Positions 1 to 64,000 of a stretch of 64,000 nucleotides of DNA are shown in pieces. Origin of the DNA: an uncultured Thermoproteaceae archaeon. GTDB lineage: Archaea; Thermoproteota; Thermoprotei; Thermoproteales; Thermocladiaceae. The stretch is taken from NCBI GenBank assembly GCA_964575955.1, contig CAZNTG010000006.1:448001-512000 (forward strand), written 5' to 3'. Position 1 is the first letter of the stretch, and every line of letters begins with the position of its first letter. A model generated the notes under the pieces. That model was given only the letters and a program-made list of their open reading frames with translations, was not told the origin of the DNA and did no database searches. The translations under genes and the position numbers were made by a program.

Positions 1-2
1 AT

Positions 3-272
3 TTACTAGTATTACTGACATTCGTAGGTGTTTCAGGTTATGTTGCAGAGATTCTTAGATTAATAGCATACACATACTGGAAGATGGGACTTACAACAAT
101 TGCAGCATACTTCTTCTATCCTGGTCTAGTAATATATTGTGCACATCTAATATCTGTAGCAATACTATTCCTATCAATACCATTTACAAAGACTGCACAT
201 GTAGTATATAGATTCTTCGCACTACTATGGGTAAGGTATAGAGGTATTAGAGCTACAGAGTTAGTAGTTTAA
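3..272 (+). CDS. 3' end of a membrane heme-b subunit (QmoC/NarI-like), truncated by the window edge
   Basis: Frame is open from position 3; TM helices and HLISV..F.SIPFTKTAHVVYR resemble the QmoC/nitrate-reductase-gamma C-terminus. Confidence 0.55.
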   Translation, partial: LLVLLTFVGVSGYVAEILRLIAYTYWKMGLTTIAAYFFYPGLVIYCAHLISVAILFLSIPFTKTAHVVYRFFALLWVRYRGIRATELVV

Positions 273-301
273 ATATAGGTTATCGAGATATGATATGCAA
301 T

Positions 302-355
302 ATGATGAGTTCAGCGGAATATAGAACGATAGATGAGTGTAGGGTCAGTGGCTGA
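302..355 (+). ncRNA. C/D-box sRNA
   Basis: C box ATGATGA 302-308, D box CTGA 352-355, internal C'-like AGATGA, 54 nt. Confidence 0.7.
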
Positions 356-869
356 TCATATAGAGACATCTACCAGACTCATCACGCTTAATAATGACTT
401 TTCCACATGTCTCTAATATTCTTAAAGCTGTTGAAACTCTATCTGCTCTCTCACCTACAGAATCTGCAATAGTCTTCAAATTAGACTCTCTACCAATATC
501 TTTCAACTTCTTCTCAACAAGATCTACAAGATCTCTACTAACAACTCTGACAGTAGCTCTATCATTTAGAAGTCTAACAAGAATCATAGAATCACCTTCC
601 TGAATTACAAATCTCCTATCTTTAACACATATAACCTTTCTACATACTTGATCTACAACTTCAGGATCTATTTTAAACATACCATCTTCACACTCAACAA
701 CTATATTAAGCTTCTTCAAAATCCATATTAAAGTTCTTGAAAATCTACTACAAATACCGAGCTTTTCAGATAGTATTTTCCTATCAAACTTCTCAAATTT
801 TAAAATATAGATTACAGGCACTACCCATGGATATCTAGTAACTATGACTGATATCGGAATTCTAGACAT
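345..869 (-). CDS. Hypothetical protein with winged-helix-like segments
   Basis: 174 aa; C-terminal LKTIADSVGERADRVSTALRILE..GKV is HTH-like. Confidence 0.55.
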   Translation of the reverse strand: MSRIPISVIVTRYPWVVPVIYILKFEKFDRKILSEKLGICSRFSRTLIWILKKLNIVVECEDGMFKIDPEVVDQVCRKVICVKDRRFVIQEGDSMILVRLLNDRATVRVVSRDLVDLVEKKLKDIGRESNLKTIADSVGERADRVSTALRILETCGKVIIKRDESGRCLYMISH

Positions 870-948
870 GTATTACCGAGACTGATAGCTTGAAGTCTTT
901 AAGCTTAGGTTTTTAAATATTATGTGTATTATCAGTGGTGAGAGATCT

Positions 949-2034
949 ATGTCTCGTAGAAAGAAGACTGAAACTACAAGTAGTGGAAGTACAAGCACAG
1001 CATCGACCAGTGTAGAAACTACAACTACAAGTAGTGCAGAGACCAGTGACCCAGCAACACAATCATCATCACAGACAAATCCACTAGAGTCTGAATATGC
1101 TATGATGGATGTTGAAGAAATTGATGGTGTTGGTAGAGTAACGGCACAGAAGCTTCGTGAAGCTGGATATCTAACTGTTAGAGATGTAGCATTTGCAAGT
1201 GTTAAAGAGCTTGCTGAAGTTATAGGTAGTGAAGATAGAGCATATCAAATAATTAGAGCAGCACAGAAGTTGTTAAGAATTAAGCCGTTCGTAACAGCAC
1301 TAGAACTTTACGAACGTAGGAGAAATATAAAGAAGATAAGCACAGGTGTCAGATCACTAGACGAACTACTTGGAGGTGGTATTGAGACTAGAGCAATTAC
1401 AGAATTTGTAGGTGAGTTTGGTGCAGGTAAGACACAGCTATGTCACCAACTTGCAGTAATGGTACAACTTCCAGAAGATAAAGGTGGACTAAACGCTAAA
1501 GCATTATACATAGATACTGAAGGAACATTCAGACCTGAGAGGATTATGCAAATAGCAAAGTACCGTGGTCTAGATCCAAAAGAAGCACTTAAAGGAATTC
1601 TATATGCAAGAGCCTACAACAGCGATCACCAAATGATGATTGTTGATGAAGCTAGAAAGATAATAGATAAGGAGAACATTAGACTGATAATAATTGACTC
1701 ATTAATATCACACTTCAGAGCTGAATATCCAGGAAGAGAAAATCTTGCAGAAAGACAGCAGAAGTTGAATCAACACATATCACAACTATTGAGAATTGCA
1801 GATATACACAACGTAGCTGTAGTAGTTACAAATCAAGTAATTGCACAACCTGACGTATTCTTTGGAAATCCACTAAAACCTGCTGGAGGTAACGTACTTG
1901 CACATGGAGCAACATATAGAATATGGTTAAGAAAGAGTAAGGAGAGTATTAGAATTGCAAAGATATTTGACAGTCCAATGCATCCTGAGCGTGAAGTAAC
2001 ATTTAAGATAACTGAAAATGGATGTGTAGACTAG
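949..2034 (+). CDS. radA: DNA repair and recombination protein RadA
   Basis: HhH N-domain, Walker [28 protein letters not shown]; S/T-rich N-terminal tail. Confidence 0.97.
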
Positions 2035-2041
2035 AATATTA

Positions 2042-2623
2042 ATGCCATATTTCTTCGGTATAAAAACTCCCCTCTCCAATATAGATATTGTTGATAAAAT
2101 TAATAACATCATAACAACACTACCTGTAGAACCTATACCTAGAGAACTTATACACATAACAATACTATACGTGGGTAAGTATAAAATTCCTAATGAAGTA
2201 ATTGAGAAAATTGAGAAAGATTTAATAAATATTGGCTATGTCAAGTTCAAAATTACAGATATTGTAGATATATACCCAAATATGTCAAAACCTAGAGCTA
2301 TAGTATTGAAAGTTGAAGATATTCAAAATAGACTTTCAAAAGTTAGAGGTATAATAATGAGTAGATTGAGAGAATTTAAAATTCCAATAGAGGACAAGTA
2401 TATTCATACATTTTCTCCACATATTACAATTGGGAGAATTAGAAGTAAGATAGATATGTTACAGGTTAGAGATATTGTTGAGATTGTTAGTGAGAGTGTT
2501 AGAGGTTATTCGAAGATTGTAGATGTAGATTTTATAGAACTTATAGATTCTTCAGATGGTTTATATAGAACAATGAGAAAGATATTTCTTAATCCTCAAA
2601 AACAAGATCTAGATACTCTCTAA
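2042..2623 (+). CDS. thpR: RNA 2',3'-cyclic phosphodiesterase (2H family)
   Basis: Two HxT motifs (IHITI, PHITIGR). Confidence 0.85.
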   Translation: MPYFFGIKTPLSNIDIVDKINNIITTLPVEPIPRELIHITILYVGKYKIPNEVIEKIEKDLINIGYVKFKITDIVDIYPNMSKPRAIVLKVEDIQNRLSKVRGIIMSRLREFKIPIEDKYIHTFSPHITIGRIRSKIDMLQVRDIVEIVSESVRGYSKIVDVDFIELIDSSDGLYRTMRKIFLNPQKQDLDTL

Positions 2624-3350
2624 TATTTTCGAAGTAGAAGTTGTTTCTTGAGAATGATCTAAAATCATCATACTTATCTAGAAAACTTCTTCCATATTCA
2701 CTCATTATATTCGTAAATTTTCTAGTTTCTAAAAATAGTCTTGAACCAATATCTCTATATCCAGCTAATTCAAAACTTATTGGAATATCCCAGCAAAGTG
2801 CTTCTAATGCTCTTACTTTAGGATTTGTTTTTATATCTTCTGCGATATTTACAATATCTTTAGCATTGTTATGAAATTCTTGTGCAATAATTTCTTTATA
2901 TCTTCTAGATACTAGTAAGCTATCTACAAGTCTTAATATTATTGCTGTAGATAACATTGCATCTAGAGGTGATATTTTATCAATATTTTCGGGTATAGCC
3001 CATCTTTCAACGTGTATTGGATCCATAATTACTTCATATGTTGTTAATTCTCTAGCAATCTCCAATCTCAATTCATCAATACTCATGTTTACAAAATCTT
3101 TTCTAATAGATAGTACTGGTTCTAGAGTATCATAATCTATGAATAGTTTTATAGGTTTTTCATCATATTCAACATTCTTCTCAATACCTAATATACTTCT
3201 AACAACATCATGAGAATCTACAACATGTACAATCAACACATCAGGAAGTATGTAAACATCTTTTATAACATTCTTTATAATCTTCTCTAAAACATCGAGA
3301 TGATCCTTATGAATATCTGAACTTACTATAAGTTCAAGTCTAGTATTCAC
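2589..3350 (-). CDS. Hypothetical protein
   Basis: 253 aa ORF with genome-typical composition. Confidence 0.65.
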   Translation of the reverse strand: MNTRLELIVSSDIHKDHLDVLEKIIKNVIKDVYILPDVLIVHVVDSHDVVRSILGIEKNVEYDEKPIKLFIDYDTLEPVLSIRKDFVNMSIDELRLEIARELTTYEVIMDPIHVERWAIPENIDKISPLDAMLSTAIILRLVDSLLVSRRYKEIIAQEFHNNAKDIVNIAEDIKTNPKVRALEALCWDIPISFELAGYRDIGSRLFLETRKFTNIMSEYGRSFLDKYDDFRSFSRNNFYFENIREYLDLVFED

Positions 3351-3390
3351 AATCTTTCTAAAGCTTTAGAAATTTAAAAATCTTAGAAAT

Positions 3391-3445
3391 TCAGCACTGC
3401 CGGCGTATCTTCATATGTCTAGAGTGGCCACGGAGCAGTCATCAT
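3391..3445 (-). ncRNA. C/D-box sRNA, probable 16S rRNA guide
   Basis: Minus strand ATGATGA...ATGAAGA...CTGA; guides TACGCCGGCAGT and CCGTGGCC are complementary to recalled crenarchaeal 16S ACUGCCGGCGU and GGCCACGG. Confidence 0.85.
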
Positions 3446-3475
3446 CTATGACCTATGTCTACTAGGATAAATATA

Positions 3476-3527
3476 TCAGTTGCGAGAAGTCCTTCATCAC
3501 CACTCATCACAGTCCTGGGCTCATCAT
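3476..3527 (-). ncRNA. C/D-box sRNA
   Basis: Minus strand ATGATGA-guide-ATGA-GTG-GTGATGA-guide-CTGA. Confidence 0.85.
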
Positions 3528-3572
3528 CTTACATATATTTATATAGTGGAAGTAGAATCCTACAGTACTCTC

Positions 3573-4349
3573 ATGCTTCCAATAATATCAATCTTAGGTT
3601 ATAAAGATTCAGGTAAGACAAGATTAATATCACAGATATGTGCTAAGTTGATAGATAAGGGATTTAAAATACTTCCTGTTAAGCATATTCCACATAAAGA
3701 CTTCACAATTAACAATACTGACAAAGATACATCAAAATTAAGAAAGTATTGTAGATATTCTGCATATTTTGCTGAAAGTCTGGAGTTCGGTCTCATAATA
3801 TCTAACTTCAATAGAGATGAATTATTTGAAACATTATTAAAAATATACAACACTCTACAACTAGACTTAATAATACTTGAAGGATTTTCAAAATATGTCT
3901 TAAAAAATGACAAGATTATCAAGATTGTATGTGTTAAGAATATTGAAGATATAGAAGATTTCTATGGTGAAGGTATTCATATATTTTGCTCATTTAATAT
4001 TAAGTCAAGCACAATATTAAAATTACCTGAAGATATTAATATATTGATAAACTTCATTGAAAGATTTATAAGTATATTCAAGATCTTTAATAGACTTCCA
4101 AAATTAGACTGTGGTAAGTGTGGACTATCTTGTTGGAAGATGGCTGAGAAGATATTTAGAGGTGAAGCAAGACTTGAAGATTGTCATAATTTATCTAATG
4201 TTGAGATATATGTAGATGGTAGATCTATAAAGTTGAATAGATTTGTTCAAAATATTGTAAGAAATGTTATGTATGGAATATTGAAGTCTTTGAAAGATGT
4301 TCCTGATATATATTCAGAAGTTTTTGTTAGAATTAGAGAGTTATCATGA
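3573..4349 (+). CDS. mobB: Molybdopterin-guanine dinucleotide biosynthesis protein B with Fe-S domain
   Basis: GYKDSGKT, VKH, LIILEGF, LPKLDCGKCG..C..C; start moved to ATG 3573 because the longer ORF overlaps an sRNA. Confidence 0.85.
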   Translation: MLPIISILGYKDSGKTRLISQICAKLIDKGFKILPVKHIPHKDFTINNTDKDTSKLRKYCRYSAYFAESLEFGLIISNFNRDELFETLLKIYNTLQLDLIILEGFSKYVLKNDKIIKIVCVKNIEDIEDFYGEGIHIFCSFNIKSSTILKLPEDINILINFIERFISIFKIFNRLPKLDCGKCGLSCWKMAEKIFRGEARLEDCHNLSNVEIYVDGRSIKLNRFVQNIVRNVMYGILKSLKDVPDIYSEVFVRIRELS

Positions 4350-5169
4350 TTATTTTACAATTTTTGTTCCTCTACCTTCTAATGCTTCCTGTATAGGTCT
4401 TTCTCTAAGACCATTATATAGTACTACGTTGATCCCTTCTTTAGCTATCTGTGATGCCATGTATAATTTTCTTTTCATTCCTCCACGAACTTCTTCACTT
4501 TCTTTAAATATCTTTTCAGCTTCTTGTGATGTTAATTTATCAACAACTTTACCATTTATTAATAGTCCATCTACATCTAGCAATATTATACAGTATTGTG
4601 GTTTTATGCTTAAAGATATCATGTATGTTACTTGGTCACTATCTACATTTAGCATTGTTCCTCTACTATCTACTGCTATTGGTGCAATTACTGGTAGATA
4701 TCCTTTCTCTAAAATTGTGTTTAGTAATTCTACATTTACGTTAATTATCTTACCTGTATATCCACCATCAATAACTCTTTGTCTTCCTCTCTCATCTACA
4801 ATTATTATATTCTCTTTTCTTTTAGCTAGAAGAATCTTACCATCAATTCCTGAAAGTCCTACAGCATTTACACCTAATTCTAGAAGTTTTGAAACTATCA
4901 TCTTGTTAATCCACATCATACCCATCACATAGCACCAAAGAGTATTCCAATCTGTATATCTACTAACAACTCCACTAGGACTTTTTACAAATATTGGCTT
5001 AATGTTTAGTTTCTCCATAAGCTCTGTAACGTAGTAACCACCACCGTGTACTAGTACTATCTTATGGCCCTTATCTACAAGTTCTTTTAAATCTTTTAAT
5101 ACATTATCAACACCTTTACGTATTACCGAACCACCAACTTTTACAAGGATCGTGGCAAAGATTGACCAC
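4350..5169 (-). CDS. lysZ: [LysW]-aminoadipate/glutamate kinase (LysZ/ArgB family) with start anomaly
   Basis: VKVGGS and VHGGG are encoded upstream of the track start; GGYTGKI, NVDSD, GGMKRKL; the likely GTG at 5169 is one base out of frame. Confidence 0.85.
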
Positions 5170-5213
5170 CCACTCTGAATGATTGTGAATATTTTTAAGC
5201 TATACTATGTAAC

Positions 5214-5675
5214 CTATTCTCCTGTACTTGATGTCTGTATTGTTGTTTTCTCTCTTTCCTCTAAGTACCTCTCAACAAGTTCGTCAATAGTCTTCTTAAC
5301 CTCATCTTTAGGTAATGCTGATGCTAGTAGATCAACTATCTCTCTTAGTTTTAACTCAACTTTAGATTTGACATTATCAATATAGAATTCTCTTCCCTTC
5401 TCTGTCAGGTTGTAGTACACTTTCAATTTTACACCCTTAACCTCTACCTGCTTATTAACAAGACCAAGATTTACAAGCTTATTCAATACCTGTGTAAGTG
5501 TTGCCTTACTCATAGATTTCCTTCCCTGTCTGGCTCTTCTCTTAGATATCTCTGCCAGAATATCACTCCAGGTCAATTTACAGTCTGGCGACTTACATAG
5601 CTCACACATAACACTTAGAACTTCAAACTCACTCTCAGTAAGTTCAACTTTCTGAATCTCTGCCACATTATCCAA
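5214..5675 (-). CDS. Winged-helix transcriptional regulator
   Basis: SKATLTQVLNKLVNLGLV...YYNLTEKG. Confidence 0.75.
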   Translation of the reverse strand: MDNVAEIQKVELTESEFEVLSVMCELCKSPDCKLTWSDILAEISKRRARQGRKSMSKATLTQVLNKLVNLGLVNKQVEVKGVKLKVYYNLTEKGREFYIDNVKSKVELKLREIVDLLASALPKDEVKKTIDELVERYLEEREKTTIQTSSTGE

Positions 5676-5750
5676 AGCTTACTAGTTCCTTATAAATCTT
5701 AGTTTTAGGAAAGTTAGAGCACTTACATGGAGAATACTGGTTTATCAAAT

Positions 5751-6809
5751 CTATGTAGTTACACTTCTTTCTCTCCTAACCTTCTCTATAAATTCAGGAA
5801 CAATGTACTTATTTATTATGTCCATTATCATCCTCTTAGACACTTCCTGATCTATAGCAGATATCTCATACACATCTTTAACTACTCTAGATACTTGACT
5901 TTTAGCTCTTTCAATCTCTTCTTTTGAAGCTATGTCAATCTTATTTATAACAGCAACTATAGGTATATTATTGAAGTTTTGAACAATCTCCTCAAGAAGT
6001 TTAATCTGTCTCTCAATCTCATAACCTGAGTGTAATGTTGGGTCAACTATGAATAGTATTATCTTTGCAAGATGTTTTAATGCAAGAACAGCCTGTCTCT
6101 CAATCTTGTTCATTTCACTAATAGGTCTATCAAGAAGACCTGGAGTATCTATTATCTGTACTATAGCATCACCGTATAGTCTAATATGTCCAACATGTAT
6201 TTCCTTAGTAGTGAATGGGTATTCAGCAACTTCAGGTTTTGCTGAAGATACAGCTCTGACAAGACTAGACTTACCAACATTAGGCATTCCAGCCACAACT
6301 ATAGTATACAATTCAGGATTTATTGATGGAAGCTTCTTAATCTTTCTAACAGCATCTCTCAAATACTCTAATTCAGGTGCTATATCTTCAATAAGATCTA
6401 TAATTCTTCCAATAAACATCTTCCTAGCCTTAATAATCTCTTCACGAGAACCTGCAGTTCTTATCATAAATAATGCATCTCTCTCAATAGCTCTAATAGC
6501 TGTTGGAAGATGTGCAATCTTTCCAAGAGAATGTCTATACATGTTAATATCAATTAGTAGATCGAGAAGTTCTCTATAGAAAGGATGAAGCTTATCTACA
6601 AATGGCATATTCATAACAATATCTCTAGAAAATTCTATCAAATACTTACTAGTCTCCTTAACTCTCCTAATCTCTAATCTTCTCAACTTTATAAATCCAG
6701 GATCAGTAGATGGTGAAGGAACTTCAACAGTCTTATATCTACTAACAATCATCCTAATAAGTTCATCTTTAGAAGGTATGTATGGTAATGGTCTAGTTAC
6801 AATACTCAT
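5751..6809 (-). CDS. NOG1-family GTP-binding protein
   Basis: LHPFY, GMPNVGKS, YPFTT, DTPG, NKID. Confidence 0.92.
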   Translation of the reverse strand: MSIVTRPLPYIPSKDELIRMIVSRYKTVEVPSPSTDPGFIKLRRLEIRRVKETSKYLIEFSRDIVMNMPFVDKLHPFYRELLDLLIDINMYRHSLGKIAHLPTAIRAIERDALFMIRTAGSREEIIKARKMFIGRIIDLIEDIAPELEYLRDAVRKIKKLPSINPELYTIVVAGMPNVGKSSLVRAVSSAKPEVAEYPFTTKEIHVGHIRLYGDAIVQIIDTPGLLDRPISEMNKIERQAVLALKHLAKIILFIVDPTLHSGYEIERQIKLLEEIVQNFNNIPIVAVINKIDIASKEEIERAKSQVSRVVKDVYEISAIDQEVSKRMIMDIINKYIVPEFIEKVRRERSVTT

Positions 6810-6867
6810 ACAATCACTATAGCAATATTCACAATTATTCTAAATTTTAAAAAACTTTCCATATGCA

Positions 6868-7365
6868 CTATACAATAACTGAAGTTAGTAAGTACATAGA
6901 TATTGCTAAAATTATTACAAGACCTAGATATGCTAGACATGTTGTATATATAATATTTTCTGCAATATGTTTAACACTTTTCAATACATTTAACTCTCTA
7001 GCAATTACGATACAGAAAGAATTTATTAAAGTTATCAATATTACAAGAGTTAGGGAGTACATGAGTTTAAATAGTGATAATAATATGAAAAGCATTACAA
7101 CTATCGAAAATGTACATATTGTAAATATCAAACTCTTGTTAAAATCTCTCACTTCTCTAATAAATACTCTACCAATATTCGCAAATATTAATGTTATTAA
7201 TGGTGCTAAAACTAATATTAATGCAATCCACTTAACAGCTGTCACATTCTTTATAAAGTATATAACAATTCCAGGTAACGATCCCATTAATGTTGCATGT
7301 ATAGGTTCATATAGATCTGAATATTCTATAACTATGTCTAGTAATGATTTTATAAGTTTACTCAT
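6868..7365 (-). CDS. Hypothetical membrane protein
   Basis: 165 aa, about 5 hydrophobic segments. Confidence 0.55.
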   Translation of the reverse strand: MSKLIKSLLDIVIEYSDLYEPIHATLMGSLPGIVIYFIKNVTAVKWIALILVLAPLITLIFANIGRVFIREVRDFNKSLIFTICTFSIVVMLFILLSLFKLMYSLTLVILITLINSFCIVIARELNVLKSVKHIAENIIYTTCLAYLGLVIILAISMYLLTSVIV

Positions 7366-7436
7366 AACCTATATCTATACTCCTATATCTGTAATGTTTT
7401 TAAACTTGAATTTTAAGTATAGTCTAGATTTCTGAA

Positions 7437-7485
7437 GTGATGAGCTACGGATCTGGTGATTGAATGATCGAAATGGGATTGCTGA
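7437..7485 (+). ncRNA. C/D-box sRNA
   Basis: GTGATGA 7437-7443, CTGA 7482-7485, TATA-like TTTTTAAA about 35 nt upstream. Confidence 0.75.
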
Positions 7486-7487
7486 TT

Positions 7488-7652
7488 TTAGTAGTATTTC
7501 TTAAATCCTAACTGCTCAGCAACTTCTCTAAAACATCTTCTACATAGCATTAAACCATACTTTCTAATTATTGCTTCATGTGTTCCACATCTTAGACATC
7601 TCATAGATCCTTTTCCAAACTTTCTCTGTTTTGGTGGTTTTATTTTTGCCAT
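7488..7652 (-). CDS. rps14: 30S ribosomal protein S14 (uS14)
   Basis: [20 protein letters not shown]...CRRCFRE zinc finger; true start ATG 7652. Confidence 0.95.
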
Positions 7653-7737
7653 ATGTTTCTCAATATTAGATAGGCATATTAATATCTTACGCACCCATAA
7701 AGAATGAGTTATATTGTTCAAAGAGTATTGAATCAAT

Positions 7738-8148
7738 ATGGGCATAGTATGTGTTAAGGTTAGGATATGTAGTTTAGATAAGTCCAAGTGTGTAGATACT
7801 GAAGCTATTGTAGATACAGGATCTACATTGACTGTCATTCCTAAGAATATTGCAGAAGAGTTAGAGCTTAAGGTTAGGAGAATTGATAAGGTTCTCACAG
7901 GTAGTGGACTTATAAATATTGAAGTTTCTTCAGCAATAATAGAGATTATGGGTAAGGAGACTGTTAATGATGTTTGGATTAGTCCAAGTATTGATAGAGT
8001 ACTTATTGGTGCTGTAACACTTGAATGTCTAGGTCTTAGAGTTGACCCTATAACAGGTAGGCTTGTTGAGACTTTTCAAATGTTCTATCTATCAAATCTA
8101 TGTCAAGTCTCCACAAGTACAGAAGACTTCATATATCAAAGTATGTAG
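7738..8148 (+). CDS. Retropepsin-like (clan AA) aspartyl protease
   Basis: AIVDTGS and [14 protein letters not shown] motifs. Confidence 0.85.
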
Positions 8149-8850
8149 ATCTTCAAGACCTTCACCAGTTATTGAACATATCTTAACTATTCTCTGTTTC
8201 TTCTCAATCTTCTTGATAGTATTCCAAAGTTCATATACAAGATCTCTCTCAGTTCCTGCTAACTCTACATCTTTAACATCTATACCTTCATTTAGTATAT
8301 TTTCAACATTTGGATTTAGATCTATCTTAGATATTGCCGTTATTACTGGAACATCTATCCTATACCTGATGGCCAATGCCATAAGTTTTAGAAATGCGAT
8401 ATCTCTAACACTTCTAATAATATCTGCAGGTATTAGAAATACTATACATGATCTAGTTCTTTCTGAAAATAATTTCATAATCTTAATACATGCTTCATGA
8501 AATATTGTTAATTCAAGCTGACCTGGCGTATCTACTAGTATATAGTCATAATCTTCCTTCACATACTCTATAAGATTTTTAATATCATTTTCATACTTTA
8601 ATAAAAGTTCAACACTTCTAATTAATGCTAAATTTGGCCCTATTTTCTCCTCTTTCATTATCTTTGAAACTGTGTAGTATGTTCTAATATCAAAATCTGG
8701 CTCATATGGAATATCTTCAACAGCTGCATCAAGATTTACATAACATACTTTGAAGTTTTGTTCTTCTAAATATCTACCTAAAGTACTTGTTAGTGTAGTT
8801 TTACCACTACCTGCTGGTCCAACTATGAATACTGTCTTTACCCATGTCAC
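8098..8850 (-). CDS. GPN-loop GTPase
   Basis: GPAGSGKTT, NLD, IGPN, DTPGQ. Confidence 0.92.
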   Translation of the reverse strand: MTWVKTVFIVGPAGSGKTTLTSTLGRYLEEQNFKVCYVNLDAAVEDIPYEPDFDIRTYYTVSKIMKEEKIGPNLALIRSVELLLKYENDIKNLIEYVKEDYDYILVDTPGQLELTIFHEACIKIMKLFSERTRSCIVFLIPADIIRSVRDIAFLKLMALAIRYRIDVPVITAISKIDLNPNVENILNEGIDVKDVELAGTERDLVYELWNTIKKIEKKQRIVKICSITGEGLEDLHTLIYEVFCTCGDLT

Positions 8851-8923
8851 ATGTTAATACAGTTTGACATGGTTAAATTCTTACTTTCATGTAGAAGCAG
8901 TTATAAAGGGGTTTTAGATAGCC

Positions 8924-9607
8924 ATGTTAATGTCTTCAGACTTCACTAAAGGTCAACAGTTGAGTAAGGAAAGTGTAGTTCATGAAGTTGCTGGTGTACC
9001 TATCATTGAGGAGTGTCCTAGAGATTTGAAGACTCTTGATGGTCAAGAAATTAAGCTATTCGGTAAGTGGAGCTATGAAGATGTTATTGTTAGAGATCCA
9101 GGACTTAGAAGATATATATGTCTAAAACCTGTACTACTACCACACACAGAGGGTAGATATCAGAAGAGGAGATTTGGAAAAGCTAAGATTCCAATAGTTG
9201 AGAGATTGATAAATCAGTTAATGCATCCTGGTAGAAATTCAGGTAAGAAACATAAAGCATACAACATAGTTAAGAGAGCATTTGACATAATATGGCTTAA
9301 GACAGGTAAGAATCCAATACAGGTACTTGTAGACGCAATAATAAATGCAGCACCTAGAGAAGAAATTACAAGAATAATATATGGAGGTATTGCATATCCA
9401 GTATCAGTAGATGTAGCACCACAGAGAAGAGTAGACCTCGCAATTAGATGGATAACTGAAGGTGCAAGATCATGCGCATACAATAATCCAAAACCAATAG
9501 AAGAATGTCTAGCAGATGAAATTATAGCAGCAGCAAATAACGATCCTAAAAGTTATGCTATAAGAAAGAAGGATGAAGTTGAGAGAATTGCAGCATCAGC
9601 AAGATAA
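8924..9607 (+). CDS. rps7: 30S ribosomal protein S7
   Basis: [31 protein letters not shown]. Confidence 0.97.
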
Positions 9608-9619
9608 TGTAAAATATTA

Positions 9620-10300
9620 ATGCTAATTCAAGAAATATATGAAGAGATAAAACATTATAGAAAGATAATAAAGGATAGAATAGAGAGTAATATTATAAAA
9701 AACACATCAGAACCATTAAAATCATTTATAGAAGCATTAATAAATAGAGATATAGTACATCCACTACCTGAAAATAGATTAGCAGGACTTATAACATTAT
9801 TTAGAATATTATCATTACCAAACAATTATAGAATAGTTAGAACATATATACAGGATAGATTAGAATCACTATATCTAACACACATATTAGAATATGTTGG
9901 TTTAAGAGAATGTTATTCAATAATTTTAAACAAGAGTAGGATTTTAATATCAATACCTGAGATATGTTTAATGAGTATAGATACATACTGTATGCGGAAA
10001 ATAGATAAAATACTTGGAGAATTATGTACAAAGACTAGCAAGATACTAGACTATGATTTAGAGATATGTGATGACTATACTTCTATAAGAATAATGTTTC
10101 AGGGATATGTAAGAGATATGTATTGTAAACCTTGTAGATTTATAGATATAACTGTTAAAGGTCTACATGATAGTAGTATTATATCTTTAAGATTTCTAGA
10201 TGATATAGGGTCTAGAGTTAGGTATGTGATGTCTAGCTTATCTACAAGTTCAGAAACTAGGTCTGGATTATTGTATTATCAGATAGTTCAACTATCTTGA
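9620..10300 (+). CDS. Hypothetical protein
   Basis: 226 aa ORF directly after rps7. Confidence 0.6.
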   Translation: MLIQEIYEEIKHYRKIIKDRIESNIIKNTSEPLKSFIEALINRDIVHPLPENRLAGLITLFRILSLPNNYRIVRTYIQDRLESLYLTHILEYVGLRECYSIILNKSRILISIPEICLMSIDTYCMRKIDKILGELCTKTSKILDYDLEICDDYTSIRIMFQGYVRDMYCKPCRFIDITVKGLHDSSIISLRFLDDIGSRVRYVMSSLSTSSETRSGLLYYQIVQLS

Positions 10301-10314
10301 ATAATCTACATTTA

Positions 10315-11049
10315 TCATATTAATTTAACTTTCTTACTAATTTTGAAGTTTTCTAACTTGATTATGTGTATGTAATCGTTATCTATCATTACGACACCTC
10401 TACTCTCTTCTGATGGTTTTATAATTTCACTAATAGGACCACAACCACCTATCTTTGCTATTTCTGCTAGATATCCAACATGTACTATCCTATACTTCTC
10501 ATCTATGTAGAGTAGATTTGTATGTCCTATAAACCACCATGCGTCTCTAGGTAGGATACTTCTCAATCCAGCTATCTCTTCCTTCCTTCTAGCTCTTCTA
10601 GCTGCCTCTATTAGAACTTGCTCATCTGAGTATTCAGGATTTAGACTTTCTGGTATTGCAATATTTATCTGTACATGTCCATGACTAAATACTAATTTTC
10701 TACCATGTATAGACTCTACATGATATGCACATAGCTTAACCATGTGTCTTCTAGTTGAGAATAATCTTGAATATGCTTCAGACCACTCTAATAATACTCC
10801 ATCTCTATCACCAACAACATACACTATCTCTCTACATCCAAGTCTTAAGATTCTATTAAAAAACTTATGACTATCCTTCTCTAAACTATCTATAAATTGT
10901 CTTGTCGGTCTTCTAGGGAAATCTATGAAATCTCCAAGTATTACAAGTTTTGAAAATTTAAAATTTTCTAAAATTCTTAAAAGTTCTAAAAATGATATTC
11001 CTGTAGGTATATAACAGTTAGATATTATTAATATATCCCCACTAATCAC
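10315..11049 (-). CDS. Calcineurin-like metallophosphoesterase with degenerate motifs
   Basis: LGDFID, VGDRD, HGH, GHT; the DxH motif is replaced by SNCY. Confidence 0.7.
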   Translation of the reverse strand: MISGDILIISNCYIPTGISFLELLRILENFKFSKLVILGDFIDFPRRPTRQFIDSLEKDSHKFFNRILRLGCREIVYVVGDRDGVLLEWSEAYSRLFSTRRHMVKLCAYHVESIHGRKLVFSHGHVQINIAIPESLNPEYSDEQVLIEAARRARRKEEIAGLRSILPRDAWWFIGHTNLLYIDEKYRIVHVGYLAEIAKIGGCGPISEIIKPSEESRGVVMIDNDYIHIIKLENFKISKKVKLI

Positions 11050-11086
11050 TAGACTAGTAGTACACTTCTAGAATAAGTCAGTTTCG

Positions 11087-11138
11087 ATGATGAAGGCAGG
11101 GCTTAGCAGATATGTGAAGAAGCCTTGACGGGGACTGA
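11087..11138 (+). ncRNA. C/D-box sRNA convergent with tRNA-Thr
   Basis: ATGATGA-guide-CAGA-TAT-GTGAAGA-guide-CTGA. Confidence 0.85.
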
Positions 11139-11142
11139 TATT

Positions 11143-11266
11143 TGGAGCCCCGGCCGGGATTTGAACCCGGGACCTGCCGCTATCGTGGACCCCGAGGGGC
11201 TCTTACCCACTGTACCCCTCGGGGCCTTACAAGGCGGCCGCTCTGACCGGGCTGAGCTACCGGGGC
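11143..11266 (-). tRNA. tRNA-Thr(UGU) with 46-nt intron at 37/38 (11182-11227), CCA encoded
   Basis: Cloverleaf GCCCCGG/CCGGGGC, anticodon arm GCCGC-CT-TGT-A^...^A-GCGGC, T arm CCGGG-TTCAAAT-CCCGG; BHB-like junction. Confidence 0.95.
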
Positions 11267-11392
11267 TTTCTTGTAGTCGTTATTTTGTGTGGGGTTTTTA
11301 ATTCTTTCTTCAGTTACTAAAAATACTAACTCTTTGTAGAGTCTTGGTGTCTCTATTGCCTTGAGGATACACTATTTAGAGGTACTTAGAAT

Positions 11393-12579
11393 ATGAGTAG
11401 TTCGAGATCTATGGCAGGTGAGAAAGGTGTCTATGGATTTATTGGTATCTCACTAGCTATGATGTCTATAGTGATAATACTTGCTGCTTTAGGAACATAT
11501 TTTTAAGCTACCAGCAACATTTTGGTCTATAAGTCTATTCTTTCTGACGTTTGCTATTGGAATACTAGCACCTGTTGGTGGTGTAATTTTCGTACCAGTA
11601 GTATCAGCATTCTACCCATTTAGCATAACTTTCGTTAGAGGTGCTGGTCTAGTTATGGCTCAGGTTAATGCACTAGTGTCAGTACCAAAATTTTTACGTG
11701 TAGGACTTGCATCTCTACGCATAGGTCTATTAGCAGCAGTTGTTGCTGCTGGTGCAGCAATTGCAGGAGCTAAGATGGGTATATGGGTTGTTAAGGCTTT
11801 TCCAAAAGGAAAATACTACATATATGTAGTACTCGGTGCATTACTATTCTTCATATTTGCAATAATGGTAGCATCTAAAAGAGTAGAATTTCCAGAGGCT
11901 AAAGAAATGAATTCACTAGCAGAGATGTTTAATTTAACAGGAGCATACTACGAACCCGCACTTGGAAGAGTTATAGAGTATAAAGTTACTAGAGTACCTC
12001 TAGCACTTGCAGCATTTGCAGGTGTTGGATTTATAGCTGGAATGTTTGGACTAGGAGCAGGTTGGGCAAATGTTCCAGTACTAAACCTGATTATGGGAGC
12101 TCCAATAAAAGTATCAACATCGACAAGCATGTTAATAATAGCATTAACAACACCAGCAGCATGTGTATATCTTGTAGATTGTGCAATACTACCACTAATA
12201 ATGATACCTGCAGTAGTAGGAATGTTCTTTGGATCAAGACTTGGAGCATGGTTAAGTACTATACGTATTCAACATAGTACCACCATTCGTACCAATGAAC
12301 GTAATGGAGTCACTATGGCATCTAAAACCATCAGTATTCTGGCAGAAAATTTCTGAAAAACTACACCTAACACTTAAATTAGGTAAGTATTGGTGGATAT
12401 TTGATAATATTAATCACTCTGACATGATAGCTATGGTTGGTGTATTGATATTCATAATTGGCGTAATTGCAACTATAGTTGGAATATGTGCAGCATATGC
12501 AAAACATGATAGAAAGACGCTGATAATATCGATAATATTGTTAATAATAACACTATACGCAGTATTGGAGTATATATAA
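11393..12579 (+). pseudogene. Decayed sulfite exporter TauE/SafE (TSUP) gene fused out of frame to a DUF1634-like gene remnant
   Basis: Frameshift in the T-run at 11500-11504; TSUP motif GMFGLGAGWANVPVLN; reading switches to a different membrane protein near 12258. Confidence 0.7.
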
Positions 12580-12668
12580 GTTCTACAAAGTTCATAATTA
12601 ATCAAATACAGCCTTTCTACAATCTTAAATCTATACTAGACTTTTCATTAACATTCTCTCAGTTCTAA

Positions 12669-12692
12669 CCATTTAAACAGTTCTTTAAATGG
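12669..12692. promoter_or_regulatory. Perfect 9-bp inverted repeat upstream of the ABC transporter promoter
   Basis: CCATTTAAA-cagttc-TTTAAATGG, 9 nt before the TATA-like TTTTTAAG at 12702. Confidence 0.5.
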
Positions 12693-12734
12693 ATAGTACT
12701 CTTTTTAAGCTTAGCACATTCTTGAAGTCTTGAG

Positions 12735-14201
12735 ATGAGTAATACAAATGATGTAGAATTTTCTCGTAGAGATTTTCTTAAGCTTGCCATTTCAACAGGC
12801 GCTGCAATTGGTATAGCTGTTACATGTTTTGGAGCTGGTATCGGTACAGGATATGCAATATCTCAAGCATTGTCTAAAGCTGTTAAAGTATCTCCAAAAG
12901 TTAAGACTGTAATAAAGTATCAAGTACCTAAGATTAGAGTAGGCTTCATATATATTGGACCTATAGGTGACTATGGTTGGACATTTGCACATGAGAGAGG
13001 TAGAGAGTACGTGTCTAGATATCTAGGACCAATATTGAAGGAGTGGAAAGGTAAGCCACAGCCAATATATATTGAGAAGGTATTTCCTGAATCTAGAGTT
13101 ATTGAAGCTATCAAAACACTTGTAGAAGAGGAAGGATGTAATCTCATATTTACAACAAGTTTTGGATATATGAGATATACTTGGGAGATGGCTAAAAAGT
13201 ATCCTGATGTACTTTTTGGACATTGTTCAGGATATTTAACACCAGAAACACCATTAAACGTTGTTGAATATTTCATAGATGAATATCCAGCATACTACCT
13301 ATGTGGTATTGTTGGTGGAGCAATGACTAAAACTAACAAGGTAGGTTATGTACCTGCATTCTTAACACCAGAAATTATTAGACATATAAATGCATTTACG
13401 ATAGGTGTTAAAGAAGGTGCAGCACTTGTAGGTAAAGATCCTGATAGTGTTGAAGTGATAGTAGCACCACCATTAGGAAGATGGTACTATCCTGAGAAGG
13501 CTAGAGAAGAAGCAGAAGCATTAATAGCAGAGGGATGTGACGTACTTGCATATACAGAAGATTCTCCAACAGTTCTAGAAGTTGCAGAAAGCTATCAGAA
13601 GAAGGGTATGAAGATTTGGAGCTTTAGTCATTATAGCGATATGCATGTATATGGTCCACATGCATGTCTAACAGGACAATTAGTAAATTGGGGACCAATG
13701 TATGAAGAACTTGTAATTAGAGCTTACATGGTATACCTAATGCATAAATATTGTGAAACACCACTTGAAGAAGCTTTAAAAATATGGACACAATGGCCAC
13801 CTGAAAGACCAAGAGATTACTGGTGGACAATGCATAGATCACACTATGTACCACTAACATTAAAAGATGCTTTCGTACCTGTTAAAGAAACTCCATATGG
13901 AACAATATATGAACCTATAAATGTTGTAGATATATGGTTAATAAATCCTGCAGTTCCTGAAAATGTGAAGAACTACGTTCTCTATAAGAGAAAGCTAATC
14001 ATGGAGAATATAGTAGACCCATTTGGACCACCAATATCAATAATTAAGAATGGAAAGATTGAGAAGATAGTTATGAAAGAGATTATAGATGTAGAAAGTA
14101 AGGTGAGGGTTGAACCTGGAATGAGGTTAAGTAAAGATGAGCTATATAGCATGAAGTGGTTTGTTAAAGGTGTTGTACTTCCAAAAGGTGTATCAGTTTA
14201 A
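12735..14201 (+). CDS. BMP-family ABC substrate-binding protein (nucleoside/purine type) with Tat signal
   Basis: SRRDFLK twin-arginine motif; VGFIYIGPIGDYGWTFAH, FTTSFGY, HINAF. Confidence 0.9.
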   Translation: MSNTNDVEFSRRDFLKLAISTGAAIGIAVTCFGAGIGTGYAISQALSKAVKVSPKVKTVIKYQVPKIRVGFIYIGPIGDYGWTFAHERGREYVSRYLGPILKEWKGKPQPIYIEKVFPESRVIEAIKTLVEEEGCNLIFTTSFGYMRYTWEMAKKYPDVLFGHCSGYLTPETPLNVVEYFIDEYPAYYLCGIVGGAMTKTNKVGYVPAFLTPEIIRHINAFTIGVKEGAALVGKDPDSVEVIVAPPLGRWYYPEKAREEAEALIAEGCDVLAYTEDSPTVLEVAESYQKKGMKIWSFSHYSDMHVYGPHACLTGQLVNWGPMYEELVIRAYMVYLMHKYCETPLEEALKIWTQWPPERPRDYWWTMHRSHYVPLTLKDAFVPVKETPYGTIYEPINVVDIWLINPAVPENVKNYVLYKRKLIMENIVDPFGPPISIIKNGKIEKIVMKEIIDVESKVRVEPGMRLSKDELYSMKWFVKGVVLPKGVSV

Positions 14202-14207
14202 GAAAAT

Positions 14208-15701
14208 ATGAAGAATGCATTAAAACTTGTAGGTATAGTAAAGAAATTTCCACACGTAACAGCACTAGATAATGTAGATTTTGAACTCAACTATGGAGAG
14301 ATTCATGCACTACTAGGTGAAAATGGTGCAGGAAAAACGACATTAGTAAACATAATATCTGGAGTATACATACCCGATGAAGGAGAGATATATCTAGAGG
14401 GTAGAAGAGTAATTATAAGATCTCCAAAAGATGCCCAAAAACTTGGAATTGTATCAGTATCACAACATCCAGTACTTATAGACTCATTAACAGTTTTAGA
14501 AAATATAGCATTAGCACTTGGTAAAAATCCTCATGATAAAAAGTTTCAAGAAAATATTAGGAGGGTAGTGAATGAGTTTAATATTAAGATTAATCTAGAT
14601 GCAAAGATATGGCAACTATCAGCTACTGAGAAAGCTAGAGTAGAGATAGTTAAGGCACTTATGAAAAATGGAAAAATATACATATTCGATGAACCGACAT
14701 CTCTAGTAGGATTGAAAGATAGAGACAACATCATGAATATAATGAAAAAATTGAGAGATGAAGGAAAGGCAGTACTATTCATAACACATAAAGTTGATGA
14801 AGTATTTGAAATAGCTGATAGAGTTACAGTACTTAGAAAAGGTAAGAAAGTATTAACTAAAGATGTCAAAGAAATTACTAAAGATGAATTGATAATTGCA
14901 ATGTTTGGAAGATATAGTGAAGATTTAGAATATTCAAAATGTAGAAGATATAGTAATGGACTTACACCAATATTAAAGGTAGATAATATCAAAGTTAAAG
15001 ATGATCTTGGAAAGATAGCTGTAGATGATGTAAGTCTAGAAGTTTATCAAGGAGAGATAGTAGGTATTGCAGGTCCTGTAGGTTCTGGACAGAGAGAACT
15101 TCTAGAAGCAATTGCAGGTATTAGAAAGGTAGTGTCAGGTAAAGTATACATGTTTAATATAGATGTCACAAATAGAGATTCAAAATTTATTAGAAAACTC
15201 GGAGTAGCATATATACCAGATGATAGACTTAGTATAGGTTCTGCATTATCACTCACAGTTCGTGATAATTTAATTATGAGAGATTTAGACATATATACAA
15301 ATAGAATTGGCATATATGTTAAGAGTAGGTTCAGAAATCTTGAACATATCTTAAGCAAGGTTGGACTAAGTAAAGAACTTCTTGAAGTACCTTGTGCAGA
15401 CTTGTCAGGTGGTATGATTCAGAGAGTTATACTCGCTAGAGAACTTCTAAATAGAGATATTAGACTTATAATAGCATCATACCCAACTAGCGGTCTTGAT
15501 CATGAAACTACAAAGCTTATTCATGACATGTTTATGAAGTTTAGAGATAGAGGATGTGGAGTAATTATCGCATCTGAAGATATTGAAGAACTATTGAGAT
15601 TATGTGATAGAATCTTAGTAATGATTAATGGTAAGATAGTTTATGAATCTAGAGTAGATAGTTTAGACATTGAAAAACTTAGAGAATTATTATCAACATA
15701 G
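14208..15701 (+). CDS. ABC transporter ATP-binding protein (CUT2 type, two ABC domains)
   Basis: GENGAGKT, DEPT, LSGG. Confidence 0.93.
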   Translation: MKNALKLVGIVKKFPHVTALDNVDFELNYGEIHALLGENGAGKTTLVNIISGVYIPDEGEIYLEGRRVIIRSPKDAQKLGIVSVSQHPVLIDSLTVLENIALALGKNPHDKKFQENIRRVVNEFNIKINLDAKIWQLSATEKARVEIVKALMKNGKIYIFDEPTSLVGLKDRDNIMNIMKKLRDEGKAVLFITHKVDEVFEIADRVTVLRKGKKVLTKDVKEITKDELIIAMFGRYSEDLEYSKCRRYSNGLTPILKVDNIKVKDDLGKIAVDDVSLEVYQGEIVGIAGPVGSGQRELLEAIAGIRKVVSGKVYMFNIDVTNRDSKFIRKLGVAYIPDDRLSIGSALSLTVRDNLIMRDLDIYTNRIGIYVKSRFRNLEHILSKVGLSKELLEVPCADLSGGMIQRVILARELLNRDIRLIIASYPTSGLDHETTKLIHDMFMKFRDRGCGVIIASEDIEELLRLCDRILVMINGKIVYESRVDSLDIEKLRELLST

Positions 15702-15709
15702 TTGAGAAG

Positions 15710-16801
15710 ATGAAAATTTTAAACTATAAAATTGATATTGTAGTTAGAAGACGTGAAAAAATTTCAAAATCTAGAAAAGCACTATATACAGCATTGTCAC
15801 TATTAATAGCATTCCTACTTGCTGCACCGATAACATACTTCCTAGGTGTTAATCCAATACTATTCTATAAGTATCTAATAATTGGATCATTCTCACCATA
15901 TTCAATATCTTCAACTATTGTAAATTTAATACCTGTAGCATTATGTTGTTTAAGTGCGATATTCTCATTTAGAGCAGGATTGTGGAATATCGGTCAAGAT
16001 GGTCAATATGTTCTAGGTGCAATAATGCTACTTTGGATATCTTCTCTCATACCAAATGTTCCAAAACCAATAGCTTACACACTTGTAGTTATTATTGGTG
16101 GAATTGCTGGAGGATTGTGGTGTCTTATTTGTGGTGTTCTTAGAGCATTTACGGAAGCTAATGAGGCTGTTACAACATTGATGATGTTGTACATAGCTAC
16201 AAACATACTGAACTACCTATGCTATGGTCCTTGGAGAAGTAAGGTTGGATTTCCTGAGACATTTCCACTACCTCAAAATTATCAACTTCCCAATATTGGA
16301 CCTATAACATCTGCAGTAATAATATTAGCAATATTGACTATTATTGCATGGTTCATACTTGAGAAGACTAGACTAGGATTAGAGATGTCTCTACTTGCTG
16401 AAGGTACTAGAGTTGGAGATTATGCAGGTATTAGATATAGAAGATTGATATGTACTGTAATGTTCATAAGTGGAATGTATGCAGGTATTGCAGGTTCACT
16501 ATACCTATCATACTATGCTAAGTTTCTACAACCAGGATTTGTAGCATTTTATGGATTTTCTGGAATCATAGCTGCATGGCTTTGCGAACTTAGAGTTGAA
16601 TATTCAATACTTGCATCACTACTCCTAGCAGCAATATATGCAAGTAGCTATACTATGCAGGCAGCATTAAACATACCTTCATACATGGTTGATACACTTG
16701 AAGGACTTCTACTTACATGTATATTATTGACATACTTCTTTACTAGGTATAGTGTTAAAATAAGACTTATTAAAGTTGATAGGGTTGAGAAGAAGAAATG
16801 A
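15710..16801 (+). CDS. ABC transporter permease
   Basis: FRAGLWNIGQDGQ; multiple TM helices. Confidence 0.9.
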   Translation: MKILNYKIDIVVRRREKISKSRKALYTALSLLIAFLLAAPITYFLGVNPILFYKYLIIGSFSPYSISSTIVNLIPVALCCLSAIFSFRAGLWNIGQDGQYVLGAIMLLWISSLIPNVPKPIAYTLVVIIGGIAGGLWCLICGVLRAFTEANEAVTTLMMLYIATNILNYLCYGPWRSKVGFPETFPLPQNYQLPNIGPITSAVIILAILTIIAWFILEKTRLGLEMSLLAEGTRVGDYAGIRYRRLICTVMFISGMYAGIAGSLYLSYYAKFLQPGFVAFYGFSGIIAAWLCELRVEYSILASLLLAAIYASSYTMQAALNIPSYMVDTLEGLLLTCILLTYFFTRYSVKIRLIKVDRVEKKK

Positions 16802-17712
16802 ATATTTCAATAATAGTTTCAGATATATTAGAGAGATCTACAGTATATCTACTAGCAACTGAAGGATCGCTAATAGTTCAGAGAGCTGGACTTCTAAATC
16901 TTGGAATTGAAGGATTTTTCGCAATTGCCGCACTCGTAGCATATGCAGTTGCTGTATATACTGGAAATGTAATCTATGCATTTATAGCAGCAACAATATC
17001 AGCAATAGCATTTAACATGATATTTACAGTATTGACGGTACATCTCAGATTAAATCACATAGTTTCAGGTTTAGCAGTGTCAATGTTAGGTATAGGTATT
17101 AGCTATACTCTAGGTATTGTCCTAGTTGGTGTTCCACTACCATCAACAATAACAATACCAACAATAAGTATATGTGGCGTATGTATAGATCCGCTAATCT
17201 TAACATCAATAATCGTAGCAGTATTGCTATGGTACATGTTGTATAGAACTAGGATTGGGTATGAAATTAGGATTGTAGGTGAAAATCCACATGCAGCAGA
17301 TCTACTTGGAATATCTATAAATAAGGTTAGGTATGTAGCAACATTAATTGAAGGCTTTTTAGTAGGTCTTGGAGCTGCATACTACTCACTAGAGGTAATA
17401 CCTGTATGGTCAACAGGTGTTACACTTGGAAAGGGTTGGCTAGCTATTGCATTAGCAATGTTTAGTCTATGGCATCCAATATATGCCATTGTTGGAGCAT
17501 ACTTAATAGCATGTTCAGACACACTAGCAACAATCCTTCCAAGACTTGGAATACCTGTATCACCATACCTACTCTACACATTACCATACGCATTAACTAT
17601 TGGAGTATTAGCAGTAGTATCGTATATCGAGATTAGAAAGAAGAAGCTTGGAATACCTACAGCACTTGCTAAAGTATATTCAAGAGAGGAGAAGGCTAGA
17701 AAATATACCTAA
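16798..17712 (+). CDS. ABC transporter permease
   Basis: RAGLLNLGIEG, VGENPHAADLLG, GKGWLAIAL. Confidence 0.9.
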   Translation: MNISIIVSDILERSTVYLLATEGSLIVQRAGLLNLGIEGFFAIAALVAYAVAVYTGNVIYAFIAATISAIAFNMIFTVLTVHLRLNHIVSGLAVSMLGIGISYTLGIVLVGVPLPSTITIPTISICGVCIDPLILTSIIVAVLLWYMLYRTRIGYEIRIVGENPHAADLLGISINKVRYVATLIEGFLVGLGAAYYSLEVIPVWSTGVTLGKGWLAIALAMFSLWHPIYAIVGAYLIACSDTLATILPRLGIPVSPYLLYTLPYALTIGVLAVVSYIEIRKKKLGIPTALAKVYSREEKARKYT

Positions 17713-17715
17713 ATT

Positions 17716-18270
17716 TTACTCAACCTTAATATCGACACCCTTCCTCTTCTTCTCCCTCTTCTCAAGCTCTATTGTTAAGACACCATTTCTATATGTTGCC
17801 TTTGCTTTTGTTGGATCTACAGGTGCTGGTAGGTCAATCTCCTTATAGTATTTCCTATCCTCTCCCTTAGCTGATACTGTAAGCTTTGTACCATCTTCAC
17901 TAACAGTTACCTTAATATCCTCCTTATTTACTCCAGGCATATCCATTATCACCTTAATCTTATCATCTTCCTCAATAACATCTGTTAGAGGTTCAATATC
18001 TTCCTGAACTTCTATTACAGGCTTACCAGCTGTTTCAATTCCTCTAGGTCTTATATTTCCAAATTCCCTAATCCTAGGCTTACCATCAGGACCTACAGTA
18101 ATTTCAAAACCATAATAATACACTCTAGGCTTACCCATAGCAAAGAACTTACCAGGTTCTCTACTCAACCTTTCAAGTCTTTCAAACTCTGCAAGCATCT
18201 CCTTCTCCATCTCTTCAAAGAACTTCATCATACGTTTCATCCATCTCTCAAAGTCCTCCATGAAGCTCAT
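17716..18270 (-). CDS. hsp20: Archaeal small heat shock protein Hsp20
   Basis: YYGFEITVGPDGKP, alpha-crystallin domain, ATYRNGVL, IKVE tail. Confidence 0.95.
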   Translation of the reverse strand: MSFMEDFERWMKRMMKFFEEMEKEMLAEFERLERLSREPGKFFAMGKPRVYYYGFEITVGPDGKPRIREFGNIRPRGIETAGKPVIEVQEDIEPLTDVIEEDDKIKVIMDMPGVNKEDIKVTVSEDGTKLTVSAKGEDRKYYKEIDLPAPVDPTKAKATYRNGVLTIELEKREKKRKGVDIKVE

Positions 18271-18383
18271 ACAACTAGATAACTTCTTAAAGAGTTAATA
18301 AACCATTGGTCATAGACTACCAATATTCAATACATCAACACAGTAGACTTGAAGTCAAATTATTGATGTTACAGCACTAGAAA

Positions 18384-19184
18384 CTATATTTCAAAAACCC
18401 TCTCTAACTCACTACACAGTCTCGACTTATCTATACACATCTTAAGTATCTCACGTATTCCTCTGAATTTATCCATTAATGATCCACCTAGTAGAAATAG
18501 AGAACCTTTAACTGCTAATGTATCAGTAACACCTTTACTTTTAAAATTATTAATTAGTTGCAATATCTTTGATAGATCCTCTGATGTACTATATTTTTCA
18601 CACTCTTTAATTAATCTTAGTATTAATTCCTCAGCTGTGTTGTAATAAGAGAGTATATTTATACGAAGTGTAAAGTTACTAAATATGATGTCAATATATT
18701 GTTTTCGAATTGGGATTATATCGAACTTGCACTCTTTTACTGTTAGCACTAGCCTCAGAGATTTCCTACTACATAAATCTTCAATTTTATGTTGTAGATT
18801 ATCTAGACAATCATAATCGATTAAAACCGAAATTTGCCGTACAGACTCTACAGAGAATTTCTGAAGTTCTTTAATAACTTCAGATCTTCCTAAAGGAATA
18901 TATTGAATAACTATTGGCTTTGTGCCGTGATTGATCGTTGAATAAATTATGTGTTTGAGGAAATCTATAACACCTCCACACCCTCCACATGGTATAATCC
19001 ACACATCGTAATCATGCTTGTTGGAAATCTTCCCTCTACATATATAATCAACAATTCTTCCACCTATGTAATGCCCACCTAACACTTCAACGTTTTTTAA
19101 TATACCACATAAGTGTTCCATCATTAATCTCAACAATAAGCAGTCTCGCAATCCTTCAGTGATGATAAACATTACCTTAACCAT
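18384..19184 (-). CDS. TOPRIM-like protein (DUF3226/DUF4435-like)
   Basis: N-terminal IITEGLRD, Gly-rich CGGCGG, VLIDYD (DxD), later AEELIL. Confidence 0.6.
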   Translation of the reverse strand: MVKVMFIITEGLRDCLLLRLMMEHLCGILKNVEVLGGHYIGGRIVDYICRGKISNKHDYDVWIIPCGGCGGVIDFLKHIIYSTINHGTKPIVIQYIPLGRSEVIKELQKFSVESVRQISVLIDYDCLDNLQHKIEDLCSRKSLRLVLTVKECKFDIIPIRKQYIDIIFSNFTLRINILSYYNTAEELILRLIKECEKYSTSEDLSKILQLINNFKSKGVTDTLAVKGSLFLLGGSLMDKFRGIREILKMCIDKSRLCSELERVFEI

Positions 19185-19199
19185 AAGTCTGTGGCAGAG

Positions 19200-20489
19200 C
19201 TACACTATGAGTCTTAGGTCATAACCAAGCTTTTCAATATTTAACTCGACTTCTTCACCTGTGTAGTTAGCGATTGAGGTCATTCCATTGCTAAGATCAC
19301 GCTTTAGTGCTATGAGGTTCAAGTTATCTATACCCTCCTCCTTCAGCTTAAGTACATTGATGAATTCTCTAATTAATTCTAAGCTATGTGTAGAAAGTAT
19401 GACTTGTACGCCTTTTTTCGCAAATTCTATAGTCATTTCACAGAATTTTCTAAGTAAACCTGGGTGTAACGTATTCTCAGGTTCTTCAATGAGGATTATA
19501 GAGGGTCTAAGTTTCTCTGCTACGGTATATGCCAGTAGTGCTGTGATAAAACTCTTGATGCCATATCCACATAGCTCTATATCGAGTGGTCTATCTACAC
19601 CTCTATACTTAACAAGACATCTTACACGTCTTATAGAGTCTCCTGGTACAAAATCTAAATCTTCAATATAATCTATATATGTGTTTATATACTCTTTTAA
19701 TTTACTACTTAAGCCTAGTTCTATAATTTTACGTAGAAGATTTTTAAATAACACTCTCCCTCTTTCAATTACATCTATGAGAATGCAGTTCAATAACTGT
19801 ATTTCTTCTTTTCTTCTCATTCCTACAGCGAAGGTAGCAATTCCATACGTGTGTGAAATTGAATAAGACATTCCGTAGAGATCTCTATTCACTAACGTAC
19901 ATAAATAAAGTCTATCATATCTATATCTTCCACCAACAATTTCAAGTCTTCTCTCTACCTCTTCCTCTACCTCTCTTGGAGTAGGTAGAACCTCCTCAGG
20001 ACGTATAAGTTGCAATACTTCAAAGCCCAATGTGCTAATTAGATTAAAGATCTTGCTTACTCCGGATAACTTTCTTTTAAATATAGCTGCCTCTTTCTTC
20101 AAATGATCAAGATATTTTCTAACATCTCTCTCCTCTATACCTAGCTCTTTACACTTTTTCAATAAAGCTAATCTCGATTTCGATAACAATGTACTTACAG
20201 TGTAAGTATGCTCATTAAGTTTAATCTCTAAATCTATCTCTGATAAGTTTGAATCTCTAAATAGCAAATTTGTGATAGAGCTATACTTACCGGCTAGAAT
20301 ACACAGTGTACATTGATCAGCTAGATCACGTAATCCTCGGAGACTAGAAGTTGATAGATATATAGCTTCAAGAATAGAACTCTTACCTGCATCATTTCTT
20401 CCAACAATTATAGATATTTTAGAGAAGGTTACTTCTGCAACCTCTCTTATACCTTTAAAATTTTTTATAGTAAGTTTTCTAACATACAT
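19200..20489 (-). CDS. ABC-type AAA_15/AAA_21 ATPase
   Basis: IKNFKGI, GRNDAGKSS, GYG signature, ILIEEPENTLHP, STHS. Confidence 0.88.
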   Translation of the reverse strand: MYVRKLTIKNFKGIREVAEVTFSKISIIVGRNDAGKSSILEAIYLSTSSLRGLRDLADQCTLCILAGKYSSITNLLFRDSNLSEIDLEIKLNEHTYTVSTLLSKSRLALLKKCKELGIEERDVRKYLDHLKKEAAIFKRKLSGVSKIFNLISTLGFEVLQLIRPEEVLPTPREVEEEVERRLEIVGGRYRYDRLYLCTLVNRDLYGMSYSISHTYGIATFAVGMRRKEEIQLLNCILIDVIERGRVLFKNLLRKIIELGLSSKLKEYINTYIDYIEDLDFVPGDSIRRVRCLVKYRGVDRPLDIELCGYGIKSFITALLAYTVAEKLRPSIILIEEPENTLHPGLLRKFCEMTIEFAKKGVQVILSTHSLELIREFINVLKLKEEGIDNLNLIALKRDLSNGMTSIANYTGEEVELNIEKLGYDLRLIV

Positions 20490-20552
20490 ATTGTATAGTA
20501 TAGCTTCGCTCCTATATATATCTGTGGGATTATCATGTTCTTGAATGTGTGG

Positions 20553-21248
20553 TTAGATCAGTTTTGTCTGTTTTAGAGCTTTAATTATTCTATCTGGGTA
20601 GTCTGATGCTACCATGTCAACTCCAAACTCTAACACTCTCTGTAGATCATGTTCATCATTTATGACCCATGTACCAACTTTCATACCTAAATTATGAGCT
20701 TCTTCTACAAGCTCTTTATCAAGCATATCATATCTTGGCAATATTATGTCTGGTTTTTCATGTTTAAACATATCTTCAAGACTTATAGGTCTACATACGA
20801 AAATTGCACCAAACATATATCCTCTATCTTTTACATTTTTAATAATTTTATGGTGAAATGATACAAATATAATTCTATTCTTCTCTATACCATATCTAGA
20901 TACTATATCTAATACCTTATCTACAGTGTCTGGCTCCTTTATTTCAATTATAATTTTAACATTCTTATTCTTTAAAACTTCTAATGCTTCTTCTAATGTT
21001 GGAATCCTCTCTCCCCTTATAGAGAATTTTCTAATAAATTCAAATGTTCTATCTCTAAGTCTTCCATGAATTTTTAATAGTCTGTCTAGTTTTTCATCAT
21101 GGAATAGTACGATTACTCCATCTTTAGTCATTCTAACATCAAATTCTACAGCATCAACACCCATCTCAATAGCCTTCTTAATTGATACTAGCGTGTTTTC
21201 AGGATAGTAACCACAGGCACCTCTATGACCTATGACTAGAGGTCTCAT
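20553..21248 (-). CDS. glpQ: Glycerophosphodiester phosphodiesterase
   Basis: IGHRGA..PENT, EFDV..TKDG...HD, SDYP. Confidence 0.92.
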   Translation of the reverse strand: MRPLVIGHRGACGYYPENTLVSIKKAIEMGVDAVEFDVRMTKDGVIVLFHDEKLDRLLKIHGRLRDRTFEFIRKFSIRGERIPTLEEALEVLKNKNVKIIIEIKEPDTVDKVLDIVSRYGIEKNRIIFVSFHHKIIKNVKDRGYMFGAIFVCRPISLEDMFKHEKPDIILPRYDMLDKELVEEAHNLGMKVGTWVINDEHDLQRVLEFGVDMVASDYPDRIIKALKQTKLI

Positions 21249-21282
21249 AGTACTATTTAAACAACAATTATTCAATATATTA

Positions 21283-21546
21283 ATGTCTATGCCTGTAACT
21301 ATAAGAATTGAAGGTCCTGAATATTACATATACACATTGAGGTCTTGGCTTAAAGAAGTTGAAGATTTTATTAAAGAGATGACCTGTATAGATGAGTTAA
21401 ACGTTATAGAGTTAGTAGGAGATCAAGTTAGGATATATGTAGATAGTAAGCTAGTATTTGAAGGACTTCCAGATGCTGAGTGGGCTTTAGCTGAAATATT
21501 GATACATGAGTTGAAGAGTATGGGTTATGAATGTGAGAGTGAATGA
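21283..21546 (+). CDS. Small hypothetical protein
   Basis: Acidic ORF of about 87 aa, divergent from glpQ. Confidence 0.55.
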   Translation: MSMPVTIRIEGPEYYIYTLRSWLKEVEDFIKEMTCIDELNVIELVGDQVRIYVDSKLVFEGLPDAEWALAEILIHELKSMGYECESE

Positions 21547-21595
21547 TCAGCTCGTGGAATCTTCCTCAACATTCGGCGTGAATACGTTTCATCAT
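21547..21595 (-). ncRNA. C/D-box sRNA, probable dual 16S rRNA guide
   Basis: ATGATGA-AACGTATTCACG-CCGA-ATG-TTGAGGA-AGATTCCACGAG-CTGA; guides complement recalled 16S GUGAAUACGU and CGUGGAAUC. Confidence 0.88.
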
Positions 21596-21657
21596 AACTA
21601 TCTAGTAAGACATATATAGTTAGTCTTATATACCCTCACACTCACCACATAATAAGC

Positions 21658-22119
21658 ATGCCAACATTTAAACTAGTACTTGCAGATCCAATGTCTGGAA
21701 AATCTAGACAATTTGAAATTAAGGATCCAGTAGCACAGAGATTTATAGGTTTAAAAATTGGTGATATTGTTGAAGCATCAATACTTAAAGGTGTTATAGA
21801 TCTACCTCCTGGATTTAAAATTAAGATTACAGGAGGAAGTGGTTATGAAGGTGCACCAATGCTACCATACATTGAAGGTCCCGTAAAGAAGTATGTACTA
21901 CTAAGTGGACCTCCAGGTTTTCATCCAAGAAAGAGAGGTGAAAGAAGGAGAAAGCTTGTTAGAGGTAATACGATAAATGAGCAGATAGTGCAGATAAATG
22001 CTGTATTAATATATCCACCAAACTGGAAAGAAGGACCAATATTTCCACTTGGTGAAAAAGAGCTTCAGAAAGTCTTAGAGAAATTGAAGGGAGGTTCCGA
22101 GAAGGGTGAAGAGCAGTAA
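21658..22119 (+). CDS. rps6e: 30S ribosomal protein S6e
   Basis: KITGGSG..GAPM, GERRRKLVRGN. Confidence 0.95.
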   Translation: MPTFKLVLADPMSGKSRQFEIKDPVAQRFIGLKIGDIVEASILKGVIDLPPGFKIKITGGSGYEGAPMLPYIEGPVKKYVLLSGPPGFHPRKRGERRRKLVRGNTINEQIVQINAVLIYPPNWKEGPIFPLGEKELQKVLEKLKGGSEKGEEQ

Positions 22120-22159
22120 AAATCACACTTATTAAATCTAGAATAGTATACTTAGTCTA

Positions 22160-23407
22160 GTGGTATATACAGTATTGAAACCTGAAGTATGTTATAGATG
22201 TAAGACATTTAAAAAGCTCTGTGGCTTACCTAGCTGTCCAATAAAGGAGAGATTGAAGGTTGTTATAAAGACTTTCACAAAAATATCTACAAACAGCGTA
22301 GTACTAGGAAGTACACCTCCAAGTGGTGTTGTTGGAGAATTTAACTATCCGAAAGTAAACATATACACAGGAATATCACCAGATAAGGATAGAGATGTAA
22401 AATTTTTAGAAGATCCTCAAAGATGGTGGTTAAACAACCTTTCTCTAGATGATGTTGTTAAAATTAGATCAAGTATGATATCAATATTAGATAAAAATGT
22501 AGACGTACATGATGTAGATAAATTGTTAAGTAGAGAGATATCTCTAATTCAAATATCTTCAAAACCTGTTGATTGTGATGTATTTATAGAGAAGATACTT
22601 GATAAGAACATGATATTTGATCTAAAACTACTACCTCTAAGTGTTAGAGTTTTAGGAAATATTAAAATATCTTCAAATCCAAAGATTGAGAGAAGTTTAG
22701 AGAAAGTTATATATGATACAGACCTTAAAGCAAGAGATGCTGTTATTAAATTGTATAGAGATGGTATTGATATATACATTATACAGAAAGCTTTTAGCTT
22801 TGGACTACTTGGAACTAGAAGATTTAGAAAGCTAGTACCTACAAGATGGGCTATAACTGCAGTTGATAGAATAATATCTCAATACCTTAGAAATACTATT
22901 ACAAAATTCGAATTTTTAGATAAGTTTAAATTTTATCAAATAACATATATGAATAATAGATTTACAGTAATAATGATACCAGGATCATTAAAAATTTCAT
23001 GGCTAGAATTCTGGTATCCAAGATTAGGAATTGATAGTGGTGTTAAGAAAAGTCCAACTCTATCAGTACAGATTGAGGAAGATCTAAAAGGCAATGTTGA
23101 GACTATGGATGGAGGTTTTGAAGCTGCTAGAATGGGAATATTAGAGACACTATATAGAAGAAGAGTACAGTGTAGAGTAATAATAGTTAGAGAAATACTA
23201 CCTGAATACTATATTGGTATTGGAAATTGGCATATTAGAGAAGATATGAGAAACATAGTTAACATAAAACCAATATTATCAACATATAATATTGATGAAC
23301 TTATCAAAACTATAAATGAAAAACTTCCAAAAGAGATAGCTAGCGTTGTAGTGAGAAATGTTAGAAAATTATATTCTCAAAAATCTATACTAGAAACATT
23401 ATGGTAA
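22160..23407 (+). CDS. nreA: DNA repair protein Nre
   Basis: N-terminal CxxC..LCG..CP, LVPTRWAITAVD, C-terminal PIP-like QKSILETLW. Confidence 0.88.
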   Translation: MVYTVLKPEVCYRCKTFKKLCGLPSCPIKERLKVVIKTFTKISTNSVVLGSTPPSGVVGEFNYPKVNIYTGISPDKDRDVKFLEDPQRWWLNNLSLDDVVKIRSSMISILDKNVDVHDVDKLLSREISLIQISSKPVDCDVFIEKILDKNMIFDLKLLPLSVRVLGNIKISSNPKIERSLEKVIYDTDLKARDAVIKLYRDGIDIYIIQKAFSFGLLGTRRFRKLVPTRWAITAVDRIISQYLRNTITKFEFLDKFKFYQITYMNNRFTVIMIPGSLKISWLEFWYPRLGIDSGVKKSPTLSVQIEEDLKGNVETMDGGFEAARMGILETLYRRRVQCRVIIVREILPEYYIGIGNWHIREDMRNIVNIKPILSTYNIDELIKTINEKLPKEIASVVVRNVRKLYSQKSILETLW

Positions 23408-24357
23408 AGATACTACCTGCATTTGAATGTGAAAATAGGATAGTTGATATATGTGTTGAAGAGTTGAATAATGATAAGCTTATAGTACTACCAACAGAGA
23501 CAGTATATGGAATTACTATAAAAATAAACTCAAAAAACATAGAATCCCTATACAGGATAAAGGGTAGACACGAAAGATTTACAATACATATATCACATAT
23601 AGACGATCTTAAGAATTTTGGAATAATAATTAAAGATAAGTATGTAGACATTATCGAAAATATAACACCAAATCCAATAACTTTAATAGTAGAAGATATT
23701 AACAACAACAAGATTGGTATTAGAGTTCCTGACATAGAGTTAACCAGAGATATACTAAGCAGAGTAGGACCATGCTATATGCCTAGTGCAAATCTAAAAG
23801 ATAATCCAAGTCCAACAAATATATATCACGTAATTGAAGATCTTTCAGAATATGTAGATCTGATAGTTGACTACGGTGAAGCTAGGTATGGTATTGATTC
23901 AACAGTTATAGATTTAACAAAAACTCCACATAAGGTATTGAGAATTGGAGCATTTACACCAGACAAATTGAGAGAGTATTTCAATAATATTGAAATTGAT
24001 GAAAGAATTTTAAAAATGAAACCTCTAGATAAGAAATATTTGAAGAATATTGAAGTATACGGATTTAAGAATATTGATAAAGTCTTTAGAATTTTAGATA
24101 AGTATGAGAGATGTATAATAGTATGTACATTAGAGACATATTACAATAATGTTGAGAAGTTTAGAGGTAATGTAGATTTCTACATCTTAGGTTCAATAGA
24201 GAATCCATTAACACTTTATAGAAATGTATATCCATCTTTCAGATACATTATGAAGAAAAGTCCTGATAAAGTATTTCTAGAATTACTACCTGTTGAGGAT
24301 GTTTTCCTACCTGTAATTGAGAAGTTTTTAAATGCTGTTAATTATATTCTTGAGTAG
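23401..24357 (+). CDS. sua5: Threonylcarbamoyl-AMP synthase Sua5/TsaC
   Basis: PTETVYG, KGR, IRVP, PSAN, STVIDL. Confidence 0.88.
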   Translation: MVKILPAFECENRIVDICVEELNNDKLIVLPTETVYGITIKINSKNIESLYRIKGRHERFTIHISHIDDLKNFGIIIKDKYVDIIENITPNPITLIVEDINNNKIGIRVPDIELTRDILSRVGPCYMPSANLKDNPSPTNIYHVIEDLSEYVDLIVDYGEARYGIDSTVIDLTKTPHKVLRIGAFTPDKLREYFNNIEIDERILKMKPLDKKYLKNIEVYGFKNIDKVFRILDKYERCIIVCTLETYYNNVEKFRGNVDFYILGSIENPLTLYRNVYPSFRYIMKKSPDKVFLELLPVEDVFLPVIEKFLNAVNYILE

Positions 24358-25074
24358 TTACGTTCTTGGTGGTCCTTGTAATATTCTATTTAATTGTGCT
24401 AGAAAATCATTTACAACTATCTCAAGTATTTGTTTACCCTTCTCCTTATCTAAATCTCTAGTTAATCTTCCAATTATACCAATATCTGAGATTTCCTTAG
24501 TTCTATATAATTTTAATGATCCTTCTCTAACAATATCAACTATTCTTTCAAATTTTACAAGTTCTTCATTTATTGTCATTATCATGTATGTTTCTACAAG
24601 TCCTGCATGTTCTACATATACATCTCCAAGTAAATCTCTCAATTTTCTCTTAACTCTCTCATTTAGTACATAGTAGTGATATGTTTTGATACTATTTCTA
24701 TAGTTTAACGTTCTTGCTACAAGATCTAGAATTTCACAATTACCTCCATGTCCATTAACTAGTACTACTCCTCTAGGTGAACATGTCTCTATTATTGACT
24801 CTACAATATCTTCAATATATCTCATAAATGTTCTTGGAAGTACGTATATAGTTCCTGGAAAGTCTTTATGCTCCATAGAGCAGGTGTAGTATATTGGTGG
24901 TAGTACTAGTACTGTATCTCCAAGTACTCTCTCAGCTATTGAACATAGATATTCTGCAATTATAGTATCACAAGTATATGGTAGATGAGGTCCATGTTGT
25001 TCAACACTTCCAATAGGTATCAATACTAGTCTATTTGGAGTGAAGTCTAGAAGTGTCATATTTTCAAGTCTCAC
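24358..25074 (-). CDS. Creatininase-family amidohydrolase
   Basis: PIGSVEQHGPHLP, EH..FPGT, NGHGGN, HAG..ET. Confidence 0.92.
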   Translation of the reverse strand: MRLENMTLLDFTPNRLVLIPIGSVEQHGPHLPYTCDTIIAEYLCSIAERVLGDTVLVLPPIYYTCSMEHKDFPGTIYVLPRTFMRYIEDIVESIIETCSPRGVVLVNGHGGNCEILDLVARTLNYRNSIKTYHYYVLNERVKRKLRDLLGDVYVEHAGLVETYMIMTINEELVKFERIVDIVREGSLKLYRTKEISDIGIIGRLTRDLDKEKGKQILEIVVNDFLAQLNRILQGPPRT

Positions 25075-25199
25075 TATGATGCACCTACTATGAGGATTTT
25101 TAAGAGATATTTAGAGGAGATTTAAATATGTCACTTGAATACTTAATCTAGAGTACTTTTCAAGTAGCATACTTTTAAATCATCGTAGCATCATAGAAC

Positions 25200-25631
25200 A
25201 TGATTCGAATAGCAATAGCAACAGACGATGGAAACATAGTATCCAACAGGATGTTTACAGTAGCTAAGATGTTTAAGATATATGACATGGATGAGGAGAA
25301 GGGAACATTAACATTTGTTGAAGATAGAAAGAATGCATTAGCAACATCTCAAGAAGTTTCAAATATGCCTGAAGAAGAGTATTGTAAACTTCTTCATGAG
25401 AAAGTTCTAAACGATATTAATGTAATAATTGGAACAGTATGCACAAGATTAACATACTACTACTTCCTATCTAACAATGTTCAAGTTCTCTTTGTTGAGA
25501 GAGATACACCAATATCAATGGTTGAGGAATATCTTAGAAGAGTTGCAGAAGAGATAAGTAAGGAATTGAAAGCACAGAGTGGAGGTTATAGTGAGGAAGA
25601 GTTTGAGAGTGAGGAAGAGGAAGGATATTAA
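25200..25631 (+). CDS. NifB/NifX-like protein
   Basis: [11 protein letters not shown]...F..A..F.IYD. Confidence 0.7.
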
Positions 25632-26629
25632 TCATAACCAAACTCTCTTCTAAGTTCTATAGAAGCTTTAACAATATTTCTCAATTTTTCTAAAGCAATT
25701 TCTCTAGGAAGTCTCTTCAAACCACAGTCAGGATCTAGATAAATCTTTTCAGGACCTACAATATCGAGTTTCAATAATCTATATACAGCATCTTTAATCT
25801 CTTCAACAGTCTCTACACGTAGTGTATGTACATCAACAACACCAAATCCAAGCTCCTTATTATATCCATACTCTTTCAAATATGGTAATAGTCTAAAGTT
25901 ACTATTCTTAAATTCAAAATCGAATTGATCTACAGGATAGTCTAGAAGGTATGGTATTATCTTTTCAATTTTTCCAAAACATATATGGACTATCTTCTTA
26001 CAGTCTAATCCATGTAGCATCTCTTTAAGAACATCTTTCAAAATCTCTACTTCCTCCTTCACAGGTCTTGTAGATAGTGCTGGTTCATCAACTTGAACAA
26101 ATTTTGCACCTCTCTTAACAGCTTCCTCAATCTCTACTCTGAGAGCTTTAGCAATATCAAACATTAATTCTACTCTATCTCTATAGTATAGATTAAAACT
26201 CCAATCAACAATTGTGTATGGTCCTGTAAGTATGAATTTTACAGGTCTTCCATCACTGACACTTTTTGCAAATTCCCAATCTTCAATAATCATTTTACAA
26301 CAATACTCAACCTTATCTACAACTATAGGCTTTCTGAAATAGACATTGTCAAATATTCTAACCCAATCACCTACCTTATACCCTTTCATTCTCTCTACAA
26401 AGAATACAACCATATCTTCTCTTGTCTGTTCACCATCACTAATTATGTCGATACCTGCAGTGATGTAGTCTTGAACTACCTTCCTAATAGCTTCTCTACA
26501 AATATTTCTAAACTCCTCCTCACCAATAAGACCTCTCTTTCTCTTCTCTATAGCTTCTTGAGCTTCTGGAAACTTTGGATAACTACCAACTACAGTTGTT
26601 ATGAATGCTTTTGGTAATCTATAAGTCAT
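25628..26629 (-). CDS. metE: Cobalamin-independent methionine synthase, catalytic half
   Basis: [26 protein letters not shown]. Confidence 0.92.
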
Positions 26630-27600
26630 GACTTAGATAATTCCTCTAAAATCCTTAAACCATATCGTCCTAATAGTCTAGTCTTCTCAATAGCATATTC
26701 TAATGGTATTAATTCAAAACTTGAAGATGTTGTTAATGCACCAATCTTTCTATCAGAAACTATCTCAAGAACTTTATCTACAATCTTCTTAACATATTCA
26801 TAATCTTCACATTTAATATCTCTACCATCAATAATACCTAAACCAAGTCTTGAACCTTCAGGCTTAACATCCCTCAAAACTTGAAATGTTCTATCTGTAT
26901 ATTCTACAAAGCTTATACATACAAGATCTACAGAAGTGTCAAATATTCTCTTTAACACACTACTCTTAGGAACATTGAAATATATTGATAGTATAACTCT
27001 ATCATAAACCTTCTTCAACTCTCTAACACATCCATCCAATACGTCTAGAAACTTCTCATCAAAATCAGGATCTGCAACATATGGTTCATCAATCTGTAAA
27101 AATTCAGGCTTTATACCACCAATCTCAACATCAAGAATGTATAATCTAGATATTGAGTAAGCTAGCTCTACCTTATCTAGATCGGTTTTAGACATATTAA
27201 CAAATGTTATAGGTCCTGGAACACTTATCTTAACTGGTTTATAATGTACAAACTTCTTAAGTAATCTACATCTTGTAGATATTACACATCTCTGTATATC
27301 TGGCTCTTCTACAAATACGGGAATTCTATAGAAGAAGTTATTGTCAAAATATCTCAATAGACCATCATAGTATACTCCTCTCCAAGATTCTACGAAGGGT
27401 CTAAATATGTCATGAAAATCTATCTGTGGATCTTGAATTATGGTCATATTTGAACCATCTTGAACACCACAGAGATATGCTAGATCTTCAATTAGAGATG
27501 TGTAATATTCTATATATGTTAGTTTACCTTCATCAAAATCTCTTATAGTTTTTCTAAATTTAGAACTTCTAGAATATCCTCCAAGTATGAATATTTCCAT
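26626..27600 (-). CDS. MetE N-terminal-like protein (partner of split MetE)
   Basis: [29 protein letters not shown]. Confidence 0.85.
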
Positions 27601-27636
27601 ACTCTAGACCATGTTAAGAATATTCTAAAGTATTTT

Positions 27637-29145
27637 CTAGTACTTCCACTTAATTACTGTGTATAGTGTCTCTTGTGCAGGACCTTCTTCAACTATCTTA
27701 TAGAATTCTGCTCTACAGTATAGACATCCTGGATCATCTGCTAGTGGATCTCCAAAGTATGAGAATGCTCTTGCTCTACAACCACCACAGATATCTCTAT
27801 ATTTACATCTTGAACATACATTTCCCGTGAATGTTCTTCTATCTCTAAACTTATTCATTAATTCATCATATTTCCAAATTTCGTAAAAGCTCTTTTCACG
27901 TATATTACCTCTAGGTATTGGCATGAATACGCATGGTGTTACTGTTCCATCTGGCTCAACTGCACAATATACACGACCTGCACCACAACCTCCAATAAAT
28001 TCTACAGCTGCTTTATATATTCCAAGTTTTAGAGCAGGTACGAAGTGTGTTGGTGCTGCAAGTTCTCCCTGAGTTTCTTGTAGTATTACTCTACCATATT
28101 GTGGTGCTGTTGTAACTATTTCAATTTTCCTTCTCCTAGTCTCTCTTGCTAATAATTTTAGAAATTCTTCCCTCTCTTCAGGTGTTAAATCAATCTTATA
28201 ATTATCTCTACCTCTACCAACAGGTACGAAGTTGAAAAATACTATACGTCTAACTCCAAGATCTTCAGCAAGATCTATCATATTTTCAATATCATCAATA
28301 TTGAACTTTGTTACTGTTGTTGCAATAGCTGTGAAAAATCCCTCTTTAACACAATTTTCTATTCCTTTAACAGTCTTCTCCCATGCACCTGGAACACCTC
28401 TAAACTTATCATGTATCTCAGGCTTTGAATGATCAAGACTAATCTCTACATATCTCATACCTGCCTTCTTCATCTTCTTAACAAAGTCTGAATCTGCTAA
28501 TGCTATTCCATTTGTAGCAACTGCAGCATACATTCCACGTCTAGATATCTCTGCAACAATATCTAGGAAGTGTGGATGTATTGTTGGTTCACCACCACTG
28601 AGAGCTACTCCACATACAAACATCTTATCAAGCTCGTCTATAAGCTTCAACTTCTCTTCAAGTGTGAGTTCTCTAACTTCAGCACCTGCACGTTGATAAC
28701 AGTGTATACATCTTAAATTACACATATTTGTAAAATTCCAAACTATGAAGAATGGTGCTTCAAATGGTAATGGTATTGTTAATCCATTTAGAGCAATAGT
28801 CCTAAATACCAACAATACACCTCTCCTCGTTGCAGGATCTGCTAATAACTCTTTAGCAAATTTATCATCTGTCTTCAATAATGCTAATGCAAATCTCATC
28901 CATGCAGAAAATACTTCACTGACAAACCTGGCTATAGGAGGTAAACCACCTCTAACAACTCCAGCAAAATATGCTAAACATATATCTAAGAGAGGTCTTT
29001 TCTCACCATTAATCTCAACCTCTTTTAACAATGCTTTAATTATTCTCCTGGTTGCTCTATTACCTAAGAAAAGTCTGAAGAAGGCAAGAACACCAGATAA
29101 ACCATGCTTACTATCTCTCTCAATCTTCAAATTACTCACAGTCAC
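27637..29145 (-). CDS. Radical SAM/SPASM domain protein
   Basis: CNLRCIHC, SGGEP, GCGAG...PC, CSRC...CGGCRARA...DPGC. Confidence 0.92.
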   Translation of the reverse strand: MTVSNLKIERDSKHGLSGVLAFFRLFLGNRATRRIIKALLKEVEINGEKRPLLDICLAYFAGVVRGGLPPIARFVSEVFSAWMRFALALLKTDDKFAKELLADPATRRGVLLVFRTIALNGLTIPLPFEAPFFIVWNFTNMCNLRCIHCYQRAGAEVRELTLEEKLKLIDELDKMFVCGVALSGGEPTIHPHFLDIVAEISRRGMYAAVATNGIALADSDFVKKMKKAGMRYVEISLDHSKPEIHDKFRGVPGAWEKTVKGIENCVKEGFFTAIATTVTKFNIDDIENMIDLAEDLGVRRIVFFNFVPVGRGRDNYKIDLTPEEREEFLKLLARETRRRKIEIVTTAPQYGRVILQETQGELAAPTHFVPALKLGIYKAAVEFIGGCGAGRVYCAVEPDGTVTPCVFMPIPRGNIREKSFYEIWKYDELMNKFRDRRTFTGNVCSRCKYRDICGGCRARAFSYFGDPLADDPGCLYCRAEFYKIVEEGPAQETLYTVIKWKY

Positions 29146-29225
29146 GTTAAATATCTATGTCATCTAATACATAAATTTGACATCATGCAAACATCATGAC
29201 CTAGAGATGTAGATTCATGGAAATC

Positions 29226-29948
29226 CTACAAACCTGACATTAAGATATCGCAGAGTGGCTTAATCTTCCTCTTTAACTTATCTAGAAGTTGACTACTATG
29301 AGCTTCAGGTAAGACATCTTTTAAAACATCTTTAAAATATGAAAGTTTTGAAACTATATTATTCATATTTAGGTAGAGATCTGCAATTTTATTAAAATTA
29401 CCACTCTTAATATCGTATATCAGTAGTAGAGTATTAATTAGAGAATCTAGAAGATCTATATGACCAGCCTCTACAAGCTTCTTAAGTAGGTATATCACAT
29501 TTATACGAATAAGATTACCCTCCTCTAACCTAGCTTCTAGATATGTATATAGTTTATACGCATTAGTTATCTGTACACATTGCACATTCTTAGAATCATA
29601 CTCATCAAGCATGTATGTTTCAGACTTATCTAAGTATAGTGTACCTTTCTTCAAAACTATGTATAAGTCAACTCTAAGAAGATCATCATCATCATAAATT
29701 CTAATTCTCTTCTCATTATTTACTAAAAATTTCTTAATAATTTTCCAAATCTTTCTAATCTTACTATACCTATCCTGTCTATCTATCATAACTACACTTG
29801 AGGAAAAGCATGGCACATCTATACAATGTAGACCCCTCTCTGCACAGTATAGTGCTTGTCTACGTACTATACATGCAATATACCTAACTACATCTGCTTC
29901 AGTAATCCTATCTCTAAGTATGAAGTTACTACAATCACCATTAATCAT
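29226..29948 (-). CDS. Hypothetical protein
   Basis: 240 aa ORF. Confidence 0.6.
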   Translation of the reverse strand: MINGDCSNFILRDRITEADVVRYIACIVRRQALYCAERGLHCIDVPCFSSSVVMIDRQDRYSKIRKIWKIIKKFLVNNEKRIRIYDDDDLLRVDLYIVLKKGTLYLDKSETYMLDEYDSKNVQCVQITNAYKLYTYLEARLEEGNLIRINVIYLLKKLVEAGHIDLLDSLINTLLLIYDIKSGNFNKIADLYLNMNNIVSKLSYFKDVLKDVLPEAHSSQLLDKLKRKIKPLCDILMSGL

Positions 29949-30016
29949 CTTTTACACTATCTTCAGGAAGGAAGTTTAAAAGTTGTAATTTTGATATATT
30001 TATCACAGTCTGAATG

Positions 30017-30583
30017 TTAGGATAAGTCTTCTAATGTTCTAGCCATAACATATGCATCTTCACCATCATGATAGTACTTCTTTATTATATTTACAACTGT
30101 AAATCCAAGTTTTCTATATAGATTTATAGCTGGTTCGTTAGATACTCTAACTTCTAAATATACTTCAGATGCACCATACTTATGCTTTAATACTCTTAAT
30201 GCTCTCAGAAGCATATTATATGCAATTCCAATCCTTCTAGCATGTGGTAAAACTCCAATCGATATTACATGACCTTTCCTCACAGGTTTACCAACTTTAA
30301 AGTATGACCAGCCATACTCAACTCTACACATTACATATCCAACAACCTCACCATCAATTTCAGCAACAATAAACGCTTTTGGATGTGTTAAATAGTGATC
30401 AACAAAGAAGAATGGTGGATAATTTTCTGGTAGTACTCTCCTATTAATAGATACTACCTTATCTAGATCTTCCATTTTAAACTCTCTCAATTTAAATATC
30501 CTCCCATCTTTACCACGAATAAGTTCTTCTCCTTCTAGTGCAGTTGTGGTATCTTTAATACCTTCCTGAAGCACAACTATCAT
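30017..30583 (-). CDS. ard1: N-terminal acetyltransferase Ard1/RimI
   Basis: LPENY, GHVISIGV, LEVRVSN, YYHDGEDAY. Confidence 0.92.
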   Translation of the reverse strand: MIVVLQEGIKDTTTALEGEELIRGKDGRIFKLREFKMEDLDKVVSINRRVLPENYPPFFFVDHYLTHPKAFIVAEIDGEVVGYVMCRVEYGWSYFKVGKPVRKGHVISIGVLPHARRIGIAYNMLLRALRVLKHKYGASEVYLEVRVSNEPAINLYRKLGFTVVNIIKKYYHDGEDAYVMARTLEDLS

Positions 30584-30664
30584 ATTTCTATCTAAAACAT
30601 CTTTTAAATATGTATCTACACACTCTCAACATAGTTAAACACGAATTATCACAATACTACTAGA

Positions 30665-31174
30665 CTACTCTTCAATTACTCTACATAGCATATATGTGAC
30701 TAGTAAGTAGACTATTCCTAACATTAGTAGTAGTATCAGTTGTCCTTTTCCTCTAAATATCAAGTCTCTAAGTACTAGACCTATCAATCCTACATGAGGT
30801 ATTACTAGCGTTACAACACCTCTAATCTCTCTATTATTTATAAGCCATGGATCAGGAATTGGATTTGCATCACCTTTAGTTCTAATAAACACTACATGTC
30901 CTCTAACTATCTTCTCATATACTCTATGTACAATCTCTATACTCTCACCATGCATTTTCAATATGTATACAATGACCTGTCCTACATGTATCTCAGTTAT
31001 TGGTGTCTTCTGTAAAACTACTATATCTCCAATATCTAATGCTGGAACCATACTATAACTTCCAACTACAGCCCACGGTACTCCAAGTCCTGAATATTGT
31101 GATACTATGTAGTACGCTAGGAGTAGCACTATTACTATTAGTATTACTAGTTCTACTACGGTTCTCTTCTCTAT
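30665..31174 (-). CDS. sec11: Signal peptidase I (Sec11 type), start uncertain
   Basis: GSYSM.P...GD, IVHRV, TKGDAN..D; hydrophobic anchor extends upstream of GTG 31129 to ATA 31174. Confidence 0.85.
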   Translation of the reverse strand: MEKRTVVELVILIVIVLLLAYYIVSQYSGLGVPWAVVGSYSMVPALDIGDIVVLQKTPITEIHVGQVIVYILKMHGESIEIVHRVYEKIVRGHVVFIRTKGDANPIPDPWLINNREIRGVVTLVIPHVGLIGLVLRDLIFRGKGQLILLLMLGIVYLLVTYMLCRVIEE

Positions 31175-31277
31175 CTATAAATCACCTCTAGACATGTCTA
31201 GATGAGAAGTTTTTCACATTTACTCAATATAGAGAAAGGTTTTTATAGAAGTGGAGTCTCATGTAGTATACGAGAAC

Positions 31278-32918
31278 ATGAGCGAGAGAAGAACTGGCGC
31301 ACCAGTTCTAATACTTAAGGAAGGTACTCAGAGAACAACTGGCACAGATGCTCGAAGAAGTAACATAATGGCTGCTAAGGTAATTGCAGAGATATTACAG
31401 ACCAGTCTTGGACCTAGAGGTATGGATAAGCTACTCATTGACGCTTTTGGAGATGTGACAATTACAGGTGATGGTGCAACAATACTCAAAGAGATGGAGG
31501 TTCAGCATCCTGCAGCAAAGCTTCTTGTAGAGGTTGCAAAAGCGATGGATGCTGAGGTTGGTGATGGTACAACAACAGCAGTAGTTCTTGCTGGTAAGCT
31601 ATTAGAAGAGGCAGAGAAGTTGTTAGACGAGGGTATTCATCCAACAATAATAATCTCAGGATATAAGAAAGCCGCAGACTACGCTATGCAGATTGCTGAG
31701 GAGATAGCGAAGCCTGTAAATGTTGAGAACAAGGATGAGCTTATTAGAGTTGCAATGAACGCATTAAGTAGTAAAGTTGTTGCTGAAGCTAGAGACTACT
31801 TAGCAAGAATTGTAGTTGATGCATGTAGTAAGGCTGTTGAGATTAGAGATGGAAAGTATTATCTAGATCTCGACTGGATTAAGATTGAGAAGAAGAGAGG
31901 TAAGTCACTATTTGAGACACAGCTAATTGATGGTATTGTACTTGATAAGGAAGTTGTACACCCAGGAATGCCTAGAAGAGTTGAAAATGCTAAGATAGCA
32001 GTTCTAGACTGCCCACTAGAGATTGAAAAGCCTGAGTGGAGTACTAAGATCACAGTATCATCACCAGACCAGATAAAGGCTTTCCTAGATGAAGAGGCAA
32101 AGATATTGAAGAGCTATGTTGACAAATTGAGAGAGCTTGGTGTAAATGTTGTAATATGTCAGAAAGGTATTGATGAGATTGCACAGCACTTCCTAGCTAA
32201 GGCTGGCATTCTAGCTGTTAGAAGAGTAAAGAGAAGTGATATTGAGAAAGTATCAAGAGCAACAGGTGCTAAGATAATTACAAGTCTAAGAGACATCAGA
32301 CCAGAAGATCTAGGTACAGCAAAACTTGTAGAAGAGAGAAAGGTTGGTGAAGAGAAGATGCTATTTATTGAAGGATGTCCAAATCCAAGAGCAGTAACAA
32401 TACTCATAAGAGGTGCTGCAGATAGAATACTTGACGAAGCTGAGAGAAGTGTACAAGATGCACTACACGTAGTACGTGACATATATAGAGAACCAAAGAT
32501 AGTACCTGGAGGTGGAGCATTTGAGATAGAAATTGCTAGAAGATTAAGAGAGTGGGGTAGAAAGTTGCCAGGTAAGGAGCAGCTTGCAGTACTCAGATTC
32601 GCAGATGCTCTAGAACATGTACCAACAATACTAGCAATGACAGCTGGTCTAGATCCAGTAGATGCAATTGCAGAATTAAGAAAGAGACATGAAGCAGGTG
32701 AGGTTGATGCAGGTGTTGATGTACTTGGATGTAAGATTGATAATATGTATAAGCTAAATGTTGTAGATCCACTACTAGTTAAGAAGAATGTTATCAAGGC
32801 TGCAACAGAAGCAGCAATAATGATATTGAGAATAGATGATATAATTGCAGCAGCACCATCAAAAGGTGAAGGAAAGACTAGAAAGACAGGTGCTCCAGAA
32901 GAGGAGGAGAGTAAGTAA
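31278..32918 (+). CDS. ths: Thermosome subunit (group II chaperonin)
   Basis: [26 protein letters not shown]. Confidence 0.97.
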
Positions 32919-32991
32919 TTTTCAACATTCTAAAAGTCGTAAATTTTGAGAGAGTAAGTTTTCTAAAACCCTCAATAAATCTACCTATACT

Positions 32992-33369
32992 ATGTCTTCA
33001 TCTTCAACTACTACAAAATCTAGTAAAGTTCGAGTTTTTAATCTTGAAGAAAACTTTCCAAAAACTATAGAGGAATTGATATCTGCTCTAGAGAAGAGAT
33101 CTTTACCATTTCCACCAAGATTAACTAAGTATGAGATTGCTAGAATTGTTGCCGCTAGAGCTAAACAACTAGCTATGGGTGCTAAACCTATGATAGATAT
33201 CTCAAACTTGGGAACTTATGATCCAGTAATTATTGCTCTAGAAGAACTTAAGCAAGGTAAACTACCTCTAATAATAAGTAGGAGATTACCAACAGGTCGT
33301 AGAATTGAAATTAAGGTTCAAGATCTACAAAAGTTAGAGAGAGAATATGATTTCGGCATACCATACTGA
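32992..33369 (+). CDS. rpoK: RNA polymerase subunit K (Rpo6)
   Basis: LTKYEIARIVAARAKQLAMGA, IALEEL. Confidence 0.93.
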   Translation: MSSSSTTTKSSKVRVFNLEENFPKTIEELISALEKRSLPFPPRLTKYEIARIVAARAKQLAMGAKPMIDISNLGTYDPVIIALEELKQGKLPLIISRRLPTGRRIEIKVQDLQKLEREYDFGIPY

Positions 33370-33371
33370 GA

Positions 33372-33758
33372 TTATATAGATGAAGACTCTACCTCTCTCT
33401 CAGTTGGTTCACTTCTCTTAATCTCAATCTTACCATCCTGTATAGATACTTCGACATAATCACCAACATCAAGCTTACCTAAAATCTCTACCTCATCCTC
33501 AGTTAGCCAAATTGTCAATCTTGGTATTGGTATCTTACCACTAGTAGCTCCAAGACCTGGAAGTGGCATAGATTTTAATAGTTGTTGAACAAGTGGCATT
33601 ACCTCTCTAGCAAGTCTAGCAATTTCATCACTACCAGCAATCACTGGTCCTGGTATTTCTCTTTCTTCAACAATGTCTATCTTTATCATTCTACTTCCAG
33701 AAAAATCGTAGACTATAGACTTACTCAATATGTATCCTCTAAATGATACTTTTGTCAT
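33372..33758 (-). CDS. rkd-1: Arcadin-1
   Basis: KIDIVEEREIPGP...REVMPLV...PRLTIWLTEDE...DVGD matches recalled Pyrobaculum arcadin-1. Confidence 0.85.
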   Translation of the reverse strand: MTKVSFRGYILSKSIVYDFSGSRMIKIDIVEEREIPGPVIAGSDEIARLAREVMPLVQQLLKSMPLPGLGATSGKIPIPRLTIWLTEDEVEILGKLDVGDYVEVSIQDGKIEIKRSEPTEREVESSSI

Positions 33759-33907
33759 ATATTATATCCACGTGTAGTTTCATTTAACTTATTTAAAAAC
33801 TTGATGTAGTATGTAGATATTTTTGGTAGATTATTAGTGAAGATTTAGAAAAGGCATTGGAAAAATTCGTCTTCTTATACAACCTTTTAACAATTTTTAG
33901 TTTTTAC

Positions 33908-34192
33908 TTATGACTTCTTTTCAAGTACTATCTCGATAGCTGCTACGTATCTCTCCTTACCTCCCTGTCCAGCTATTCTATCACTCATTAACTTCACTTC
34001 CTTTATCTCTACTAGTCCTGGCATGAATCTGTCTCTAACCATTACTGCAGTTGCTACTGCTCTTGCAACAGCTGTTCCTCTTGCCTTTAGTATTACTCTC
34101 TTACTACCAGCATTGAACTGCATTACTGTTGCTATAACGTAGTTTGTTGTTGGCTTACGACCTACTAGTATTACTGCTTCTGGTGCTGACAT
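33908..34192 (-). CDS. albA: DNA/RNA-binding protein Alba
   Basis: VGRKPTTNYV, ILKARG, IEIVL. Confidence 0.93.
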   Translation of the reverse strand: MSAPEAVILVGRKPTTNYVIATVMQFNAGSKRVILKARGTAVARAVATAVMVRDRFMPGLVEIKEVKLMSDRIAGQGGKERYVAAIEIVLEKKS

Positions 34193-34253
34193 GTATGATC
34201 CGAGCACGTTATGCACAGTGTATTTTTAAAGTATTACCGTTTAGTTCTACTAG

Positions 34254-35920
<1,667 letters not shown>

Positions 35921-35956
35921 AAACATATATCAACAACCTAGTAGAAGATAATCACG

Positions 35957-36685
35957 ATGTCATCATTACTAATTTTAGATAAGGTAAGAACATTATTGAA
36001 AAGATGGGCAAAAGAAAATAACTTAATACTGGAAGAGCTAGGTGATAGTTCAGCAATACTTAGAGAAGGTGATAATACAATATTTATAAAATTTCTAATA
36101 TATGAAGATATACCTGACATAGATGATTTAAATAGACAAATAACATTATTAGCATCAAAAAGATCAGAATACAATAAGATGTATATATTGACAGGTAGAG
36201 ATACTGTAAGTATACTAGATGGAAAACTGTTGAAGAAGGTTGGAATTGGTGTATTAGTTGTAGACTTCGATAATGAGGAGATTAGAGAAGTCTTACAGAG
36301 TCCAGCAGTTAGTGTGAAGAAGACATATGATATAGATATATCAAAAATCGAGAATTATATAAAGAATATAGTTGAAAAATATGTTAAGAATGAAATTGAG
36401 AAAGTGTATGATCTTGTGAGAAGTATTGAAGAGAGAGTTCTAAATATAGAGAAGATGTTGAGTAATATGAAATCTTATAAACAAGATATTGAAGATATAT
36501 GGAATGTTATAGATAGACTGAAGTTAGAGATTGAAAGATTGAAAAATATGTGTACCGATACCAGTGCTAGACCTGTTAAAGAGGAAGCTGTTGAAGTATC
36601 TAGAAGAGAAGAGAAGATTGAAATGCCTGAATATCTTAAAGATAATCCATGGATTCAAATAATAGCAAACAAATCTGTAAGATAG
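35957..36685 (+). CDS. rkd-2: Arcadin-2
   Basis: Follows crenactin; coiled coil and C-terminal DNPWIQIIANK helix resemble the crenactin-binding peptide. Confidence 0.75.
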   Translation: MSSLLILDKVRTLLKRWAKENNLILEELGDSSAILREGDNTIFIKFLIYEDIPDIDDLNRQITLLASKRSEYNKMYILTGRDTVSILDGKLLKKVGIGVLVVDFDNEEIREVLQSPAVSVKKTYDIDISKIENYIKNIVEKYVKNEIEKVYDLVRSIEERVLNIEKMLSNMKSYKQDIEDIWNVIDRLKLEIERLKNMCTDTSARPVKEEAVEVSRREEKIEMPEYLKDNPWIQIIANKSVR

Positions 36686-36686
36686 T

Positions 36687-36869
36687 ATGAGTACAGAGAT
36701 TGATAGGATAATTATAGAACTCTTAAAAAGTGAGATTTCAGATGAAGAAACATATAGATTAGCTGAAGAACTATATAGAGCATATAAGGAGGGTGGTCAG
36801 AGAAAGGTTAGAGAATACATACTTAAGTTATTAAGAGATCTCGGTATTGAAGATATAGAAAATGAGTAA
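36687..36869 (+). CDS. Arcadin-3-like small protein
   Basis: 60 aa in arcade synteny, overlapping the next gene. Confidence 0.6.
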   Translation: MSTEIDRIIIELLKSEISDEETYRLAEELYRAYKEGGQRKVREYILKLLRDLGIEDIENE

Positions 36870-39345
36870 GTTTAGAATTAAGGAATTAGTAATTGAAAAT
36901 TTTAAAGGATATAAAGGTAGACATGTAGTACAGTTTAATCCAGGAATCATAGCAATTTACGGTCCTGTTGGTTCAGGTAAGTCAAGTATTGCACAAGCAA
37001 TAGAATATGCACTATATGGTCAACAACTTGAAATTAAAGAGAGGATAGCAAAACTTGTAGATTTAATAAATGAGGAGGCTAGTGAAGCTAGAGTTCAATT
37101 AACTTTAGAAGATTATGAAGGTAATGTAGTGAAGATAATTAGACATTTAAGAAGATATGGAGATTCTGCTAGAGAAACACTTGCAGAATTGTGGTTTAAT
37201 AATAAGAAGATAGCTTCAACAGCTAGAGAAGTTAATGAGAAGATTATAGAGATATTAAAATTAGATGAAGATGACTTCTCAAGATTTGTATTAGTTACTC
37301 ATAGAGTTTTAGAAGGACTCGTATATGGAACTCCTGCAAAGAGAAGCTTAGTAATAGATAGATTATTCGGAATTGAAATGCTTGAACAGATATACAAAGC
37401 TATACCAATAAGAAAGATTGAAGAAATCTTAGAAAGAGAGAAACAGAAATTATCATCATATAAAGAGCTACCTGAAATATTATCGAAATATGGTTCAATA
37501 CAAAATGCAAGAGAGATATTAGAAAAGATGAAGAAAGAAATTGAGGAATATAGAGAAGTTGAATCTGAGCTTCAAAGAAGACTTGAAAAATTAATTGAAC
37601 AGAGAAAACAAATTTTAGAGAAATTCTCAACAGTAGAGTCAGACTACGTTAAGTATCTTAAAATTAAAGCCGAGAGAGAAATGCTTGAAGAAGAATTAAA
37701 AAATTATCAGGAAGTATCTGAAAAAACTATTAGAGTTGAACTTGATTTAATAAAATCATTCTTAATATCTAAACTCGAAGAGTTACTATTAAGTAGAGAA
37801 GTTGAAGAACTTTCACAAATCGATACTACATCACAAAATTTAGAGGATGTTAGTATGAAAATATTTAATATTGTTAGAAGATTAGAAGATTATTTAACGA
37901 AGATTAATGAAGAAATTGAAAATTTGACAAATCTATGTGAAGAACTTAGAGCTGACTCTGAAAGACTTAGTAATGAAATTAGAATTTTAGAGAGAAGAAT
38001 TAGAGAGATAGAAGATCAGTATAGAGAGTATAAGTCTCTAATATCGAAATATGGAACTCCTGAACATATTAAACAAGAGTTAGATAGATTGAGAGAGAAG
38101 ATACAGTCTATAGAAGAGTTTGATAGACATGTTGAAGCTATAATTAGTGAAATTGTTAGAAAAGGATTGAAAAATTGTCCTATATGTGGTAGAGAGATTG
38201 ATGATAATGTACTTGAGAATATCAAATCTAGACTTGAAGAACTTAGAAAGAGGAGTAGAGTTGAAGAGTTAGAGTCTCTTCAGAAGAAGGTTGAAGAATT
38301 AGAACATGCATTATCTAAGATTAAATCATTAAAATCTATTGTTGAAGAATATGAAGAACTGTATAGTAAAGTTAAGACTTTGAGAGAGATGTATAGTAAT
38401 GTTATAGCTAAATTAGAGAATGCTGAAAAGAATAGGAGAATTCTTGAGAGACGTAGTCAGGTAATTAAAGCATTGATTGATGAGATTAGAGAGAGAATAG
38501 ACAAGGTTGATAAAAATATTGCACTACTTAGGAAGTTTAAGAAATTGAAGAGTTTGATTAGAGAGGAGAGAGAACTTGAAGAGAAGTTGAAAAGTTCAGG
38601 ACTTGATTTAAAACAGTTAACATCTCTAGAGTTAGAAATTCAAGATATTAGTAAGAGACTTGATGAAGTTAGAAATAGGTTAAATAGTTTGAGTATTGAA
38701 GTTTCTAGATTAGAGAGAATACTATCTTCAATTCCTGTTGAATCTATCGAAAAACTTCGTGATAGAGTGTATAGTCTAGAGAAGTTGTATAATCAGTTAA
38801 CTAATGTCAGATCTGCAATTAGGAAAGTACAATCTAGATTAAGAGAGAAGATGGTTGAGAAAGTTAGAGATTTAGTAGATAACTATTTCAAGCTCATGTA
38901 CCCATACTCAGACATGTCTGGTGCTGGAATTGAGTTGAGTATTAAGGAGAGACTTGGCACTCTAGTTAGTGAATATACTCTATACGGTTTGAGAGGTGGT
39001 AGACGTGTTCCAATATCTAGAATGAGTGATGGACAGAGACTTACTCTCTCACTATCATTTATGCTTTCTGTATATGTTGTTGCTAATCATAATGTAGATT
39101 TCATGATTATGGATGAACCAATGCCATATGTTGATGTTGCTATAAGATCATCATTTTCAACATTAATATCAAAGTTAGTTAAAGAGTGTCTCGTTAATCA
39201 ATTAATAATAACTTCTCAAAGTAGAGAGTTTATAGATCAAATTATTAGAGAAGCTTTGAAGAATAATATCAATACTACACTTCTAAGTATTGAGAGAGAA
39301 GACTCTCAGAGAAGGATTAAAGTTGAGAAGATTGAACATAGCTAA
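36862..39345 (+). CDS. Arcadin-4, SMC/Rad50-like ATPase
   Basis: GPVGSGKSS, long coiled coils, central CPIC hook, MSDGQ, MDEP. Confidence 0.85.
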   Translation: MSKFRIKELVIENFKGYKGRHVVQFNPGIIAIYGPVGSGKSSIAQAIEYALYGQQLEIKERIAKLVDLINEEASEARVQLTLEDYEGNVVKIIRHLRRYGDSARETLAELWFNNKKIASTAREVNEKIIEILKLDEDDFSRFVLVTHRVLEGLVYGTPAKRSLVIDRLFGIEMLEQIYKAIPIRKIEEILEREKQKLSSYKELPEILSKYGSIQNAREILEKMKKEIEEYREVESELQRRLEKLIEQRKQILEKFSTVESDYVKYLKIKAEREMLEEELKNYQEVSEKTIRVELDLIKSFLISKLEELLLSREVEELSQIDTTSQNLEDVSMKIFNIVRRLEDYLTKINEEIENLTNLCEELRADSERLSNEIRILERRIREIEDQYREYKSLISKYGTPEHIKQELDRLREKIQSIEEFDRHVEAIISEIVRKGLKNCPICGREIDDNVLENIKSRLEELRKRSRVEELESLQKKVEELEHALSKIKSLKSIVEEYEELYSKVKTLREMYSNVIAKLENAEKNRRILERRSQVIKALIDEIRERIDKVDKNIALLRKFKKLKSLIREERELEEKLKSSGLDLKQLTSLELEIQDISKRLDEVRNRLNSLSIEVSRLERILSSIPVESIEKLRDRVYSLEKLYNQLTNVRSAIRKVQSRLREKMVEKVRDLVDNYFKLMYPYSDMSGAGIELSIKERLGTLVSEYTLYGLRGGRRVPISRMSDGQRLTLSLSFMLSVYVVANHNVDFMIMDEPMPYVDVAIRSSFSTLISKLVKECLVNQLIITSQSREFIDQIIREALKNNINTTLLSIEREDSQRRIKVEKIEHS

Positions 39346-39392
39346 TCTTGTAAGTTTCCCGAACCCTTATTAACTCTCTAATATTTAGCTTC

Positions 39393-40625
39393 ATGTATAT
39401 GGGCAATTTCATATATCCAGACACCATACTGACAACGTTAGGACATGTTGATCATGGTAAAACAACTCTAGTACAGGCTTTAAGTGGTGTTTGGGTTGCT
39501 AGACATAGTGAAGAGATTAAGAGAGCTATGACTATAAAGTTGGGATATATAACAATTGGAATTTACGAATGTCAAGATGGTGAGTATAGGTATGTAAGTG
39601 ATGGACTTTTAGAAAATGGTAAATGTCCTGATGGTTCAGAACCTAGACTTGTTAGAAGAATATCTATTCTAGATGTTCCAGGACATGAAGTACTACTATC
39701 AACAATGATTGCCGGTATTGGATTTGTAGATGGTGCATTAATGATTATTGATGCATCAATGCCATGTCCACAACCACAAACTGAAGAACATTTCCTAGCT
39801 GCAACAATAATGGGTCTTAGAAGGATGATAGTTATTCAAAATAAGATTGACCTAGTACCGAAAGAGAAAGCTATTGAAAATTATCAACAAATTAAGAAAT
39901 TTCTATCAGGTACTTGGGCTGAAAATTCTCCAATAATACCAGCATCAGCATTACATAAAGTGAATATTGATGCAATAGCAACATTAATACATGAATATTT
40001 TCCAAAACATGAAGAACAGAGTTCAGGACCACCAATGATGCACGTCTTAAGAAGTTTCAATGTCAACAAACCTGGTACACCACCAGAAAAGTTGGTAGGT
40101 GGTGTTCTTGGTGGTGTTGTTGTTAGAGGACAATTGAAGGTTAATGATGAGATTTAGATAAGACCAGGACTTAAACTTGGTGCTAAACATGTACCATTAA
40201 GAACATGGATAACATCAATATCCATAGGTACAGAATTTGTAGAATATGCAAAACCTGGAGCACTCGTTGGAATAGGTACAAAACTAGACCCAGCATTAAC
40301 GAAGGCAGACTCACTTGTAGGTAGTGTTGTAGGATTACCAAATCAGTTACCACCAGTCTGGTCTGAAGTTGAGCTTGAGTATGAGTTAATCAGGAAGGAG
40401 AAGCAGTACCAGATCAGGAAAGGTGATGTATTGATGATTAATGCAGGTGCTGCAACAGTACTTGGAATGGTTAAAGATGTGAAGAAGGAGAGAATTATAA
40501 TAACATTGAGAAAAGCTATATGTGCAGAACAAGGTTCTAAAATGGTAATAACAAAACAGGTTGAGAATAGGTGGAGAATAGTTGGTTATGGAACTATAAG
40601 TGGTGGTCACGTAGTATATGAGTAG
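39393..40625 (+). CDS. eif2g: Translation initiation factor aIF2 gamma, with in-frame TAG at 40155-40157
   Basis: GHVDHGKT, DVPGHE, NKID, RSFNVNKPG; same frame continues IRPG...DPALTKAD...WRIVGYG past the TAG (410 codons). Confidence 0.93.
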
Positions 40626-41016
40626 TAGAGTACCAGTAGTATTGTACGATACTAGTATACTAATATTGATGTTTAGAGAAAATGTTAAAGTTTTTCAAAA
40701 TGTTAAAGATATAGTAGGTCTACATATTCCTACAATCACTGAATTAACATTAAAAGAACTTGAAAAGATGTTAAAATTTAGAGAAATAAAAACTAGAAAT
40801 GCTGCAAGATTAGCATTAGAATTTGTAAAGAAGTACATGTCTATATGTAAGTGTAGTAGTGATATATGTGATGATTGTATATTTGAGATGTGTATTGAGA
40901 AGAATGTCGATTATGTAGTTACATGTGATCTAGAACTTAGAAAGAGAATTTTAGAAAATACTTCCTGTAAAGTACTCTACTATTTAGCTAGTAAGAATAG
41001 AATTGTTCTTGATTAA
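40618..41016 (+). CDS. PIN-domain protein (Fcf1/Utp24-like)
   Basis: YDTSIL, ELE, VVTCD..LRKR; conserved position after aIF2 gamma. Confidence 0.85.
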   Translation: MSSRVPVVLYDTSILILMFRENVKVFQNVKDIVGLHIPTITELTLKELEKMLKFREIKTRNAARLALEFVKKYMSICKCSSDICDDCIFEMCIEKNVDYVVTCDLELRKRILENTSCKVLYYLASKNRIVLD

Positions 41017-41066
41017 AAACGTAAACTTCATAAACACTAGCAATAGTATGCGTATGGAGATTATCC

Positions 41067-41651
41067 TTGTGGAGAGTTGTGACATTGGAAGACTATGTTA
41101 GGATTCCACCATCAAGATTTGGAGAACCACTTGACAAGGTAGCATATGAACAGCTTAGAGATAAGTATGAGGGTAAGGTTGAGCGTGATATTGGAATATT
41201 TGTTAAGATACTATCACTTGAGGTAAGTAAGAAAGGAATAATAACTTTTGGTGATGGTGCAACATATCATAAAGTTAGAGTTAAGATACTAGTATTCTCA
41301 CCACTAAATAATGAGATTGTTGAAGGTGATGTTGTTGAAACTACAGAATATGGAGCATTCATCAGAATAGGACCTGTAAGAGGACTACTACATAAAACAC
41401 AGATGATGAGTGATAACATAATATTCTACGATAAGACAAGTGGAACTTTCATAGGTGAGAAGAGTAAGAGAAGACTTGGTAAAGGTGATGTTGTTAGAGT
41501 AAGAATAGTAAGTGTAAGCTATGTACTAACATCATCAGGACTTGGACTAAGAATAAGCTTAACAGCAAGACAACCTTTCTTAGGTAAGTATGAGTGGATT
41601 GAAGAGGACATACAGGCACTACGTAAAAAGCCTGTAAAGACTGGTAAGTAG
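41067..41651 (+). CDS. rpoE1: RNA polymerase subunit E' (Rpo7)
   Basis: VRIPPSRFG, GDGATYH, S1 domain, RQPFLGK. Confidence 0.95.
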   Translation: MWRVVTLEDYVRIPPSRFGEPLDKVAYEQLRDKYEGKVERDIGIFVKILSLEVSKKGIITFGDGATYHKVRVKILVFSPLNNEIVEGDVVETTEYGAFIRIGPVRGLLHKTQMMSDNIIFYDKTSGTFIGEKSKRRLGKGDVVRVRIVSVSYVLTSSGLGLRISLTARQPFLGKYEWIEEDIQALRKKPVKTGK

Positions 41652-41667
41652 AGTATAGGTGTACAGT

Positions 41668-41898
41668 ATGGCAACACCAAGAAGAAGAGGTAGAAAGAGA
41701 GCATTACCAGGATATAAAGCATGTAGAAACTGCAAAGCTGTAGTTCCTGAAAATGAGCCAAAATGTCCATACTGTGGATCAACAGACTTCTCAGATGAGT
41801 GGTATGGATTAATAATAATTATCGATCCTGAAAAATCAGCATTAGCAAAAGCATTAGGATTATCAAGAAAGGGAATATACGCTATAGATGTTCCGTAA
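41668..41898 (+). CDS. spt4: Transcription elongation factor Spt4 (RpoE'')
   Basis: ACRNC...CPYCGS...W.G..IIIDPE.S.LA. Confidence 0.93.
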   Translation: MATPRRRGRKRALPGYKACRNCKAVVPENEPKCPYCGSTDFSDEWYGLIIIIDPEKSALAKALGLSRKGIYAIDVP

Positions 41899-41932
41899 AG
41901 TTTTTTAAAATATTTAAAGATTGACATGATGC

Positions 41933-42337
41933 ATGTCAATACCTGAAAATCTTGTAAAAATACTACCAGAAGGCGTTGAACCTGGAAAAATAGTGTATAA
42001 AATTGTTGAAGATAGAAGAAATCCACTACTCTTCAGAAGAGAATTAATGGTAGAGATATGGCATATAGGTCTACCAACACCAAATAGACTTGAAGTAAGA
42101 CAAAAAATAGCTGAAATGCTTGGAGTTGAGGTAGATAGAGTATTCATCAGACATATATATACAGAATTTGGATGGGGTAAGAGTAAAGTCGAAGTACATG
42201 TATATGACAATGCTGAAATTGGAAAGAAAATAGAACCACTCTACATACAGCTTAGAAATATGCCAAAAGAAGAAGCTGATAAAATTAGAGAAGAAATTAG
42301 ACAGAAGAAAGCTCAAAGAAAGAAGAAAAAGAAGTAG
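41933..42337 (+). CDS. rps24e: 30S ribosomal protein S24e
   Basis: NPLLFRRE, PTPNR, TEFG. Confidence 0.93.
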   Translation: MSIPENLVKILPEGVEPGKIVYKIVEDRRNPLLFRRELMVEIWHIGLPTPNRLEVRQKIAEMLGVEVDRVFIRHIYTEFGWGKSKVEVHVYDNAEIGKKIEPLYIQLRNMPKEEADKIREEIRQKKAQRKKKKK

Positions 42338-42349
42338 CTAGAGTGAATA

Positions 42350-44647
42350 TCATACATAAGCTTTGGTGCCTACTGGTAGTTCTCTTTCACTAGATTCAGC
42401 ACCTCTTAATATTGCTTCAAAGACTTTAACTGCATTCCTTCTAGATAGATACTTATTATTATTACCACAGTATGGAGAGTATATACATTTTGGACATCCA
42501 TCGAAGCATTTACAATTTTTAACAATTTTATATGCAATCTCTATAGTTTCTCTCAACTTATACATAAGTTGTCTACAAAGTCCTGAACCTCCAAGATAAC
42601 CATCATATATGACTATCTCTCCTGTCGGGTATGATATTCCTCCTAGATCTGTCTGACCTGCACCAATGCTTATTTGAGCTGCTGTTATTAATGCATGTTC
42701 TACAGCATGGTAAGCTTTAGCTCTTTCAAGGTAGTCTAATGGTTCTATTTTTGAAAATGTTATTAGTGGGAAGTATAGTACTAGTCCTTTAGTCTTAAAT
42801 TCATATGATATTTCTTCATCTAGATATTCTTCACTTATTATCCTACTACTATACATATCTTTCAATACATATCCTTCAACTATTTCATTAATTGTAAGTT
42901 CAACATATTGGTAAGGTATTCCTAGAATTTTACCACTTTCAATTACTCTATCTATCCTAGGTATTGATGTGTATAATGGTGACGTTATGTAGTTTGTATC
43001 TTCAGGTAGTCTAACTACATATGCTCTTCTCAAATTTATATCAAGTTTCTCAACCTTGTATATTCTACCTCCATGTAGGTATATAGCGTTTGGAAATAGT
43101 TCTCTAATAGCTATTGGTAACTCTCTCTCACCTATCTTCTTCTCCTTACTACCAATTTTGATAACTATCTCTATTCTATCACCCATACCTCTCAAACTTT
43201 TCAATCTAGACACTACCTTCCTACCTCTATCAGTCAGGTATAGATACTTACCATGAACAATCTTTAGTAATCCTTCATCAACAAGATCCATAGCTACACT
43301 ATACTCAAAATCGTCTAATTCTGACAATTTTATAGGAGCATCTTCACACATTGCTAATATGTGCATTTTCGCTAATTCAACATTTCTAGGATCTATATGA
43401 AGTGGTTCTGGATTTCTATTGAAAAACTCTTCAGGATATGTTTCAAAGTATGAACTTATAGGATCATTACCTAGAATTTGAATTACATAAGATACTTGAC
43501 CTCTTCTACCAACTCTACCACTTCTCTGTAAATATCTTATATAGCTTGGAGGTACTGTAGCCATTATTGCAACATCAACATGACCAATATCAATACCAAT
43601 TTCTAATGTTGGTGTAGCTATTATAAACATTATTTCACCTTTCCTAAACTTATCTTCAATTTCTGCTCTCTCTTCTCTGGTAAGCCCTGCTCTATGTACT
43701 GCAGTCTTTCTATCAAGACCTTCCTTATCTAGATGTTTCTTAATCAATTCTACAAGTCTATGACTATCAGCAAATACTATACCTCTCTTACCAAATTTAC
43801 AAAATATTTTAACAAGCTCTACAACCTCTCTAATTTTAGGTCTTTTAGATTTTATAAGAATATGCTTAACAATTCCTCTTCTACCAACAATACCTTTAAC
43901 AATTTTACAATCTCTACCAAATATCATCTTTGAAAATTCTTCAGGATTACCAATAGTTGCACTTGTAGCTATATATTGAACATCTTTACAAAATCTTGAA
44001 AATCTACGAAGAACATAATGTACATGTGTACCAAACACACCTTCATACATGTGAAAATCATCAAGAACTACAAATTTGACATTTGGTAACATATTTTTAA
44101 ATTTATCAACATACATCAAGGCATAGTGTAACATGTCTGGATTTGTTATTAATATGTTTGGAGGATTTGAATAAATTCTCTTTCTAACATCTTCAGGTGT
44201 ATCTCCATCATAAACTTCAACAGTTAGACCAGCCTTCTCAACATATTGTCTAATTCTAATATATTGATCTCTTGCAAGTGCTTTAGTTGGGTATATTAGT
44301 ACAGCTATACCACCATCTTTCACAATTCTAGATATTATAGGTAGTATGAATGCCTCTGTCTTACCTGTACCTGTACCAGATACTATGACTGTGTCATTTC
44401 CCGATTTTATGAGTTGATAAGCTTCCCATTGATATTTTAGAAACCTTTCTATTCCTCTAGACTTGAGATACTCCTTAACACCATCAGGAATATCTGCACT
44501 ATCTATAGGTGGTCCATATTCAAATTCTACAGGATTCTCAACATGTATATACACTATGCTCCTATAATTATCACTAGCTATAGTTTTCAAAATATCATCT
44601 TTAGAAATTTCTCTAATAATCTTAAGCATCTTATCATTAAGACTCAC
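42350..44647 (-). CDS. DEAD/DEAH helicase with DUF1998 domain (Hrq1/SftH-like)
   Basis: GTGTGKT, YPTKALARDQ, TNPDMLH, DDFH, QRSGRVGR, C-terminal C.C..GCPKC. Confidence 0.92.
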   Translation of the reverse strand: MSLNDKMLKIIREISKDDILKTIASDNYRSIVYIHVENPVEFEYGPPIDSADIPDGVKEYLKSRGIERFLKYQWEAYQLIKSGNDTVIVSGTGTGKTEAFILPIISRIVKDGGIAVLIYPTKALARDQYIRIRQYVEKAGLTVEVYDGDTPEDVRKRIYSNPPNILITNPDMLHYALMYVDKFKNMLPNVKFVVLDDFHMYEGVFGTHVHYVLRRFSRFCKDVQYIATSATIGNPEEFSKMIFGRDCKIVKGIVGRRGIVKHILIKSKRPKIREVVELVKIFCKFGKRGIVFADSHRLVELIKKHLDKEGLDRKTAVHRAGLTREERAEIEDKFRKGEIMFIIATPTLEIGIDIGHVDVAIMATVPPSYIRYLQRSGRVGRRGQVSYVIQILGNDPISSYFETYPEEFFNRNPEPLHIDPRNVELAKMHILAMCEDAPIKLSELDDFEYSVAMDLVDEGLLKIVHGKYLYLTDRGRKVVSRLKSLRGMGDRIEIVIKIGSKEKKIGERELPIAIRELFPNAIYLHGGRIYKVEKLDINLRRAYVVRLPEDTNYITSPLYTSIPRIDRVIESGKILGIPYQYVELTINEIVEGYVLKDMYSSRIISEEYLDEEISYEFKTKGLVLYFPLITFSKIEPLDYLERAKAYHAVEHALITAAQISIGAGQTDLGGISYPTGEIVIYDGYLGGSGLCRQLMYKLRETIEIAYKIVKNCKCFDGCPKCIYSPYCGNNNKYLSRRNAVKVFEAILRGAESSERELPVGTKAYV

Positions 44648-44705
44648 AGCTATAGATAGTCTAGTAAGGTTATAATTCTAAGTCTTCCATATAGTATGAA
44701 TCTAC

Positions 44706-45191
44706 GTGAGAAGTTTAAGGATAATATCCATACTTGGAGTAATATCATTCATAGCAGCATCAACATATGTTGAGTATAGTATTGTAATACCTGAAGTAGC
44801 TAGAAAAACAAATATAACATATCTAATACATGCAACACCAATAGCTGTTATAATACTCACAATACTACTATGGCTACTACTTACAATAGTTTTAGCTATA
44901 ATATTGAGATTTATGAAACAATCAGCAATTTTTATAGATGTATTCACATCAACAGGTATGTCATTTTATGGACAGACAATATACTACATAATATTCCTAA
45001 CTGCAAGACAGATAATGAAGTCAGTACTAGTAAATAAGGTAGTATACTTTATAACAATAGTAATTTCAGGTATATTAATTGCATATTGTCTAAATAAGTT
45101 ATGTAAAATGAGTATAAGTAAATCACTAATAGCAGGAATATTAACAACATTGATAGTATATGCAATAGAAATTGTATTAACAGCCAGATAA
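44706..45191 (+). CDS. Hypothetical membrane protein
   Basis: About 5 TM segments. Confidence 0.6.
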   Translation: MRSLRIISILGVISFIAASTYVEYSIVIPEVARKTNITYLIHATPIAVIILTILLWLLLTIVLAIILRFMKQSAIFIDVFTSTGMSFYGQTIYYIIFLTARQIMKSVLVNKVVYFITIVISGILIAYCLNKLCKMSISKSLIAGILTTLIVYAIEIVLTAR

Positions 45192-45239
45192 TCAGCGCAA
45201 ACCGTATCAATCATCTCTCAGTGAGGCCCTTCTCATCAT
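45192..45239 (-). ncRNA. C/D-box sRNA
   Basis: ATGATGA-GAAGGGCCTCA-CTGA-GAG-ATGATTG-ATACGGTTTGCG-CTGA. Confidence 0.85.
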
Positions 45240-45258
45240 TACTAAAACATTCTGATGG

Positions 45259-45306
45259 TCAGAGTCCACCTATCTAATCATCTTTCATAGGTCCCAGTCT
45301 CATCAC
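45259..45306 (-). ncRNA. C/D-box sRNA overlapping the 3' end of the upstream CDS
   Basis: GTGATGA-GACTGGGACCT-ATGA-AAG-ATGATTA-GATAGGTGGACT-CTGA. Confidence 0.8.
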
Positions 45307-46239
45307 TCCAGATCTAACATCTTGAACATAGTCATATATATTAATCTTGACATTACCAACAGGATATACATTAACCACATGTGGATATACGACATGGTAA
45401 ATATCTCCAGAACATCTCCTAAATTGACATATTAGAAGCATATCATCTCTAATAGATAGATGTCCTGTTATAGGATTTATACTTATACTAACTTTAACAT
45501 TAAATTTTCTACAAAATTCTCTAACTATACTATACACCTTTCTAGAATTATCATAATCTAAATTATAGATATTTAATACTTCCACATTTGGTATAGATAA
45601 CATATTTCTATATGAGCTTTCTAAATCTTTAACAAGTAGTATATGTCTTGTTGCTAATATCTTATCAATATTAATACCTATACTAAATGCAACATCTCTA
45701 ATAATCTCTCTAATTCTACTTCTAATCTTACTAGCAAGATCGTATATATCATCTTGAGGATATATTGATAGTACTGTACTTAATATTGATTCTACACCTC
45801 TTCTAGAATCTGTATATGAAATTTTTACTAATCTAGCAATTTCATCAAGTATCATATGTATTAATGTTATGTATATAGCTTCTCTATCAAAAATCTTTTC
45901 AATATACTTAAATACTAGACATGGATCAAATATTCTCCATGAGTCATGTATTCTTAATCTATTTTTAATAATTTTAATTTGTTCTCTAGTATCTAGATAT
46001 GTGTATAGTAGTAGTCCAATACTATATCTAGATATTTCAATACCTAGATTTTGTTCATAAAATTCTAATATATTTTCAATATTGTCACCTCTTATACTAC
46101 TCTTACACTCTTCAATACATTCCTCAAGTATCTTATCATTAATTTCTTTTATAAAATCATCTAGAAATTTATCAACTTCAGGTCTTGCCTTACCTATCAA
46201 TTTTTTACTCCACTTAACATGTACTATATGTGATGGCAC
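45274..46239 (-). CDS. Hypothetical protein, possible metal-binding hydrolase
   Basis: Likely leaderless GTG at 46239 (TATA about 26 nt upstream); MPSHIVH, VDKFLD, IHDSWR, IHMILD. Confidence 0.55.
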   Translation of the reverse strand: MPSHIVHVKWSKKLIGKARPEVDKFLDDFIKEINDKILEECIEECKSSIRGDNIENILEFYEQNLGIEISRYSIGLLLYTYLDTREQIKIIKNRLRIHDSWRIFDPCLVFKYIEKIFDREAIYITLIHMILDEIARLVKISYTDSRRGVESILSTVLSIYPQDDIYDLASKIRSRIREIIRDVAFSIGINIDKILATRHILLVKDLESSYRNMLSIPNVEVLNIYNLDYDNSRKVYSIVREFCRKFNVKVSISINPITGHLSIRDDMLLICQFRRCSGDIYHVVYPHVVNVYPVGNVKINIYDYVQDVRSGVMRLGPMKDD

Positions 46240-46302
46240 TTCGATAAATGTTTTAGAATCATGTTTATAAATAGTAGTTCTCGAATTATTGCTTAGATAA
46301 AT

Positions 46303-46854
46303 GTGGTAGAGATGAAATACATGTCTATACACACGTCACAAGCATGTTACCTAATAATGCCCAGCATAGTCACATTAATAATCACTCATAGACCTGATGG
46401 AGGTTTTAATGCTATGACAGCTTGTTGGATAATGCCTGTATCTAGACATCCACCACTAATTGCTATAGCTATTGCACCTAGAAGATTTACATATGAATGT
46501 TTAAAATCAAACCCTGAATTTACAGTATGTATACTAGGTCCTGAACATGAAGAGATAGCTGACTATTGTGGCTCTATTTCAGGTAGAGAGGAAAATAAGA
46601 TTGAAAATTTGAAGAAGAGAGGTGTAAAGTTGATAAATCTAAACAAGGTTTCAACACCAGGAATTGAAGGTTCTCTAGCAATAATTGGATGTAGATTATG
46701 GAGAGATTATGAAGGTGGTGATCATAGAATAATTGTTGGACAAGTACTTGAATGTATAGTTAGAGAAGACAAGTTTAGAGATGTTTGGAGAGATGTTGAA
46801 CTACTATACTACTATGGCGGTGCTAGATATCTAACAGTCAAGATACCACCATGA
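46303..46854 (+). CDS. Flavin reductase-like (DIM6/NTAB) protein
   Basis: NAMTACW, PVS..PP, CGS.SGR, GGDHRIIVG. Confidence 0.9.
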   Translation: MVEMKYMSIHTSQACYLIMPSIVTLIITHRPDGGFNAMTACWIMPVSRHPPLIAIAIAPRRFTYECLKSNPEFTVCILGPEHEEIADYCGSISGREENKIENLKKRGVKLINLNKVSTPGIEGSLAIIGCRLWRDYEGGDHRIIVGQVLECIVREDKFRDVWRDVELLYYYGGARYLTVKIPP

Positions 46855-47585
46855 AGAGAAAGATATTAACAATAGTAGACTCACACTGTCATCTACACGA
46901 ATTTCAAGATGTAACTATAGAGAAGCTATGTAGTAAGTATACAATAGTTGCAGTATCTGACGATGCACCAAGTAGTTTAAAGACAATTGAAATATCTAAA
47001 AAATATGATACAGTAATACCATGTGTAGGTATTCACCCATGGATGGTTGATAAGATTTCAAAAGACGAGATATACATTATAGAAAAGCTATGTAGTGAAG
47101 CTATGTGTATTGGTGAAGTTGGTCTAGATACTAAATTTGTACCAGATACAATAGATATTCAAAGAGAAATTTTTGAAAAAATGTTAAAAATAGCAAAAGA
47201 ATACTCACTACCTGTAAATCTACATTGTGCAGGTACTTGGAAAGAAGTTTATAATCTAGTATTGAAGTATGATATTGATAAAGCAATATTTCACTGGTAT
47301 ACAGGACCTCTAGATATTCTTGAAGATATTGTAAGATCAGGATATTTCATATCTATAAATCCAGCTGTTAAAATTCAGAAAAAACATCAGGAAGTTGTTA
47401 AGAAAGTTCCTTTAGAAAATATGCTACTTGAAAGTGATGGACCTTACGAGTATAGAGGTCTTAAACTTGAACCAACATTAATTGACGAGACTGTGAAGAT
47501 AATTGCAGAATTGAAGAAGGTTGATGTTAGTATTATAGTTGAGAAGTGTAGAGAGAATGTTAAAAAGATATTTAATATAGAGTAG
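46851..47585 (+). CDS. tatD: TatD-family hydrolase
   Basis: DSHCH, GIHPW, IGEVGLD, FHW, LESDGP. Confidence 0.92.
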   Translation: MKRKILTIVDSHCHLHEFQDVTIEKLCSKYTIVAVSDDAPSSLKTIEISKKYDTVIPCVGIHPWMVDKISKDEIYIIEKLCSEAMCIGEVGLDTKFVPDTIDIQREIFEKMLKIAKEYSLPVNLHCAGTWKEVYNLVLKYDIDKAIFHWYTGPLDILEDIVRSGYFISINPAVKIQKKHQEVVKKVPLENMLLESDGPYEYRGLKLEPTLIDETVKIIAELKKVDVSIIVEKCRENVKKIFNIE

Positions 47586-47588
47586 CAT

Positions 47589-48260
47589 ATGAGTGATCTA
47601 ATAATATTTGATAGTGATTATCAAATTGCTAGAAAGAGAATGGTAGAAGAACTTAAACTTGCAGGAATAATAAAATCTAAAAGAATTGAAGAAGCAATGT
47701 TAAAAGTTCCTAGAGATAGATTTGTACCACCTCACGAGAGGATGTATGCTTATGAAGATACACCACTGAGAGTAATGCTTGATCAGACAATATCAGCACC
47801 TCACATGGTAGCTATGATGTGCGAACTTCTTGATCTAAAACCTGGACTTAAAGTACTTGAGATAGGTACAGGAACAGGATATCATGCTGCTGTATGTGCA
47901 GAAGCTATGGAAAGAAAAGGAATTGTATATACGATAGAGTACTTTCCACAACTTGCACTATATGCTGTACAAAATCTAGCAATGCTAGACCTACTAGATG
48001 TTGTTAAAGTATTTACAGGAGATGGATCTAAAGGTCTTCCACAATATGCACCATATGATAGAATTCTAGTAACAGCAGCAGCACAGAAAGATATACCAAA
48101 ACCATTACTAGAACAACTATCACCAAACTATGGAATAATGGTTATTCCAGTAGAAATATCACCAGGAATACAGGTACTGTATAGAGTTATTAGAAAGGAA
48201 GACACATATGAAAAGGAGACTATAACATATGTATCTTTCGTAAGACTTAGAAGTGACTAG
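47589..48260 (+). CDS. pcm: Protein-L-isoaspartate O-methyltransferase
   Basis: QTISAPHMVA, LEIGTGTGY, APYDRI.VTAA. Confidence 0.95.
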   Translation: MSDLIIFDSDYQIARKRMVEELKLAGIIKSKRIEEAMLKVPRDRFVPPHERMYAYEDTPLRVMLDQTISAPHMVAMMCELLDLKPGLKVLEIGTGTGYHAAVCAEAMERKGIVYTIEYFPQLALYAVQNLAMLDLLDVVKVFTGDGSKGLPQYAPYDRILVTAAAQKDIPKPLLEQLSPNYGIMVIPVEISPGIQVLYRVIRKEDTYEKETITYVSFVRLRSD

Positions 48261-48272
48261 ACAATTATATAC

Positions 48273-49454
48273 TTGTTGAGATTCTCAAAATCACATATTG
48301 AATATATTAAAGATGATATAGGAGAAAACATATACGTAGTTCACACTCTAGATAGTGTAGTAAGACTAGAATATAGAAATAGTCATGAAATACTAGATGA
48401 GATCTATAAGAAGTTTATAACATTAGCAGAATATAAAACTATAGATGATAAAGAAGATTTTGAACTATATCTAGAATATTTAATAAATCAAATAAAGAAT
48501 GAAGATATAGTAAATAAGAAGATAGTAGTTGCATGTAGCATGGGTAAAGATAGTGCTGCAGGCTTCATAATTTTATACGAACTCTGGAATAGAGGAATAT
48601 TGAGATATAGTCCACTTGCAGTATTTACATACATGCCAATTCTTGAAGACCCAATAATACAACTTGCAGACAATTTTATATCAAAATTTGGAGAATTTCT
48701 ATACATAATACATGTGCCAAAATCAGAAATTTTAGAAAAATTAACAACAACAGGATACCCAACACTTCAAGAGAAGTGGTGTAGAGCTATAAAGATGGGT
48801 ACAATTAAAAAATTCTTGAAAAAATTCTCAAAAGACTCTATTGTATATGCTGAATGTGAGAGAATTTTTGAATCTATAAAAAGGCTAAGATCATTATATG
48901 GAAGTAGAGTAGTATTCCCAAGAAAGATAAATCCTGTACTATACTTATCTGAGAGTGACGTATTTAAAATATGTAAGATGTATAACATAGTACATGGCCT
49001 ATATAACTATGGTGCATCAAGAACATCTTGCATGCTTTGTCCATATGCATCAAATGTATGCCATATACAGCATATACACATATGTGAAAAACTTGGAATA
49101 GATATATCACCTCTGATAAAATCTCTTAGAAAATTAGTAAACTACTATAGAGATATTGGACTTGGAGAATATGTAAAAAATGAATATGATGTAATTAAGT
49201 ATGGCCTATTCTCATATAGACATACTAGAGAAGATGCATTAAATAAGATAAAGTTTATAGATAATGCAAAATATGTTGGAATCATAGAAACAATCGAAGA
49301 TTTCTCTAATAGATCTAGAAGATATTTCTACGAATATTTAGAGAAAGTTGAATATATACCTATATGGAAGACTGGTTCATGGAGAAGATGCGAAAAAATT
49401 ATTAGAGATAGAGCTAAAGTTATAATTAAACTAATAACAAATACTATTAGATAA
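48273..49454 (+). CDS. PAPS reductase-family (PP-loop) protein
   Basis: SMGKDS, KWCRAIK, RIFES..R, RTSCMLCP. Confidence 0.8.
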   Translation: MLRFSKSHIEYIKDDIGENIYVVHTLDSVVRLEYRNSHEILDEIYKKFITLAEYKTIDDKEDFELYLEYLINQIKNEDIVNKKIVVACSMGKDSAAGFIILYELWNRGILRYSPLAVFTYMPILEDPIIQLADNFISKFGEFLYIIHVPKSEILEKLTTTGYPTLQEKWCRAIKMGTIKKFLKKFSKDSIVYAECERIFESIKRLRSLYGSRVVFPRKINPVLYLSESDVFKICKMYNIVHGLYNYGASRTSCMLCPYASNVCHIQHIHICEKLGIDISPLIKSLRKLVNYYRDIGLGEYVKNEYDVIKYGLFSYRHTREDALNKIKFIDNAKYVGIIETIEDFSNRSRRYFYEYLEKVEYIPIWKTGSWRRCEKIIRDRAKVIIKLITNTIR

Positions 49455-50751
49455 ATATCTTAACTTTCCAATACAATTTTCTGAAGGCTATATAGAGTAT
49501 GCTACCTCTAGCTAATGCATCAACAATCATTAATGACCATATAAATACTATAGGCATCTTAAGTATGTAGAATATCAATGTTGGTATAATTCTACTTACA
49601 AACATGCAAACTATATCTAATGTTGCAGAATACATGGCTCTTCCAATTCCCTGAAATGCTCCAATTTCTGCTAATGTAACTGCATGTCCTATATCACTTA
49701 ATGTTGCTAGTATTAAGTATAGTTCTGTTAATTTTATAATTTTGACATTATTTGTAAAATATGGTAAGAATATTGGTGATAGCAATATTATGAGTAGTAC
49801 AAGTCCTGATGTTAATACTATAGATATCACTATTATACTATTCAATATTTTAGTAGTATTCTCTCTACTTCTAACAACCTCACGACCAACTAAAATATTT
49901 GCAACATCTCTAAATGCTAGTATTGGTAAGTATGTGAATGTCTCAATTACTAGACCTAGCTGATATGCCACATATATATCAATTCCATATCTAGCAATTA
50001 CAGATCCATATACTGTGTATAATATCGAAATTATAACTCTCTCAATATATGAAAATAGTCCAACATGTATTAGAGACTGTATAATACTCTTATTAATCTT
50101 AAAATCTATATTAAACACATCTACATGCTTATTTAGAAAGTAGTACATTAGAGGTAATACAGCGTAGACACTTAACGATAATGCTAATCCAGCACCAAGT
50201 ATACCTAAATTAAGACTAAACATGAGTATTGGGTCTAGAATTATGTTAATAATGTCTGAAAGTATCCAACATATTGATGCTTCTCTAGTTTTTCCAAGAC
50301 TATATAATGCTGATAATAGTTGTATAAATAGTATAATTGCAGGTATACCAATAACATATCCATAGAGATATTTTAATGCTAAATTATCTACAATATTTGA
50401 AGGATATATTAATCTTAAAATTATTGGAGAAAATGTAATTATTAGAGATGAAACTCCTAACGAGAATGTTATAGATATTGTGTAGAGTTTAGAGAATATT
50501 TCTTTAAATAACTTAAGATTTCCTGAACCATATGTTTGTGATAGTAGTGTTGTGTATGAGAATAGTAATGCTCCTGTTGTTGAACCTGTAAATATAAATT
50601 CTATATATCTAGCTGTTCCAAATGCGGCAATTGCATACTTTCCTAATCTAGATATGAAGTATATGTTTACTATAGCTAGAATACTCTCAAAGATATACTG
50701 TGTAAATATTGGATATATGATCTTGAGAATGTCTCTTAAGGATGTACACAT
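49447..50751 (-). CDS. MATE-family efflux transporter
   Basis: About 12 TM, ISRLG..AIAA, NIILDPIL..LGI.GAGLA. Confidence 0.88.
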   Translation of the reverse strand: MCTSLRDILKIIYPIFTQYIFESILAIVNIYFISRLGKYAIAAFGTARYIEFIFTGSTTGALLFSYTTLLSQTYGSGNLKLFKEIFSKLYTISITFSLGVSSLIITFSPIILRLIYPSNIVDNLALKYLYGYVIGIPAIILFIQLLSALYSLGKTREASICWILSDIINIILDPILMFSLNLGILGAGLALSLSVYAVLPLMYYFLNKHVDVFNIDFKINKSIIQSLIHVGLFSYIERVIISILYTVYGSVIARYGIDIYVAYQLGLVIETFTYLPILAFRDVANILVGREVVRSRENTTKILNSIIVISIVLTSGLVLLIILLSPIFLPYFTNNVKIIKLTELYLILATLSDIGHAVTLAEIGAFQGIGRAMYSATLDIVCMFVSRIIPTLIFYILKMPIVFIWSLMIVDALARGSILYIAFRKLYWKVKIFI

Positions 50752-50805
50752 TTGGGTGTGTATTATATGGTTACTCTAAAAATGCGAATATGTAGAGGAC
50801 TTACC

Positions 50806-50854
50806 TCAGTATTGGTATCACTCTTCACCTATCAGCAATACCAGCCTTCATCAC
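50806..50854 (-). ncRNA. C/D-box sRNA with mutually complementary guides
   Basis: GTGATGA-AGGCTGGTATTG-CTGA-TAG-GTGAAGA-GTGATACCAATA-CTGA. Confidence 0.85.
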
Positions 50855-50864
50855 TTTTAACATA

Positions 50865-51383
50865 CTATTCTTCAGTATTTTCCTCTTCTTCAATATCTAC
50901 CTTATCTCCAAGTCCAATGATCTTCCTATATAGTGAGTATGGGTATGCATATCTCTTAAGGTGATGAGCTACGTATATTGGTGCACCTACACGTACTGCT
51001 AGGGCTGTTGCATCACTAGGTCTTGAATCTATATAAAATACTTCACCAGTCCTATTATCGCGTAGTACTATTGTTGCAACATATATATTGTCTATCATTG
51101 CATCTATAGTAACCTTCTCAATAGTTACATCAAGCTTTTCTAATATGGTTACTAGTAGGTCGTGTGTTAGTGGTCTTGGAAAGTTTAGATTCTCGATAGC
51201 TTTTCTAATTGAGAATGCCATAGCAGAATCTATACATATTGGCAATACATAATCTCCCCAACCTTCTACTGAGAATAGCATTATTGCTCTCTCACCATCA
51301 TAATCAATGACGTCTATAAGTCTAGCTCTACCATACTGGTCTTTACCTGATTCAGAAGATCTACCACCAACCTTCTCTACCAT
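50865..51383 (-). CDS. Bifunctional nuclease (DUF151)
   Basis: LPICI, RPLTHDLL, DSRPSDA.ALA.R..APIYV. Confidence 0.92.
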   Translation of the reverse strand: MVEKVGGRSSESGKDQYGRARLIDVIDYDGERAIMLFSVEGWGDYVLPICIDSAMAFSIRKAIENLNFPRPLTHDLLVTILEKLDVTIEKVTIDAMIDNIYVATIVLRDNRTGEVFYIDSRPSDATALAVRVGAPIYVAHHLKRYAYPYSLYRKIIGLGDKVDIEEEENTEE

Positions 51384-51407
51384 GTATATAATACTACTTT
51401 AAACGTA

Positions 51408-52709
51408 TTATATATATTGTCCTCCAATTAATTTCTCAATCTCAACCTCTTCCTCAACCCATCTCTCAAGATCTCTAATCTTCACAACACCTTTAGAAAA
51501 TTCTCTCTTACCAACAATTATGAATTTCTTAGAGCCAATTTTTGAAGCATATTCAAGAACTGTCCTAAGACTTCTCTCTCCAAATTCTAAGATTACTTTA
51601 AAACCTTTAGAACGTAGTGAATTTGCAATTCTATATGCAACATCTCTCAATTCTCTATCACTACCTACAGTATATACGTAATAGTCAGGACCTAGCTTAG
51701 GTTTATCTAACTTACCTTGAAGTTGAAGAACTTCAACCAATCTTTCAATACCTATAGCAAATCCAAGTGCAGGAACTTTCACACCTGAATATATCTCAAT
51801 TAAATCATCATACCTACCTCCACCACCAATTGCTAAACTATACTCAGGAACGTATACCTCATATACAATACCTGTGTAGTAGTCTAAACCTCTAACAATT
51901 CCAAAATCTAGAAAGACCTTCTTAATAATACCTCTAACATCTAGCTCTTCGATTAATTTAGAAATATTATCTATTAGTGAACTATCTATCTTAAACTCAT
52001 GTAATACTTCCAAAGACTTATCTATTGGAATTACAGTATTTGCAATATTTACTAACATCTCAGCAACATCTCTACCTACATCAACATCTTGCAACATTTT
52101 TATAAGTTCTTCATTACTAACTTTACCTCTCTTATCTAATATTCTCAATATCTTCAATCTAGTATAATCTTTAGGAATGTTCAAATTATCTAGTATATTC
52201 TCAACGATTCTTCTATCGTTTAATCTAACTTCAAATTTTTCAAGACTTACCTCATCTAGAGATTTTATAAGAACTTCAATACTTTCAGCATCTGCCTGTA
52301 TTGAGCTCCATCCTATAAGCTCAATTCCATATTGATGAAATTCTCTATATCTACCATGTTGAGGTTCATCATATCTCCAAACTTTAGATATATAATACCA
52401 CCTTATTGGTTTTGGTAAATCTTTTCTATATGATACAATTCTGGCAATTGGAACTGTTAAATCAAATCTTAAACCAACTTCTCTACCTGCCTTATCTCTA
52501 AAGTAGTATATTTCGTTAATAATTTCCTCACCTGCCTTAGCTTTAAGAACTTCAAAATGTTCTAGAGCTGGTGTTTCAACTCTAAGATAGCCATAACTTT
52601 CAGCTACTTTAGAAAGTTTGTTAGATATATTAATAATTTGATAATAATCTTCAGGTAAGAGATCTCTCATACCTCTAACAGGTCTAAGATATACTTCATC
52701 TAACGGCAT
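51408..52709 (-). CDS. hisS: Histidyl-tRNA synthetase
   Basis: RGMRD, LRFDLT, RYREFHQ, RGLDYYTG, GGGRYD. Confidence 0.97.
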   Translation of the reverse strand: MPLDEVYLRPVRGMRDLLPEDYYQIINISNKLSKVAESYGYLRVETPALEHFEVLKAKAGEEIINEIYYFRDKAGREVGLRFDLTVPIARIVSYRKDLPKPIRWYYISKVWRYDEPQHGRYREFHQYGIELIGWSSIQADAESIEVLIKSLDEVSLEKFEVRLNDRRIVENILDNLNIPKDYTRLKILRILDKRGKVSNEELIKMLQDVDVGRDVAEMLVNIANTVIPIDKSLEVLHEFKIDSSLIDNISKLIEELDVRGIIKKVFLDFGIVRGLDYYTGIVYEVYVPEYSLAIGGGGRYDDLIEIYSGVKVPALGFAIGIERLVEVLQLQGKLDKPKLGPDYYVYTVGSDRELRDVAYRIANSLRSKGFKVILEFGERSLRTVLEYASKIGSKKFIIVGKREFSKGVVKIRDLERWVEEEVEIEKLIGGQYI

Positions 52710-52721
52710 ACATCTCTAGTA

Positions 52722-53486
52722 TTAGAGTAGATTTTTAAGTAGTTGATATGCGTGTACAAATATGTTTCCAAGTAGAATATACATCACAAGACCTATAAAT
52801 ATACATGTAACATACGGTATGTAGTATAGAACGAGCACATTATCATTTCTAGATATCAATCCCTGATCTATATATCTTCTAAGTTCTTCAATAGGATCAT
52901 CATATACTATCTTTGTAATTGATTTTAAGATAAGTTTATCACCAACTCTAACACTACTAATAGCATATTTATGAGGATTTCTAAATACTTCTTCAACAGG
53001 AACACACATTGTAGATAACATATATAGAAACTTCTTAATACCTCTAAGTTCACTTTTCTCTCTACACTTATTAAAATTCTTAATATTGTTCAAAAGTACG
53101 TATAGTGTGTATCCCAGTATTGGTATTGATGTGTTACATATAACTGCTATAGTTGGTATATTCATAACTATATTAAACATACTATTCAATTTTTCTAATT
53201 TTGGTAAACATGCTATTGATAGTAATGCAATAGCTTTAATATCTGCACCACCAGTTATATTAAATATATAGCATAGTAATGCTACTACACCTCCAACAAT
53301 TATACTTGCAATATATTGAACTAGTAGTTTAGTACTGTTAATAATTATTAATATTGTCATTATTGTTGGTATTATTGTAAATATCCAAACTTTATCAGGT
53401 ATTATTCTAGTTTTAAAATCCATATATGCAGCTACTCCAAATATTGAGACTAGTGTAGTATATGATAGTAGCTCTAGCAAATTCAC
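52722..53486 (-). CDS. Prepilin/prearchaellin peptidase (A24)
   Basis: YMDFKTR.IPD, GGADIK, IPYV. Confidence 0.85.
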   Translation of the reverse strand: MNLLELLSYTTLVSIFGVAAYMDFKTRIIPDKVWIFTIIPTIMTILIIINSTKLLVQYIASIIVGGVVALLCYIFNITGGADIKAIALLSIACLPKLEKLNSMFNIVMNIPTIAVICNTSIPILGYTLYVLLNNIKNFNKCREKSELRGIKKFLYMLSTMCVPVEEVFRNPHKYAISSVRVGDKLILKSITKIVYDDPIEELRRYIDQGLISRNDNVLVLYYIPYVTCIFIGLVMYILLGNIFVHAYQLLKNLL

Positions 53487-53531
53487 AATTTATCGTAATC
53501 TAAAATAGCTCATAGAGAATTAATATATTCT

Positions 53532-54221
53532 ATGGATGTTGAAGTTGTTATTGACAGTGAAGTACATAGTCTAGGAGTATATGTACTCTATTTCACAGCT
53601 AGAGATCTAGTGCAGAAGTATGATGAAGAACTTCTAAAATATATAGATGAATGTGTTAGATATGTTAAATCTAATTTAGATATAAACAAGTTGAAAGATA
53701 GTCCGTTCATAAGACCATTTAGAGATCTCTACTGGAAATTAGGTATTGATCCAACTAAAGTTAGACCAGCTCATGAAGCATTAATTAGGAGAATATTGAG
53801 AGGATCTGAATTACCTAAAATAAACCCTGTAGTAGATTTAGGAAATGCTGTAAGTATAAGATACATGTTGCCAATCGGAATATATGATCTAGACAGGTTA
53901 GGAAGTTCTAAACTTATCTTAAGAAAAGCTAGAGATGGAGAAGAAGTAAATCTTCTAGGTTCAGAAAAACCTGTAAAACTTGACAACAGGTACATAGTCT
54001 TAGCTACAGAGAGTGGAAAGATTGTACATGTATATCCTCACAGAGATTGTCAAGAAACCTCAGTAACTGAAAATACTAAAAACATACTATGTATTGTAGG
54101 ATCTGTAAAACCAATACAGGAAAAATATGTACATCAAGCAACTAGTGAACTTAGAGATAAGATAACTACATTCTTCAAACCTCAAAAAATATCTGATATA
54201 AACATAGCGAAAGGTATATAA
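53532..54221 (+). CDS. B3/4-domain (PheRS beta-like) protein
   Basis: LGIDPTKVRPAHEAL.RR, INPVVD.GN.VS, YPHRD. Confidence 0.88.
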   Translation: MDVEVVIDSEVHSLGVYVLYFTARDLVQKYDEELLKYIDECVRYVKSNLDINKLKDSPFIRPFRDLYWKLGIDPTKVRPAHEALIRRILRGSELPKINPVVDLGNAVSIRYMLPIGIYDLDRLGSSKLILRKARDGEEVNLLGSEKPVKLDNRYIVLATESGKIVHVYPHRDCQETSVTENTKNILCIVGSVKPIQEKYVHQATSELRDKITTFFKPQKISDINIAKGI

Positions 54222-54253
54222 ACACACCCAGAACAGATCTCTCTAGAAATAAA

Positions 54254-54311
54254 GCCGCGGACCGCCCGAAACAGACCCGCCGACCCCGGTTCGAATCCGG
54301 GCCCGGCTACC
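54254..54311 (+). tRNA. Isolated 3' half of tRNA-Gln with GC-rich leader (candidate split tRNA)
   Basis: A38-CCCGC-CGAC-CCCGG-TTCGAAT-CCGGG-CCCGGCT-A73-CC at 54275-54311; no 5' half adjacent; BRE/TATA CGAAAGGTATATAAAC at about 54208-54223. Confidence 0.75.
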
Positions 54312-54337
54312 TTAACAACTTCTACCTTATGCATACC

Positions 54338-55669
54338 CTATATCGAGACTAGTATTAGCAGTATCTTGTATATTGCATATATTATTGATATCAGTAGTGT
54401 TAATCCTAAGATTCTTATGAATAGTTTAGCTGTCTCTTTTGTAAATAGTGTTGTATATGTTAAACTTGTAATTGATATATTGTATATTGTTCTAGCATAG
54501 TTTAATGCTAAACTTCTAGGCACTATTGCAACTTCAGGTATTGCTATTAGTACTATAGATAGTGTTAATCCTCCAATTCCTGTAGCTATTAGAAATAGTA
54601 TGTAGTAATTTTTCAATAACATAGATATTATTGATGCAATTAGTGTTCCAACTTCATAACCAATTTGTGATAATGCTGAAACTCTCAATGTTCCAAGTTC
54701 TGTAACATATGTTGAGTATATTGCAGTTATCAGTATAAAACCACCCATTGTACAGGTTGAAAATATGAAGTATAGTAGTGGTTGAATATATACACTACTT
54801 ATCAATATTGGTAAGCATGTTGATAATACTAAAATTACTAGAGATATTCTACATAGATTATTACTTCTCCATACTAATGATCCTACTATAGTTCCTACAG
54901 ATCCTGATATTGCTATTATTGTTGCATATATTTGAGAAGCTTTTAATATAGATTTCATATATGGTATCCATATCATATATATCAAGTTTATACAAGAGCA
55001 GAATAGTATGTAGAACAGTAGAGATGTAACTTTACCAATCTCAACTTCAAACCTTACAGTAGATATTTGAACTGTTGATATTATAGGCTTAAATTCTGCT
55101 ATTAATAATACTGAGGTTCCAATAAGACCTACAAAACCTGAAAGTAGGTATAGGTATGTATATACTATAAGATTTCCATGAAATATCCATATTGTAATTA
55201 TTGATAGTAATATTCCAATTATAGATGTTGCAGATCCTATAGCAAATCTTTTAGATACAATATCTACAATATCTCTACCTGTAAATGATGAATATATTAA
55301 GTAGTTTAGAAATATACCTACAGGAGTTGTTATGAACATTGCAATACATGCAATGCAGATTTCAACAATTTTAAAATATATGAATAATGGTAATATCATC
55401 CAGAATATTCTCTCAAGACCATGACATACTATTGTCAATATTCTCAATATGTTATGTGAAAATGTTCCTCTCTTATAGATATATACTGCATATATTGTAG
55501 ATGCTATAGCTTGTATGAGAAATATTATTGATATTAATGTTAAATTATAACCTGCATAGCTTAACATTATTATGAAGAAACTTCTAGTAATAGCAACATA
55601 GAAACCTCCAGTACCTGCCTCAACTATTAAACTCAACTTTGGACCTATACTACGCATAGATATGAGCAC
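54338..55669 (-). CDS. MFS-like membrane transporter
   Basis: 12-13 hydrophobic segments. Confidence 0.7.
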   Translation of the reverse strand: MLISMRSIGPKLSLIVEAGTGGFYVAITRSFFIIMLSYAGYNLTLISIIFLIQAIASTIYAVYIYKRGTFSHNILRILTIVCHGLERIFWMILPLFIYFKIVEICIACIAMFITTPVGIFLNYLIYSSFTGRDIVDIVSKRFAIGSATSIIGILLSIITIWIFHGNLIVYTYLYLLSGFVGLIGTSVLLIAEFKPIISTVQISTVRFEVEIGKVTSLLFYILFCSCINLIYMIWIPYMKSILKASQIYATIIAISGSVGTIVGSLVWRSNNLCRISLVILVLSTCLPILISSVYIQPLLYFIFSTCTMGGFILITAIYSTYVTELGTLRVSALSQIGYEVGTLIASIISMLLKNYYILFLIATGIGGLTLSIVLIAIPEVAIVPRSLALNYARTIYNISITSLTYTTLFTKETAKLFIRILGLTLLISIIYAIYKILLILVSI

Positions 55670-55718
55670 TATATGCTAAATGCAAACGCTTATTAAGCCT
55701 AGTTTATGAAGTTCTACA

Positions 55719-56252
55719 ATGCCACTAAGACCAGGAAGGTGTTATAGATATTTCAGTGGACCACCATACACTAGGATTGAGTATATACATGGAGCACCAT
55801 ATGTACAGATACCAAAATTTGATATGGGTGCTACAAGTGCTGCTGCTAGAGCAAGATTTGACACAGTTGTAAAACTTGTAGCTGAGGAGATAGGTCAGAT
55901 AAGGATGAATGCTCTAGAAGCTGCAAGACAGATGGCGTTTAAGTATTTAAACAAGGTTCTAGGTCAAGAAAACTTTTATCTAAGAATTAACGTATATCCA
56001 TTCCACGTTCTTAGAGAGAATAAGATGTTAGCAATGGCAGGTGCTGACAGACTTCAGGAAGGTATGAGATTAGCATTTGGAACACCTGTAGGTAGAGCTG
56101 TGAGAGTTGAAAGACCTGGAACAATAATAATGTTTGTAGAAGTCGAGGAGAAAAATGTTGAACATGCAAAAGAAGCTTTGAGAAGAGCTAAATCTAAACT
56201 ATCAATACCGTGCAGAATAGTTGTTGAGAAGAAAAACATGAACAATAAGTAA
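55719..56252 (+). CDS. rpl10e: 50S ribosomal protein L10e/uL16
   Basis: RPGRCYR, ALEAAR, RENKM...GADRLQEGMRLAFG. Confidence 0.97.
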   Translation: MPLRPGRCYRYFSGPPYTRIEYIHGAPYVQIPKFDMGATSAAARARFDTVVKLVAEEIGQIRMNALEAARQMAFKYLNKVLGQENFYLRINVYPFHVLRENKMLAMAGADRLQEGMRLAFGTPVGRAVRVERPGTIIMFVEVEEKNVEHAKEALRRAKSKLSIPCRIVVEKKNMNNK

Positions 56253-56324
56253 GACAGTTCCGATAGTTTTAAATTAGTAACACCTCTACCATATCTCTAG
56301 AAGAATATAGATAGGTGAAGTATA

Positions 56325-57110
56325 ATGTGGAATGGAGTAGATACAAGACAGCTATATAGAGATAGAGTAGAGGTTGCAATAGATCTATGGGATAAAGTAC
56401 TTAGAGGACAAATAACTAGCAGATCTCAACTTGAAGAACAGCTATATGTTGAATATAAGAGGAGAGGTATAGAACCATTTAGAGGATTTAGTAAAATAAA
56501 GATATACGATAAGGAGATTGCAACAATATTCGTAATTGGGAGATATGGTCTAGGACTTGATGACGATATTATAGAATCTACAAAACACATATTCAATGTA
56601 GAGTATAGATGTGATAGAGCGTACAGATTATTGAAGAGATATGACTTTGATGTATATAACAATCCTGAACTTAAAGATACAATAAGAGAATTAATAAACG
56701 TTCCAGAGTTAGGATATGGACTTGAAGATAGAGTATTTAGACTTATGAGATATGTATTCACAGGGACATTACTAACATTCTTTCCAGAAGAAGATTTTGT
56801 ACAAACCTACAGAGCATTACAGGAAGTGTTTACAGAACTTAAAGACATATTGATAAGATATGTAAAATTCTACGTAGCTTTTAAGATAGCTGAAGGTATA
56901 GTTCTCGGTCAAATAGCTGATCCATCAGAGAGAAAGATATACAAATATGTCTACTGTGTTAAACTAAACGTTCAAAAGTGTGCACCATCAGACAGATTAA
57001 TTAGAGAAGTTGCATTGAGAGTATATAAGGTACCTAAGAGAGTAGTTGATAGATTATTTGCTGATCTATCACAAGGTTCTAGTAATATACCAACTGCAAG
57101 TTCAAAGTAG
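56325..57110 (+). CDS. DUF2192-like crenarchaeal protein
   Basis: IEPFRG...IYDKEIATIFVIGRYGLGL. Confidence 0.65.
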   Translation: MWNGVDTRQLYRDRVEVAIDLWDKVLRGQITSRSQLEEQLYVEYKRRGIEPFRGFSKIKIYDKEIATIFVIGRYGLGLDDDIIESTKHIFNVEYRCDRAYRLLKRYDFDVYNNPELKDTIRELINVPELGYGLEDRVFRLMRYVFTGTLLTFFPEEDFVQTYRALQEVFTELKDILIRYVKFYVAFKIAEGIVLGQIADPSERKIYKYVYCVKLNVQKCAPSDRLIREVALRVYKVPKRVVDRLFADLSQGSSNIPTASSK

Positions 57111-57120
57111 TATAAATTTT

Positions 57121-58185
57121 TCAAATCTCTTTCTCAAGTATGTATATTGTAGATATCATACCACCCTGTTCAACAAATCTCCTACCTATAATACGAAATT
57201 TCAATCTTCTTAATATCTTATCAACAATACCTCTTCTAGAAGTTATGAATACAACTCTACTTCCAACATCAATAATATTGTAAAATTCATTAAGAATCTT
57301 ACTATAGAATCTATCTAATTTATCTATTGGCTCCATCCTGACTCCATATGGAGGATTTGTAACTATTCCATCACAACTCTTTATAAATTTACTCAATCTT
57401 GTAGAGTCTGAACATATTATACAACATCTATCATATATATCAGCTTCTCTTATGTTCATTATTGATCCTAGACAATTTCTATAGTCTATATCAGTTCCAA
57501 TATATGTAGAATTTCTATAGTAGTTTAAACCTTCTATAATTATAGTTCCAGAACCACATAGTGGATCTAGTAGTAGATATCTACCGTCTGGATCATAGTC
57601 TAGAAGTACGTTCATAGCATATGCAAGTGGTGGATTTATTGTTGCTTCATGATGATATACTCTATATGGTCTATGTCTTAGAGATCTTCTAACAATTTCT
57701 ATCGATAGTATGTATCTATTTCCAATTATGTCAAACTCTATAACTACGTCAGGATTTTCTAAATCAACTATAGGTATGTAACCTCTAGTTCTCTTAACAT
57801 ATTGTCTAACATATTCTCCAAATATTTTCATAATATCCATACTTGTGAAGTTGTGATTACCTGCACGTACAGATCTTACTGCAAATGTTGTATTATGTGT
57901 TAGATATTTTACCACATCTTCAATATCTATACTATGTATTAGCTTTTCTAAATCTTCAATATTTTTACCTTCAAAAATTCCATAGTTTATAACTATGTAT
58001 GCTTTCTCTATACTTCTCATCTTTCTTATAAAGTTTAGAGATTTACATTCTAAATCTACAATAATTCTACCCCCAAGTTCTGATATACCAATCTTTTCCC
58101 AACTTCTAACGTTTATATTCATTCTATCTAATTCTCTAATAACTACATCTTCAATTCCTGGCACTGTTGTGAACATTAACTTCAT
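57121..58185 (-). CDS. THUMP-domain tRNA guanine-N2 methyltransferase (Trm14-like)
   Basis: TTVPGIED, THUMP, DPLCGSGTI, TNPPYG. Confidence 0.88.
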   Translation of the reverse strand: MKLMFTTVPGIEDVVIRELDRMNINVRSWEKIGISELGGRIIVDLECKSLNFIRKMRSIEKAYIVINYGIFEGKNIEDLEKLIHSIDIEDVVKYLTHNTTFAVRSVRAGNHNFTSMDIMKIFGEYVRQYVKRTRGYIPIVDLENPDVVIEFDIIGNRYILSIEIVRRSLRHRPYRVYHHEATINPPLAYAMNVLLDYDPDGRYLLLDPLCGSGTIIIEGLNYYRNSTYIGTDIDYRNCLGSIMNIREADIYDRCCIICSDSTRLSKFIKSCDGIVTNPPYGVRMEPIDKLDRFYSKILNEFYNIIDVGSRVVFITSRRGIVDKILRRLKFRIIGRRFVEQGGMISTIYILEKEI

Positions 58186-58257
58186 AAAATTTTCTATAGT
58201 CCTAACATCGACACGTATTTATAAACCTCCTATTCACTATTTTAGCCGACGAAAGAG

Positions 58258-59844
58258 ATGAGTCTTGAGAGGAGTGTAGATCTGTATATTCCGGATAGTA
58301 CAGTATTCCTAGATGGTAGTTTGAAAGAGCTCATACTTAAGGGTAGTATTCGTGGTAAGGTTCTGATACATACCATCATAGTTAGGAAGTTTGAGAGTGA
58401 GTATAGGAGAGGTAGTGCACTTGGTCTTCTTGGAATTAAAGAGCTTGAAGATATTATGACTAGTGTTAAGAAGCTTGGCTTAGAAGATTATGTTAAGCTA
58501 GATTTCATATCTGAACTACCTAAAGGATATAGAATTGATGATGTTGATAAGGCTGACGAGATTTGTAGAGAACTTGCTAGAGAGTGGAATGCCATCTTAG
58601 TAACTAGTGAAGAGATGGCATACCTAATATGTACAGCTACAGGAACTAGATGTATATATACTGGTAAGCAGAAAAGGTTAGAATTTGAAAAATATTTCGA
58701 TAAACATACACTATCTGTACATTTGAAAGAAGGATGTGTACCATATGCTAAACGTGGAACACCTGGTAATTGGGCTCTAGTTCCTGTTGGTGAGAATGTA
58801 CTAACTAGAGAATACTTGGAGAGACTTGTTAGAGAGATTGTAAGTTCAAGTTTTAAGATTGAACCACTATGTAGACTTGAGATATGTAGAGAACATTCAA
58901 TTGTTGCTCAATGCGGTGAATATAGAGTTGTGATTGCAATGCCTCCAGTATCTGATGGTATTGAGATAACAATTGCAAAACCTGTAATTAGAAAGAGACT
59001 TGAAGACTATAATCTACATCCAAAGATATTTGAGAGATTGAACCAGGCTGAGGGTATTGTAATTGCAGGACAGCCAGGTGCTGGTAAGACAACATTTGCA
59101 CAAGCATTAGCAGAGTACTATATGAGACTTGGAAAGGTGGTTAAGACTATTGAAAGTCCTAGAGATATGGTTCTTCCAAATGAGATAACACAATATTCAA
59201 AAACCTACGCAACATCTGAAGAACTTCACGATCTACTACTACTATCTAGACCTGACTTCACAATATTTGACGAGATGAGAGATACTGCAGACTTTCAACT
59301 ATATATAGATCTGAGATTAGCAGGTGTTGGTATGGTAGGTGTTGTACATGCAACATCACCAATAGATGCAATTCAGAGATTCGTACATAGAGTAGATCTT
59401 GGACTACTACCATCAATAGTTGATACTGTGATATTTATGAGAAATGGAGAAGTTGAAAAAGTGTATGCACTTGAGATGGTTGTTAAAGTACCTGAAGGAT
59501 TAAGAGAAGAAGATCTTGCAAGACCTGTAGTTGTTGTTCGCGATTTCATAACTGGAGAACCTGAATATGAAATATACGTATTTGGTGAAGAGAAGTTCAT
59601 AGTACCTCTAAAGAAGACACTACCACCTAGAACAGCAATCGATAGAAAGGTTATGACACGTATTGTAAGAGCATTGAGAAAATACATACCGCCAAACGAG
59701 ATTAGAATTGAAAAAGCTGCAGATAATGTGTATATAGTTAAGATACCCGAAAGCTATATGGGTATAGCAATATCTAGAGGATTACCAAAAATTGAAGCAT
59801 TGAAAAGGAAGTTTAACGTTGATATTAGAGTAGAGCCTAGGTAG
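58258..59844 (+). CDS. PIN-domain ATPase (PINA) with KH-like C-terminus
   Basis: PDSTV PIN N-terminus, GQPGAGKTT, ESPRD, DEMR, GVVHA. Confidence 0.9.
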   Translation: MSLERSVDLYIPDSTVFLDGSLKELILKGSIRGKVLIHTIIVRKFESEYRRGSALGLLGIKELEDIMTSVKKLGLEDYVKLDFISELPKGYRIDDVDKADEICRELAREWNAILVTSEEMAYLICTATGTRCIYTGKQKRLEFEKYFDKHTLSVHLKEGCVPYAKRGTPGNWALVPVGENVLTREYLERLVREIVSSSFKIEPLCRLEICREHSIVAQCGEYRVVIAMPPVSDGIEITIAKPVIRKRLEDYNLHPKIFERLNQAEGIVIAGQPGAGKTTFAQALAEYYMRLGKVVKTIESPRDMVLPNEITQYSKTYATSEELHDLLLLSRPDFTIFDEMRDTADFQLYIDLRLAGVGMVGVVHATSPIDAIQRFVHRVDLGLLPSIVDTVIFMRNGEVEKVYALEMVVKVPEGLREEDLARPVVVVRDFITGEPEYEIYVFGEEKFIVPLKKTLPPRTAIDRKVMTRIVRALRKYIPPNEIRIEKAADNVYIVKIPESYMGIAISRGLPKIEALKRKFNVDIRVEPR

Positions 59845-59909
59845 TGATTTCTATCCTACGAGCAAAAATTATATAGGAGTCTGCATGGTTAAAAATCACT
59901 TGATTAGTC

Positions 59910-60959
59910 ATGAGTATATTTGATAAATTGAGAAGGAGGAAGAGAGAAGAACAGGTACAGTATGTAGCACCTCCACCACAGTACTACTACACACAGCCAT
60001 ATCAATATCCACAGCATCAGTATGTAAATATTCCACAAGAATCTACACAATCATCAGGTCAGGTACAGACACCATATTATGAATATGCAAATCCATATCA
60101 AACATCAATTCCTCAATATCAAGTACCTGTAAATGTTCCATACCAACCTGAAGTACCACCAACACCATATGTGTACTATGATGCTAATAAGGCATGTACG
60201 GGAGTTTATGGTCTAGATATTCAACTACAGGGTGGATTTAGGAGAGGTGAAATATATCTAATAGCTGGAGAAGCAGGAATGGGTAAGACAATATTTGCAT
60301 TACAATTTCTAAAGACTGGAGCTGATAGAGGTGAGGTAGGAATATACATAACGGTTGATGAACCATCAGAAGATGTTAAGAGAGGTGTTAAAGAATCTCT
60401 AGGATGGGATTTAGAACAGTATGAAAATGCTGGAAAGTTAATATTCTTAGACTTCCGTACACATTTTAGAGTATATAATAGAGAGTCAAACATAACATTA
60501 GACCCTAGAGAGCTTGCAAAGATAATTATAGACTACATAAAGAGGTATAATGCTAAGAGACTTGTAATTGATCCAATAGCACCACTAATAATAACAAGTC
60601 ACCATGACATACTGTGGGTTAGAGAATATCTTAGAGAGCTAGTATTTCAACTTAAGAAGTTTAAAGATGTAACAACAGTATTAACATCTGAAATACCTAC
60701 AGGAGAGGAGAAGAAGATTAGTAGATTTGGAGTTGAAGAATATCTTGCAAGTGGTGTAATTGTACTTACACTAGAGGAATACTATGGAAGACTTATGAGA
60801 GTCATGTTTATTAGAAAGATGAGATGGACACCTATAAACCCTGTAAAACTAGTATTCGAGATTAGGTATAATGAAGGTATAGTAGTTTTGAGAAGACTTG
60901 ATGAATATCTTCAAGAACTTTCAAAACAGTATGGAAAACCTGTAAGACATATATGGTGA
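59910..60959 (+). CDS. KaiC/RAD55-like ATPase with Q/P/Y-rich N-terminal extension
   Basis: TGVYGLD...GG, GEAGMGKT, RLVIDP, EEYLASGVI, IRKMR. Confidence 0.88.
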   Translation: MSIFDKLRRRKREEQVQYVAPPPQYYYTQPYQYPQHQYVNIPQESTQSSGQVQTPYYEYANPYQTSIPQYQVPVNVPYQPEVPPTPYVYYDANKACTGVYGLDIQLQGGFRRGEIYLIAGEAGMGKTIFALQFLKTGADRGEVGIYITVDEPSEDVKRGVKESLGWDLEQYENAGKLIFLDFRTHFRVYNRESNITLDPRELAKIIIDYIKRYNAKRLVIDPIAPLIITSHHDILWVREYLRELVFQLKKFKDVTTVLTSEIPTGEEKKISRFGVEEYLASGVIVLTLEEYYGRLMRVMFIRKMRWTPINPVKLVFEIRYNEGIVVLRRLDEYLQELSKQYGKPVRHIW

Positions 60960-60963
60960 CCTT

Positions 60964-62349
60964 ATGAAAACATTAATAGAGTCTTTCTCAAAGATAGTAT
61001 CAAAGATTAGAGGACTAGTATACATTGATGAGGAAACTCTAAAAGAGATATTAAAAGATATTCAAAGAGCATTATTGAAAGCTGATGTAAGTGTTGAAAT
61101 AGTGTACAATCTTACTAAAAATATTGAGAAGAAGTTTAAAGAATCTAAAATACCTAGTGGTGTATCTCCAAAAGACTATCTAATATACATCATATATAAT
61201 GAGATGATTAACATACTTGGTGGTGATAATCCACCTCAAGTTGACATACCTAGAAGACCGTACAAGCTAATGCTTGTAGGTATTGAAGGTTGTGGTAAAA
61301 CTACAACAGCTGCAAAATTAGCATACTTCTACACTAGGAAGAAATTGAAGGTTGGACTTATACAGACAGACATTCATAGACCTGGTGCAAAAGATCAACT
61401 TAAACAACTAGCAGATAGGATAGGTGTACCATTCTATGGCGATCCCGGTCATCATGATCCTGTTAAGATTGGTCTTGAGGGAATTGAAAATATGTTAAAG
61501 CTTGGTGTTGATCTCATAATTATAGATACTGCAGGTAGACATAAGAGTGAGCAAGAGCTTATGGATGAGATAAAGAGACTTTACGAAGCATTAAAACCTG
61601 ATGAGGTCATGTTAGTGATTGATGCAACATCAGGTAAGCAAGCTGCAGCACAGGCAGAAGCATTTATGAAGTATGTACCTATACACTCCATATTTATAAC
61701 AAAGATGGACAGTACTGCACGTGGTGGAGGTGCTCTAATGTCTGTAATAAAGACTGGAGCAAAAATCAAATTTATAGGTACAGGAGAAGATGTTGAAGAG
61801 ATAGAAATATTTAATCCAAGAAGGTTTGTATCTAGACTACTAGGTTTAGGAGACCTTGAAACATTGATAGAGAAGGTTAAAGCTATTGAAGAAGAAGAGA
61901 AGATTGTTAAAGAGATTGAAAAAGAGATTGAAGAAGGTAAATTAACATTACTAACATTTAAAAAACAGCTTGAAACAATAATGAAGCTAGGTCCACTAAG
62001 TAAAATTCTCGAATTACTACCAATGCAGGCATTTCCAACACAATTCATGAAAGGACTATCAGATGAACAACTACAAGCTACACAAGAGAAGATGCGTAAA
62101 TGGTATGCAATACTACAATCTATGACTAAAGAAGAACTACTAAATCCTGACATAATAGACTCTTCAAGAATTAGAAGAATTGCTAGAGGTTCAGGAACTA
62201 GTCCAAAAGATGTTAAAGAACTATTACAATACTACAACATGGTTAAGAGATTTATAACAGGTATAAAGAAGTCTAGGAAGAGATTACCTAAAAGCCTACT
62301 TAAACAATTTGATATTGACATAAGTGATCTAGAGAAAGTAGGTAAATGA
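60964..62349 (+). CDS. srp54: Signal recognition particle protein Srp54
   Basis: ALLKADV, GCGKTT, DTAGRH, TKMD, SRIRRIARGSG. Confidence 0.97.
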   Translation: MKTLIESFSKIVSKIRGLVYIDEETLKEILKDIQRALLKADVSVEIVYNLTKNIEKKFKESKIPSGVSPKDYLIYIIYNEMINILGGDNPPQVDIPRRPYKLMLVGIEGCGKTTTAAKLAYFYTRKKLKVGLIQTDIHRPGAKDQLKQLADRIGVPFYGDPGHHDPVKIGLEGIENMLKLGVDLIIIDTAGRHKSEQELMDEIKRLYEALKPDEVMLVIDATSGKQAAAQAEAFMKYVPIHSIFITKMDSTARGGGALMSVIKTGAKIKFIGTGEDVEEIEIFNPRRFVSRLLGLGDLETLIEKVKAIEEEEKIVKEIEKEIEEGKLTLLTFKKQLETIMKLGPLSKILELLPMQAFPTQFMKGLSDEQLQATQEKMRKWYAILQSMTKEELLNPDIIDSSRIRRIARGSGTSPKDVKELLQYYNMVKRFITGIKKSRKRLPKSLLKQFDIDISDLEKVGK

Positions 62350-62900
62350 TAAATATACAAGATGTTATCAATAAAGTCATAAATTACCTAATTGAAAGAG
62401 GTTTTAATATAGAGAAAGTTCGTGAAAATCTACTAAATGCAAGACAAAATAGGCTCACAGTAGGAGTATGGTTCTCAGAGAAAGATTATCTAGATTGGTA
62501 TGATCCTCTAAACATAATTGATGAACTACAATTAACAAATGTAAATGCTATAATAATTATTGCACCAAGAGCATATACAATAGCTGATGAAGTATTGCAT
62601 AGTATTGATAGAGCTAGATACTGGTATGATATTTTCATAGATACGAAAGTGTATAGTGTAGAGATATCACTAATTGATAAAAACTTAGAAGAATCTATAA
62701 ATAACATACTTACAACATATATAGACCTTGTATCAAATGTAGTAGCTAGAGGATGTAGATGCCCAAGATGTCTATCAAATATGTACATAATGTACATAAA
62801 TAAGTTTTATAGTAGAATTTTGAAGTGTAGAGTAGTTGAATACATCTATAGATGTTCAAACTGTAGTCTTAAAATTCATAGACTTGAAAGATTAGAATAG
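62346..62900 (+). CDS. Hypothetical protein with C-terminal zinc ribbon
   Basis: CPRC...CSNC; overlaps the srp54 stop. Confidence 0.65.
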   Translation: MINIQDVINKVINYLIERGFNIEKVRENLLNARQNRLTVGVWFSEKDYLDWYDPLNIIDELQLTNVNAIIIIAPRAYTIADEVLHSIDRARYWYDIFIDTKVYSVEISLIDKNLEESINNILTTYIDLVSNVVARGCRCPRCLSNMYIMYINKFYSRILKCRVVEYIYRCSNCSLKIHRLERLE

Positions 62901-62901
62901 T

Positions 62902-63651
62902 ATGATTAAAGTTGGTACTTGTGGATTAAGATCTCCAAGATCTAAATATTATAATAATCTAAATGTTGTAGAACTACAAGAAACATTTTACGATCTTCCT
63001 AATGAAGATAAGATGAGACAGTTAAGATCTGAAGCTCCTGAAAATTTTGAATTTACTGTAAAAGTTTTTCAAGCATTAACACATTCAAAATCATCTCCAA
63101 CATGGAGAAAAATTAAAACTAAACTACCTGGAAACTTAGATAATTATGGTCTACTTAGACCAACTAAAGAAAATTTTGAAATATGGAATGAATTTTTAAG
63201 AAGAGTTAAACCACTAAATGCTAAAATTTACATATTTCAAACACCATCATCACTACCATTTAATACAGATTCTATAAATTGGATTGAAGAATTTTTCAAT
63301 AATATTAAATCTAGAGATCTAGTAATTGGTTGGGAACCTAGAGGTAAATGGAATGAAAATGTTGAAATTTTGAAGAAAATACTATCTAAGTACGATATAA
63401 TACATGTTGTAGATCCATTCAGGAGAGAGCCTGTACATTATACAGATATTGTATATTTTAGACTTCATGGTATAGGTCCTGGTGAGGTAAACTATAGATA
63501 TAGATATACTGACGATGATTTAAATAAGCTTTTAAAAATATGTTTAAAGTATGTTAATGAGAGATGTGTAGTTTATGTACTTTTCAATAATGTATACATG
63601 TATGATGATGCTATTAGATTTATAAAACTTATAAATGAAGCATATAAATGA
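62902..63651 (+). CDS. DUF72-family protein
   Basis: IKVGTCG, VELQETFY, FQTP, YFRLHG, LFNN. Confidence 0.92.
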   Translation: MIKVGTCGLRSPRSKYYNNLNVVELQETFYDLPNEDKMRQLRSEAPENFEFTVKVFQALTHSKSSPTWRKIKTKLPGNLDNYGLLRPTKENFEIWNEFLRRVKPLNAKIYIFQTPSSLPFNTDSINWIEEFFNNIKSRDLVIGWEPRGKWNENVEILKKILSKYDIIHVVDPFRREPVHYTDIVYFRLHGIGPGEVNYRYRYTDDDLNKLLKICLKYVNERCVVYVLFNNVYMYDDAIRFIKLINEAYK

Positions 63652-63693
63652 GCTTTAAAATCACTTATATACTCCACTAAGCATAATATACAT

Positions 63694-64000
63694 ATGTACA
63701 GGAAGTTTACTAAGATAATAGCAACTGTCGGTCCCTCAACAATGAGTAGAGATATACTACTTAGACTTGTTAGAGAGGGTGTTGATTGTTTTAGAATAAA
63801 TTTTGCACATGGAAATCCTGAGATTTGGAGTAATATCATAGCTATGATTAGAGATATTGAGGAATCTATAGATAAGCCTATTCCAATAATTGGAGATCTA
63901 CAGGGACCAACAGTTAGGACAGGTATTGTAGATTCACCATATAGTGTTAAGAAGGGGGATAAGGTTAGTATAGTACTCTCAGATAAAGGAACTTCTTCAA
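63694..64000 (+). CDS. pyk: Pyruvate kinase, 5' part truncated by the window edge
   Basis: TKIIATVGPS, FRINFAHG, DLQGP..R.G; absent from the ORF track because there is no stop in the window. Confidence 0.93.
   Translation, partial: MYRKFTKIIATVGPSTMSRDILLRLVREGVDCFRINFAHGNPEIWSNIIAMIRDIEESIDKPIPIIGDLQGPTVRTGIVDSPYSVKKGDKVSIVLSDKGTSS

Follow-up and report, generated by a model that had tools for sequence, protein, structure and literature searches.

A candidate split tRNA-Gln in a genus of Thermoproteales, with one stand-alone 3' half for two 5' halves

Introduction

Split tRNA genes are rare and they are central to the debate on whether tRNA halves are ancient or derived; a 2014 review counted 29 of them with 12 anticodons in seven species (PMC4033280). 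One described system is the split tRNA-Glu of a reduced symbiont, reported in 2005, in which two 5' halves with synonymous anticodons use one 3' half, the halves are joined at 37/38, the 3' exon is 35 nt long, and the trailer and leader are GC-rich and complementary (PMC3218864 and PMC4390854). A relaxed bulge-helix-bulge (BHB) motif was reported for this tRNA (PMC4033280). In Caldivirga, a crenarchaeon under Thermoproteales, split tRNAs of the Gly, Glu and Ala isotypes have constitutive halves that are common to synonymous isoacceptors, and their leaders resemble the introns found at the same position in related species (PMC4390854, PMC4033280). [quoted passage not shown] The only split tRNA-Gln in the literature searched is tRNA-Gln(UUG) of Nanoarchaeum equitans (PMC3218864, Table 1).

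Here we describe a locus in a window of 64,000 nucleotides, i.e., the whole stretch of DNA that was analysed. With a probability of about 0.8, a split tRNA-Gln has its one 3'-half gene in this window, and this half is trans-joined to either of two 5' halves with the anticodons CUG and UUG. The one 3' half for two synonymous 5' halves, the putative join at 37/38, the length of the 3' exon and the complementary GC-rich trailer and leader recur here from the split tRNA-Glu. The isotype differs, being Gln, and so does the host, which has a 1.5-Mb genome of free-living size rather than that of a reduced symbiont. Moreover, the 5' pre-half is 71 nt long compared to ~56 nt (PMC3218864, Table 1), and its 18 extra bases hold an intron-like bulge-hairpin-GGAG module between G37 and the trailer. 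With Caldivirga as described in the two reviews, the locus shares the order, the common halves and the intron-like sequence, but not the isotypes. The promoter of the 3' half and the helix are similar to those of Aeropyrum, Thermosphaera and Staphylothermus, and the tRNA-Asp of the former two is also joined at 37/38. However, the junctions of these three have a canonical hBHBh' directly followed by the helix, whereas the 3' site is non-canonical here, and their halves are adjacent or 5 kb apart, while here they lie on different contigs with one 3' half for two 5' halves. The tRNA-Gln(UUG) of N. equitans differs in being joined at 32/33 and in having a single anticodon and no shared half (PMC3218864). 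The locus is best read as one of a known kind, a split and trans-spliced tRNA, and what is new is Gln at 37/38 with both isoacceptors on one 3' half. No earlier description of this split tRNA-Gln was found in the searched literature, and six species-level genomes for one split tRNA are unusual.

Results

The first-pass annotation of the window had proposed a stand-alone 3' half of tRNA-Gln, and every feature that it listed was found in its place: the segment 54253-54311 of the plus strand ends in tRNA positions 38-73 followed by CC (Table 1). The TATA box that had been described about 30 nt upstream of a GC-rich leader is also there, the TATA-like word TATATAAA ending 31 nt before A54253. The window sequence has no D arm upstream of the half and, as had been stated, no 5' half downstream of it; a circularly permuted tRNA gene was rejected because position 54311 is followed by AT-rich sequence and by the end of a convergent ORF at 54338. 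The flanking ORFs (HisRS, A24 peptidase, a B3/4-domain protein, an ORF without a Pfam hit, L10e and DUF2192) are ordinary genes, none of which is an integrase, in agreement with the annotation. ARAGORN predicted 0 genes in the whole window, and Rfam gave no tRNA match at the 3'-half site, either at the gathering score or at E<=10. The encoded CC is absent from the 3' half of one relative (G004), which points to the post-transcriptional addition of CCA. The host was described as a hot-vent archaeon.

Table 1. Features of the 3' half in the window and of its two partners in the same genome (G000; C2 and C13 are contigs).
Feature	Position	Strand	Remarks
TATA-like box TATATAAA	54215-54222	+	sequence read; overlaps the stop codon of the upstream B3/4-domain ORF 53532-54221
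Leader strand of the intermolecular helix	54253-54269	+	14-nt core GCCGCGGACCGCCC at 54254-54267, plus A54253 and G54268-A54269, which pair in G000
7-nt linker GAAACAG between helix and exon	54268-54274	+	putative 3' splice site after G54274
3' exon, tRNA-Gln positions 38-73	54275-54309	+	A38 = 54275
Anticodon-stem 3' strand CCCGC	54276-54280	+	sequence read
Variable loop CGAC, 4 nt	54281-54284	+	sequence read
Perfect T arm	54285-54301	+	sequence read
Acceptor 3' strand CCCGGCT	54302-54308	+	sequence read
Discriminator A73	54309	+	sequence read
CC, partly encoded CCA end	54310-54311	+	next base is T
5' half, anticodon CUG	G000:C2:14922-14992	+	starts AGCCGGG, ends in the complement of the leader
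Exact reverse complement of the 14-nt leader	G000:C2:14978-14991	+	immediately follows the CUG half
5' half, anticodon UUG	G000:C13:13368-13298	-	starts AGCCGGG, ends in the complement of the leader
Exact reverse complement of the 14-nt leader	G000:C13:13299-13312	-	immediately follows the UUG half

The genome of the window (G000; 1,521,267 bases in 15 contigs, 94.7% complete) has exactly two partners of this 3' half. These are 5' halves that comprise positions 1-37 and lie on other contigs, the 3' half being on C6, and their exons are identical save for nt 34. The 5' end AGCCGGG that had been deduced from the acceptor strand was borne out, since both 5' halves begin with it and pair with that strand at 7/7 positions; the anticodon stem pairs at 5/5 positions (with GCGGG), and the joined halves make one full cloverleaf, to which the 5' half contributes the D arm and the 3' half the T arm. 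The genome search that had been proposed for a 5' half with a complementary trailer thus succeeded, and it returned two halves, CUG and UUG, that have this one 3' half in common. The reverse complement of the leader occurs exactly three times in the 1,521,267 bases, at the 3'-half site and in the two 5' halves, while the reversed 14-mer pattern used as a control has 0 occurrences; the match of the leader to the trailers therefore exceeds chance. When the G000 halves were cofolded, a 17-bp helix was predicted, with -88 to -92 kcal/mol for the whole complex. Several of the related loci in other genomes are on short contigs or at contig ends, as would be expected if assembly or binning had created apparent half genes. 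In G000, however, the halves lie inside contigs of 621 kb (3' half), 61 kb and 43 kb, with flanks on both sides, and the same half-gene junctions recur in six assemblies as well as in a pair of DNA data sets, each from a different study; one of these data sets is possibly the source DNA. We regard such an artefact as extremely improbable.

No contiguous tRNA-Gln gene was found in the 94.7% complete assembly of G000 using ARAGORN, Rfam and a motif search, nor in the assemblies of G001-G004 and G006 from the same genus, all of these genomes being MAG-like assemblies (69-95% complete) in any single one of which a contiguous gene could be missed. The 43 Rfam tRNA matches of G000, which were cross-read with the 46 ARAGORN calls, include none for Gln; genes for every other expected isoacceptor family are present, and the acceptor-end motifs are confined to the three tRNA-Gln half loci. 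The lone ARAGORN call for 'Gln' in G000, with a 2,389-nt 'intron', was rejected as AT-rich, non-tRNA sequence. As all three half loci are missed by standard tRNA finders, genomes of this group will be annotated without tRNA-Gln.

The layout of three loci and the identical 14-mer recur, with conserved gene neighbourhoods, in five of the six other genomes of the genus. Each of the five has a 3' half with the leader, 94-97% identical across the whole query, and two to three 5' halves with the trailer, and the 14-mer is restricted to the half loci, at three to four occurrences per genome. Across the six genomes, the 14-nt core is identical in 6/6 of the 3' halves and 12/13 of the 5' halves, and it pairs at 14/14 positions in 12 of the 13 cognate pairs and at 13/14 in one; the helix of an extra 5' copy in G006 contains a C.A mismatch. 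The ends of the helix covary. G006 has G:C as its outer pair where the five other genomes have A:U, and the inner pair, U:A in G000, reads G:C in both G003 and G006; within each genome all of the 5' copies changed together with the single 3' half. The linker is 7 nt long in 6/6 genomes (GAAACAG, GCAACAG, GCGACAG, AAACCAC twice and AAACCAA), and in it positions 5 (C) and 6 (A) alone are invariant. The 3' exon is identical in 6/6 genomes; exons and 14-mer are invariant, the linker and the hairpin loops are variable, and the neighbouring proteins are 39-69% identical. The 3' half adjoins the HisRS and A24 peptidase genes in G001, G002, G003 and G006, and the two 5'-half loci lie between the L37ae and glycosyltransferase genes (locus I) and between the M28 peptidase and CitG genes (locus II).

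At the level of motifs, each half-gene appears to have its own promoter. A TATA-like word that ends 25-35 nt upstream was found for 17 of the 19 half-genes of the six genomes with the first word list and for 19/19 once two words seen by eye had been added afterwards, and this widened list also matched 901 of 20,000 random genome positions (4.5%) and 28 of 43 ordinary tRNA genes. A search of 41 genomes for the origin of the 14-mer, for instance in a mobile element or a different intron, found none; outside of the Gln halves, these genomes contain only matches with one mismatch, at approximately the frequency of the reversed control, and one exact match in the GC-rich genome of another family. 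A pattern scan of genome contigs returned 25 stretches, of which five are from archaeal MAG records and 20 from GC-rich bacteria; the latter were treated as chance matches.

These observations bear on whether the three pieces are dead remnants, i.e., att scars or decayed duplicates, with the working tRNA-Gln genes located in the unassembled ~5% of the genome. G000 is indeed 94.7% complete and in 15 contigs, and a decayed 3' fragment of tRNA-Gln does occur in a related genus (G014). However, no contiguous tRNA-Gln gene was found in any of the six half-bearing assemblies of the genus, and all six genomes keep the invariant exons and 14-mer, the covarying helix ends, the promoter-like boxes and the conserved loci despite the deep divergence of their proteins. 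The att-site scar had already been raised in the first-pass annotation, and a check for an intact tRNA-Gln with the same 3' sequence found none in G000; in addition, no integrase or transposase domain is present in the ORFs within ~1.5 kb of any of the three loci, and a scar would leave unexplained why there are 5' halves with a trailer complementary to the leader. Remnants are therefore very unlikely.

The junction was placed at 37/38 because the similarity to tRNA stops there, intact orthologues read ...YUGGACCC..., and the cis introns of relatives are located exactly at 37/38. All of the 13 5' halves keep the module N-CC(C)-loop-GG(G)-GGAG-A-N, which consists of a 3-nt bulge, a small hairpin and GGAG. 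Its layout is shared with the cis introns of G005, G010 and G013, that of G005 being, by our reading, a canonical hBHBh'; judging from this match, the gene was therefore probably broken at the 3' splice site of an intron-bearing ancestor. In 13/13 5' halves, the 5' site can be drawn with a hairpin, a bulge of 3 nt and a helix of 4 bp between nt 32-35 and GGAG, while the 3' site falls within a single-stranded connector of 6-8 nt, outside any canonical 3-nt bulge. A relaxed BHB, in which AAAC of the leader would pair with U33-U35, had been suggested earlier, but it did not survive the comparison with the linkers of the five related genomes and was rejected as a conserved feature because there is no consistent pairing across the six. 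The partner of nt 32-35 is more likely the conserved GGAG inside the 5' half, a helix that is supported by conservation and not by covariation, as GGAG and its partner never vary.

Folding gave a mixed picture. With the cloverleaf and the intermolecular helix imposed, the cis BHB-like form was optimal in three of the 13 pairs, eight preferred to pair U33-G36 with the last three linker bases and A38, which would bury the 3' site, and the remaining two folded otherwise. Without constraints, the intermolecular helix was kept in 13/13 pairs and the anticodon stem in 7/13. In local folds of the module, the cis helix of the UUG halves is weak, with a model energy of ~0 kcal/mol. Visual inspection of the anticodon loop and of the hairpin loops in the 5' module brought up no partner of linker bases 2-5 that is consistent across the six genomes. 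At roughly even odds, we prefer a modelled bulge-helix-loop geometry in which nt 32-35 would pair in cis with GGAG and G36-G37-N would form a canonical 3-nt bulge beside a hairpin of 2-3 bp. The second cut, between A-N and A38, would then lie in the junction loop, and the intermolecular helix would be an arm inserted where the second bulge is normally expected. For no split tRNA was a three-way-junction substrate of this kind found described in the searched literature, which for Caldivirga comprised two reviews.

Alternatively, processing could consist of two nested steps. EndA would first excise the module of the 5' transcript with one cut behind G37 and another two bases beyond GGAG, re-ligation would put the trailer beside G37, and the helix would then flank a BHB of canonical size whose own helix, like the one in the first-pass annotation, would pair nt 32-35 with bases 2-5 of the linker. 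Several spacings are consistent with this: between GGAG and the helix there are exactly three unpaired bases (AAC/AGC) in G001, G002 and G004 and two to three in the others, these bases and the G36-G37-N bulge together make a bulge-helix-bulge, the length of the linker is invariant at 7 nt in 6/6 genomes, and after the first step exactly 4+2 linker bases would separate the helix from A38 in G000, G003 and G006. However, the spacing is one base off in G001, G002 and G004, and the model calls for a hypothetical re-ligated intermediate. Moreover, the trans helix between nt 32-35 and the linker is poor and unconserved, with, by our reading, 1-3 of 4 pairs that vary with the genome and the anticodon, and C32 is opposite the invariant C of linker position 5 in every case. 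We consider the two-step route unlikely.

The enzymes that a cut-and-join pathway needs are encoded. The first EndA ORF (186 aa) scored 117.7 bits on TIGR00324 (cut-off 59.6), the catalytic endA model, and the second (174 aa) scored 41 bits on PF01974 and aligns with the first repeat, the structural one, of two-repeat enzymes; judged by sequence, the two paralogues probably form an alpha-beta heterotetramer. The EndA pair maps to G000:C9, near 45073-45306, and to G000:C6, near 175188-175445. An RtcB gene is present in G000 (592 bits; G000:C3:47996-49309). From these elements we infer the transcription, annealing, cut sites and ligation of the halves as follows. Three short genes with separate promoters would be separately transcribed, and either 5' transcript would anneal to the 3' transcript via the GC-rich trailer-leader helix of 14-17 bp, so that an acceptor stem of 7 bp and an anticodon stem of 5 bp could arise across the two RNAs. 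The EndA pair would cut after G37 and before A38, RtcB would join the exons, and the product would be tRNA-Gln(CUG) or tRNA-Gln(UUG), with RNase P trimming and CCA completion assumed as with any tRNA. The halves might instead stay unligated and serve either as two pieces of a non-covalent tRNA or as small RNAs in their own right, for which the very high predicted stability of the duplex (the complex energy given above) could speak. Without cutting, however, the anticodon loop would hold 18 extra bases and a helix of 14-17 bp, a bulge-helix module that resembles a splice site is conserved in the 5' halves, the genome encodes the endonuclease and RtcB, and the halves are ligated in all of the studied split tRNAs covered by PMC3218864 and PMC4390854. 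That the halves stay unligated is highly improbable.

Discussion

The comparison with relatives, which is a comparison of sequences, favours a derived origin of this split, i.e., the breaking of an intron-bearing gene at its 3' splice site. One case apart, the tRNA-Gln genes are contiguous in all of the other genera of the family that were searched. An intact, intronless tRNA-Gln(CUG) of a sister genus is 98% identical to the 5' part and 100% identical to the 3' part, and the 3' exon is 100% identical over query positions 30-67 to sister-genus tRNA-Gln genes, one of which is intact. The remaining member of the genus, G005, lacks the halves; its Gln(CUG) gene is contiguous and contains an intron. 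In a tree that was based on 1,737 columns of SRP54, Rad50 and HisRS (the HisRS rows were missing for G003 and G004), G005 is sister to G003 and G006 (SH-aLRT 98.4, UFBoot 97), and it is therefore nested in the split-bearing clade and not basal to it. Its Gln gene lies on a 1.9-kb contig and has no synteny with any half locus. The cis-intron gene may reflect ancestral coexistence, re-fusion or mis-binning. Within the genomes of the genus, anticodon cassettes were exchanged between the two 5'-half loci.

Taken together, these features allow a joint reading, which we offer tentatively and consider doubtful as a whole. The entire ancestral 37/38 intron, with its bulge, hairpin and GGAG strand, would have been kept before the trailer, the break having fallen precisely on the 3' splice site, and in the precursor three helical arms would meet at one junction, with the intermolecular helix as the arm in the second bulge. 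To this are added the swap of the cassettes between the 5'-half loci and the nesting of the contiguous intron-bearing copy in the split clade. If this is true, splitting may be reversible, or split and contiguous forms may coexist for a long time. The genus also provides a natural test substrate for the relaxed specificity of the crenarchaeal splicing endonucleases. A second, different split of tRNA-Gln was observed in a sister genus.

Results and Discussion

Glutamine is the sole amino acid without a contiguous tRNA gene in the source genome, which comprises 1,521,267 bases in 15 contigs (about 33% GC) and is 94.7% complete. The Rfam tRNA model found 43 tRNA genes, all of which coincided with the calls of ARAGORN (46 with introns allowed), and none of the 43 was for Gln. 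This statement follows from the lack of a true Gln among the calls and from the oddly parsed genes, which, in our reading, resolve to the intron-bearing His(GUG), Val(CAC) and Arg(GCG). Sequence motifs for the ends of the tRNA-Gln acceptor stem occurred in this genome at the three half loci only. A single ARAGORN call of Gln with a 2,389-nt intron was rejected, its sequence being AT-rich and unlike a tRNA. Likewise, no Ala(CGC) was seen among the tRNA calls. The tRNA-His(GUG) gene (contig C9, 106366-106469, plus strand), which ARAGORN mis-called as Leu(AAG), appears to be interrupted within the anticodon, after nt 35, by a non-canonical intron.

The window spans positions 448001-512000 of contig C6 of this genome. 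Its sequence matches the description of the 3' half in the first-pass annotation base for base, and no D arm was present upstream of the 3' half. ARAGORN in its default run called no genes in the window and missed this locus, and Rfam reported nothing tRNA-like at the site even at E<=10; its sole tRNA report in the window was the intron-bearing tRNA-Thr(UGU) at 11146-11266 (minus strand, 46-nt intron, 55.4 bits), which ARAGORN calls only when the intron search is on. A search of the whole genome for the leader's reverse complement, with as many as 2 mismatches tolerated, gave three exact matches and one with 2 mismatches in an unrelated GC-rich stretch, while the reversed control pattern gave 0. 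One of the exact matches is the 3' half; the other two lie on different contigs and belong to partner 5' halves of the kind that the first-pass annotation had predicted, each starting with AGCCGGG and ending with the leader complement. Both have the D arm, the 5' strand of the anticodon stem (GCGGG) and the loop C-U-N-U-G-G, which is followed by 18 further bases and then the complement of the 14-mer. Their exons differ only at nt 34, and about 25 nt of the sequence downstream is common to both. RNAcofold predicted a 17-bp intermolecular helix for the halves, with complex energies of -92.0 and -88.3 kcal/mol.

Features of the split tRNA-Gln genes; positions are those of the window unless a contig is named
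Feature	Position	Strand	Remarks
TATA-like box	54215-54222	+	overlaps the stop codon of ORF 53532-54221
Leader core, 14 nt	54254-54267	+	GC-rich, GCCGCGGACCGCCC
Linker, 7 nt	54268-54274	+	GAAACAG
A38	54275	+	
Anticodon stem, 3' strand	54276-54280	+	
Variable loop, 4 nt	between anticodon-stem strand and T arm	+	
T arm	54285-54301	+	perfect
Acceptor strand	54302-54308	+	CCCGGCT
A73	54309	+	followed by CC
5' half, anticodon CUG	C2:14922-14992	+	
5' half, anticodon UUG	C13:13368-13298	-	
5'-half locus I			L37ae, 223-aa ORF, half, glycosyltransferase
5'-half locus II			M28 peptidase, 126-aa ORF, half, CitG

A TATA-like word ended 25-35 nt upstream of 17 of the 19 half-genes with the first word list; by eye, the two that were missed had ATATAAA and TATTTAA. 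The list was widened afterwards by these two words; the widened list matched 901 of 20,000 random positions, taken as background, and 28 of the 43 ordinary tRNA genes. Upstream of the 3' half is a B3/4-domain ORF; downstream is a convergent ORF of 443 aa, which ends at 54338 and has no Pfam match. HisRS, an A24 peptidase, L10e and DUF2192 lie nearby, and the distance to HisRS is 0.9-1.6 kb in G001, G002, G003 and G006, which belong to the same genus. As had been proposed, there was no integrase among the neighbouring ORFs, nor was an integrase or transposase domain found at the two conserved 5'-half loci, I and II. The anticodon at locus I is UUG in the source genome and CUG in G001-G004 and G006, whereas at locus II it is CUG in the source genome and UUG in G001, G002 and G004; this shows exchange or conversion of the anticodon cassettes. 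In G003 and G006, either CUG or UUG is found on contigs that have a 5'-half flank in common, a pattern suggestive of gene conversion or population heterogeneity.

The relatives searched with the 3'-half query comprised 40 genomes, which are incomplete assemblies. Of the six further genomes in the genus, five (G001-G004 and G006) matched the full query with its leader, at 94-97% identity, while in other genera the match started at A38, without the leader. These five contain 2-3 such 5' halves apiece, trailer included, which adds up to 11 complete copies and one contig-end fragment; with the source genome, the complete copies number 13. In all six split-bearing genomes the 14-mer is confined to the half loci (3-4 per genome), and it was not found in the remaining congener, G005, or in G008 of a sister genus. 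An exact-pattern scan for leader, linker and exon in species-representative genomes returned 25 stretches. Of these, 20 lay in GC-rich bacteria and were taken as chance, and five were in archaeal MAG records whose titles name a Thermoproteota, Thermoproteales or Thermoproteaceae archaeon. The 3' exon and leader core were identical in all six genomes, the 5' exon in all 13 copies except for nt 34 and the trailer core in 12 of the 13, the exception being an extra CUG copy in G006 with a C.A mismatch in the helix. The proteins adjoining the half loci share only 39-69% identity between genomes, and variation is also seen in the 7-nt linker and in the 5'-half hairpin loops. Both ends of the helix covary: the outer pair is G:C in G006 and A:U in the other five genomes, the inner pair is U:A in the source genome and G:C in G003 and G006, with no extension in G001, G002 and G004, and within any one genome the 5' copies have all changed to match its single 3' half. 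This amounts to about two independent events among kindred genomes and is not a statistical test.

The similarity to tRNA stops at G37 in the 5' halves and starts at A38 in the 3' half. The intact intronless tRNA-Gln(CUG) of G008 is 98% identical to the 5' part and 100% to the 3' part, and in three relatives a cis intron sits precisely at 37/38. That of G005 (CUG) is 19 nt long, and we read it as a canonical hBHBh', in which nt 32-35 would pair with GGAG, the bulges would be G36-G37|A and A-G|A38 and the outer helix would be a 4-bp hairpin. G010 and G013, from another genus, have 17-nt introns (UUG) with the layout N-CC(C)-loop-GG(G)-GUAG-AA|A. G37 is followed directly, in each of the 13 5' halves, by N, CC(C), a variable loop of 3-5 nt, GG(G), GGAG, A, N, 0-2 bases and the trailer. 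As the layout is that of the cis introns, the 5' half resembles exon 1 followed by the complete ancestral intron and then a new trailer, and the break in the gene appears to have occurred at the 3' splice site.

On the cut sites and ligation that we infer, the 5' splice site would be a canonical bulge beside a 4-bp helix formed in cis, and the 3' site, A-N|A38, would lie in the junction loop, where the intermolecular helix would form an arm inserted at the place of the second bulge, giving a bulge-helix-loop substrate. The A two bases before the 3' cut site is invariant, as in the cis intron. GGAG and nt 32-35 are also invariant; thus, the support for the cis helix comes from conservation alone. 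The energy model was divided: in most isolated CUG modules the cis form was optimal or lay no more than about 2 kcal/mol from the optimum, and in UUG modules it was at about 0 kcal/mol. When the cloverleaf and helix were imposed, it was the optimum in 3 of the 13 pairs, and a helix of U33-G36 with the linker end and A38 was preferred in 8. The main rival to this substrate is a nested two-step maturation path. A trans helix between AAAC and U33-U35, which had been suggested earlier, is not conserved: it has 3 pairs in the UUG form of the source genome only and 1-2 elsewhere, and the invariant linker C always lies opposite C32. The intron of tRNA-Lys(UUU) (contig C6, 596543-596638, plus strand), which reads CC-GUGU-GGGGGAGGAG-A, resembles the Gln 5'-half module, and the two may belong to one shared intron family.

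The source genome has two EndA-family ORFs. The 186-aa ORF (117.7 bits on the endA equivalog, cut-off 59.6) aligns with the catalytic repeat of the two-repeat enzymes and the 174-aa ORF with the first repeat, which looks like the crenarchaeal alpha-beta heterotetramer. Excerpts of PMC4033280 and PMC5829648 describe enzymes of the heterotetramer type as cleaving relaxed motifs. RtcB is also present (592 bits). The RtcB matches in G004 (C43) and G008 (C6) are interrupted, in open frames of 789 and 973 aa compared to 485 aa in the source genome, and the interruptions are possibly inteins.

According to excerpts of PMC3218864, PMC4390854 and PMC4033280, the split tRNAs of N. equitans are iMet, His and Lys(CUU), as well as Gln(UUG), which is joined at 32/33, and Glu(CUC/UUC), with one 3' half common to both and a 37/38 junction. 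[quoted passage not shown] The excerpt of PMC7080975 deals with other species. A full-text literature search turned up no split tRNA-Gln besides the one in N. equitans, and no report of one from this lineage. The split tRNA-Gln described here would work in the same way as the tRNA-Glu of N. equitans. It is a further case of an already known type that is new for the lineage in the literature searched, with a putatively unusual junction geometry and an unusually rich comparative record. The A1-U72 pair, which plays a role in amidotransferase recognition, had been called typical of archaeal tRNA-Gln and was indeed present in all of the relatives' tRNA-Gln genes that were compared.

The intronless and 37/38-intron genes of other genera favour the order in which the intron came first and the split later. 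A concatenated tree of SRP54, Rad50 and HisRS (1,737 columns) gave (G000,(G004,(G001,G002))), with G000 being the source genome, and (G005,(G003,G006)), the latter with support of 98.4/97; the single-gene trees agreed or were unresolved. Split-bearing genomes occur in both clades, and the split is therefore older than the genus crown. G005, which is nested inside the split-bearing clade, has a contiguous intron-bearing tRNA-Gln(CUG) (C121, 299-393, minus strand), and no half genes were found in it. This contiguous gene is either a second form that has been kept, a re-fusion or part of a mis-binned contig; the contig is 1.9 kb long, holds what we read from the translations as a HEPN-like and nucleotidyltransferase-like ORF pair and showed no synteny with the half loci.

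Other forms of tRNA-Gln occur in the family. G008 has a second, different split, in its UUG gene (C3), with pieces at 1505-1545 and 2770-2841 of the retrieved stretch L067 that lie 1.27 kb apart on one strand. By sequence, the break falls somewhere from 25/26 to 31/32, upstream of the anticodon stem's 5' strand or inside it; the trailer and leader are complementary over 13 bp, a TATA-like box precedes the 3' piece and the spacer holds a 317-aa ORF on the opposite strand without a Pfam match. The intact, intronless CUG gene of this genome (C1; 1501-1577 of the retrieved stretch L066) lies 3.9 kb from HisRS. In G021 (C26, about 9442-9562), tRNA-Gln(CUG) has a 46-nt intron at 37/38 that holds D-loop-like and UUG-anticodon-arm-like pieces of tRNA-Gln, as if two genes had recombined. 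G014 (C10, 12540-12720) has a decayed 3' fragment that keeps the anticodon and T arms, while its acceptor strand is damaged and the 5' part is missing. This fragment is likely a scar or pseudogene and provides an example of a dead tRNA-Gln fragment in the family.
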